From positions 111,104,001 through 111,168,000 of the forward strand of contig NC_058373.1 in the NCBI RefSeq assembly GCF_018350175.1: a DNA stretch of 64,000 nucleotides. The letters run 5' to 3'. A program made the position numbers and the translations under genes. This DNA is from Felis catus (taxonomy: Eukaryota). A model generated the notes under the pieces. The model had not been told where the DNA came from and did not search any database. It worked only from the letters and a program-made list of their open reading frames with translations. Positions 1 through 64,000 of the stretch are shown here, one piece after another. How positions within the stretch are numbered: position 1 is the stretch's first letter; every line of letters begins with the position of its first letter.

Positions 1-1429
1 CTGCAGCCACACAGTCCTCGCTGCATGGCTGGCTGTCTTCTGGAGCCTACAGTGACGTGCCATCTCTCCAGAGAAGATTCCCAGACCACCTCTGTGAAGG
101 AGGCCTCCCTACAGTGCTCCACCACCGCGCCTTGTTTGTGCCCCTCGTGGCACTCAGTTACAGTTTGTAGCGTGTGTTTAACTTGGTTTTGTCTGCTGCC
201 TCCCAGAGCTGTCAGCCCCTTGTGGGCAGGATGTTCAGCCCCACATCCAGCCCTAGACCAGCCTGGCCGCGGGAAACACCCCTGAGCCTAGACGTGAGCC
301 TGTGACATGAATCCAACTAAGACCGTCCACGGCCATCAAATCACGGGGCCCGTGCATACTGTCACAGAATAGTTCCAACAGAAGGAACACAGATGGCCAG
401 TATGGATAAAAAGATGCTCAGCCTCACTGATAGCCAGACAAAATCGGAATTGCAACCACTCAGCTTTTTCAAGTCTTAACATTTTTCCATATTCGCCTCC
501 CATGCACCCCTTTTCCATTTGTCAGTCTCCTTCCATCCCCAGCATCACCTTGTCCTAAGTTTGACATTTGGCATGCCTGCAGATAAGTTTTTGTGCTATC
601 ACTACATATGTATGTATCCATAAACAATATAGACAGAGAATGTTTTCATGCCTTTTAGGACAGTAGCTATTGGATCACTTATTGTGCATTGCTGTTCTTG
701 CTGACCGTTACACTTTTGAGGTTTACCCGTGTTCACCTATGTGGCTCTACTTGAACATTTTAACAACTCTATGGTATTCCCTTGTATAAATGTACCCCAA
801 CTGATTTTTCTTCTCCTGTTGGCGAACATTGAGATGGTTTCGGTTTGTGCCATTGCAAATGGAGTCACAGTGCACATTCTTGTGTTAGTTTCTCTAGGAG
901 AGACTTGCTGGGTTGAAGAGCACACACACCTTCATCTTCATAGACAACACCACCCCCCCCCCACCACTGCCCATGTGGCTTGTGTCGTTTTACACTCACA
1001 CAGTACTCAGATGAGTTGCTCTGTGGTCCAACTTTTCCTCTCTGCCATTTGATAGATGGGAAATGGTATCTCAGTTTTATTTTTACATTTCCCTCATTCG
1101 TAGTAAGGTTGAGCATCTTCTCAAATGTTCGTTGACCATTTGTGTTATGTCTTCTGTGAATTGCCTGCCAGCTGCTTGCTTGCTTCCTTGCTGATTTGTA
1201 ATTTTAATTGTTTGCCCTTTTCTTACACATTTGAAGGCGTTCTCTGTGTGTTCTCAATACTAATCCTGTGTCGGTGATGTGTGTAGTAAATCTCTTCCAG
1301 TTCGTGACTTGTCTTTTCACTTTTAGTGGGTTATTTGGTTGTTGAATAGAAGATTTTTAATTTTATAGTGAACAGTTTTACTGCCTTTTTGGTTTTTGAG
1401 GGTGGAGGGGTACTTAAGAAATCTTTCCC

Positions 1430-1648
1430 GGGGGTGCCTGGATGGCTCAGTTGGTTAAGCATCTGACTTCAGCTCAGGTTATGACCTCATAGTTCATGGG
1501 TTTGAGCCCCGCGTTGGGCTCTGTGCTGACAGCTCAGAGCCTGGAGCCTGCTTTGGATTTTGTGTTTTCCTCTCTCTCTGCCCCTGCCCCACTCACGCTC
1601 TGTCTCTCTGTCTCTCAAAAAGGAATAAACATTAAAAAAAATTTTTTT
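1430..1648 (+). mobile_element. Can-SINE (SINEC_Fc type)
   Basis: ggggtgcctggatggctcag head, (CT)n tract, A tail, TSD aagaaatctttccc. Confidence 0.95.
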
Positions 1649-1663
1649 AAAGAAGTCTTTCCC

Positions 1664-1855
1664 AGGGCACCTGGGTTGCTCAGTCGGTTAAGCATCCAAC
1701 TTCAGGTCATGATCTCATGGTTTGTGAGTTCGAGCCCTGTGTTGGGCTCTGTGCTGACAGCTCGGAGCCTGGAGCCTGCTTCCGATTCTGTCTCCCTCTC
1801 TCTCTGCCCCTCCCCCGCTCATGCTGTGTCCTCTCAAAAATAAAACATTAGAAAA
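1664..1855 (+). mobile_element. Can-SINE
   Basis: tRNA-like head, (CT)n tract, A tail. Confidence 0.95.
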
Positions 1856-3112
1856 AAAAAATCTTTCCCTACACTGAGGTCATATGTATATTTTCTTCCA
1901 AGCCATTTAAAGTTTTGCTCTTCCCATCTGGATTTTTAATTCTCTTGGAATTGATTTTTGTCTGTGGTGAGGGTTGGATATAATTTTATATTTTTTCCAT
2001 GTAGATGACCAATTGACCAATACCACTTACGGAAGTTTACAACTTTCCTACTGATGTGTGTCACATGTCTGTCACGTACTCGAGTTTCTGTATATGAGGT
2101 GCCTCTGTTCTGTTCCTCTGGTCTGTTTGCCTGTCTGTACTCTCTTAAGCAAATTGTAAATGCAGGTAGGCAGGTCCCATCCCCTTGTTCTTTTTCTTCA
2201 AAATTGCCTTGCTGTTCTTTCTTTTTGCTTTTTCCAATGAATTTTAGGATCAGCTTATCGAGTTCGACAAAAAAAAAAAACTATAATGGAATTTTTATGG
2301 GAATTGCATTAGATTTAAGATTAATGGGAGAGAACAGACTTCATTTCAATATTAAGGCTTTCCATTTGTGAACACGGTCTTTCAGATTATTTTTCATGTC
2401 CTTTAGTGGTCTTACATCATTTTCTCCATAAAAGACTAACACATCTTTTGTTAGACTTATGTCTAGGAAATTTATACTTTTTGTGTCTATTGTGACTGGA
2501 ATATATTTTTATATTTGTGACTGGTTGTTACTAATGTACAGAAATGATATTTATATTTTAATTGTATGCAGCCACCTTGCTGAACTTAATAGTTGTAATA
2601 GTTTGTAGAATCTCTTGGATTTTTTTATTTAGCATGTGATGTTATTTTCAAATAAGGACAGTTTTGCCTTTTTCTTTCTGATTCTTAAGAATTTTGTTTC
2701 TTTTTCTGCCTTGGGATGTTGGCTAAGACCCCCATAGAATGTTGACTGGAGGTGGTCATGGGGGGGCACTCCTGTCTTGCTTCTGGTTATAATGGGAAGG
2801 TGTCTATAATTTCAGCATTACGTAGGATCCTTACTGCAGGGTTCTGATAAATACCTCCTATCAAGTTAAGGATGTTACTTAACCCTCTCTTCCTGGTTTG
2901 CCAGGTTGTTTCTTGTTTGTTTGTTCCAATCATAATCTAATATTAAATTTTACTGAGGGCTTTTTCTACATCTGGTTTTTCTCCTTGACTGTGCTATATT
3001 TTGTTAATAAGTGTTCTGATGTTAACATTACATTCCTAGGATCAGCCCTTCTTATGGTCAGAGGACAGCGTGATTGTGTGTGTTTAATGCATTGCTGGAT
3101 TCAGTTTGCTAG

Positions 3113-3295
3113 TATTTTTTTTTAAGTTTATTTATTTGGGGGGGGGGGGCAGAGAGAAAGGGAGAGAGAGGATCCCAAACAGGCTCTGCACTGCTAGCAC
3201 AGAGCCCGATGTAGGGCTTGAACTCACAGATTGTGAGATCGTGACCTGAGCCAAAACCATGAGTTGCACATGCAACCGAGACCCCCAGGTGCCCC
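3113..3295 (-). mobile_element. Can-SINE
   Basis: Poly-T, (GA)n, ends ccaggtgcccc. TSD cagtttgctag. Confidence 0.9.
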
Positions 3296-3320
3296 AGTTT
3301 GCTAGCATTTTTGACTAGTA

Positions 3321-3542
3321 TTTTTTTTTTTTTTAATTTGAGAGACAGTGCGAGTGGGGGAGGGACAGAGAGCGAGGGAGGGAGAATCCCAAGCAGGCTC
3401 TGCGCCACCAACACAGAGCCCAACACGAGGCTCAAACCCACGAAACCACAAGATCATGACCTGAGCTGAAACCAAGAGTCAGATGCTTAACTGACTGACT
3501 AGTATTTTACTAGTATTTTTACCTGGGCCACCCAGGTGTCCC
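3321..3542 (-). mobile_element. Can-SINE with interrupted 5' end
   Basis: SINE body to ~3497, head gccacccaggtgtccc displaced to 3526-3542. Confidence 0.85.
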
Positions 3543-3866
3543 TGACTAGTATTTTTATTTAGGATTTTTTTTTTGCATGGTATTCATAAGAAAAGCTGAT
3601 CTGAATTTTTTATTGTATTGCTCTTTCCAGTTTATATTTCAGGATAATATCACAGCCTCATAAATTAGATGGGTACTTCTTCTCCACCCCCACCCCTGCC
3701 TTTTGTTTAGACTTTGAAAAAGTTTATATAAGTTAGAGATTATGTTTCTTGTAGGTTTGGTAGCACTTGCTTGAGAAACCATCCAGGCCTGCCTGATATT
3801 TTGGGGGAGGAATGGTGGAGCAGAATAAGCAACTGTTATTACTGATTTAATTTATTCATACAAGTT

Positions 3867-4052
3867 GGGGCGGCTCAGTTGGTTAAGTGTCTGACTCGAT
3901 TTTGCCCCAGGTCGTAATCTCATGGTTCTGTGAGTTTGAGCCCTGCATTGGACTATGTGCTGACAGCACAGAGCCTACTTGGGATTCTTTCTCTCTCCCT
4001 CTCTCTCTGCTCCTCCCCCCACCAAACTAAATAAATAAAAACTTTAAAAAAA
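3867..4052 (+). mobile_element. Can-SINE
   Basis: ggctcagttggttaag head, (CT)n tract, A-rich tail. Confidence 0.9.
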
Positions 4053-4170
4053 TGTATTCATACAAATTTTAAAGAATTTCTTTTGAAAATTTATATTGTT
4101 CTATAGAATTATTCAGTTTATCTGTACTTTTATAGGTTTTGGCATAGAGTTGCTCATAGTATTCTCTCTC

Positions 4171-4388
4171 TTTTTTTTTTTTAACGTTTATTCAGTTTTG
4201 AGAGACACAGAGAGACAGAGCGTGAATAAGGGAAGGGCAGAGAGAGAGGGAGACACAGTATCTGAAACCTGATCCAGGCTCTGAGCTGTCAGCACAGAGC
4301 CCGACATGGGGCTTGAACTCATGAACCATGAGATCACGACCTGAGCCGAAGTCGGACGCTTAACCAACTGAGCCACCCAGGCGCCCCC
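4171..4388 (-). mobile_element. Can-SINE
   Basis: Full length, TSD catagtatt. Confidence 0.95.
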
Positions 4389-5052
4389 ATAGTATTTTAA
4401 AAGTAGTTTTAAAACCTCTCCTGCATTTCTGTCCCCTCCTTCATTCTCCCAGAGTGGATGAGTCCTGAATATTGGCCTCCAGTTGTGCCCTGTCTCAGAC
4501 CTAAAGTTTCTTTTGGATTTCTATGATGTAGTAGACTACTATAAAAGAGTTTAAATATGGCCTGACGCTTTTACTGCATCATAGCGTTGTGGTCCTTTTC
4601 CTTGATTACAAATGTAAATAAAGACATGTATGTTTTAATAATTAGAATATATACAAAAGTATAAGAAAATATCACGGGACTGATTTTGGCGTATGTCCAA
4701 TTTCTGCCTATAAATCACATCTACAAACACATTTTCAAAAAGTAAGTTTGGGATAACATTATATATACTGTTTTCCTCACATGATACATTATAAGCATTT
4801 GCCCTTACCATTAAATATTTGAAAGCATGTTTTTAAACGGCTGTGTAATATTCCTTTGTATCCCATGTAGCATTAACTGCTTTTACTAATACCTTGTTGT
4901 TGAACATCAGGGCCTGGGGTGATAAACCTCCCTGTGTATCTCTGATGATTCCTTCTTCTGATAAATTCTTACAAGTGCATGTAAAGGTTTCAAGTCTGTG
5001 CACGGTCGCAAGGACCACTGGGGTGATTGATCGGCATCTGTTCTCTTTGCAG

Positions 5053-5184
5053 CAGCCCACTCACCCTGTGTACAATATTGGACCAGATAAGGTGATCCAG
5101 GCCACCATGCACTTCCTGCAGAAGCCAGTCCCAGGCTTTGAGGAACATGACGACGAGGCACCAGCAGAGACTGCCACCGACTAG
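5053..5184 (+). CDS. FNTB: FNTB (protein farnesyltransferase beta subunit), last coding exon
   Basis: Translates QPTHPVYNIGPDKVIQATMHFLQKPVPGFEEHDDEAPAETATD*, matching the recalled mammalian FNTB C-terminus. Preceded by acceptor ttctctttgcAG (AG 5051-5052), stop TAG 5182-5184. FNTB next to MAX is the known synteny. Confidence 0.95.
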   Translation, partial: QPTHPVYNIGPDKVIQATMHFLQKPVPGFEEHDDEAPAETATD

Positions 5185-6525
5185 AAGACCCAGGACCCCT
5201 GGCTCTATGTTCACCCACCTCCCCGGTCAGACCCAGGTTTATACATTTCGATACATACTGCATTCCGTGCTGCAGAAGCCTTGGCCACTAGGGAGCTGTG
5301 GTCCTTTGTCCTTTTCTTGTCAAACAAAACAAAACTGATGGTCCTGGGTTTGGAGAAAATAGTGGCGTGGTTTTTAAAAAATTCTTTCCACTTCCGTCAA
5401 ACCAAAAATCTGTCAGCCCGTGCGGCATCTAAACCCGGCTCTGGCCTGGCCAGGATTGTTGGGGAACGGTGCATGCTGGGCGGGACCAGTCCTTCGCCGC
5501 CAGCTCTCCGGCCCGGACAGTCGTACTGAAATGAACGGTGTCTATGAGTCACTGCTGCGATTCCCCCCTGCACGCCACCATTAAGTCACCAGGAAGGTGC
5601 CCTCCCCTGAGTGGAAATAAGTCTATTCCGTGCCGAGGGGGAGGGGGAGCTTTGGTCCCATCACAGTGAATTCTCTAGAAAAAAATCATGGTGGGACTTC
5701 ACTAGGAGATGCCCTACCTCTCACCTTCCACCTCAGTCATTTGCAAGGGAAAGGAGCTGGGGGTGGGGGAGAAAGATCTCCTTGAGTTGTGAGTCCCTCC
5801 CCCTCCGCACTGGAGAACTGAGCCACACTTCTCCCCAGGGCGGGACTCGCTTCAGCCACAGGGGTGGTGACTTAGACCCAGGAAACCAATTATGAGTGGA
5901 AAATGAACCTCTAGTTCACTTCTGTGTCCGAGGAAGCAGCCCCAGTGCCCGCCCCCCATCATGTATGTGAAATACCCTTCTCGTGTCCTCAAGGCCGCAC
6001 CCGTAGCCTGTGGCCATTGTGCGTGTTTCCATCTTTCTTCCATCAGACTCCCAGCCCATCACCCTCAGAGACGGTGTTGTCTTCTCTCATCTGGAGTATT
6101 AACACTACTAAGTCTTTCACCTTAATTTGACTCAGGATTTATTCACATCCTGCCCACTCTAGTCTCACAGAGATAAAGTCAAGTGCTAGATAGGCTGGCT
6201 GCTCAGCCGGCTGTGGCAGGGCTGAGTGCCGCCCGGCGTGCTCAGCCTGGCAGGGCCTCTGCTGCTCACAGGGAACCCTTTCTCGGTCAGCGGGGCGTTG
6301 AGTTGGGCCATCTGTCCGCTGCTACAGTCACGGCACACTCCGTGCGGCTGACCTGGCCTTCACGTACGCAGCCCCGGACCGCGAGCAGACAGGAGCCTGG
6401 AGGTGCGGCACGAGGCTCTTCTCAAAACTCTGGCCGTCTGCTGCCTCTCATTCCCTATTGCTTTGGCGGATTGGGCTATGTATTACCTCCTTGAAATAAT
6501 AAAAGAATAACATTTTCTCTGATGT
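5185..6525 (+). other. FNTB: FNTB 3' UTR
   Basis: Repeat-free sequence after the stop codon, ending at AATAAA 6498-6503. The end coordinate is approximate. Confidence 0.7.
6498..6503 (+). terminator. FNTB: FNTB polyadenylation signal
   Basis: AATAAA about 1.3 kb after the stop, followed by T/GT-rich sequence. Confidence 0.7.
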
Positions 6526-7320
6526 CTCTCATTTGTGACTGGTCCCAAGAACATTCCCTCAGAGTGTCCACTGTTGGGAGTTACTGAAGATTGCTCGCGG
6601 ATTGCCGGTCTCCCGTGTGTGTGACATTTCAGACCTTGCAGGGATCTGACTTGGGTTCCACCCTCAGACAGCTGCTCCAGTGGATGCCACTGTGGGCCCA
6701 ACAAGCAGTGGGAGAAGCTCTGTCTCCCAAGCTCCCCAAACCAGTTCTGTTTACTTTTGTCCCAGCCCTCTGTACGCCGCGTCTCATGGTGTCTGTGTGT
6801 CTGTCTGATTCTGAGCAGAGACTGTGCTCCTGAGTCCGAAGGCAAGAATTCAGCAACAGGTGGAGGTGGCTGTCCTGACCAGAGGCGGGGGGACTGTCAC
6901 AGAACGGGCCAGAATCCTGTGGTCACCTGGCTTTCCTTCTCATCTGGTGAGAGACCCTCTCTCAAGGGAGGCCAACAAGGCAGATACTCCTTGTCCTGAC
7001 CCTCCATGGACGAGAAGAGGGTATCCTCATCTTGGAATATAATTCCTGCCCCGTGCTCTTTTTGCCCAGATAACAAAACAGTTTGGGCCACAAAGCAGCA
7101 CATTGAAATGCATCCTTCCCGTGACTGTAACAAAAGGCCAAACCCTCTAACACCAGCAGCCTCAAGGTATTAGGGGATTAATTGTAGTAATTGATGTGGT
7201 TAGAGACAGAAGGGATTGCTTCGGTATGAGTTGGCTTTATACCAAGGGGAGAGGGTCTGAGCTGGCCCCAGGATTAGGTGAAGTTTGCCTAGGTAGAGGA
7301 GAGAGGGTCATTTACTGGTA

Positions 7321-7514
7321 TTTAAAAAATTTTTATTTGAGAGAGAGAGAGGACACCATTGGGGGTGCAGAGAGAGAGAGGGAGAGAGAGACCCAAGCAG
7401 GCTCTGCGTGGCAGCACAGAGCGCGACATGGGGTTCATTTCATGAACCGTGAGATCATGACCTGAGCCAAAATCAAGAGTCGGATGCCAAACCGACTGAG
7501 CCACCCAGGCGCCC
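7321..7514 (-). mobile_element. Can-SINE
   Basis: Ends gagccacccaggcgccc. Confidence 0.93.
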
Positions 7515-8758
7515 TGGCATTCTTGTCTCAGGGGGTTTACACTGGCATAACCATGAGACTCCCTTTCTGCTCCCAGTTGGGTCTGGAGGATTTCTTGACT
7601 TTTACAGCATTCAAAGTGGGTGCTGGAGATAAATTCTCAGATAAACAGATTTATCATGTGTATCCTTAAGTAGAAGGCACTTACGTAGCATTCAAGATGG
7701 GTTACCCCAAATACCTCCCTCACCAATAAAGAAATACAGAACTACCACAGATGTCCAGATGGACCCCAACTGCCCCCTTGGACCCATTTCAGACCCACGT
7801 TGAATCCTGTGTAAGTTGGGAGGCCTGCTAGATCCTCGTGTGAGCAGAAGGGGAGCCTCCTGGATAAGCAGACGCCCCTGAGATAACAATACCAGTCAAT
7901 GATATTCCTAAACTGCCTTCTCTTTGCGGCATCATTTCTGAGTTAGAAGCCATCAATCAGATTCTGGCCACTGTGTTGGCCACTGTGTTGGGGGCAATGC
8001 TGTACTCTACTTGAGGAAGCCACTTCTCATGAAGACCGCCCACAAAAGCATATGCCATAATATTAAGTAACAGCTCCACGATGGCCTTCCGTTGAGGACT
8101 AGCCTTAGATCTTGATATGTTGCTTCCTGGTGACTTAACTTAGCAGAGAGATGGAGGTTAGAGACTCCTGGCAAGGTGGTTGTTTATGTGACCTTGGCGA
8201 TTGCATCAATGTTAACCATCTATTGTACTTGTGTCAGGAGCTTGATAGAATTAAGAGTGGAGCTCTGAGTGCTCCATATTGTTGGCAGCAGTGGAATCCA
8301 TTGGCTTCAGATGGTAGATGTACAGATAACAATGCTGACATTCCATTATAAAACTGAAGAACTGGTCTCATCTTCCAACCAGGTTTTCATTCATCCAACC
8401 TCCTTATGGAAGTAGGTCACTGGGCTTCCTGCAGGAATTCGCCAGTAGCTTCAGCATCCCAACTCTGAGAGAAGGGTAATGGTCTGGGGTGGGGAAAGAA
8501 ATGTTCTTTATGTCTGCAGGCTTCCGAGGCACTCTTTGGCCAGGACTACTGTGTACGATGTCTGTCATTCACTGTCTGGGATAAATCCAGTTCAATGAAA
8601 GTTTGCTTTCTTAATGCTAATAATCAGGCCTGAGGTTAATGATACAGATAGAAGTCTATGATGGAGGGCTACTCAATGTTGCTTCCATTTGGGAGCCCAG
8701 GAATAACTTGGGGGTGGGGGGAATATTTGCTAATGTTTTATTAGTCTACCATCTATCC

Positions 8759-8943
8759 CAGGGGGCAGCAAATTTTCTCTGTAAATGGTAAGTATTTTAA
8801 GCTTTGCACACAACTACTCAACTTTGATCGGCCATGGTAGGACAAAACAGCCATAGACAAAGTGCGGTCGTGTTCCAGTAAAACTTTATGAAAACAGGTG
8901 GTGGGCTAGATTTGGCCCATGGGCTGTAGTGTGCCTACCTGTG
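8759..8943. mobile_element. MER58-like hAT-Charlie MITE
   Basis: cagggggcagcaaa...ttggcccatgggctgtagtgtgcctacctgtg. Degenerate 8-bp TSD atctatcc/atctagac. Confidence 0.75.
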
Positions 8944-9169
8944 ATCTAGACCAAATCCCATCCGTATTCATTCAGCATTCTTCCACATCTTTCATGGCTG
9001 AGATGTAATGTAATACTATGTCCATGTACTACTAGTCTCAAAAGGCAAATGTGCTTGGTAGAATTTGTACCAAATATTCCAGCCACCCACGTGTGCTGCT
9101 CGGGCATTCACTGCCACGAAACAGGAAGAACTGAATGATTTAAGACACTGTTACAACTTGCTTAAAACA

Positions 9170-10170
9170 AAGAGGAAACGTGTTGACTCTTAAACTGAGA
9201 CGTCCAGGAATTAGCTTGGCTGTATGGCTTTAGCAGCTTCCTCGGTCTTTCTGTATCAGCTCCAACCTCAGGCTCTCTCCATGTGACTGTCAAATGGCAG
9301 CAGCAACAGCTGCAGACCGTACATCCTCTGAGGGTGAAGTTCAGCAGACACGAGCAGTTGGCACTGTCCCAGTCTTCCTTCCCAGCAAGTGTCACTGCGT
9401 CTCACTGCCTTTGATCAAGCCACGTGCTTTTCTGAGAAGCAATCCAGTGGCCAGATTGAAGTGCACTGAATGACCTAAGTCTTGATCACATGCTTCTTGC
9501 ATGAGTGGGAAATGGGGCTCCATCAGCAGCACACAGTCTAAGAGTGGGGAAGGAACGAAGCCCCGAGTCCAAATTAGGGTTGTAGTCAAAGCGGGGAAAT
9601 GGATGCTAGAGAGACAAACCACCACCGCTGTCTACAACAGTGGATTATTACTGGGATAGAAACCTGTGGTGGACACGGTTGGCATCCATTCCTCCCCTCC
9701 CCAACTGTGGCAGCCAATAGGCTCATGTGAATGTGATCCCCTTCCGACCTCCAGGACCAGGCCCTGATTGGCCTAAGGCAATCATTTTAATCCATCCCTC
9801 TTCGGCAAGAACAGAAGCCTACACCAATCAAATGGCTTGCCCTGGCCTCATTGATTGATGCAGAATAGAGCATGTGGCCTACAAAAACCGGAGAGAAGCC
9901 CAGGACATTTGATGATAGAGGAAAAGCACCTCTCTCCCCTTAGGGATGGTAGAATGTGTGGCCTGGGACTCCTACAAGCATTTTCCTACCTACAAGGAAG
10001 CCAGTCTCAGAAGCCAGTACGCACAGACTCCCTGACTCACTAAGAAGCATGGCCAGAACCCTGATCACCCCCCTCCTGCAGTTTGTCTTGCTTCTGGGTT
10101 TTTCGGCTATGTGAACCAACCTGAGGTGGATTTACTCTGACTCGCAACCAAAAGCATCCTAACACATACA
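9170..10170. mobile_element. Old MaLR (MLT1-type) LTR fragments
   Basis: MLT1-like motifs (aaatggcagcagcaacagc..., actcgcaaccaaaagcatcctaac). Subfamily not determined. Confidence 0.55.
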
Positions 10171-11039
10171 AAACTCTATCCGTGAAAGTTCTTACCTGCT
10201 GCCTGAAGGGCACGGATCACCCTTGCCACATCCACCCGAAGAATAACCCCTAAGAGAGTTCCTCCTGGTCTACTGCCTCTCCTCATTTGATCCTTGACTC
10301 AACCTCACGAGGTGGGTGAGGCAGCCGTAGTATCTGCGTTTTACAACTGTCGAAACAGGTCAGAGAGCTTAAGTGAATCACCCGAGGTTTCTGGCGATCA
10401 AGGAGTGGAGTCTGAACCTGAACCCAGACCTGCTGCCCAGGAGCTTCCATCCCCCCAGGTGTCTAAAGGAAGGTGGAGTGCGTGGTCTCGGGGATGGAGG
10501 CAGTACCCAAACGTGTGTGGGTTACCTCCGGGGCCGGATGACAGAGACCCTGAAGGCCGGCCCCCATCTTTTACCAGGACGAGCATGCTGACAGCCAGTG
10601 GCCGGGGCAGGCTGGCCTCCCTCTTCGGTCTTCGTCTCCTGCTCTGCCAAGTCTTCAGCATAGAGCGACGATCCCCACATCAAATGGGTGCCACCCCAGT
10701 GCAGAGCGAGGCTATGGTGAGTCAGTCTTTCTGGTAGCTCTGAAGACAGCCCGCCCCCTGCAGCCTGGCCCGGCCTGCCTAACCGGTTCCTGGACTGGAC
10801 ATCCTCTTTCACTTCCCGGCAACTCTGCTTTTCACCAGCTGGTGCAGGAGGTTCAGAGAAGGAGGCCAGGTGGCCGATGCTCCCCTCCCACTGCTTGTGT
10901 ACGTCCAAGAACAGCCCGGCAGGCGGGGACACAGTGCTCATCGCTCGCCCGGCTTAATGGAAAACTTTCCCTGCCCTCTGCCCCTCCTGCATAAACACCA
11001 CTCCTGCAAAATAATCATAACGATGCATTTAAAAAAGAC

Positions 11040-12090
11040 GACCTTTTTATTTTAGGATAGTTTTAGATGGACAGAAAAATCGCAAGGATAGTAGATCCCT
11101 ATGTCCCTTAAGCCAGCTTCCCCCACTGTTGCCATCTTACGTGAATATGGAACATTCGTCGAAACTAATGAACCAATGTTGATACGTTACCATTAACTAA
11201 AGTCCATAGTTTATTTGAATAACTTAGTTTTTACCTAAATGCCCCTTTTCTGTCCCCAGATCCCATCCAGGACACCTCATTACATTTAGTCAACTCTCCT
11301 TAGGCTGCTCTTGGCTGTGACAGTTTCTCAGGCTTTCCTTCTTGTGGGTGGCCTTGACAGTTTGAGGAATACCGGTCAGGTATTTTGTAGATGGCCTCTC
11401 ACTTGGAAATTGCATGAAAACATTCTCATGATCGGGGTAGGGCTGTGCGTTTTGGGGGTAAGGCCACAGAGGCCAGGTGCCCTCTCATCACATCCTATCA
11501 AGGGTACGTGTGGTCCACATGGCTTGTCCCGGGGGCTTTTAACGTTGAGACCTGGCTGAAAGCATGTGTCGGGCTATCGCACTGCAAGATTCCTCTTTCT
11601 TCCCCTTTCCAGACTGTGCCCTTTAGAAGGAAGTCCACGTGCACAGTACACATTTAAGGAGCGGAGAGCTATGCCCCACATCCTTGAAGGTAGGGTATCT
11701 ACATAAGTTATTTGGAATTCTGTGGGAGGTTTGTCTTTTCTCCATTTATTTATTTTTCTACCCATTTGTTTATATTGGTATGGACTTGTGAATGCTTATT
11801 TAACGCTTTGGGTTATGTTCCATACTATGTTGTTTATTTTATTGCTCAAATTATTCCAGCTTTGGCCATTAACTCTTTCAGTTGGTTCCTGTGTCCCCTT
11901 GACATCTCCACACTTCCTTACTTATAAAATAGCGTCATCAGCATCATATCCTCATTCTGTCATCCCTTTTCTTTCAAGAAGTATGGGCCTGTTGATAATC
12001 GTTGACACTGGATAACGGGTGCATTGGGGTTCAGTATACTATGCTCTTCAATCTTTGGTCACATTACATTCTGTCCAGAATAAAAAGTAC
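11040..12090 (-). mobile_element. L1MC-type 3' end fragment
   Basis: atagttttagatggacagaaaaatcgcaaggatagta... ccaggacacctcattacatttagt is typical of L1MC 3' UTR. Confidence 0.7.
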
Positions 12091-15000
12091 TGCACGCTGG
12101 TGATCTTGGATGTGAGACTTCGTGCCATCTGCTGTACTTGTGTATGGCTTGAGCTGATAGGACAAAGGTGGTGACAGAAGCCTAGGACTTCAGCTCCAGA
12201 GTCAGAGCAGGCTAGATGTCATAGTCTTCTCAAGGGGAGGGCCAGGGGGGAACCTGGGACTGTAGGGGGCTCTGCCCCCGAGGTGTGCAGACTAAGTGCC
12301 TGGCAGGAAGGTGGGGAGGGTCCTGCAAGTGGCACCCCCAGAGGGGTATGACAATGGTATGATGGAATGGGTACCCAGGAGAGCTATGCTGTGCTCCCGG
12401 GAAGGCTGACGCTTTGCTGGCTCATCCACTCAAGTCCTCCCCTCCCTCTTGGGAGCAGTGGTGGCCATGGTCTGGATGCCAAGCTAGCCAGTGAATGTGG
12501 TGGAATGTGAAGGGTGATCCTGTCCCCGCAGAGTGGAGGCTCTGGCCCACCTTCCCTTCACCCAAAGCCTCTGCTGGGCTCTTGTGGGGAGGGAGGAAGG
12601 GGAGCACACCAGAGCTTGGGAAGCGATGGCCTGGCCCTGTTCCTTGTCCCGCCACATGCCAACTTTCTCATCGAGGGCCCAGCTTCAGAACTTTTTTGGT
12701 ATCCATGTGCTTGAGTCTGGTTTCTACCTCCTCTGAGCTTTCTGCAGGTAGGGCCCAGGCTTCATTAGCTGCCTGAGTCTCCCCAGTGCCTGGCACAGTG
12801 CTGGGCTGAGGATATGGGCTGCTCAAACACCTGTGGGTTGAACTCAGGTAGAGGCAACCCCGGAAGTGACCTAAAAGTGTGCAGAAATGAACGTACACTG
12901 GGAGGCTGGAGACCCTTGGCATGCACTCATTTGTGTATTTGTAGTGTACCCAGTGACAGACCAGGCACTGTGATAGGGGTGCAGCGGCGAGCATTAAGAC
13001 CAGTCCCTGGCCTCGTGGGAGCCCCCAGTTGGAAATGCCTAAGTGTTCACAGCCCCGGACTCATTTCCTGCAGGGAAACCTAGTCAAGCTGTTTGAACCA
13101 GAGTTCCTCTAGCTGAAGTCTCCCGCTGGCTTTGTGGTAGGTATTTGCTGTGGACGTGACATTCCTTCTTTCAGCTGGCTGGCCTTGCCGTGGCCTTTGG
13201 CCTAAAGCCATCGGCCACTGTCCTTTAGCCCCAGATCTGCCCCTGCCACCTCCGAGCTGTTGATGGCACCGGGAGATAAGAAACAATGAAGCTCTCAAGC
13301 ATGTGCGTGGGAGCCACACTGCCAGCTGGACTCCTCCAGCTGGTGAGGAGTGAGGGTGTGGGCGGCAGCTCTGCACGCCCATTTGGTTATTTCTTGAACC
13401 AGACTTTGCACGGCTCATTGGGCCCTTGCAGGAGCCAGCTTATGGAGTATGTACCTTTCTCTACTGGCCTGCTATGGTAGCCGTCAGCTTTCTGGTTTTC
13501 TTGGTGGGAGGCTCAAACTCTTAACCATGTTCGGCACTGGGGTAGAAGGTTCTGGCACAGATTTCTCAACATTGGATCCTTGATTCTTCCCCCCTCCCCT
13601 GCCCACGGCCTTTAATTTACTGGGAAAAATTAATAGACACTGTGCTGGACAATTTTGCCCAGAGAAGGCTCTATAGGTATGAAAGGACCCCACTTCTACC
13701 ATGGACATCAGAGGAAAACAATCCTAAATGGGGCCTGGCAGTCAGAACAGGCCTGCTGGTGCAGCTGGCATCCAGCACAGGGCACAGGAGGGAGCCTGCC
13801 CAGCTGGTTGTGAACTGTCCAGGGCCACCTGTTGGGCTCTTTTCTAGACACGCCCATCCTGCTGGGTGTGTGTGTGTGTGCACAAGGTATACACGTGTCA
13901 GCCAGCGTGAGCTGGAGCCCGTGGGCCCTGGGGTCTAGTCGTCAGACCACATGGAGCCAACAGGCTAGGCTGTGCCCGCCTCACCCCTCCAGGCAGCTCT
14001 GCTCATGGTGCCCCGGGAGGGAAGGCTGAAAAACAAGGGCTCAACCACTATCGTAACCAGGCCCTGGCAGGAAACATCCAGCAGTCACAAGATGGGCTTT
14101 TGCAGTATCTCTGGGCGTGGCATGGTGTGGGCCAGCAGGCACTGCAGAAATCCAAATTAAAACCAGAATGGAGAACGGGGAGAAGTAACCGGTATGGTAA
14201 TGGTAAATGGTTCTGATCCAGCCAGCAAGGATATATTTCATTTCCCAAGTCCAGATTTTTTCCACAGGGAATACATCTGTGGTGTTGCTAGAGTTCCATC
14301 AGAACTCACCCCTTGGTATTCAACATGTATTTACTTCCTTTGAGGAATTTAAATTCCTTAAATTTAAGTAAGTAAATTTAAATTTACTTTCCTTTAAGGA
14401 TTTTAATGCGCTGAAAGATAGAATTTATTCACTCCGTATTTCAACAAAACGCAAACAGAAATGGTTGCTCAGCCCAGGACCTATGATGGCAGCCAGACCT
14501 AAGTACATCGGAGTACTCACCAAGCACCAGGCACAGTTCAAGGACTTTCACACTTAGGCCTTCACGCCTCACAATGGCACTTTGTGCCACTGCTGTCTTC
14601 ATGTTGTGCCTCAGGAAACCAGGGCAGTGTCACCCAGAGCCAATCCAGATGGGCAAGTTCAGAGCCTGTGGCCTAACCTAGCCAGTCAGGCGCTAGCCCT
14701 GAAGCTCCTCGGGCTTCCCGCCCCACCCTGACTGACCCTGATGAAGCAGTGACGACACTTAGCAGCTGGTGATGGTTTGCTGGGAGAGCCTCCAAAACTC
14801 AAGTGGGGGCCTGCCTGATGCCGTCACTCCGGTCCTGGGTACGGTTAAGCCTGCTTATCCAAACTTGTCCAGGAATAGGATATTTGGCCAATTTGACTTC
14901 TACCTCAGGAATTAACTAGAAAATATTTTTGTTGTTGTTGTCTGTCCCCTTCCCAAGGACAGCCCGGCGCTGTACGAATTAGTTCGTGCCTTAGTAAAAC

Positions 15001-15739
15001 CCCAGACGCTGAAGGACGTCTGTCTTTGCCTGTTCGTGATCCACGCTTCAGGACCCTTCAGAAGGGGCCCAGTTCTCACCATGGGTATTTGGTACGGCCG
15101 ATGTAGAGGTTGGCAAACTCCCGCTCCCTACCCAGGTTTCCTCCTCAGGCTAGAGAAACTGTTTTGAACAAAGAAAGGCTCTAGTTTCGTGTTCCCGGAG
15201 GCTGTCCAGAACGGAGCCTGGCAAACAGTCCTGAGACACTGCCTTGCTCTGGCTGGCCTGTAGACCTGCCCGGCAACCAGAGAGGCGGCCGCCAGCGTGT
15301 GGCATAAAAACGGGTGTGGCCCCGTGCCATCGCCTTTGCTCGGGGTTTCAAAAGTGGGTGGCTAGACAGCCCTCAGCCGGCCCTCAAGAGTGTAGAGCCC
15401 CAGTGGGACAAGGGCAACATCATCAAGGCAGTCCTGTCAGGTGGATGGCTCCCCAAACCCCTCTTCCTTCCCCCCGCTTTTCTCCCAAGTGCAGTCTTAA
15501 AAAGAGCCTGGCCTCACACCCACTTGGCTAATTCAGCTCGGCTGTGCCTCTTTCCTCAACAGCTTCTTTTCGTTCTCTGCGTTATTTTGCTTTTGGGAGT
15601 CAAACCTTGTAAGGACAGGGCACATCTGGGGGGGGGGGGACACCAAGATACCCACCCTCATGTACTCCAGGGGAGGCTGACCGCAGGAGATAATGACCAC
15701 CAGCACCTGAGTGCTCCTGTGGACCCGAGGTCAAGCACA

Positions 15740-15920
15740 TCAGAAGCATTCTTTCATTTAACCCTCACGGCCACCTTGTGAGGGTAGCACTATTATTCTC
15801 CTCACTTCATGGATGAGGACACTGAGGCTGGGAGAAGGGACTCCCCGGAGACTACCAGCGACGGACAGAGCCAGGATTTTGAACTCAGGCAGTCTGCCTT
15901 CAGAACCCAAGCATAAAGTA
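15740..15920. mobile_element. MIR
   Basis: tattattctcctcacttcatggatgaggacactgaggct core. Similar MIRs near 10280, 21120, 24760, 48640, 50010, 50620 and 62310. Confidence 0.7.
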
Positions 15921-16100
15921 CTCTCTTATTAGAAACAGAATTCTGCTTTCTTCAGCCAGGGTCAGAGCTCCACTCCGATCATCTACTTAGTCTCGTTCTT
16001 CAAACCTCTCCCAGCTAAGATGATAACTCTGCGAGCTGAGGTAATTCTTTGCTAAAGTCACAACTACTCTACATATGGGATTAGCATACCAAGAACTTTG

Positions 16101-16313
16101 AGGGAGCGCCTCGGTGGCTCAGTTGGTTGAGCGTCCGACTTTGGCTCAGGTCATGATCTCACGGTTTGTGAGTTTGAGCCCCACATCGGGTTCTCTGCTG
16201 TCAGCACAGAGCCCGCTTCAGATCCTCTGTCCCTCTCTCTGTCTACCCCTCCCCCATTCGCGTTCTCTCTCTCTCTCTCTCAAACATAAATGAAAACATT
16301 AAAAAAAAAAAAA
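16101..16313 (+). mobile_element. Can-SINE
   Basis: Full length, TSD aagaactttga/aagaattttaa. Confidence 0.95.
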
Positions 16314-18019
16314 AGAATTTTAAAAACTGGGCCATTTAAAAAAATAACCCTTGCACTCAGGGCAATCGTAAAGGTAAGAAAAAATCAAGCTTACCATTGC
16401 AAAAGAACAAGGGGTGGCTTTCAACAGGACCCTCGGTGAAGCCACCTGCTGCAGTGACCAGGCAGGTCACCAGGTTCTCTGGCTTTGTGCGGGCCCGCCA
16501 GAGCACCATGATTCGCTGTGAAAGCAACCCGTGGTCAAACGTCGGTGTCCTGGGGGGGTACATACACTGGCTTCCTAGACAGACCAGAAGAAACTTGGCT
16601 GGGACTTTGGTTCATCCCCTGTAGCGAGCAGCTTGGGTCTCTTACCTTGCTTTCCTTTCCAGGCAGCTGCTCCCAGCGGCACCGGCTTTCCTCCACCACT
16701 TGCCAGTCTGCTCGGCATGTCAAGTCAGTTGGATCAAATTTTCCCCGGAACCAGCTATCCGTTGTGGCCCTTTTCTTCCAACTGGTTTACTGAAATTTTG
16801 AGAAGCCTAAAACTCAACTTCTTTGAAAGCCAGGCTCTCAGGGACATCACCTATCGTCATGCTGGCTCGACTGGTCTTCGACCTGTTCCTCACCTCCTAG
16901 GAGCCCAGCTGCACATTCCCTCCATGTCGGGACCACATTTTCCTTCACCTGCAGCTTGCTTCTAAGGCCCACCCTGACCAAGCTAGCTGTGTCTGAGATT
17001 TATAATTAAGGCCGGACATATAAAGAGATATGGTAAAGGGCAGTAAAAAAGAGGAAGGCATCCTAACTTAAGAGGGCTTACTACCCTCTTCAGCCTTATC
17101 ACTCGACTTTGTTCCCATTTTCTTATTCTTGTCTCTTTCCTATCTTAGAAAGGGGTGCCTTTAATAAATGGGATGTTGTTCTCCCAGTATCCTTGGTTTC
17201 CTAATTGCGATCATGGTTTTGGGGGCTTGGTTTGGTCATGTTCCAAACTGCCTGTTGTAGAAACACAGCCTACGTTGTCAACTCCCATTAACTAAAAAGA
17301 GATACTCTGAGTTTGACATCTGGTTGACAGAAGCCCCAGCATTACCATTCTAAAGAGAGGGACAAATCGAAGAACTGATTTAACTTCACTCCCTCCCTTG
17401 GTCTAGGAATAGCAGTATTTCTTGTCAGCCAGACAGGAAAACCAAAGCTGAGCTGTGTTCTGGCCATAAAGTCTCCTCCTTTCGAGGTCAAACGAGTTGA
17501 GGCCAGTGTTGGTCCCTAGGCCGAGTAGAGCTAACTCAGTGCTGTTGAAGCCTCCTTTACCACTAGTGCTTGGCAGCTCTGCTGCCTCCTCTTACTGTGG
17601 TGGAACTCTCTAGAAACTCAAAGGACCTGGAGAACACCAGTCACTTCCGAACTGGGCATTCATTACCAGGAGAAACCCAAACACACAGCTCTGGGCTACC
17701 AATTCCCCAAGGGTCATTTATTTAGCAGGAGCTGTATCTAGAAATGTTGCCCTGGTTAACCCCATCCCTGTTGGAACTAAAAAAGCTTCTATCCAATGAG
17801 CAAAGTCACCACCACTGGTTTACCCACTCCCTGGCCGGCCCAGCGGAGCTGAGCCCTGAGAACAAAAAGGGGGGTGCTCTGGCTTAGAGGAGCTCCTCAT
17901 TCTGCAAGCCCACGTAAGTGACCTCTGCTTCTCTCTCAGGTTTCCCCCCATGGCCTCCAGAGGGCTCTTTCCTTAACCGTCTTGGCCTCTACAAGGGCAA
18001 GAAGACACCACCACCAAGA

Positions 18020-19354
18020 AGGATAAAATAAGTTTTTATTTATAGTCTTATAGTAAAGGGGAAAGCCTTAACTTGCAAGACAATTCTTGGGCAGTATGTA
18101 CAACATACTTTTTATTTCCATGGAATGGAATCAAACACGGACTGAGACTACAGAGTACACACTAGAAATCAGCAAATGCCAGGAACGGAGTAGGAAAAAG
18201 ACAAAGAAATGAGGCCTAAACACACAAAACCCTTCACTGGGATCTGCTGACCGCAGCCAGGACCAGGGCTGGATCACACAATGGGAACGGGGTCCAGGAC
18301 AGCTGGAACAGGAAGGGNNNNNNNNNNNNNNNNNNNNNNNNNNNNNNNNNNNNNNNNNNNNNNNNNNNNNNNNNNNNNNNNNNNNNNNNNNNNNNNNNNN
18401 NNNNNNNNNNNNNNNNNNNNNNNNNNNNNNNNNNNNNNNNNNNNNNNNNNNNNNNNNNNNNNNNNNNNNNNNNNNNNNNNNNNNNNNNNGAAATAGGGAC
18501 AATTCACTCAGATTCAAATTTCAGTAGCAGGAAATAAATATCAAAACATCATCACTGGCCCTCAATACAAAACCTCTACCCGACCCAATCCTCCCTCCTT
18601 GTCCCACCCCCTACCACCCCCTGGCGACTACCACTTCACTGCTGCCCGCTGTCCCCACACATACCACACGAGTGTCACGCAGCCCTCCCTAAGGTTGGCT
18701 GGGAGAAGCAGGAGTGAAACAGGCCAAAGACTCTGTGCTGCAAATCTGTCCCCACTTGTATTTATACCACAAACTTCTTCAAGGATCTGGCCTTTCAATA
18801 GGAGCGATAAATAGCTTTTTAGAAAAAAACAAAAACAAAAACTTAAAAAGAAGGGGGATTAATTCTGATTACTCCAAACTGGTCATCTTCTTAAAGTAGA
18901 GCAGTCCACAGATTCACAAAGTCTATCAAACGGAGGTGAGGGTGGCCTGGGAGGAAAGGCCTGGGAGGGGCAGGAGTCCTCCGGGCATGTGCCCGGCGGG
19001 GCTGGAGGAGCTGGTGGGTGGTCAGGACACCATGTGCTCAGAGGTCCGGCCGGCCGTCTGTCCTCCACAGAAAAAGCTGCCAAGTTGGGGTATTTTGGTT
19101 TAAAAATTCCTGGTGGGGACAGGGAATCCCTGAAGGGAAACATTANNNNNNNNNNNNNNNNNNNNNNNNNNNNNNNNNNNNNNNNNNNNNNNNNNNNNNN
19201 NNNNNNNNNNNNNNNNNNNNNNNNNNNNNNNNNNNNNNNNNNNNNNNNNNNNNNNNNNNNNNNNNNNNNNNNNNNNNNNNNNNNNNNNNACTGAAAGGAG
19301 GATGGGACGATGGAGGAGACAGACAGTTTGTATTGCTGGCCTGCCCCGCGGAGC
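18020..19354 (-). other. MAX: MAX 3' UTR (partly under N blocks 18318-18489 and 19146-19289)
   Basis: Lies between the TAA stop and two AATAAA signals. Confidence 0.85.
18035..18116 (-). terminator. MAX: Tandem MAX poly(A) signals
   Basis: AATAAA on the - strand (tttatt) at 18111-18116 and 18035-18040. Confidence 0.8.
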
Positions 19355-19542
19355 TTAGCTGGCCTCCATCCGGAGCTTCTTCCTGCTTTGGGGCTCTTCG
19401 GGCTCCGACTCCGAGCNNNNNNNNNNNNNNNNNNNNNNNNNNNNNNNNNNNNNNNNNNNNNNNNNNNNNNNNNNNNNNNNNNNNNNNNNNNNNNNNNNNN
19501 NNNNNNNNNNNNNNNNNNNNNNNNNNNNNNNNNNNNNNNNNN
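19355..19542 (-). CDS. MAX: MAX exon 5 coding part (5' portion under N)
   Basis: 19355-19416 reads SESEPEEPQSRKKLRMEAS* (TAA 19355-19357). The 19542 boundary is inferred from the 188-nt coding length of a 160-aa MAX and falls in N block 19417-19556. Confidence 0.9.
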
Positions 19543-20810
19543 NNNNNNNNNNNNNNAGCGAGCGGGTTACAGCCTTCTGGAGACTAGGGAAGCAACCGAG
19601 TCTCAGCTCAGGGTCCAGCCTGTTCTTCCGATGGGCTTGCTGGCCCCCGAGGCTCAGGGTGGCTCAGAAGTAACTGCCTTCTGGTGCCTGTTCCACCCAC
19701 ACACTTCATTTCCTTCCTCCTTTCCCAGCCAGACCTGGGGGGCCAGTGGACATGGCCAGCCACTCTGCAATGCCTCCCAACCCTAAAGAGAAGGCTTGTG
19801 ATGTCACCATCCTGCCATGGAAGTCGACTGTAGAGACAGGAGCATACGCTCCCTGTGGGACCCAGCAGCACAATGACAGAGAAGATGGCCTGGCGATGCC
19901 AGGCTCCACAAGGGTGTGAAGGCCACACAACAGCAGGGAAGGATGACATAAGATGTCGGCCAAAGAAAAGTTCTGGCTTAGCTCTCTCGTACAAGATCCA
20001 CTTGGAAAGACAAGCTGGACACTTGGAAGCAAGTCGCCAATGCACACAGCATACCTGGGCCTCTCGACACACAGCCCCTCCATGCAGGCTGCGTGGCCCA
20101 GTAACCAACCCGATACTGCCCCCCACTGCCCATCCCTCGGGGTTCAGCTCATCTTGAGCCTGNNNNNNNNNNNNNNNNNNNNNNNNNNNNNNNNNNNNNN
20201 NNNNNNNNNNNNNNNNNNNNNNNNNNNNNNNNNNNNNNNNNNNNNNNNNNNNNNNNNNNNNNNNNNNNNNNNNNNNNNNNNNNNNNNNNNNNNNNNNNNN
20301 NNNNNNNNNNNNNNNNNNNNNNNNNNNNNNNNNNNNNNNNNNNNNNNNNNNNNNNNNNNNNNNNGGAGAACAGCATGGGCCTGGCCCATAGGCTGCCCTG
20401 ATTGGACTACCATTGACAACGGGGAGGGCTCACTGTCCCTGAAAACCTGGAGTTTCTGGTACTTACAAAGCACACTCCAATCCAAGGACCTCAAAGCTCT
20501 TTTGAGACACCTGATGCCAGGTGTGACCCCTACCGCAGGCAGAGCACCTGAGCCCCAAGAAGGGGAGAGATCAGGTCAGAAAAAATGTCTCCAAATGTCC
20601 AACCCCTAGACTCCACTGTTCCCTCACTGGCGGCTCAGGTCCTTCCTCAGGATGGTTCTAACACTCAACTATTCAGGCCCAAGAAGCAGGGCTGCCGCTG
20701 CTTATGAGCACGCGCTCCGTGACTGGTTCTGACTCTGCAGGCCCAGGTGCGAAGCCCCGACCTGGCCGGAGCACAGCAGGGCCGGCTGCCCCACCGGCTC
20801 CCGTGCTCAC

Positions 20811-20934
20811 CTTGCTGCTCCAGGAGAGCATTCTGCCGCTTGAGGTCATCGATATCTTGCTGGTGTGTGTGGTTTTTCCTTCGCATATACTGGATATACT
20901 CTGTGGCTTTGTCTAGGATTTGGGCCCGGGATGC
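20811..20934 (-). CDS. MAX: MAX exon 4 (helix 2 / leucine zipper), 124 nt
   Basis: [41 protein letters not shown]. Acceptor ttttttcatattgcaacAG, donor CAAG|GTGAGC. Confidence 0.98.
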
Positions 20935-22823
20935 CTGTTGCAATATGAAAAAAAGCAAAGGGGACAAAATAAAGACCTAGTCCAAGCGGTGAGGAAACCA
21001 TGCCTTTCTGCCACAGCAACACGGGGGAATGGAAGCAGGAGGGTGAGGTGGGACAAGGCTGAGGAAACACAGGAATCGCTGCTAAGAGCCTTCTTTGTGC
21101 CAGTCAAGGCGTCGAGTGCTTTATGCAACAGCACTCTCTGAGAGGCGGCTCCACCAGGGACCCGAGGCTCAGAGAAGTTTACTCGGTTAGCCAAAGTCAA
21201 CAGCTAGATAGTGGCAGAGCCTGGATTCAAACTCGGATCCATCTGACTCCTGAATCTGTACTCCCCCCATCCCCTTTGGTTCTTTAGATTGCTTTCAACT
21301 TTCGGCCTGGCCATGTCTGAAAACATTGAACTACTACTTAGCCGAGAGCTTAGGCTACTCACTCTCTGCTAAGGTGTGACTACGGGCAGCTGGTCCAGTG
21401 AGACAAGAGCAAGATCTCGGTGGGAGCCAGCTGGGAGTTGGAGGAGGCTCAAAATTTTCCCCCAAGGTCCCTAGATTTCAGACAAACCCTGACTGTGTTA
21501 CCTATTTCCAACTGAGCTGTGCTGCTGTGTCACCATTTCAGCCTTCCTGGCTAAAGAGGCTTTTGTGAAAGCTGTCAGAGCTTGATGTCAACACAGGAAG
21601 GGCATGAGATTGGGCCAGTTCAGGAAGCAACCACACCTTTACCACAGCCGTGGGCAGCCTAGGCACTGCCCTGTTAGAGGAACAAGTTGATAAGCCATTA
21701 AAATGGATGTCAGGTTACTCTGCCCCTGAAGGCCAAACATGCCTGGAAGATTCCCTCCAGGTTGCAAGCATGGCCAGAGTTACTCACGGCCAAGCAGCCA
21801 ACTAGCCAAACAGGTAGAATGGTACAAAGCCAAGAGGACTGATGCCCAAGGCAGGGCAGTCTAGAAGTTGAGTGTGGCATTCAGGCCACCGAGGCTTCTG
21901 AGGAGTAGCAAAATTTCTTACTCGGGGTAGGGCAGTACTCGACAATTCTGTGTTACAATCCTGGCGGAACACAACAGGGGGTAAAAGGCAGAGAAAACAT
22001 CCACACTCAGGACAGCAAAACTAAATCCACTTGTATTAAATCCTGACAATCTCAATTTATATACCTCGGGCTGGGCTGGGCATCAGAGAAGTTTGCAAGG
22101 CCTGGATTTATTCACCAGTCCTCACAAGTACTAGAATTTCCAGGCTTTCCTCTTATAGCATGCTTAAGGCAATTTCCTCAAAAGGAAATTGTTCATATTC
22201 AACCATTTTTATCCGGTGCAAATTATATGCAAGGAACTGAGCAGACACTGTGGGGAAACAAAATGTATTAGTCATGACTTCTTTAGCCCAGAAGCTTACT
22301 TACTATCTAGCTGAGGAGATAAATATATCTATACACAGACAAACCACAGGGCAGCACCAACAACTGTAACTTGAGTAGCACAGATTAGAAAGGCCATGGG
22401 AAAGATGGCTTCTGGCTGGGGTGATTACCTACTGTGTGCCAGGCATGGGCCTCGGCCTCTGTGTGTGCGCAGGCATACACGTGCGCGCTCCCATCTGAAA
22501 CAGTGAAGCCTGGTCTAACCCAGGGTGACATCTGTGGGAACGGGTCACTCTGGGCAGGGAGAACAGCACGGCATAGGCATGAGAGTGGAGACTGAGCCAG
22601 GTGTGCTTCTTGAATAGGGCACCTTCTGTAGGAAGAATGAGAGTACCGTGCCACCGGGGCTTGCAACTCTGGCTGCAAGGCTACTTCAGTTGCTGTTCCC
22701 CATTTCTGCTGAAGGGGACTTATTAGGTCTAATTATTAGGGGATAAAATGAAAAAAAAAGGGGGGCACATAATTAGAAAGGAGTAATGAAAATACTCTGC
22801 TTCTCTAGATACTACAGAAGGAA

Positions 22824-23023
22824 TTTTTTTTTTTAATGTTTATTTTTGAGAGAGAGAGACAGAGTGCAAGTGGGAGAGGGGCAGAGAGAGGGAGACACAA
22901 AGCAGGCTCCCGGCCACGAGCTGTCAGCACAGAGCCTGACATGGGGCTCGAACTCACGAGCTGCGAGATCATGACCTGAGCCGAAGGCAGACACTTAACC
23001 GACTAAAGCCACCCAGGTGCCCC
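22824..23023 (-). mobile_element. Can-SINE
   Basis: Full length. Confidence 0.95.
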
Positions 23024-23162
23024 TAGAGATGGAATTTAGAAGTAGCACCGTAGGAAAGGTGGCAGAGTGGCAAGGAAGAATTTAGGCATCCAGGAGACAG
23101 TTGCATTCTGGGCTCTGTCATTAATGCGCTCTGTGACTGCAGATATAATCTTTCTCTCTGTG

Positions 23163-23360
23163 GTTTTTTTAAAGCTTATTTATTTGAGAGAGAGAGAGCG
23201 TGAGCAGGGGAGGGGCAGAGAGACGGGGAGAGAATCCAAGCAGGCTCCATGCTGTCAGTGCAGTACCCGATGCGGGGCTCAATCCCAGGAACTGTGACAT
23301 CATGACCTGAACTGAAAGCAAGAGTCGGATGCTGAACCAACTGAACCACCCAGGCGCCCC
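23163..23360 (-). mobile_element. Can-SINE
   Basis: TSD tctctgtgg. Confidence 0.93.
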
Positions 23361-26300
23361 TCTCTGTGGCTGTTTCTTATCTGACTAGAAATTCTCTCAG
23401 ACCCCAATCAGCCTTCCAAATTCTATGCACCCCATCAGGATCCAGTTGCTGTGCATATTCACATCCCAGTCTCTCTTTAAATCTGACTATTTTTTCCACT
23501 AACAGTTCCCAGAAAGCAACACTAGCCCTTATTTAACTACTCATTTGCAGCTGGAACAAGGGGAAAGAAGCAAGATTGAAAATGTTTGGTGAGGACTCTT
23601 AATGAAATACCACACTGAGTAGCAGCCTGTGTGCGACCAGTTTCTTCTTCACATATTTACACATGAAACCATGAAGTGAAAGTGAGCAGGAAGCAGAGCA
23701 CAACAAACCAAAAAGGGAAAAAGATCCTGTGAGTGGTGCAAGTTTCCATTCCAGGGCAGTTTTCACACGAAGATAAAATTCACAGATGCTCAGAACACAG
23801 AGGTCCCCAAAGAAGGTGGGATTGGTATACACCCGGCTCAAGGCCTCCAGAGGGCTAAGCACAGCCCTTCCATTATCCCCTGAAGGCAGAAGCGTCCCAG
23901 GCCACCTCTTAGCCAAGTCCAAAAGAATAGTTCAATTAATTTATTAATTGTGCCCTTCCCAGAGTACTCACCAAGTAAAATCCAACGAGAGAAAACTTAA
24001 AGCACAGAATACAGAATTCCCCCAAATTTACATGCATATCTAGTCCAGGGTCGGGGGGGGGGGGGTTGGCGCTGGAGGGACTGCAAAAGGTTGAGATGAG
24101 AAAATGCTAGACATCTAAAATCCCCTCTTCCTGACTTGCCAAACCATATGATCACATGCCTGGCCACAAGATTAAGGTGTGGGCAGGCCCTTCGCGCCTT
24201 TAGGAGTTTCTACTATGTGAACAATAAAAAGAAACAGACAAGAACCTTGGGCTTTATGGTAGGACTGTGTGCGGCCCCAGGCTTTAGAGCATGGACTATG
24301 GAATGGCCCAGGGCTTTCGGTTTCTGTTTTTTGAAATGCAGGGTTAGCTAAGTCAGCAATCTGTGAGTGAGTGACTGAGCAGACCGAACTTGGTAAGTCA
24401 TTGTGTCCACAGATGGACTGTTGCCTTTGGATACCTGTTAGGAACTGGGATAATTTTCTCCCTGCTAGGTTTTACAGTTAGGAGGCACAAATTCTGATTC
24501 CGCCTTTCTGAGCAGAAACCGATCTCTTTAACGGTCTGGACACAGCCCTGAAACAGCACACACTGTGGCTGGGGGGACCAAAGAGGTACTGGGCCTCTTA
24601 TGTGACCGTGCGAGTCAATGTAAAGTGGCTCCTCGGGTTCCCCCTTCACCTGTGGGAGCCATGCAAAAATTCACTGGACAGCCCCGCCCGCCAGGTCCTG
24701 TCCCAAAGCCCCAGCTGCATTACAGCAGTACAAATGATGACGATGATAAGAATGGCAGCAGCTAACACTTACTGAGCACTTATTTAATGCCAGGTGTCTT
24801 CATACAACCTTCTGATGTATTACGTCCCCTATTTTATAAATGAGGAAACAGAGGCACAGCGCTCTAACTTGCCTAGTAGCAGGTAGTAGAGTCAGGATTT
24901 GAACCAAGGCCTCCAGGACACCTCTATTTTGGGAGCACAGAGGAAACTGTGGAACTAATAAAAAAGATGGACAGAAATGCATTGACAGCATGGTCCGAGA
25001 GAAGAGTCTGAGCAGGAGGGAAAGGACTACGGAAGAGTCATGTGATTTGTCCACACTGATGTCGATAAAGACCCAGGGAGGATGGTTTCCTTGGAGGAGT
25101 CAGAGTTTAGGTAAATCACCCCCGCACAGTTAATGAGTGCAGGGATAGAGCTGAAGCTGAAGACTAGTTTTTTAAAATTAGGTTGACAAAGTAAGAAATG
25201 AAAAAAAAGTAGCTTGTAATTACAGCAGCATTGAAGGAAGATTGTTTTTCTTTTTCTTTTAAAGACAAGCAAAAACCAAACAGGCTTCTAGCAGAGAAGA
25301 GACAAATAGAAAAAGCCTAAGGATGCAAGATAGCTTGCCTCTATCTAGGACTGAACCTGACCCCGGAGGAGGGGAAACACCAGCCTCAACAGTGCGGTTA
25401 GCCTCGTTACCTAACAAGGATAAAACCAATATGGACAAAGAAGACCCACTGTGGTGTGGCCAAGGGGCCCAGCAGGTTCCTGCCCCTTTTCCAGCTTGTG
25501 CCACAGCAATAAGGAGACAGAAGAAAGGGTCAACTCAGCCTCGAGAGGCACCCACTTGACTAGAACTCCATTTGGGAACACAGTGCACCCACCTCATGTG
25601 TTGCAAGAAGTGACTACATTATTTTACAAAAGGATCCAAACCCAAGAGTTTCATTCTAATTAGAACCTTCTTAAGGCCTCAAATGTTTCTTGAAGTAGTT
25701 AACACTGACATTCGGATAAAATCCAAGGTTACTAAATCAAAACTTTTTACATAAGGCACAGTTCCACATGTTTCTGGAGATGTAAGGCTTATTACAGTAA
25801 TCTGGATTTGTGTAAAAAGCCACGTTATTTTAGAAAGCAGGCGGAGAGAGGTAAGGAAGAGAAGAGTAGTGCTAGAATGTTCACATTAGGAACACCATTG
25901 CTATTCCCTGGGGTTCTAACCCTGACTCGAGAAGTAATCACCTTAGTCGTATTCATCACCTTTCCTCCTCCCTCCTCACTGTCAAAATCAGATGTTACCA
26001 CTGCCTTGTTCCCTCAAGAACCAAAATGCCACATCCTGGGGAATGAAAAAAGAACTACTCACTAACTGACATTTGTTTTGCACTACATATTTTAGGAGAC
26101 ATAAAACCTTTATTTTCTGATACCTTGCACAACCTTTTACACATATTAAGGTAAAGAGAAAGCTAAGGCAAAGCCTACATACATTTCCATTTGGAATAGT
26201 CATCTTCTGAAAATAAAAATTAAAGAATCTGCACAATAAATCTGGGCCTGCATTAAAGTGGTTCATTCCAAAATGGAACCCCCATCAATGCCAACAAGGG

Positions 26301-26713
26301 AGGCTGTGGGATCAGAGCAACCCTCAAAGCTTCCTGCTACCAAGCCCTCCCCAGCCTAGACTATTTTGTGGCTTACTATGGGAAGGCATCATACCCTTTA
26401 CGGGGCTTAGTTAAAGCCAGGAGTCAGACATTTGTTTAAGAGTCAACACAAATCATGTTTCAAACATGCTGTGAGATGAGGGTGTGACACTTATTCATCA
26501 AGGTTTCACCATGAAGGACAGGAGCACACATTCCCCAAAGAGGAAATACAACTAGTAAATAAACATGTGGAAAAGGATTTAATCTTCCAGGTAACAAACA
26601 AAATACAAAATTAATTACTAACTCTGCCTACTAAATTAATTCCCCCTCTTCAAAAAAATTCCAGTGATGGTAATACTGGTACTTTCAAAACACTGTCAAA
26701 AGACTAGTCTTTT

Positions 26714-26958
26714 GTTTTTGTTTTTGTGTTTTTTTAAATAAGGTGTCTATTTATTCTTAATGTTTATTTATTTTTGAGAGAGGCACAGAGTGTGAGTGGG
26801 GGAAGAGCAGAGAGAGAGAGGGAGACACAGAATCTGAAACAGGCTCCAGGCTCCGAGCTGTCAGCACAGAGCCCCACGCGGGGCTCGAACTCACGAACCG
26901 TGAGATCATGACCTGAGCCGAAGTCGGACACTTACCGACTGAGCCACCCAGGCTCCCC
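26714..26958 (-). mobile_element. Can-SINE
   Basis: TSD aaaagactagtctttt. Confidence 0.95.
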
Positions 26959-27499
26959 TAAAAGACTAGTCTTTTGAATTTGCTTTAAAGAATAAGAAAG
27001 GAAAGAATGAAGACATGAAAACAATCCTCTCTAGAGGAATTCTGGCAACAAATGGCAAAACCCAGATGTTCTTACTCCTAGACCTAGCAATCCAACTTCT
27101 TGGAATCAACTCTATGGAAACAGTCACCTGCAACAAAATGGTCATCACTACATTATTTATAAAATCAAAAAATGAAAAGCAACCTAAATGGCCAACAGAA
27201 ACATGCCTAATGACTAAATATATGAATACATCATCAGCTGGGCAAAAGGCATGGTACGTGAAAACAGCAAGCTGTAACATTTCTCCCATGTGAGGCGTGC
27301 AGAGGAAGAAACCAGAAGGGAATACACAGATTGGTGACACCATCATCTCCTTGCTTCTTAGATGCCATCAATTATTCCATGGATTTCATAATAGCAGCTT
27401 GTTGGGGGAGAACTAAAAAAGGCAAGTTTCTTTTGACGTTCACTTTAAGATGGCACCCAATGTCAGTCATATTAAAGTGGGGTGTCCAGTGGGGAGACA

Positions 27500-27945
27500 G
27501 GTCTTTAAAGTGCATGGTCGTCCAAATAGCTAATAAGCACTTGAAATGTGACTAGACTAAATTAAGCTGTGCTGTAAGCATAAAATATACTGGATTTTGT
27601 TGAAGTCATATTTATTTTTGCATACTAGGTTAAATAAAATATATTATTAGAATTAACTTCATCTGTTATTTTACTTTTTTACTGTGTCAACTAGAAAATT
27701 TAATTGTAGGGGTGCCTGGATAGCTTAGTCAATTAAGCGTCTGACTTCAGCTCAGGTCATGATGTCACGGTTCGTGAGTTTGAGCCCCACATCAGGCTCT
27801 CGCTGAGGGTGCAGAGCCTGCTTCAGATCCTCTGTTCCCCTCGCTCTCTGCCCCTCCCTGTTCACTCTCTCAAAAAACAAACATTAAAAAAAAATTTTTT
27901 TAATTGTATCTGTGGCTCACATTAAACATCTGTTGGGCAACACTT
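27500..27945. mobile_element. MER3/MER33-like hAT-Charlie element interrupted by a Can-SINE (+, 27708-27895)
   Basis: aagcacttgaaatgtgactag... gtggctcacattaaacatctgttgggcaacact flanking a SINE. Confidence 0.7.
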
Positions 27946-30900
27946 GTCTTCAAATCTTAGAACAAAAGAAAGCTATAGGTTGGAGGAAGGGGAGGTTTTC
28001 TTCTTCCCATTTTTCCTAAACTTTTGTAATTTTGCTGCAAGGAAAGAAATGCTGAAGGGAAGCCCTGGAAACCAACTGGGTATCCTTCAAATCTCGAGAT
28101 GGAAAAGCATTAGGTACGGTTTCCTGGCTCTCTAGTCCTCTCCATAGGAGTGAACCTTCCCCTGCTCTGCACTGCAGAGACTTCCAGAAGAGTGGACAAG
28201 GCTTCTGCCCTCGAGAAGCACACCCTTTAGCTAGGTGATAAGATGGTCACAGAGAAAAGGGAGACACAGGCAAGGCCCCATGAAGCCCATGACCACTGGG
28301 GCTGATGGGGGAGCAATACTGTGGGGTTCTCTGGGTGGTGAACTGCTTGATATGAGCCGTGAAGGCAGGCAGGCAGACAGGCCCCGGCAAAGAGAACATG
28401 GAGGCACTCCAGCAGCCAAGAGTGCACAGGCTGGGGGGCCCTTGTGAGTGGGTCTCTTCACTGTGAAACCCTGATGTCATCCGGGCGGTAAGGCTGGAGT
28501 TGGGCCTTGAGAGAAGGAAGGAACTCCAACAGATGACATTTCTGGGGGAGAAGAGGAGGGTGTACACTGCTCCACAGTCAGGGAAAGGGGAGAAAAAGCA
28601 GGAGGGCAAGGTGGGCACCTTCTTTAGAGAACATAAAATACCAATCCTTACCTTGAGGGGCACTGAAAAGCCCTGGAAAGGTTTTCAGTAGCACAGAAAC
28701 AGTTTACAAGGAATTCAATAAATCAGTACACTTACATTTGCTGAACCCAGGGATTAATGGAGACTCGGGCAACCACGGACAATAAATTTAAGGTAGAAAA
28801 TTAAATTTTTGAAAAACCTAGTTGTGAAGCAAATTACTGCACAGGTTGGAGTCTGGTCAGGTAATAATGAGTAAGGTGGTGAAAAGGGCAGGGATGTGCC
28901 TTACTTTCATCTACAACATAATCCCTTCAACAGCCCCATATGATGTAGAAACAGTGTTGCCAAATGAACTGCACGCCTTAAGAGGCGCCCACCAGAATGA
29001 GCCTCTCCCAGTATAACGTGGCCGGAGTGGATGGACAGGGGGCCTCTTTCCTTTAGTTAACAAATACTCTGCACAGTTCCTGTGCCAGGAACTGAGGGAA
29101 GCAATACGACCAGAAGCTGTTTTCCCTGCCTTCGTGGTACTTCTTATGGTGTAGTGTGGAGGACGGGCAGACATTCACCGGGTAGCTACACAATTAGAAC
29201 TGGGATAAGTGCCCTGGTCACAGTGCTGAGTGACTTTAACAGGACACTGACCTTCAGCTATAAGAACTGTCAGGTTCCCGGTTACAAATGAGTTATTTGA
29301 CAGACGCCTTAACATGTTAAGGAAGCAGGCTTCCATGGAAATGAAACAGACTAGCTCAGTATTTTAACCTCTCCTTCGATGCTCAGCATGTTACCTTATT
29401 ATTGCTAGGTATTACATATAATCCTCTCTCCCAACAAGGGAGCAAGACCTTCAAAAGAAGACACTATTATACCTTTTAAACCTTTACAGCACTCACATAG
29501 GTCTTGGGTCTTAACTAAACAGGTGAGCACAACCATGTTGGCTGATGTTCTTTTGCTCAAGGACTGAGCAAGCCCACGGTTTCCTCTGGCACTCTCACTC
29601 CACAGCTACGTACTGGGAATTACCACGTGCCAGAGTCTATGGCAGGAGCTGACTGGGGCGGTGCCCTCATGTTCTCATCCAAAAGGAAAGAATTCTGAAC
29701 TTAATGCTCACTAAAAGAAACCCTGATATTATTTTCATCTTAGGTTATGTTCTCTCTTTTTAACACAGCTCTATCCAGAAAGGAGAAATCCATAGCACAA
29801 CTGCCTGAAACCAATAAACATTAAGATAAACACATTTAGGAAGAGACTTAAAAAATGAGAAATTTCTATAAACCACCATACAGCTACAAATGGCAATGTT
29901 GCAATAGAACCTTTTATCACTAAAGTCAACCACGCTAAGGAGACAGTGTGATTGGATGCTGGGGCTAACTTAGGGGGTGGAGGGAAGAATTATATCCCCA
30001 TGTGAAGGCAAACTAATGGGCTGGCCACCAGGTCTTGAATCCACATCAACAGGATGAGTTCAGTGCCAGCAAGCCATCGGGTAACCCTCCCTAGCACCCA
30101 ACCTACTGCCCTTAAAACAAAGAATAATTCTGTTCCAGAAAAGTAATGTCTTCCCAGAGAACAGTCGTTACTCCCTTACTCTGGTTGACTGGCTGATGGT
30201 TCTAATTCCATCTCATCTTTCCCTGTGGGATGTCCAGTGGAAGAACTACATGGGAAACAAGAAACTTACACAACAGAGTTCAAGAGTCTACTTGCTAACG
30301 CTGCGACCTATGGCAAAACCCAAATGGACCACCGACTACAATGGTCTATTTCTCAGAGAAGCTATGTGGACTCAGAAAAACGTACAGAGTTAAATGATCC
30401 TCAACTGTCTGCACTTCAGTGGCACCTACATATACCACCTCAGAGGAGAGTATTCTAGCAATAGCCCCTGAATGACATACTGCCAAGAATACCGGCTCTA
30501 CCTTAAGGGAGCTCCCAACGTAAAGACAAGATATGGTAGAAAGACTGACCTTGGCAATTGGCAATCCCGCATTCTAGTCCCTGTTCAGCTACAGACAGGG
30601 ACCATGATCTCAAGTTGCTTCCTCATCTCTGACACAGTAATGATGGCAGGAACAGCAGTAATAGCAAACGTCCAATTCTATTAGCATAATACCTCAGAGA
30701 ACTGTTGTGCTTACTTTTACATTGCATCACAGATGTTGATTACTGATTTTTTTTTCTTACACAGAAGGTGATCATTTTTTATAATGTTTATGATAACAGT
30801 ATAAATAAAGGAAGCTGAGGATAGAGTTTGGGTCTCACATTTAAAGCTATTTTTTTAATACAAGTATCCTCCATTCTTGGTTAGGATCCAATTCACTCAG

Positions 30901-31359
30901 TACTGGTTTCGCATTAAAAATCAAAAGGCTTAGGACACGTGACAGATGATTCAAATATTAAGTGAGAAGTCACATGGAAGTTAAAAATGCTCAAATCAAA
31001 GGAGCCTGGAGGCTTTCCTGCAAGAATCCACTTGAAGCTCACCCAAACTCACGATTATTTACACAATGTCACAACCTTAATTACTGCAATCCAAATCAAG
31101 AATTAGCCAATTTCCTTTAGGTTCAAATACCGTATTTTTAAAAAATTACAACATTTAATGAGCACAGGGAAGACTGAGAGACAAAGCACTCTTCCTGCTA
31201 GACTCCCTACAGCATCTATGAAACAATGCTGGCAGATAAGGAAAACAATGTAGACGGTGGAATTCAGATGCGAAGGGGCTCAGGGTTACTTTACTCATGC
31301 TCCGTGTGAAATATCTGGATTAGAACACAGAACAGGACTCTGAAATTAAAAAGGCACCG

Positions 31360-31900
31360 GGTAAATTCCCACAGTAGGGCTTTATTAATGGGCTCCAATA
31401 ACCTGGCCTCTTGACTGCTCTTCTCCCCTATTCCTGCTACTTCTCTGACCTCATTTCCTGTCACCATCCCTGCAGTTCCAGCCTGGCCACTCTGGCCTCG
31501 GCTCTGGACAGGCCCGGCAGTGCTCCCAGGTTCCTGCCTTATGGCTACTACACTTGCCTTCCCTTGGCCTGGACTGCTCATCACCAGATAGGTACATGGT
31601 TCTTTCTTTCACACTTCCTTCAAACCTTTCTTCAAATGTTGCCCTGCCAGTGAGTTTTGTCTGGCTTATTGAAAACTGCAAAACTTCCTTCCCTGTTTAA
31701 TTTTCTCCACAGCACTTAACTGAAAGGCTATATATATTTTACGTTATTAGCTCATTTTCTATCTTTTCCTCACCAGAATAAGCGCCTCTGCTTGTGTGTT
31801 TTGTTCATGGCTGTCTCCCTAGCATCTAGAACAGTTCCTGCCATGTAGAAAAACCTCAAATAAGCATTCGATGAACAGACTGAGTGAATAAATGAACTGG
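31360..31900. mobile_element. L2 fragment
   Basis: L2 3'-end motifs (ctgtctccctagcatctagaacagttcctg..., tgagtgaataaatgaa). Confidence 0.7.
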
Positions 31901-33575
31901 CCACAATGAATGACTATTCAGTTTAAGAGGCTACCAAATTCAAATCATCAACTTCATTGAAGAACGGAGACAAGAGGATTTAGGATACTGTGATTTTAAG
32001 GACTTAAGGAAGATTATTATGGTAATGTAAAATAGGCTGGGTAAGGAAAATGGTACAGCTGAGCTCCTATGACCAACCTCTCCCAAAGTGTCCTCAAACC
32101 TAAGAATGTCTAAGAATCAGTAGTAAATCTGACATGAGTGATCCAAAGGCCACTTCTTGGGAAACATTGCCTAGGTGCCACTCCTGGTTAGATGCGAGAG
32201 ACCTAAGAGAAGGGAGCTCATTCCATTTAATTCACCAAAGTCGTTTTAATCGATACCATGGCATATGAGTAAGCACTGACTGTCAACAGCTCAAACAAAC
32301 ACAAGAGATAATCCTTTGCATGTGTGTACTTTGACGAAAAGAATGAGTCTGTCTCCCCATCATAAAGATTTCCTGTGCTGCTTAGACGGTGTTGTGTCTA
32401 GGAATGCTGTTATCCTAGGTAAGCACCTTAGTTCAAGGACACTTAAAGCAAGTCCACGTTAAGTAGGCCTAACCCATGACAAATTCTGGTTTTGCAATAC
32501 TAGGTATTCACTGGCCTGTTTTGTTTTTTCATAAAGGTCAGACTTACTCCATGCTTCAGCCACATACAAGGCCACACCTCAGATAAGGTATAAAGCACAT
32601 GATTTACCAGAGTGACAGTATAAACAAAGTGAAACTATAATGGTTCCAAATTTGGCTCTGGATAACCAAACTCAGGACCCCCACCCACAGAACTGAATCA
32701 GGAGAGCTACGGAAAGTATACCTGAGAGCAATGATTTTTCTTAAAACAGCTGTTTTTTTAAACGCTGTATCACTAAACAGAAATACACAGGCCCTCTTTC
32801 CAGTCCGCCATTTCTACCACTGAACTGCTGCAGAGAGCAGCTGGCTACGTTCTGTGTTCAGGATATAACTAACTGTGCAAACAGATGTTTTTTCCAAATT
32901 CCAAGAAGTGACCCCAACCCATACGCTTTTTACTCAAAGCTTCCAACTTTGTTTTTCAAATGTAGAAACAGCTGGTGCCTACCTCTCCAGGGAAAACATT
33001 AGTTTCTGGAAGGCCATCAGTGGGGCGGAGGGAAGCAGGAGAAGATCAGTTACTATTTTCCCTCCGTTTCGTATGAACATGTCTCTTTCCTTAAGTCTTT
33101 TGTCCCATGGCTTAACATGCTCTTTATACGCCTTGAAATCACAGCTGTTGGAACTGGGAGATCACTAGTGTCCAGGTTGGTTCACATACATTCCTGAGAG
33201 GTCTCATTTAAAAGAAGTACTAACTTTGAACTATACAAAAGAAATTCTCGTGGAGGTCTAGGGAATCACTAACCTCAGAAATCCTTAGTGTTATCCCAAA
33301 CTTCTATGGGCTGCTCCCTATACTATAGTTATAATAAATTCTTAAAGGAGTATTTTTTTTTTTTTTTTTACAAGTAATACTGATTTTAAAAGAGAACTCC
33401 TACTAATGTCTTACAAGCAGCTCCATTTTATCTGTTGTTATTTGCTAAGGACAGAGTAGGTGTGTAATGATACCCCAAAAATCAAAAAGTAAGGAAACCA
33501 TGTAATTTCTTTCCAGATAGGTGAGTGGCCTGGTAAGCCCCACAGCAAGTTCCAGGTTAGTTGTGGCCATCAGTT

Positions 33576-33723
33576 NNNNNNNNNNNNNNNNNNNNNNNNN
33601 NNNNNNNNNNNNNNNNNNNNNNNNNNNNNNNNNNNNNNNNNNNNNNNNNNNNNNNNNNNNNNNNNNNNNNNNNNNNNNNNNNNNNNNNNNNNNNNNNNNN
33701 NNNNNNNNNNNNNNNNNNNNNNN
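33576..33723 (-). CDS. MAX: N block inferred to contain MAX exon 3 (108 nt; basic region / helix 1)
   Basis: Bases not visible. Inferred from ~7.7 kb distance to the exon 2 block, block size (148 nt) and a branch-point-like GCTAA just 5' of it on the - strand. The neighbouring block 33815-33970 is the alternative location. Confidence 0.6.
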
Positions 33724-36700
33724 TTAGCAATGTCGTTCCTTTTGCTTGGTATAGGTGGGTGGGGAATAGCCTGGAAGTATATGCTGTCAGCGCTGTCCCT
33801 GGCGATTGGGCTGGNNNNNNNNNNNNNNNNNNNNNNNNNNNNNNNNNNNNNNNNNNNNNNNNNNNNNNNNNNNNNNNNNNNNNNNNNNNNNNNNNNNNNN
33901 NNNNNNNNNNNNNNNNNNNNNNNNNNNNNNNNNNNNNNNNNNNNNNNNNNNNNNNNNNNNNNNNNNNNNNGTGCAACTCTCCTGCAACATCAGTCTTCCC
34001 CCACAACTTACTTATGTGACAGAACAGCCGCCAGTCCATGGTTAGGAAGTGACCAGGGAAAAGCTCCAGAGGGGCCCCTTCATAAAATGTGATCACCCCC
34101 ACTGTAAGAGATTCCTCATGGTGGGTGCCCAGGAAAGGAGTAAAGTCACTGGTGCAGTGCTTTTCATGTGAAACCCATCACCATGAGTCTGCTCTGGGCT
34201 CCAGCTTGCTAAAAGGGACTAGTTTAAGACCTGCTCACCAAATCATACAGTCGAAACTAAAACCTCTAGAAAAGCCAGATGCGTGAATCTGAGATTATGA
34301 CAGAGATGATAAAGACACCAAGTACATTCTGTGTTCCTGTTTTTTAAAGTGGATCCACAGTGCCATCCTGCCAAGGGCTTCCCCTCACACAGGCTATGCC
34401 AGAAAGTTTGTTCTTAGACAGCAAATCATCTGACACTCACAGGCTCTGAATAAATTTCCTCAGGCACCTGTGGCAGGTCAAGCTTATTTGGCAGTATCTA
34501 AATACCCACAGACTGGACCGAAGTCTTTATCCTGTCCTGCTTAGAATCACAAAGAACTATCAGCTGGAGAGCGACAAAGACTGGTGACAAATCACAAGCG
34601 GCAAAATACGCTGGCTTCAGGCAAAAGAGAGTGCTGGAGAGCACTGCAAGAGAGCTTCAGCAGGTCCCTAATAAAAGAGCATTTCCTCCAAATGGAACAC
34701 AGACACTTAACTAGGTCTAAAGCAAGAACCTTGATCACTTCCACACTTTGGGAATTATGGAGAATAATACACTCTGAGAATTTACCCTGAATACACAAGG
34801 TTGCGCTGAGCTACTCAAAGAGCAAGTCTGTATATGGAAATTTCGGGTAGCTTTAACCTACCCAGACAGAGCACCGGGCACTTTAGATATGAAGCGACAA
34901 GAGTAAATAACTTGGCTTAGACAAGAATGCCTCAAATGAATCCTTGTACTAGACAAGATGCACAGGCAAAAATCTATAAAGACAAGTCATGGGAATGAAA
35001 GGACTTAGAATTCTACTGTATAAGCCTAAGTCTGAGTCATTACAGAGGAAGAGGAGGCTGGGAGGAGCTGTGGTAACCAAAGTCCCTTCCTGGTGTCTCA
35101 AGCACAACACCTCACCTGTAGCTCTGCTGAATCGGACACCTGGTTCCCATCATGGCCATGGTTCTTTCTACATGGCATGGCAACTCATCTTCAGGGCAGA
35201 TGCCTGGGCACTTCTAACACCCTCCTAACCTTGTTAAAGTCTGAATTCGTGGTAAAGTGAGTGCCTGCTGAACTCCAATGACATATGAAATCTAGGGGGA
35301 CACTGAGGGAATGATCAAGCTTGGACACCAGATAACTTAAGGCTAGAGGTAGGTGTGCTGCACCACACAGCATTAGAACAAGAATGCCGATGCCTTCTAA
35401 CAGCAGTATGAAATAACTTGGAAGTATTGAACATATTTAAGTACCCAGTCCTTTCCTAACTTACTGTCCCCTCTAGTCACCTACACAGGTAAGGTGGGCT
35501 GGGTTCTAACCTTGACTCTACCTAAAGCACTGAGAAGGTGGAGAGGACATCTGCCTCTCTAGCATTTGTTACCTACTCCCTAAGATGGTTTATTTACATG
35601 CAAATTAACTGCACAGCTTTGGTCTCCAGCAGCAGCCCAAGATACTCCTGTCTACTAAATCACCCTGATTCCTGGCCCTCCTCCCGGCTTAAGAGCTGTG
35701 CACAGAAGCAGTGACAGCAGAGTTACCCACAATTCCTCTCGTTGATACAAATAAAATCCTAATTGTCTGTTTTCTTTCTGGGAGAGTCCTACATATCTCA
35801 AAAGGTTAGAATCAAGTTGAACTTGGTTTCACTCAGGCCTGCACTAGACAGGTGGAGCCAGGTATAATCTAACACCAAAATCATCCCCACAATGCACTAC
35901 CCCTTCCCATTCACTGAGCCTTGAAAGGACTCAAATGGACAAGTCTTTTGGTTAGAGGATTGTTAAGTGAACTTGGCTGTGGACCATCAGCAGAAATCTT
36001 GGCTTCTTATCTGGGGAGCCAGCCAAGTTTGAGAAGTTGGCTCAACAAGGAAAGGCAGCAGTCCACTGCCTGGTAGAAAGCCTAGGCTGGGGACTGTTGT
36101 TCTCGAAGTAGTGGATGGAATTTCTGTGGTGGTTCCAGGCCCAATTTAACTAGCAGAAGGGTAGAATCTTAGACCAGTCCCTGTTGCCATGTCCATCCCA
36201 AGCAGTTACTCTTAACCAGAGTCAATTTCAAAGCTCTCAGAGACAATGGCAATGAAGTATTGTCTCCTCCTTAGGCCTCATCTGAAAGAGCAAATTAAAA
36301 ATATGCAGAACTAACATGCCTAACTCCAGGCAACTCTAGACTAAATGATACCTCTAGTGGCTTGAAAGACCATATGAAAAACCTTTACACAATGCTGAGA
36401 ATTCTGTTCAGGAAACATTTCCAAACCACAGAGATCCATCCAGCCCGATAATGTTCCCCTGCACCCCCCCCCCCGCCCCAAATCATCCAAATGGAGGGCC
36501 AGTTGCCAGGCTTATCACTGCTTTGTTAACAGTCTTCACTTGCTGGAAACCTTTTTCGAAAGAGCCAAGATTTCAGAGTTGAGAATGAAAAACAGGGTAA
36601 AGACTTCCAGTGTAAAGCATCTGAGATCCTCCCACAAACTCAAAACTAGTTTAAAACAAGGGGGTGGGAGTGGGGTGCGGGAAGGGCCAAACAACTGTGT

Positions 36701-39217
36701 GTCTTAAATAAAGCTCAACTCAAGAAATCAGCCAGCTTTCTGTTGCCCATACTGAGATGTTTGAGAATGAAGATGAATGGGACCAAACAAATTCTAGAAG
36801 ACAGCAGAGGTTTTCCTGGGCTACACAGCTGGCCCGCAAATGCCTTCCTCCTTACATCCTATAGGAGCAGTGGCTGGATGCTGCCACTCTTCAACTACAC
36901 TCAATTTGCAGTTTCTGCCAAAAAACCTTTCCTTCAGGGCATCCCAGGCTAAAAGAAATCCTAAAGGGTTGTGCGATACTGAAGAGTGGCCCACAGATGC
37001 TCAACAGGAACTCCAGCACCAAATCGCTTCCAGCTTTGACATCTCTGCCAAGGTTTTTATCCAGCCTCTCAGTTTTATTTCCACCAAACTTTCCATACTG
37101 GCAGCCAGAGCAAAAATCTTCACCTACAATTTGTCCACCTCTGACACTAACAAGCACGTGTATCTTAAGTGTTATTATATGTTGAAAGCAAACATTATTT
37201 TGCTAGCCAAGAAGTTGCTAAACTGGCAGGAGGTCATTCAAGCTAAGGAGGTGTGTTCAAAATCGAGGGAAATCTCTTTAAATTATTTCCTTCCAACTTA
37301 CTGCACAGAGAATGTATCTTCCTTCAAGGCCTTACATCAGTTAGCAGCCTCATTTCCTACAAATTCTAGGTAGGCAAACAGCAGGGGGAAATAAATGCTC
37401 CATTATTCAAGGATGCACAAGGTTTTCGAGAACGATGCCATTTCCGGGCTATCTGACATCTAACCCCACCTATAAGGAGAATCTTCTTAACTCCAATACA
37501 AAGAATGCTCAGCATATACTGAAAGTTGCTCACTAAACACGTACTGCCTTTAAGAAATTCAAAGATTGCATTTTAGAGGAGAGATAATGTTGCTTATTGT
37601 TAATAAGCTACTCTTATTAAACACAACCATGGAAAATACATAGGTTCAAAATTCTCATCAGAAAAGATCTATTTATTACTTCTGATGGGAAGCAAATAGG
37701 AGAAATAAAACTGAATTTCTAAGCAACTTAACTCATTTTAATCAACATGAAAACTGCAACATGAAATAATGGGCAGCTGCGACGAGAAACCACTAAGGTC
37801 CTTAATAGGAAGATATAAATTTCAAGTTCCCAACACCTCTCCTGCTAGAAGCCAAATGCCTACTATACATTTCTAAACTCAACTAAATACATGTGTTTTT
37901 GAGGGTTTTTTTGTTTTTTGCTTTGTTTTGTTTTGTTTGGCGTCATTTGGTGCCTAAAAGAACTTGGGAATGCTATTATCCAAATATGCTCTCAAACTAC
38001 AGCCATTTGAGAAATTAAAAATGCCTTGGTCATGAAATTTTAATCGAAAACCAAGTTAGATTCCACGATCAACAATTTCGCCATTACGGGCATCTTGAAA
38101 AAGGACTTTAAAACATAAGAACACCTTTTACTCTAACAAACAGGCGTATTTAAGAAGCAAGCCTGGCATTTCTGTACCACTGTCAACACTCTGAAGCACA
38201 CACAAATTACATGCAGCGTGCAGCACTTCTACGCAACTAATTCCAGGTAAAACAGACAGTGGCTTCCAAGTAAATTCCAATCTCAAAGACGACCAAGCTC
38301 ATTCCCTTCTAAATAGACTGTAATTCCCAACAAAGCACAGAGCACTACGAAGTTAAAAATATTTAATAGGAGGAAGACCCACACGTGAAACTGCACAGAT
38401 CTGTTTCTATACCCCTTAACAGATATACTGTAACTCTAACACATCCAGCTGATATGGATAATAAGCCTCGAGTTTCCTAACACACTAACCCTACATTTCT
38501 CGTCTACTTTCACTTTTTTCCAAAAGTAACTTCCCAAACAGAAATAAAACAAAAGGATTTACTTCGTATGAAACATACCCGTCCCAGAAAAGTTTCTCTA
38601 AAATGCAGATTTTTCCCTCCAAAAAAGAGTAAGATAATACCAGTGGGACTGTGAGATGCATAAAATTTAGTAATAAAAATATTATTTCCTTTACAAAGCT
38701 TACTGGTCACTGGAGAAGCTGTTTTCCGTTTGCACTGAGGCAACAGAAAAAAAAATTCACCAAATCAGTTTCACTTTCTGTTAGAGTTAACCTCACTTCC
38801 TAACTATTCTTGCAGAGAATCTTAAATTTCTCACACAGTAAGGCTGTATCTACTGTAGTGACCTCATAAAAGACAAATGAGGGTCTCTTTTTACATTAGG
38901 ACTCACAGAACCTTCCAAATAACTTGTCAGAAGTTCTTCTGTAGTCCTGAATATTTGGTTGTTCACAGTCCACAACCTTTTCTGAATACAAAGCTTATGA
39001 ATAGTTCCCTCCGAATTAAAAAAAAAAAAATGTATTATCTATACTAAACGGCAGGAAATAAAGTGATGTATTCACAGAGAAAAAAACCCCGAAATCCTTT
39101 TTACCCTATTTGTTCATGATAATTGTTTGATATGCCATAAAAATTTATCTGTTGCTTCTTCTTTCCATGCTCTTATGATTATTTTCTGCCAGATAATGTT
39201 TAAAAGTCTCGGCAAAT

Positions 39218-39440
39218 AGGCATGCCTGGATGGCTTAGTTGGTTAAGTGTCCGACTTTGGCTCAGGTCATAATATCATGGTTTGTGAGTTCGAGCCCCAC
39301 ATCGGGCTCAGTTCTGACAGTGTGGAGCCTGGAGCCTGCTTCACATTCTGTTCTCCCTCTGTCTCTGACCCTCCCCCACCCGCGCGCGCGCGCTCTCTCT
39401 CTCTCTCAAAAATAAACATGAAAAAAAATTAAACAAAAAA
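39218..39440 (+). mobile_element. Can-SINE
   Basis: Full length, TSD aaaagtctcggcaaatag/aaaagtttcagcaaatag. Confidence 0.93.
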
Positions 39441-41330
39441 GTTTCAGCAAATAGATGTGTCAAATTAAAAACAGAATCAAATCCACTCCCACTGCCCACC
39501 TCCCAAAATCAAAGAGAAAGATCTTAGGCACCTTAACACCAAACTAAAAATATCTAAGAAAAACAATGACATTAGCATTCTAGGAGAGTGGAAACATTTT
39601 AATAATTTAATAAAGCAATTTACATCAATACCCATGTGGATGGATATTTTGAAAAGCAGAAAGCTTTCAAGAACTGTAAGCCAAACTTTCACAAAGAAAA
39701 CTCTCTCACTGGAAAGCCAATGTAATTCTAATTCAAATAATGATTCTGCAAAGGAGGCCTAACCAATCCCTATCCTCCAACCGTGATCAAGCCCTGGAAT
39801 ACATTTTATAACTGGAAACTTGGGGGGGGGGGGAATGTTTTAAAAAGACTGGGTTCTAAACACGAAACTCAACATTCACACCATTAAGGGTAATAGTAAC
39901 TAAAAAAAGGAACCGAATTTCCAAATACATGTGTAAAGGTAAGTATCTGACAATACTTCAAGGAAAAGTAGAGCAAAATCTTTTTTGTGACTATTACCCA
40001 GAGATAATTTTTTAAATCTTATGGAACAACTTCATACTCCAGATTTTATGGAAATATTAGCTCTCAATAAACATTTTTCTTAATGCCTATCTGCTTGGAG
40101 AACCTGCAGAAACTCTGCCTGCTCTACTGAACAGTAGGTACAAGGCAGTGGACATGCTTTTATCCTGTGATAACAGAAGCATCAAAGTGGCATCCTGCAA
40201 ATTCTAACAAGTCCCCAAACATCATGTCAACAATCAGAAAAGTAAAAAAATCTGGATTTCTAATCTTTCTTCAAAACAGGAAGATCTGGCAACAGTGAGC
40301 CCTCACTCCCACATAACAACAACCCATTGGAGTTTAATGGCTGTCTTTTCAGTAAAGACATGTGCTGTCCAGAGCCCTAGTCCTCACCTCTGCTCTCTAT
40401 TCCTGATGATCTTACTGCCTGGGCCCCCCAGAGGCATCTGAATTTTTGAACCCCCATTCTATAAACTCTGTACCGTTCCCATCTGTCAAATGTTAAGACA
40501 CTCTGATGTACTTCTCTCCCTCTGACTCTGATTTATTTTGTGTCTATTCTTTTTTTCTTTCTCTAATCTCTTCATGGAACACCCACCGCACTGTCCCAGA
40601 CTGGAAAGGCATGAGATTAGTGTCTATCTAAATCCACAGAACATCTACTGAGAACATTAATATCAAAACCCTGAGAAATTACTGATAACATTGTATGATC
40701 TCAACCGCCACCTTTTAGCAAATCTGTCTCTGCAATGCCACGCTTTCCTCAACAATTTTTCTATTTTCTTTATACCTCTCCTTCAACGCAAATAGACCAC
40801 AATAAGCTGTTTGTGACACTTTCCTATTCAACCTTTGGCTCCTCTACATTTCTAATTTCTGCATTAGAAAAATACCAGGTTGTGCTAGACTCTATAGGCC
40901 TATAGAAATCACATGACTTTTGGTTAAAGATGATTTTTCGCATGTGGCTTCAGCCTCACACAACTACGCATGTATTGTTTAGAACCTACTTGTTCCAAAG
41001 TAAATCTGACAACTTTGGCCCAAAATAATACAATTTACTTCAGAATGACACATTTCTCATTTTACACTTACAAAGTGACAGCTAGATCACCCACGTGAAA
41101 ACTACTGAACGATTCATTTCTTTGCAAACAGCTCCTTTCACTCACCTACAGTCCACTGAAACTTATCACCTGAGTCTAGAATGATGATATTTGCAAACCC
41201 GACCCCCCCACCTAGAACCCCAGAACAAGGCCCCGCCTCACCTTAGCGGTTAACAGGAGAGTTTACTACAATATTAAAAATAATAGAACAATCTCTTTTT
41301 CTCTCTGACCCCAAAAAGGACTAGAACTGA

Positions 41331-41491
41331 NNNNNNNNNNNNNNNNNNNNNNNNNNNNNNNNNNNNNNNNNNNNNNNNNNNNNNNNNNNNNNNNNNNNNN
41401 NNNNNNNNNNNNNNNNNNNNNNNNNNNNNNNNNNNNNNNNNNNNNNNNNNNNNNNNNNNNNNNNNNNNNNNNNNNNNNNNNNNNNNNNNNN
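41331..41491 (-). CDS. MAX: N block inferred to contain MAX exon 2 (27-nt alternative microexon, p22 vs p21)
   Basis: Bases not visible. Position ~0.6-0.8 kb downstream of the exon 1 block fits the known structure. Confidence 0.6.
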
Positions 41492-43130
41492 GGGTGGGGA
41501 GTCGGCCCGACCCCCCTCCCTCCCTCCCCACCCCACGCCGACATCACCCCAGCGGGATCCGGTAGCGGGGCAGGGGGGTCCCGAGCGCCGCCCCTCCTTC
41601 CAGGATCCGACATCGGCCGGAGGGGATTTAGAGCACTGTCTCCTCCCCCTCGCACCCAGCTCGGGGTATCTGGGCACTCCCAACCTGTCCGCTCTCCCTC
41701 ACCCCCCAGGATCCGCGGGTCACGGGAAGAGGGTGATCGCGGACCCAGGGGGCAGGTCCTGAGCGTCGTCCCCTTACCCGGGATCCGGACAATGGGATCC
41801 CAGGCGCACCCCGTCCCAGTCCCCCGGATCCTGAGCGGTATAGGGTGGGAGCGGGAGGCCGCAGCACCCTCCTCCACGGGGGGAGGTGGGGGTCCCAAAG
41901 GCCGCGTGTCTCCTCCCCACCTCCAGTCCCAGAAGGCCGCTCCGGCTAGGAGCCCGGAGGGGAGCGAGCCGGGAGCGCGACAGAGGCGGTCCCAGTCAAG
42001 GGCGGGGGGGGGGGGGGGGGGGAGGCGAGGGGGGTGGGGGGTGGGGGGGAAGAGGAGGAGGCTGCCCGACCCCCTGCCGCCNNNNNNNNNNNNNNNNNNN
42101 NNNNNNNNNNNNNNNNNNNNNNNNNNNNNNNNNNNNNNNNNNNNNNNNNNNNNNNNNNNNNNNNNNNNNNNNNNNNNNNNNNNNNNNNNNNNNNNNNNNN
42201 NNNNNNNNNNNNNNNNNNNNNNNNNNNNNNNNNNNNNNNNNNNNNNNNNNNNNNNNNNNNNNNNNNNNNNNNNNNNNNNNNNNNNNNNNNNNNNNNNNNN
42301 NNNNNNNNNNNNNNNNNNNNNNNNNNNNNNNNNNNNNNNNNNNNNNNNNNNNNNNNNNNNNNNNNNNNNNNNNNNNNNNNNNNNNNNNNNNNNNNNNNNN
42401 NNNNNNNNNNNNNNNNNNNNNNNNNNNNNNNNNNNNNNNGACCGGGCCCGTCACGCTGGGGCCGCCGAGACTTGTAGTTGTCGTCCCTTTGACTGACGGC
42501 CCAGCTGGAGCCAGTAAAACTACAAATCCCATAAGGAACTGCATATAGTCGTCGCCAGCCCAACCTGTTGACGGAGCCCAGGGCGCCTGCGTGTCCTGTG
42601 GAGGGGGCGGAGAGAGAAGCGGCGCGATGCCTGCTGGGAGTCGTAGTCCGCAGACCGCGAGTTGTCAGGAGGTTTTCTTCCCAAGGCAGCAGAGGAGGCT
42701 GCTGGGAAGATAGGACACGTGGAGGGAGTTGGGGCTCCAGGAGCCGGGCATGGTCTGAGCGCTGGGCGCCGGGCCCAGGGGGCAGGGTGGAGGCTCTGGG
42801 GGAGTAGCCGGCTGCCTAAATAACGTTGCCTCTCCTCGTACGACTAGTTTTACTTTGTCTTTTTGGTGCCTGAGTTGCTCTGCATTGCGCCCTGGGGCGT
42901 AACCCACTAGGGCCGGGGTTGGGCGGGGGAGGGGAGGGGGGTGCAGATCTTGCTGCTGCAGACTAGGGGGCGCGGCTCCGAATGCCCGTGCGTACCTTTG
43001 GGATCTGGCTGTGGGGAGGTGTCAGTGGCAGGTGTTAAGTGGTGTTACAGGACAGGCAGGATAACCGGCCTTGCTGGCGGACCGCTCCCAGCCTTGAGAA
43101 TCTTGTATTCATTCACGCGGGGTAACCATG
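41492..43130. promoter_or_regulatory. MAX: MAX CpG island / promoter
   Basis: Very GC- and CpG-rich, GC boxes (GGGGCGG), ACTACAnnTCCCA motifs at 42519-42531 (+), 42628-42648 (-) and a variant at 42464-42479 (-). Confidence 0.9.
42082..42439 (-). CDS. MAX: N block inferred to contain the MAX TSS, 5' UTR and exon 1
   Basis: Bases not visible. Centre of the CpG island, flanked by promoter motifs. No MAX start-codon sequence is visible elsewhere. Confidence 0.65.
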
Positions 43131-44004
43131 CCTGCTACTCATCGTGAGGCTCCTGCATTCATTGACCCCCGACCTTCATCAACCGTTTACTTGGAAGTAA
43201 AACCCCTTCTGAGTTTGTTGTCGCCCACGTAGATTAGGGAGTGCCCAGTTCAGAGTGCCATATTTAAGAATTGCAAAAAGTATCAAAACGGGAAACCGCA
43301 CTCTATCCAGTTAAAATCATACTGAACACCTACGATGTGCCAGCACGGGGATGTCATAGTGTATGAAACTGGACGGGTCCCTGACTTCATGCAGCTCACA
43401 TCTATAGAAACAAAAGCAATACTGCGGCACCATCATTTAAAGAGTGTACAGCAAGTCCTACAGGAAGGAAAAACAAGACACTTTTCAATCCTGAGGTAAA
43501 GTAACTGAACTACTCTTGTACATCCGGTGTCCAAAATGAAGGACATTTCGAGCTTTTCCGTTAAGTTACTGATTCCCTAATGAAAACCATTTTATCACTA
43601 ACCTTTGAATCCAGAAATTTGGAGATATGTGACATATCTCCCCATGTGAGCATATCATCAGTGCTTAAAAGACCGATGTCAACATGGTAATCTTCCCTTT
43701 ACATTTTTCCTTTAAATAGCTGTTGTATTTTTTTACTTATAGTGATTCAATCCTAATGAAGTCTGCATATCCTTGCAATTAAACTCATCTTTTCTAAATA
43801 TTTTGGTCTCCTAGTCTTCCTTTCACATCTAGTGGGGGAATACAGACCAAAGCAGATCTTTGTAAGAGCTGAGGGGCTGTAAGGCAGACAGGGAAGGTAG
43901 TTCTGGGTGAGTTAATTAGCTGGATATTAGAAACAAGGGCTAACTCATATTAGAAACTAGAACAAACAATTATTTGGTGCCAGTTATGTGCAAAGCATTA
44001 TAGG

Positions 44005-44272
44005 ACAGCACTGGCTACAAGTTAAAGTCACTCTGGGGCTATTAAAAATTCTGATGCTCAGGCTGTACCCCAAACCAATTAAGTCAGAACCTCTGGGGGC
44101 AAGAAGCGGGCAACGGTATTTTTTTAAAGCTCTCCAGGTGATTCCAATGTGCAGCCAAAGCCACATTACCTTGGCACTTCCTAGAAATACACCCCAGACC
44201 CACTGAATCAGGTCTGCAATATGACAATAGTCCCAGGTGATTCATCTGCACAGCAGAGTCTGAGAAGCTCTG
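44005..44272. mobile_element. MER5A/MER5B-like hAT-Charlie MITEs
   Basis: Two copies of the ...ccaggtgattc.aatgtgcagcc / catctgcacagc motif. Confidence 0.75.
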
Positions 44273-45949
44273 ATGAGGGACGAGGGGTCAGCCAGTGGGG
44301 AGGGCAGACTACCTCCATTTTCTCCTGAGCTCTTCCACAGTGTGGCTTCCACTCCATCACTTGGCTAAAATCACTCTTATCCAGGCCACCAGCTACCCTG
44401 TATTGCTAAATCCACCACTCCTCTTTCTCAAAGGCCAAGAACTACCCCCCTCCTCAAACCTCCTCATCTGCCTCCTCTGACTCCTCCCACTCTGTTGTTT
44501 GAGTTTCAGCGGCTCGACAGTGGCTCCGGTGGCTCTCCCCCTTCCCCTCCTACCCTCTGCCTCATGGGATCCTCCGCCTCCTGCGGCTTTCTCGGTCATC
44601 TCTCTGATGGTGACCCCGAGACTGAGTCTCTTCAACTTTAGATTGTTATTTTCAATTTGTTTCTGGACACATCTGCTTGGATTATTCCACAGGCAACTCA
44701 GAACTTGAGGCTGATGGATGAGTGAGAAAAAGTAGGTTTGATAACAGCATTTGGAGTATGGCTCACTCAAAATTGAACCTATCTGTAGGAGTATATATCT
44801 GTAGAGAAATGTGTAGAAGGATGGCCAGCAAACATTTAATAGCATTTGTTTCCGGGAGGTGGGATTTCCGATGATTTTTCTCTTCTTTTTAAGTGAGCGG
44901 CATCATTCTCATTCAAACGGTAGGGCTATTAAAAGACAACCGCTATCTCGGAAGGTCTGTTATCTTTCCTAAACAGCAAACTTCTCAAGCCATTATCCTT
45001 AGGAAGACTGTCCCATCCTTTTCCCGAGTCACTTACGCTTGCTTTCTCCTTATTTGGGGGAAAGGGTATAACCTTGAGGGGCTCAGCAGGAACCAGCTGG
45101 CACACTCAAATTAGGATGTTCAAGGAGCTTTTAATAACAAGGTTGTTTACAAATATGTGGGCAGGGTGTAAAGAAACCACAAGGAATTGCACGGAACCCC
45201 TGGGGTGCCTACCCCAGACCTGTAGGGGAGAGAGCATGAGTGGTTATCAGAGCTGGGATGGGGGCTGTATGAAGAGGGCCCTCTGAAAGGAGTTCAGACC
45301 CGGGGCCCAGGACAACTGGATCTGGAAGGTCAAGACAAAGGTTTCTAACACTGCAAAGGACACTTGATTCCTCTTCTTACAATTTCAGAGAGGGCTGGAA
45401 TCTCCAGTCCTTTTCCTGCCTATTCCCCACTCCACAGCCCAGATGGATCTATCAGAAATGAAGTATCTTTACTCTTTCTATTAAACCTTTCTATCCCTCT
45501 CCATGACCTCAGGATAAACTTAGACTCCATAGTTTAGCACCTAAGTCTCTTTGTGATCTGGTTCCTTTGCCAGCCTCATCTCTTAGCTCCTGTTCTCTCA
45601 CCCCCTACAAATCCAGCCATGCAGAATGTCTTGCCTGTTCCCCCAAAGGCCATGTTTTTTTCTGCATCCAGGGATTTCCACATACCGCCCCTTCTGCCCT
45701 GAGGGTTGCCTCCCCTAAACTACTACCACTCACCCTCCTTTTCTTCTCATCCTTTGGGGCTCAGCCAACACCGCCTTTAGGAAGTCTTCCTGGATTCTGA
45801 AAAGCTGGATTTAGGAGATTGGGCTGAACCAGGCAGCCAGTTTCTCCTCTCAATCTGCAAGCCCATGAGTCATTCCTCCTCCCAGGGGGAATAAAAGAGG
45901 GAGTAGAAAGGCCAGAGTATTCCTCCCATACATTTCTTCCCTGTAGACT

Positions 45950-46065
45950 AGACTATTCAGTTCCTTGAACTTTCAGCCTCCAGAACGGGGAACAATAAAC
46001 GTCTGTTGTTATAAACCATCTAGTCTGTGGTATTTTGTTATAGCAGCACGAATGGACTAAGACAA
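45950..46065 (+). mobile_element. MLT1 LTR 3' end
   Basis: cagcctccagaac...aataaacgtctgttgttataaacc...gtggtattttgttatagcagc...actaagaca. Confidence 0.8.
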
Positions 46066-47580
46066 TCCCCTATCTGTTTTGATTTGGTGTTTGTTGACTT
46101 ATTTATGGACTCTCACTCCACTAGACCATAAACTTTATGAGGTCAGGGACCATGCCCATTTTGTTCCTACGCATATCCACAGCACCCAGCACCGTAGCTG
46201 GTGAGTGGTGGGGGGGGGGGGGTACAACAAATAGTGTGGGAACTGAAGCTTGTAATAATTAATTTATTTCAACCCCATCATACTTTATAGACTACATGGA
46301 TAAATGTTAATGCACTCTTGGAAGTGTCTGAGAAAAAAAATCACGAAGATTGTACTATCTGTATTACCAGCCTTGGGGGCTGCGTAGAGCTTCCCTACCT
46401 GACCTAAACATCCCTGGGTTGATGGACAACGAAGAGACTGTTTGCGTTTCCACTCCACACAGTGTGCTTGGGGCAGGGCGGTCCCTGCTAATCATGCCTG
46501 GCTCTGAATTCTTCTCAGAATGCGTTCAACAATTCAGAGGACTTAGGGGTCAAGATGGAGAGGAGGAGATTATGTCGAGGGCCAGTCTGTGTTTAGCCTA
46601 TACTTTACTTGTAGTCCTTGAACTAATTTGATTCCTTTGTCAAGAAACCAGAGGCATTGGTTCATAGCTTTTAAAAGAAAGAGCCAGCAGGGGGTGTTTT
46701 GTTCCTTCGCGCCAGGGTTAGCCTCCTCGTTGACATCGGAAGCTCTTTCCTCGATTGGAATTCGTGTCGTTGATCATTTTGGCTGCTATTAGCGATATCC
46801 AGGACTTCACCATTTTCGTTATTTCACAATTTTCACATATCATATGATTTCAGGGTTTATATCCTCTAGGAGAAATTTTAATATAATGAAACGATTTTAC
46901 ATATATTATTTGTTCCATCATGTAATCAAAGCCCAAGTTACAAAGAACAAACAAACAAAAAGCACAGGTTTTTAATGGAGACGTTTGAGGTTGAATGGGA
47001 CAATAACCTATTTTAAATAATTTAATCAGTCTCCATTGTGACATTTTGGCTCCAAAAGGCCAAAATGTATTCCAAGAGGTAGTTTGGAAGTCAGTGTTTC
47101 AGTGTGACAGATTCTGCAGCTTTGATCCTGCTGCTCGCTTGCCGTAGCAAGAGTATTTGCCCATAAGCCCCGGGTTCCTTTTACTTCAGGGGACCGTGCA
47201 TGCCCCAGGGCCTGGGGTCTCTTCCCCGTGACAAAATTAGAGACCTTGGAAGAAATACGTTTTTCTGAAGCTTTGTGGAATTCAGATACCCGCTGCCAAA
47301 CTTTTAATTAACAAATCCATTGATTAGTTATTGGCGTTATTTAAGTGGATGGCTTAAAACATTAGACATTCATAGGAAAGGGAGGATGAGAGAGAGACAT
47401 ACAGGGGCTACAGCACTGAGGCGTCTGATCGAGTCAGAATGGGAGCAGTTCCAAGGAAGGAGCCCTGGGGTCCTGGTTCCACTTCCCTACATAAGCCTCA
47501 CCTTCCTGCAGCAAAAATGAGAGAACTTGGCCCAGGTGATGAGGATGTGGGAATAAAATGAGAATATGTGTGCACCAATA

Positions 47581-47783
47581 TTTTCTTTTTTTTTTTTTAG
47601 TTTATTTATTTTTGAGAGAAAGTGCGTGCACGAGCAGGGGAGAGGCAGAGAGAGGAGAGAGAGAATGCCAAGCTCTGTCAGTACAGAGCCTGACAAGGGG
47701 CTCGATCTTGTGAACTGTGAGATCATGACCTGAGCCGGAACCAAGGGTCGGACACTTAGCCGACTGAGCCACCCAGGTGCACC
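47581..47783 (-). mobile_element. Can-SINE
   Basis: Full length. Confidence 0.93.
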
Positions 47784-47784
47784 T

Positions 47785-48415
47785 GATTTTCTTTTAATTG
47801 AGGTATAATTTACATAAAGTATAATTTGCCCTTTTTAGCATATATTTCTGTCAGTTTTGACAATGGGTATAGTCATGCAACCTAGCACCACAATCAATAT
47901 ATAGAATAATTCCATCACCCCCTAAAATTCTCCTGTGCCCCTTCCTGGTCAACCCCTTAGATCTTGAAAACCACCACTGACCTGTTTTCTGTATCTATAA
48001 TTTTGCCTGTTCTAGAATGTCACAGAAATCACATCATACATTATGTAGCCTGTCGGCTCTAGCTTCTCTCGCTTTGCATTTGGGACTCATTCATACATAG
48101 GTCACTGGCCCATATTTTTGACTGCTAGGTAGTATTTCACTGAGAGAGGCACTAGTTTGTTTAGCCTTTCACCAACTGAAGGACATTTGGGTTGTTTCCA
48201 GCTTAGACCAGTTTTGATTATGAATAGAGCTGCCATAAGCATCTGCAAACAGGTTTTTGTGCAAACATCAGTTTTCGTTTCTCTTGGATGTATACCTTCA
48301 AGTGGGATCACTGAGTCTCATGGTATGTGTATGTTTAACTGTATCAAAAACTGCCAAACCGTGTTCCAAAGCGGCTGTACGATTTTGCTTCCCCACCAGC
48401 AATGGATGCGTGTAT
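47785..48415 (-). mobile_element. L1M 3' end fragment
   Basis: Minus-strand ORF resembles the L1 ORF2 C-terminus (IPLEGIHPRETKTDVCTKTC..MAALFII..WKQPKCPS). Confidence 0.85.
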
Positions 48416-49295
48416 GACAACATTTTGAAGAATAAAAATGTCTACGTATCACTTATAAAAGCGGGCGGAAAGCAATTTCCCCAGGATTGAGAAGGGCAAC
48501 TGAGAGACAGCTCTGAATTGTTTGCCAAACGAGCCCACAGAACCCACAGAAATCAGCTGAGAAGGTTTACTGAGTCTTTGGAGCAAATGCTACAAAGAAT
48601 ATTGTTTATTTAGGAACACAGTTAACGCTAGCAGACATTTATCGAGCCCTTACCATGCCCGGGGCCTTGGGTTTCGTGCTCTACGGGAATCTTCACAACG
48701 ATCCTATTTATTATTCCACCTTACAGGTCAGGACACGAGGCCCAGAAAGGGTAAGCAACATGCCAAACAAAGGCAACCCAGCTTATAAGAGAACTAACAG
48801 GGAATAAAATCCAGGTGTATTGGATTCCAGACACTGTACCCTAAAAACTGCTCCCTTATGCTGGCCTTTTAGCTCCTTATAATTACTAGTTATTAGCGTT
48901 CATCAGAGTCTCCCTTCTGCTTCTCCTTGCACACAAAAACCGGGCCCAGGAACATTGGGCAGAACTTAAGTTTTGTGCCTGGCAACTCTAGACCTTTCTG
49001 TTGCTGTTCTTTCCATCCAAACCCACAGGGCTTCCCTACCAGGCTCAGTCCTCTGCTCTCAGCCTTCCCAGCTTCCTCCGAATCATGCTATAAGTCACAC
49101 GTCATTTCTTTGGAGAATATTCTGGGAAGAAAGCCTCTTGCCGTTGAATGCAGCAAAGTCCAATGGAATGACCTTTCCCTTCCAGTTTGAGAAGGTCAGG
49201 CTAAGAGTCTTCTGCCAAGAGCTGGAGCTGGTTCTCCCTCTCCAGCTCTTGCTTCTTTAAAAGTAAATTAAATTAGTTTAGTTAAAACTTTTTTT

Positions 49296-49522
49296 GGGGG
49301 GGCGCCTGGGTGGCGCAGTCGGTTAAGCGTCCGACTTCAGCCAGGTCACGATCTCGCGGTCCGTGCGTTCTAGCCCCGCGTCGGGCTCTGGGCTGATGGC
49401 TCAGAGCCTGGAGCCTGTTTCCGATTCTGTGTCTCCCTCTCTCTCTGCCCCTCCCCCGTTCATGCTCTGTCTCTCTCTGTCCCAAAAATAAATAAACGTT
49501 GAAAAAAAATTAAAAAAAAAAA
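49296..49522 (+). mobile_element. Young felid SINE (near SINEC_Fc consensus)
   Basis: CpG-retaining ggggcgcctgggtggcgcagtcggttaagcgtccgacttcagccaggtcacgatctcgcggtccg. Confidence 0.97.
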
Positions 49523-49528
49523 AACAAC

Positions 49529-49803
49529 TTTTTTTGATGTTTATTTATTTATTTTGAGAGAGACAGAGAGAGAGAGAGAGAGAGGGCCAAGCACGCGTGT
49601 GAGTGGGGGAGGGGCAGAGAGAGTGGGGAGACGGAGACAGAGCATGAGCAGGGGAGGAGCAGAGAGAGAGACACAGAATCCGAAACAGGCTCCAGGCTCC
49701 GAGCCGTCAGCACAGAGCCCGATACTGGGCTCGAACTCACAAACTGTGAGATCGTGACCTGAGCTGAAGTCTGACACTCAACCGACTGAGCCACCCAAGC
49801 TCC
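49529..49803 (-). mobile_element. Can-SINE
   Basis: Full length with a duplicated GA-rich segment. Confidence 0.93.
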
Positions 49804-52088
49804 TGCTTTGATGTGGGTCCATTCCTGCCACCACACAGAAGCACAAGGAGGCAGAGTTTTAGGGGGGCAACCTTTCATTGTTGGTTGCCTCAGAGTGTCT
49901 TGGAATCCTAAGGGCCATTTAGCTGTGATTTAGAGCTGACAGGGACCCTGTAAATCACACATTCTAACCCCTCAGACCCACAGCATCAATTCACTGTGGA
50001 ACTGTGACTCTATCAGTTACTGGCTGTGTGACCTTGGGCAAGGTGACTAACCTCTCTGTGCCTAAGTTTCTCCGTCCATAAAATAGGGAAGTGATACACA
50101 CAGGGTGTTTTAAGGACTGAATGAACAACGATTAGACCACAGTGCAGGCAAATCGTAAGTTCTTAATAAATGATAGCTTAATATGGATACAACACAGACA
50201 CTGTAAGGGATACTTCTAATGCCAATGTTTTCTCAGAGCAGGGCTAGAGTTAGGCTGTGTGGTGCCTCAAATGAGATGCTTATCTGGGACACAGGAGAAA
50301 TTTGAGGCTAAGAATGGATTGGCAAATTAGTTAGCTTTGTGATCTTGAGCAGTCCCTGAACTTCTCCCTCACTTATCTTCAGTGATTACCTGTGACAACT
50401 GCTCCTTATGGCTGCCACTCAGATCTCCTAAAGTGAAAAAATGAAAAGAAACTGACCAGTCCTTTCCTTCAGATGATCACATCCTCCTTTATTCTACTCA
50501 GGATAGTTTTAGAAGAAAGGATCCTTACAACTAGAAAAACTTTCTGTGTGTACTCCCAGAACGATGAAGCTCTTACTGTGTAATAGAGATCGTAATAGCC
50601 ACGGCACCGAGCATTTCCGCTGAGTTGGGTGCGGTGCTAAGCCCTGCCCAGCGAACATGACAGAAGCTGGAGTTGAGCAAGGTCAAGTAACTTGCCCAAT
50701 GTCATTTAGCTGGTAGGTGGCAGAACCAGGGTCTGAAACCAAGTCTCTCTGATGCCGAAATGTGTGCTCTTCACCGCAGCACTGCTGCCTTGATTGGGAA
50801 CATAACAGAGAGCTTTAGAATGGAAAGGAACCTTGGAAATGACCTAGTCATAGCACCCCAAACCATTCCTTTTAATCAACAATAGCATAGCTGCCGTTAT
50901 CTCTATTAAGTTACTCCCTGCTGGCTCCAGTTCGTAGAATAGCGAGTTGGAGAAGCGCAGCTTGCAAAGGCTTGCAAATTCCTTGTGTGGCTTGAGACCC
51001 CTTCCGTGGTCAGTGTAGTTTGAAGTTGTCATGCACTTGACAGAGGTGGCCGTTCAAGGGTGTCAGGGTATTGAAAGGCAGCAGTTGGAGATGCTGGTTC
51101 CCTGAAGCTGCGAAGGAGATCTTGAGGTATCTAGAGCACTCAGATGCTCTTTCCAGGGGTGAGTAGGGAAAATGCTGCTGGGGCTGTCATATAACTTTCC
51201 AGAATCCAACCATTTCTTCCAAATGTCAGCGCTGAACTCCGTGCTTCTGGCATTCTGCTCCGGGCTTGGTAGGGATGGCAGTGACTGGCACAACCTGTTG
51301 CTGGCTGAAAACAACACAGTCACCCCACGCTCTTCCTTCCCGTCGCTGCCGGGGCCTGTGTGACCTTGAACAAGTCTCTCGAGGATCAATTGAATAGTTC
51401 AGACTGCAAGCATACTGATTAAAATAAATAGATAAATAGAAATGATAACGTGTGAACAATTGTTCTGTATTTATAGAAAGGTATTCCTCTAGGCCACACT
51501 TCCCCCACCTCTGTAGCATGATTACAGGCCAAATGTTGTGGCAATTCAAGGAGAATGAGAGGAAATTTGCTTTGAAATAGGAGGAGAAACTGACCTGGCT
51601 GGTTTGGTAACTGGTCCAAAGAACACAGTGTCCTCTGGAGGCTGACAGCTGCTGGAGTAAGTCTGTTCCTCTTGACGGTCAGACCGACCCTCTCTGGCCA
51701 GTTGACTCATAGCAAGCGGAGAAGGTCAACGACATTTCTGGAAAGCCCACTCTATCCTTCACAGTGAGATGTGCTGAGGTGGGAGACGATAGAGATTTTT
51801 ATGTATTGATGAATAACGGGAAGATGTCCACAGTGAAAAGTGATTCCAATGAGGCAGGTTACAAAACAATACATGACATAGCATCACATGTAGATTCTTT
51901 TTACAAAGGAAAGAGCATGGGTAAATTATCAGAAAGAACGTATACAAATGGGATTGAAGAAGGCAGAGTGGGGATTTTCATTATTTTACTGAGTATGCTT
52001 CGATATTATTTGAATTTTTCCTAAAGAGAATGCATTGCTTTTCTCCCCCCAGTTTTCTTTGGTATTTTCTTTAAAGTCAGTTTTACTC

Positions 52089-52683
52089 ACTACTAGGTAT
52101 TTGTCCAAAGGACACAAAAATGCTGATTCAAAGGGACACATGCAAGCCAATGTTTATAGCAGAGCTATCAACAATAGCCAAATTATGGAAAGAGCCCAAA
52201 TGTCCATCAATTGATGAATGGATAAAGAAGATGTGGCGTATATATAGACAATGGAATATTACTCGGCCATCAAAAAGAATGACATCTTGCCATTTGCAAC
52301 AACATGGAAGGAAGTAGAGGGTACTATGTTAAGCGAAATTAGTCAGAGAAAGACAAATATTGTATGATTTCACTCATATGTGGAATTTAAGAAACAAAAC
52401 AGGTGAACATAAGGGGAAAGAAAGGAAAAATGAGATAAAAAGCGAGAGGGAGACAAACTATAAGAGACTCTTAAACAAAGAGAACAAACTGAGGGTTGTT
52501 GGAGGGGTGTTAGGTGGGGGGTTGGGCTAAATGGGTGATGGGCATTAAGGACGGTACTTGTTGGGATGAGCACTGAGTGTTCTATGTAAGGGATGAATCA
52601 CTAAATTCTACTCCTGAAAATGTTGTCACACTGTATGTTAACTAACTTGGATTAAAAAAAAAAAAGAATTATAAAGAAAATAA
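52089..52683 (+). mobile_element. 5'-truncated carnivore L1 (ORF2 end, 3' UTR, A tail)
   Basis: LIQRDTCKPMFIAELSTIAKLWKEPKCPSIDEWIKKMW is the L1 ORF2 C-terminus. G-rich 3' UTR, A tail, degenerate TSD aaagtcagttttact/aaaatcagcttcact. Confidence 0.92.
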
Positions 52684-53778
52684 AATCAGCTTCACTGAAG
52701 TCAAATTTATATATAATTACCAAGTAATTATACATATATATGTAAAAACACTCTTTTCAAACTGTGTGGTCACATGAGTTTTGGCAAATCTATACAGTCA
52801 TGTAACCACCATCCCAATCAAGATATGGAACATTTCCATCACCCTTGAAAGTTCTCTTCTGCCTCCTTGCAATCTCCTACCCTTACTCCCTGCCCCAAGT
52901 GACCATCGATCTTATTTTTTAAAAATGGTAAGGGCGCCTGGGTGGCTCAGTTGGTTAAGCGTCCGACTTCAGCTCAGGTCACGATCTCGCGGTCCGTGGG
53001 TTTGAGCCCCGCGTCCGGCTCTGTGCTGACTGCTCAGAGCCTGGAGCCTGTTTCAGATTCTGTGTCTCCCTCTCTCTCTGACCCTCCCCCATTCATGCTC
53101 TCTCTCTCTCTGTCTCAAAAATAAATAAACGTTAAAAAAAAGTTTTTTTTTAAATGGCAATAAATGGAATCATACAGTATGCAGGTAGCTTGTTATGCCT
53201 GGCTTCTTTCAGTAGCTTAATGATTTGGGATTTGGCCATGCAGTTAGTTCTTTTTCATACTGATTAGTATTCCATTGTACGATAGTTTATCCATTCACCA
53301 ATGTGGCTTGTTTTCTGCTTTTGCAAATTACAAATAAAGGTGCTGTAAACATTTTTGTACAAGTCATTATGTAGATACAAGTTTTCTCTTGGGTAAATAC
53401 CTAAGAGTGAGATTGTTGGGTCATATATTAAATGTATGATTAATTTTATAAGAAAGTGGCAAACTATTTTTCAGAGTCACTGTACCATTTTGCATTCCCA
53501 CAGTGCCCCACATCTTCATCAGCTTTATTTATTACNNNNNNNNNNNNNNNNNNNNNNNNNNNNNNNNNNNNNNNNNNNNNNNNNNNNNNNNNNNNNNNNN
53601 NNNNNNNNNNNNNNNNNNNNNNNNNNNNNNNNNNNNNNNNNNNNNNNNNNNNNNNNNNNNNNNNNNNNNNNNTGCTTCAAATCTTTCATTTATTAAAAAA
53701 CTGAGTTATCTTCCTAATATGGAACCGTAAGAGTTCTTAATATATTCTGGATATAAGTTTTTTTTTAAGTTTATTTAT

Positions 53779-53817
<39 letters not shown>

Positions 53818-56137
53818 AGTGGCGGGGGGGTGGTGCAGATGCAGGGCTCGAACCATGAGATCATGAACCATGAGATCATGAACTGAGCTGAAACCAAGGG
53901 TCAGAGGCTTAACCATCTGAGCCACCCAGGCGCCTCTGGATATAAGTTCTTTATTAGAAGTGTGTTTTTGCAAATATTTTCTCCCAGTCTGTACTAGTTT
54001 TTCCATTTTTCTGAATGTTGTCTTTTGAACAGCAAAGGTTTTTCATTTGGTGAAGTGTAATTTATTCTTTTTTTTTTTTTTTTTTTTTTTGTATGTAGTT
54101 TGTCCTTTTTGTGTCCTATTTAAGAATTATTTGCCTAGGGGTGCCTGGGTGGCTCAGTCAGTTAGGTGCTGACTCTGGCTCAGGTCACCATCTCACAGTC
54201 TGTAAGTTCAAATCCCATGTTGGGCTCTGTACTGATCCCTCAGAGGCTGGAGCCTACTTCGGAGTCTGTGTCTCCCTCTCTCTCTGCCCCTCCCCACTTG
54301 TACTCTGTCTCTCTCTCAAAATAAATAAAACATTAAAAAATTAAAAAAAAATTATTTGCCTAACCCAATATGACATTTTTTTTCTGTATTTTCTCTTAGA
54401 ACTTTATAGTTTTAGCTCTTACATTTAGGTTTATGATTCATTTTGTGTTCATTTTTAACAGCTTTTTAAACAGATATAATTCACATACCATGCATTTAAT
54501 CCATTCAAAGTGTACAATTCAATGTTTGTTTGTATATTTAGAGTTGCAGTCATCAGTATAATCTGATTTTAAACATTTTTATCAAAACAAAAAGAAATGT
54601 CATTACCCATTAGTAGTGTGACTTCATATTTCTCCTCCCACACTCTTAGGTCTAGACTTTCTATCTCTATAGACTTACCTACTGAGTTACTTTTTATGTG
54701 TGGTAAAGGTAAGGGTCAAAGTTCATTTTCGTACATGTCTGTCCAATTGTTATAGCATTGTCATTTGCTGAAGACTATCTTTTCTCTAGTGAACTACTCT
54801 GTCATCCTTGTCCATAATCAATTGACCAATATGTGTGAGTCATGTTGAACTCTCTGTTCTGTTTCATTGATCTATGTGTCTGTCCATATGCCAAAACCAC
54901 ACTGTCTTGATTAATATGGTCTCGTAAGAGATTTAAAATGCAATAATGTGAGTCCTCCAATTTTGTTCTTTTTCAAAATAGTTTTGACTACATTCTTTGC
55001 ATTTCCATATAAATCTTAGGATCAGCTTGTCAATTTCTTAAAAAAAATAAGCAAGGTGGGGATTTTGATTGGGGTTTCTTTGATTTTTAGGTTAATTTAG
55101 GGAGAATTGACATTTTAACAATATTGAGTCTTTTGATTCATGAACATAGTATATCTCTCTCTCTCTCTTTTTTTTTTTTTAGGTCTTCTTTAATTTTTCT
55201 CAGCAATATTTTACAGTTTTCAGCAATAGGTATTACATTTTTTCTTAGACTTATTCCTAAGAATTTCATGGTTTTCCGATGCTATTGTAAATGTTATCTT
55301 TTAAATTTTAATTTCTGATTGCTTACTGTTAGTATCTTGAAATATGCTTTTTGTATATTGACCTTGTATTCTGACTTTACTAAACTCACTTATTTTATTC
55401 ATTGTTTTATAGATTCTTTGAGATTTTCTACATGGATGATAGTATTCTTGTTTTTTTCTAAAGTATATGTCTTTTATTTCTTTATTTTGCCTATTGTACT
55501 ATTAAAGAGCACTGATTCAGTGAGAACAGACATTTTGCTGAGTTCCTAATTTTAAAGGAAAAGTATTTTTTTCACCATTAAGTTTGATGTCCTCTATCAG
55601 CTTGAGAAAGTCATCTTCTATTCTTACTTACCCGAGTATTTTTATTATGAAAAGGTTCTGGATTTTGGCAAATGCTTTTTTTTTTTTTTTTTTGGTGTGT
55701 GTGTGAGAAGTTTATTTATTTTTGAGAGAGAGAGAGAGAGAACACGTGTGCATGCATGCATGCACATAAGTGGAGGAGGGGCAGAGAGGGAGAGGGAGAC
55801 AAAATCCAAAGCAGGCTCCAGGCTCTGAGCTGTCACAGCAGAGCTTGATGTGGGGCTTGAACCCATAAACTGTGAGATCATGACCTGATCCAAAGTCGGA
55901 TGCCTAACTGACTGAGCCACCCTGGCGCCCCTTGGCAAATGCTTTTTTAAAAAATCTATTGAGATAACCCTATGTTTTTTCCTTTTTTAGTTTACTGATA
56001 TGGTGACTTTATACTATTGATTTCTTTGAATGTTGAACCAACTTTGCATTCCAGGGATTGATTCTGCTTGGATAAATATATATGTTTTTTCCCTGGATTT
56101 AATTTGCCAAAATTTTATTAAGAACTGTCATGTTTAG

Positions 56138-56360
56138 GGGAGCCTGGGTGGCTCAGTCGGTTAAGCGTCCGACTTCAGCTCAGGTCACGATCTCGCGGTC
56201 CGTGAGTTCGAGCCCCGCGTCAGGCTCTGGGCTGATGGCTCAGAGCCTGGAGCCTGCTTCTGATTCTGTGTCTCCCTCTCTCTCTGCCCCTCCCCCATTC
56301 ATGCTCTGTCTCTCTCTGTCCCCAAAATAAATAAACATTAAAAAAAAATTAAAAAAAAAA
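56138..56360 (+). mobile_element. Young felid SINE
   Basis: TSD aagaactgtcatgtttag/aagaattgtcatgtttag. Confidence 0.96.
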
Positions 56361-56377
56361 AAGAATTGTCATGTTTA

Positions 56378-56517
56378 GACCTCCCACGATCATGTCTGGA
56401 GAGTGGTTGGTATTCTGCCAGCTTTGGAGATGAGAGGGAAACCAAACTTGACAGAGGTACCCATTCCATTCCCAGCTTGCTCGGTAGCTGGTGTTTGGAA
56501 GACTCTCTGCAACAGTG
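56378..56517 (+). ncRNA. SNORA7: SNORA7 (ACA7) H/ACA snoRNA retrocopy
   Basis: GACCTCC...TCTGGAGAGTG...TATTCTGCCAGCTT...CCCATTCCATTCCCAGCTTGCTC...GGAAGAC...ACAGTG matches recalled SNORA7. 140 nt, H box AAACCA 56439-56444, ACA box 56512-56514 three nt from the end. Directly upstream of RPL32, its known host gene. Confidence 0.88.
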
Positions 56518-56584
56518 TTCAAGCCCTGAGCAGGAAAGCCTCCTTCCAGGACTCTTTGACACCATCTCTGCCTCGTTCTTGAAG

Positions 56585-57045
56585 GCATCATGGCTGCCTT
56601 CAGACCTCTGGTGAAGCCCAAGATTCTTAAAAATAAGACCAAGAAATTCATCTGGCACCAGACTGATAGCTCAAAATCAAGCACAACCAGCGGAAACCCA
56701 GAGGCATTGACAATAGAGTGTGCAGAAGATTCAAGGGCCAGATCTTGATGCCCAACATTGGTTACGGGAGCAACATGAAAACAAAGCACATGCTGCCCAG
56801 TGGTTTCTGGAAGTTTTTAGTCCATAACCTCAAGGAGCTTGAGGTGCCACTGACGTGCAACAAATCTTACTGTGCAGATTGCTCACAATGTCTCCTCCAA
56901 GAACCACGAAGCCATGGTGGAAAGAGCAGCCCCGTTGGCCATCGGTCCCATTGCCAGCCTGTGCAGCAAAGTAAACGATCAGACAGCTTATGTGCATGTC
57001 GTATTTGTGTTACTAAAACCATAAACCTACAAAAAAAAAAAAAAA
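56585..57045 (+). pseudogene. RPL32: RPL32 processed pseudogene
   Basis: ATG 56590: MAAFRPLVKPKILKNKTKKFIWHQ..., then [41 protein letters not shown] in another frame. Intronless, frameshifts near 56660 and 56876, poly(A) 57031-57045, flanking TSD. Confidence 0.96.
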
Positions 57046-57789
57046 GAATTGTCATGGTTAGATTCATAAGCATATTATCTCAGAGTTTTTGGTAATATCT
57101 TTTTCTGGTTTTTATATCAGGATAATGAAGGGAGACGTGTTCTGCCTCTTCTGTTTCTTGAGAGGGTTTGTAAAATTGGTACTATTTCTTTATTATTTTC
57201 TTCCTCATTTTTTTAGTTTGAATACTTCTACATTATTTGAATCTTGCCTAAAGAGAATGCAATAGTTAAAACTTTTTTTTTCTATTTTGAGATAATTTTA
57301 TACTTACATAAAAATTGCAAAAAAACAGTATGGAGAGTTCCCCATTTATCTTTCACCCAGATTTTCCTAATGTTAACATTGTACATGATCATCAAAACCA
57401 GGAAAATAACATTGATATATTACTGTTAATTAATTTATATATCTTATTCAAATTTTACCACTTTCCCAATAATGGCCCTATTCTTGTCTAAGATTCCACA
57501 GTCCATTTAGTTGCCATGGACCTTTTTCCCCTCTCTCCTTTCAGTACTTTTGAATAATTTAGTATAAAGCCATTAGCTTGTGCCAAACAAAGTATTCATC
57601 AGTGGGGAGTGGGAGTTTCAGAGACCTGTCATAGACATAGGAGCCCAAATGTGGTGAGGCACATCAATGGATTGGAGTGGTGAGGGCCCAACAGGATTGT
57701 TAGGGACTTAGTTGAGAGAGGAGGGCCCTCTATGCAAGGGGAAGGGGTAAGGGTGGGCCCAGAGTGGGTGAGATGATGAGGGCATCCAT

Positions 57790-59290
57790 ACAGGGCTATG
57801 ATGGTAACAACAGAAGATTGGTTACACATGGGGCTTGATAAAATAAATAAACATACTGAGAATAATGAAAGATAGGTGTTTCTCTATCAGAAAAGGCAAT
57901 TATGATATGGAGAGGAAGGTAACTAAAATGAATGAATCTTGTGGTATTGGAATAGAATTGAAGGTAACTGTGTAGACTTACGGTTTTCACATGTATCAAT
58001 AGATACAGAAGTATAGATCTCCCGAGCTTCTAGCCTCAGAGCACCTCTGGGGGGAGTAACATCCCAATAGCAATAAGCATACCTACTACCCAGATCTTGA
58101 CTTCTAAATAACATTCTCCACCAAAGGAAACCTAGGCTCTTAAAATTTTTTTTTTCAACGTTTATTTATTTTTGGGACAGAGAGAGACAGAGCATGAACG
58201 GGGGAGGGGCAGAGAGAGAGGGAGACACAGAATCGGAAACAGGCTCCAGGCTCTGAGCCATCAGCTCGAACTCCCGGACCGCGAGATCGTGACCTGGCTG
58301 AAGTCGGACGCTTAACCGACTGCGCCACCCAGGCGCCCCAGGAAACCTAGGCTCTTTAGAGAAGTGACTGATTTAAGGGCTAGGGCAGGGAAAGTATAAG
58401 ATGAGTCTGGAATCTGTTTTTGCATCAGAAATTAAGGAGTTCTAGAAGAATAATGGAGATATGTCAAAAGAACATAGAAGCCAGTGTGATGGGGCTCCCA
58501 CCTGCCAAATCTGAAATAATTTGAGCATCAAGATAAATAATAATAATTGCAGATCATAATCCATTTAATAAAATGGAAATCAGTGAGTCTATGCTGAAAT
58601 AAGTCAATGAATAATAAAGAAGGAGAGGGAACAGCTCTCCTTTATCATGGAATGCCAACTAATGAATGTAAAATAGTGATAGAATTAGAAAATCACTTTG
58701 GCAACCAAAATAATAAAAATAATTCAGTCAAGAACCCTCATGAAATGCATGCTGGGTGAAAGTTGAGTGAGGAATGATTTATATCACTTCAAAATACCTC
58801 CCAACAAATATTTGATGATTAAGAAGGAAAAAGAGGGTAAATTTACGATGGAGAAGTCTGGCACAGAGCACCTAATCAAGTGATCAAGATTAACGTCACA
58901 AGTAATGGGACAAATGGGCTTTAAGCACTTGTGATAGAATGTAATCAAGAGCACAAAGCATCTCTTTTATGATATCCCTGGCAAAAATGCATAATCTAAA
59001 TCTCATCTTGAGGACACATCAGGCACACCCAAAATAAGTAACTTTCCAGGAAACAGCTAGCCTATAATCTTCAAAAGTTTTGAGTCTGTGAAAGACCAGG
59101 AACGACTGGAGAACAATTTCAGATTGAAGCAAGTTGGAGACACACGGTAACTAAATGCTATGCACGATCCTGGCTTGCGTCTCTTTGCTATAAATGATGA
59201 TATTGGGACAATTAGTGAAGCTTGAATGGAGCACGAGAATTAGGTAACAGTAACATATTGATGTTGGTTTGTGATTTTAATGGTTATAAT
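57790..59290 (+). mobile_element. L1MC/MD-type 3' UTR fragment interrupted by a young SINE (-, 58146-58339)
   Basis: L1MC-like motifs (cctactacccagatcttgacttctaaataacattctccacc). SINE TSD aggaaacctaggctctt. Confidence 0.7.
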
Positions 59291-59665
59291 ATTGTAAAGA
59301 GAAGATAGTCTGGAAAAAGAAGCAATTTGTCTACTCAAGACCTGCTACTTCTCTGGTATTCTATATCTTAATTGGCATTATTGCCATCTATCTATCTACC
59401 CAGAAACTCAAGCTTAAAACAAGGGAGTCATCCTTCACAGCTTTCTTATAACCTAGAAGTCCATTTGGAGTAATCTAAGTATCTATTAATAGATCAATAA
59501 TATTATGAAACATCTGTGCCTTGGAATATTATATGGTTATTCTGAAGATTGAGGTAGGTCTGTGTAGCAACATAAAAATAAAAGAAGAAAGTCGTAAAAT
59601 AGAATATGAAGCAAGACCCCTTTTCTGTTAACTTTTGTACATGCAAAGATCAAGAGAATGTATTC

Positions 59666-60450
59666 TTTTTTTAAAAATTTTTTTAATGTTTATTTATTCT
59701 TGAGAGAGAGAGAGACAGAGACAGAGCCTGAGTGGGAGAGAGGCAGAGCAAGAGAGAGACACAGAATCCAAAGCAGGCTCCAGGCTCAGAGCTGTCAGCA
59801 CAGTACCCGACGTGGGGCCCGAAACCATGAACTGTGAGATCATGACCAGAGCTGAAGTCAGATGCTTAACTGACTGAGCCACCCAGGTGCCCCCAAGGGA
59901 ATGTATTCTTAAATGTTAAAGATTAGTATCTCTTTGAGTTGGAATTATGAATTTTCTTCTTTTCTGTTCTGTTTGGGTTTTTCTTAGAGTGACATATTTT
60001 TTTAATAGAGAAAGACAGAGGGAGGTGCACGTGCACCAACGGGAGAGGGACAGAGAGAGGGAGAGAGAGAATCTAAAGCAGGCTCCACACTCAATACAAA
60101 ACCTGAGATCATGACCTGAGCTGAAATCAAGAGTTCAACATTTAACTATCTGAGCCACTTAACCATCTGAGCCACTTAGGNNNNNNNNNNNNNNNNNNNN
60201 NNNNNNNNNNNNNNNNNNNNNNNNNNNNNNNNNNNNNNNNNNNNNNNNNNNNNNNNNNNNNNNNNNNNNNNNNNNNNNNNNNNNNNNNNNNNNNNNNNNN
60301 NNNNNNNNNNNNNNNNNNNNNNNNNNNNNNNNNNNNNNGTGCTGTCAGCGCAGAGCCCTACAAGGAGCTTGATCCCACGAACTCTGAGATCATGGCCTGA
60401 GCTGAAATCAAGAGTTGGACGCCCAATGGACTGAGCCACCCAGGCACCCC
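59666..60450 (-). mobile_element. Cluster of three Can-SINEs (59666-59893, 59997-60180, ~60339-60450 partly under N)
   Basis: SINE bodies ending gagccacccagg. The first has TSD aagagaatgtattctt/aagggaatgtattctt. Confidence 0.9.
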
Positions 60451-63400
60451 AGTGATGCATTTTTAAAAAGAACAATAAGATATTTTACTTTTGAAAACTT
60501 TTTAACATAAATGATGTGGCAGAGACTTACAAAGGAGATAGAAGCTATTCATCTTCAAAGAACTTCAAATCTAATAGGACAGTGTAAAAATTATTTATGT
60601 GGCACAGAATACTTACAAAAACAACACAGAGAAAACACAAATGTAGAGGCAAACTGCAGCTCTAAAAAATGTTTGAAGATATAAGAAGGAAGAAAGATGT
60701 ATGGGAGGACTGAGAGGGACTGAACAAACAAGGCACAACTAGAAAGGTCTTGGTTATGAGATGGATTTTGAATAGGAAGGGATCGCAGGAGGCAGAGAGA
60801 AGACCGTTTCCTGAGAGTTGGGGATTGGGCCCCTGGATCAGAGGTTTGAACCAGGAGGATGGCTAGAGGGAGACCCTTGGGGGACATGATAAGCAGATTC
60901 CTTCCTCAGTTTTTGTCTTTTCTTTAATTTCTCTCATTTTTTATTCCTCCTTCCCTACTGTTCAGGGCCCTAGGGAAAATGCACCCCTTTCACTCCAAGG
61001 AAAGCATGGACAAAACTCCCCTAATAGAGCTGACGGAGTTAATATGAACACAATTTTTTATAAAAAAACAAGGTACTATATAAAGAAAATAATGTCTGAT
61101 AATACAACATAAAAACAAGCCTCCCATGTCTGGTTTCTTATTCTAAATAAATTCTGTGAAAATATCTGAGATTTGTACGTAGCCAAAAGTTTCCTGCACT
61201 TAAAATAATGTCATGTTAATTCTTAAAGGCCTTAGAATCACTTTGCAGGCATCTGGTTTGGCTTCCTCTCCTCCCAGTTCCTCTGTCTGAACTTAGCCAT
61301 GTGGTCACTGTGGTCGCCATTTTGTTTCCTAGTCCAGGGAAGCTGGTCCAACAAATGCATCTGGTTCCATGTAAGGACAAACTCTAGCTCCATTAAAACC
61401 CAACCTTGCGGAACCTCTAGAAGCTTCTCATTCTCTTGTAGTACAAGTTAGTAATAAGGGCACACCTAGTTCACAGCTGAGCTGTCTGGCAATACTGATG
61501 GTCATCTTTAAGTGCTTCCTACTTAGGTCTTCTGAGATGATTCACTCAAATAAGTCTCAATACACAAGGAAGGGTCTTGTAAAAATCTGCCAATTACAGT
61601 TTCACAACATGGTAATAACTGCATAGTAAACATACAATTCACACAGTATGAATTACTATATTTATAGTACAAGGATGGTCATTCTCATTTACCCAGTGAG
61701 GTGGTGAAATCTTGCCTGGAGGGCTCATGTTGGGCAGATTGGGAATAGCTTTGCAAGCAAGTGAAAGCTTGAGGTACTGTTTCCAGCAATTTTCTCAACG
61801 AGGTGGTTTAAAGATTAAAAAACAATCGTGTGAATTTCATCTCCATAAATTAGTTAAAAAAATACCCGTTGTGTTCATGTCCAAATCAATATAGGGATAT
61901 CTGTAAAACCCACCTCAAAGTACAACTAATTTAAATTCCTTCTGTTAAAATAATTACTGTTTATAGTAGTTTCAGGGAGTAATTCAATTTGTACAGGGCT
62001 TATGTGAGGGTAATTTTTGCATAGCTTTTTCTAAGATGAAGGTCTACATCAGGTGTTGTTTTAACTCTGTGACTTTGTTCAGCTCTGTGATGCTGACATT
62101 ATGTCTTTGAACTTCTGTTATGGGAGACCCTTAGGAAATCCCCTATGGGGCCTGAGCCCTCCTAACACTACCAAGAAATGATTTTAATCTTATTGTGGGA
62201 GGCATATAATATGAATAGACTTGTAATTATATATTAATTTTACAAACTCTTTTATAGTACTAACTATATTCTTAGAATTGTATAAATGGTAGCTCATGCA
62301 AACCTCTAATAGCTCTCTGAGGCGAGACTGTCATTAGTTCCATACAGGTGAGGCACAGAGAGCTTGTGACGTATCCAAAATATCATAGCCAGCAAATGGC
62401 CGAGCCAGGATTTGAATCCAGTCGGTCCAGTCAGGCTTCAGAGTCTATGTTGTTTAAGCATCATGTTATGGTGCTTATCCATTGCGATTGAACATGGAAC
62501 TCCAAGAGCTCAATGCTCTTCCCAGAAGATAGGCTGATAGTTGCCATAAAAAAAGAGAAACAACGTCTCACAAATTTCCTGTTAAAATAGCTCTTTGCTT
62601 AGACATCATACATGCCTTATATTTTAAATCGACACTCATAGCTTGTCAGGTCCCAATGTGGTGTGAGAGTTTGACAGAGTCACCATGGGAGGACAATCTC
62701 TGTTCTGAGGAAAGTGGTAAGTGGAGGCAGACCAGCTCCCCTCCTGACAGGTATGGGCTGCCCCCCTTTGTCCTCCACCCCCAATCCCAGTGAGCTGCCT
62801 AGTTTTGGGACCAGGGACCGTGCAGGTAATGGAAGAATCCCACCCTCAGGCAGGGGACAGGGGACAGTGTGGATGTTGCATTTAATGCATTTTGATCAGC
62901 CTTTGTCTCGAGGTTCTATGATGCCCACCTTATTCTTATAAATGGAAATGAAAGCACCATCTAGACCAGAGCGGACAGTGCCTCTCATTTTGCCAGTCCT
63001 TAAAAAAAGCCACACTGAGCATATCAGCTGTACATATTTTGAAACTTAGAAAGAAAAATCTTTATTAGCTGGTGGTATACTCATGTGGTTCGGTCTGTCT
63101 GGAATAGACTTAAGACACTATATTGAACGCAGTCATAGCTTTTGCCCTCCACCACATCACATCTTGCTATGAAAATAGCAGGTATGCATTAAACATGGTT
63201 ATTGATAATGCCTTTGTTATAAAGGTTTTTCTGTGGCTACACAATTGTCTTCACCTACTCTCCTTGCCACTGGTCGGAAGAGAATTTTTAAAGCAGGTCA
63301 GTTGGGTTTTATTTGAGAGATCAAAGTGGGATTTTACATGGCATTTGATGAGGATGAAAGAAGAAAAGACTGGGCTGTGAGAAGTCTGACTACCAGAGAA

Positions 63401-63624
63401 AAATAGAGGAAGCTGCGTGGTTAGGGGTGTCCTGCTCATTTTATTTCTGCTTTGCTGCCAGTGACACAAATTGTCCCATAAGCAATAGAAATCTCATGTT
63501 CTCCTGGTAACAGCAAGGATGGCTGATAGGGCAGCTCCCGGATGCTTGTGACCCACACCCTGAGCTTCTCTGGAAGGGAGATGCTCAGAAGTGGCTTCCT
63601 TGTAGGAGCAGAGGGTGATACTGG

Positions 63625-63656
<32 letters not shown>

Positions 63657-63907
63657 GATACTGGTGCCTTTTGAAGGCAACCGGAACAAAGCAAGGATTT
63701 CCTCAGTACATGTGGCTGAGAAGGTGGAGACGAGGGTGAAATGCTCCACGTTGTAGAATGGCATGTAGCTTCCTTCATAGTCCAAAGACACTGGAGTCTT
63801 CCTGGGTCCGTCTTCTGGGAAGATGTCAGTGAGGAGGTCTGTGAGAGCCAGATAATGACTCCGTGGAGCCCTATACCCCAGGCTTCGTCAGGTTTTAGTT
63901 GAAAATC

Positions 63908-64000
63908 TTTCTTTTTTTTTTTTTTTTAATTTTTTTTTAATGTTTATTTATTTTTGAGAGACAGAGACAGACAGAGTGTGAGCGGGGGAGGGGCAGAGAG
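63908..64000 (-). mobile_element. Can-SINE 3' end, truncated by the window
   Basis: Poly-T, tttatttatttttgagagacagag. Confidence 0.9.

Follow-up and report, generated by a model that had tools for sequence, protein, structure and literature searches.

Retroposed copies of small nucleolar RNAs (snoRNAs) that carry part of their host gene have been known since 2006. Weber (2006, PLoS Genet; PMC1687206) found that 30 of the 42 human RPL10 pseudogenes are Type-3 snoRNA retroposons (snoRTs). These start at the 5′ end of a mature snoRNA, run through the whole downstream intron into processed 3′ exons and a poly(A) tail, and are flanked by a target-site duplication (TSD) at a TT/AAAA-like site; their parents are often ribosomal-protein genes, as RPL32 is here. 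In the mechanism proposed in that study, the host pre-mRNA is cut endonucleolytically and trimmed exonucleolytically to the snoRNA's 5′ end, and its 3′ part is spliced and polyadenylated. Pairs of a snoRT and a SINE with a triplicated target site were described in the same paper, the main text of which contains no occurrence of the SNORA7/RPL32 pair or of felids.

A second survey (Luo and Li, Nucleic Acids Res, online December 2006; PMC1802619) listed 202 human H/ACA-related sequences, 37 of them exon-containing cases. Like the copy described below, these retrogenes were made by L1, and some came from partially processed, exon-containing host transcripts. Four retrogenes of SNORA7 (ACA7) are included, ACA7c-f, with ACA7d being of the tailless type; these are human, whereas the present copy is felid. 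Human SNORA7B, located in RPL32P3, is another SNORA7 copy associated with a pseudogene of RPL32; it is said to lie there ‘as an intron’ (PMC6509762) and may have arisen by retroposition or by DNA duplication.

RNAs of the corresponding kind have been observed in human cells. In human, SNORA7A sits upstream of the RPL32 start-codon exon, in the matching host intron, and Zacchini (2022; PMC9394076) described a dyskerin-bound RPL32 transcript, present on polysomes, whose 5′ UTR still contains this intron. The H/ACA intron-retaining transcript of EIF4A1 is mostly a 5′-truncated fragment stabilised by dyskerin (PMC9394076). Such dyskerin-bound 3′ fragments, together with the SPA and cSPA RNAs (those with a snoRNA as 5′ end and a polyadenylated 3′ end) (PMC9394076), are the kind of RNA that the template of the present copy must have been, but they are RNAs seen in cells while the copy is a DNA fossil. 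Moreover, the mapped EIF4A1 fragment starts at the end of the preceding exon and not at nucleotide 1 of the snoRNA, and a 5′-trimmed form of RPL32 is unmapped in that study.

Here we describe an insert in a 64,000-nt stretch of Felis catus DNA, referred to as the window, in which all positions are numbered from the first base. Set against the Type-3 definition, the insert has a snoRNA start (nucleotide 1, 2 or 3), processed exons, an A15 tail, a TSD and an L1-like target site. It differs from the snoRTs of Weber in that the snoRNA-containing intron precedes the start codon, and consequently the whole RPL32 reading frame was carried and not just a C-terminal part. We consider it very probable, from its anatomy, that the insert is a Type-3 snoRT of SNORA7/RPL32, now a dead pseudogene, which arose from a snoRNP-trimmed RNA with the help of L1. 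The first-pass annotation of this DNA had held that the type is not new, and the published definition of Type-3 snoRTs (PMC1687206) bears this out. The insert is a clean, fully delimited further example of a class known since 2006, without a new phenomenon.

RESULTS

A complete SNORA7 copy at the 5′ end of the insert

The features of the locus are collected in Table 1. In an Rfam scan of positions 55000–58500, the SNORA7 family (RF00409) matched at 139.6 bits, compared with a gathering score of 100 (E 5.5e-31). Since the match covers all 140 model positions and is not cut off, the SNORA7 copy is complete, and the full 140-nt H/ACA RNA that had been claimed for the insert is indeed there. RF00409 was the sole Rfam family above threshold within the 64-kb window. 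In the Rfam alignment the hinge H box is kept, as is the ACA box, whose distance from the 3′ end is three bases. The same alignment contains four non-canonical pairs, and about 7–8 strongly conserved consensus positions are changed.

Table 1. Features of the SNORA7/RPL32 insert and the adjoining SINE (window positions)
Feature	Positions	Strand	Evidence
Target-site copy (a), adjoining the SINE on its 5′ side	56122..56138	+	15/17 to the TSD pattern
Presumed carnivore tRNA-derived SINE, A-rich tail ending in A12	56138..56362	+	tRNA-like match 56142-56226, 23.4 bits, below threshold
Target-site copy (b), 3′ TSD of the SINE and 5′ TSD of the probable snoRT; last 2 nt overlap SNORA7 nt 1-2	56363..56379	+	TSD match
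Full-length SNORA7 (H/ACA) copy	56378..56517	+	RF00409, 139.6 bits, model 1-140
Inferred 3′ end of the SNORA7-hosting RPL32 intron	56518..56584	+	Sequence features; not the exon-1 leader
Disabled, intron-free sequence of RPL32 exons 2-4, ATG at 56590	56585..56982	+	tblastn, PF01655 matches
3′ UTR remnant, CATAAA at 57020-57025	56983..57030	+	Sequence
A15 tail	57031..57045	+	Sequence
Target-site copy (c), 3′ TSD of the probable snoRT	57046..57062	+	16/17 to copy (b)

A copy in this state might be a working, lineage-specific snoRNA paralogue, released from a host transcript by processing, next to a decaying RPL32 part. Its score above the gathering threshold and its two retained boxes would suit such a role, and retroposed H/ACA copies can function (PMC1687206, PMC1802619), with processing from a host transcript being possible for copies in sense introns. 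Some RNA-labelled metatranscriptome runs also contain a share of the words of this locus, from 0.21 to 0.75. However, these runs come from metatranscriptomes of gut or mammal samples, in which DNA may be present, a Pfam search of ten long open reading frames of the window revealed no host gene, and the non-canonical pairs and changed consensus positions match the drift of the dead coding part described below. A functional SNORA7 paralogue at this site therefore appears very unlikely to us.

The 5′ boundary of the insert was examined together with its TSD. The 17-nt core of the duplication is present on both sides of the insert, and the last two bases of the 5′ copy (GA) are also nucleotides 1 and 2 of SNORA7, a 2-nt microhomology. 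Such microhomology is usual at the 5′ junctions of L1 insertions. Because GA is common to the TSD and SNORA7, the insert starts at nucleotide 1, 2 or 3 of the snoRNA. The insert had been said to begin with the first base of mature SNORA7 right after the TSD; model position 1 does lie at 56378, but with the shared GA the end is defined only to nucleotides 1–3.

A boundary at this place might also have arisen by chance, if an RPL32 mRNA with a retained intron had given rise to an ordinary processed pseudogene and its reverse transcription happened to stop at the first base of SNORA7. Truncation at the 5′ end is common in copies made by L1, 12 of the 30 U70 snoRTs carry only partial snoRNA copies (PMC1687206), and human cells contain an RPL32 mRNA that retains an intron (PMC9394076). 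By our own estimate, however, a random stop on a template of at least 700 nt would fall within a 3-nt window in about 0.4% of cases or less, and the published sets of snoRTs pile up at nucleotide 1 of the snoRNA (PMC1687206). The direction of synthesis bears on the same question. Reverse transcriptase crosses the snoRNA from 3′ to 5′, so that a snoRNP acting as a block would end the copy on the snoRNA's 3′ side, and a copy ending at SNORA7 nucleotide 1 suggests instead that the template itself ended there. We regard a chance stop as highly improbable and favor a template with a trimmed 5′ end.

An intron-like stretch joins the snoRNA to the start-codon exon

The 67 nt on the 3′ side of SNORA7 contain a branch-point-like CTTTGAC (56554–56560), a pyrimidine-rich tract and a terminal AG (56583–56584), and they directly abut the first base of the start-codon exon. 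The sequence GCATCATGG begins at this base, 56585, and the ATG occupies 56590–56592. We infer from these features that the stretch is the terminal 3′ part of the SNORA7-hosting intron of RPL32.

The order of the parts also bears on a chimeric origin, in which the L1 reverse transcriptase would have begun on an RPL32 RNA and then jumped to a separate SNORA7 molecule in its mature form, in the manner of the U6/U3 chimeric retrogenes. At the 5′ end, chimeras of that type likewise have a small RNA of full length (cited in PMC1687206). In the present insert, though, the RPL32 and SNORA7 parts are linked by the 67-nt intron-like tail, in the order that is expected for the gene, and a switch would have had to land at the exact collinear base; Weber also argues against template switching for snoRTs (PMC1687206). 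The chance of such a switch appears to us extremely small, and a single continuous RNA is by far the better reading of the junction.

Comparison with other RPL32 retrocopies places the exon boundary. The predicted proteins of ordinary RPL32 retrocopies (P0009, P0031 and P0036) contain an exon-1 leader that reads ..GSHLLLGI before the first methionine. The window copy reads ..LVLEGI-M where the ordinary retrocopies read ..LLLGI-M, and the ..GSHLLLGI leader was not found in any frame of 56494–56589. Given this difference in the leader (LVLEGI versus LLLGI), the copy agrees with the mature mRNA only from GGCATCATG onward, and exon 2 accordingly starts at 56585. Both the acceptor at 56584/56585 and the absence of RPL32 exon 1, as proposed in the first-pass annotation, agree with these results. 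An ordinary processed pseudogene of mature RPL32 mRNA was rejected, as an exon-1 leader spliced to exon 2 is absent from all frames of 56494–56589.

The RPL32 coding part is intron-free and disabled

We searched the locus by tblastn using a 135-aa RPL32 query, the majority sequence of 68 eL32 proteins of 135 aa each. Amino acids 1–26, 29–98 and 99–135 were aligned without an intron-sized gap, and in the central piece 60 of 70 residues were identical (E 3e-43). Three-frame translation and tblastn placed residues 1–26 in one frame, 29–98 in a second and 99–135 back in the first, the last with a 3-aa gap. When the stop-free stretch 56670–56939 was used as a database query, it matched 479 eL32 (PF01655) proteins with a best E of 3.5e-37. 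In a felid isoform (P0077) an insertion after VKIK marks the junction of exons 2 and 3; the window copy is continuous there. The coding sequence is thus intronless, as had been claimed.

The span from ATG to stop is 393 nt in the copy versus 408 nt expected, with net changes of −4, −2 and −9 nt, that is, two frameshifts and a 9-nt deletion that disable the copy. The position of the stop codon reads CAG, and translation from the ATG runs for 52 codons before it stops. Of the 118 aligned residues, about 20 differ (∼17% amino-acid divergence), and many of the differences are changes at arginine codons, typical of CpG decay. A neutral nucleotide drift of ∼8% would put the insertion roughly tens of millions of years back. 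On its sequence, the RPL32 part is a dead, intron-free pseudogene.

The 3′ end of the insert has the 3′ UTR, A15 and 3′ TSD that had been assigned to it. The UTR remnant is 48 nt long and its CATAAA lies 5 nt ahead of the A run, the last two A residues of which may belong to the TSD.

One target site is present three times

The two 17-nt copies of the TSD that flank the insert (56363–56379 and 57046–57062) are identical at 16 of 17 positions. This pair had been recognized before, but a third copy at 56122–56138 had been missed. It agrees with the TSD pattern at 15 of 17 positions, with one of the two mismatches being the boundary base, and 0.41 matches would be expected per window. Copy (a) extends two nucleotides further to the left as AA, following TT, and thereby gives an L1-endonuclease-like TT/AAGAA. 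Along the strand the order is copy (a), SINE, copy (b), snoRT, copy (c).

Between copies (a) and (b) lies a tRNA-derived element, which we take to be a member of a carnivore SINE family. The tRNA-like match in the Rfam scan was below threshold, and the A-rich tail of the element contains A12 at 56351–56362. In the same scan a KCNQ1OT1_1 match of 12.3 bits, also below threshold, was seen on the − strand at 58223–58341; it is most likely spurious, since the sequence there resembles the antisense head of the same SINE.

As a separate TSD pair belongs to the SINE and to the snoRT, the two elements stem from two retropositions into a single site, not from one chimeric insert. Before either insertion the empty site probably read ..TT/AAGAAYTGTCATGKTTAG(A)/TTCAT.., again L1-endonuclease-like. 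Copies (a) and (b) differ by one base plus one boundary base, (b) and (c) by one base, and (a) and (c) by two bases plus one boundary base; these few differences do not give the order of the two insertions. What is new at this locus is a single target site present three times and common to the SINE and the snoRT, a pattern already described by Weber (PMC1687206).

The outer flanks were also inspected. Positions 55960–56121 and 57063–57260 resemble, on the + strand, the 3′ portion of an old L1 ORF2, an identity that we assume from an ORF2 motif; one frame gives MLNQLCIPG.. and another ..SFSGFYIRIM... A Pfam search of these two flanks found no family.

Distribution of the locus and context in the window

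For positions 56355–57085, 0.94–0.95 of the sampled words were found in 14 DNA-type runs (12 labelled ‘DNA?’ and 2 of unstated kind) from five studies (P1–P5). Thirteen of the runs are labelled with the same species and the remaining one with a second organism. With so high a share of words in these runs, the insertion looks fixed or common.

Six further runs, labelled or guessed to be RNA, contain 0.21–0.75 of the words of the same interval. They are gut or mammal libraries of the metatranscriptome or metagenome type, plus one run labelled organism C, and may reflect either transcription or DNA carry-over.

Ten runs of N, 137–358 bases long, lie within 18318–20364, 33576–33970, 41331–42439, 53536–53672 and 60181–60338. 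They create long artefactual open reading frames in several frames at 19–20.6, 33.5–34.1 and 41.2–42.6 kb. The Pfam search of ten long open reading frames of the window, several of which span masked N runs, returned no family.

DISCUSSION

The following course of events would account for the insert. In a germ-line RPL32 transcript the intron hosting SNORA7 may have been kept, with the introns farther downstream spliced out and a poly(A) tail added. A cut or decapping, followed by 5′–3′ exonuclease trimming, would have removed exon 1 and the intron sequence preceding the snoRNA, and we believe that this trimming halted at the assembled H/ACA snoRNP. Target-primed reverse transcription by the L1 endonuclease and reverse transcriptase would then have started at the poly(A) tail and run to the 5′ end of the RNA, placing the copy in a TT/AAGAA site inside an old repeat. 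The same site also received the presumed carnivore SINE, which gives three copies of the target sequence. Subsequent drift would explain the ∼17% amino-acid divergence, the two frameshifts, the 9-nt deletion and the loss of the stop codon.

The template postulated in the first-pass annotation, an RNA with its 5′ end at the snoRNA, the tail of the SNORA7 intron unspliced, later introns removed and a poly(A) tail, fits the anatomy of the insert and is that of the published Type-3 definition and mechanism (PMC1687206). It had further been suggested that the copy is germ-line evidence for a stable, H/ACA-capped and potentially RPL32-coding transcript. The copy does indicate that the RNA existed once in the germ line; a single decayed copy, however, says nothing on the stability, abundance or translation of that RNA.

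A bolder proposal would be that an uncapped, polyadenylated RNA ending in SNORA7 and carrying the full RPL32 frame was a regular, stable cytoplasmic species of the felid germ line, retroposed repeatedly and perhaps translated in a cap-free manner, and that the site shared by the SINE and the snoRT reflects one prolonged or re-used L1 engagement instead of two independent hits. We consider this unlikely.

The practical value of the finding lies in annotation, namely of an RPL32 pseudogene plus a SNORA7 pseudo-copy, and current understanding is unchanged. The triple target site adds a further case of the unexplained re-use of a single L1 target site by a snoRT and a SINE. Neither the parent pair SNORA7/RPL32 nor the felid lineage is highlighted in the founding snoRT papers. 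With the snoRNA intron located before the start codon, the RNA that was retroposed would have carried the whole ribosomal-protein frame behind an H/ACA 5′ end, an arrangement that fits the dyskerin-bound, intron-retaining RPL32 transcript of human cells (PMC9394076).
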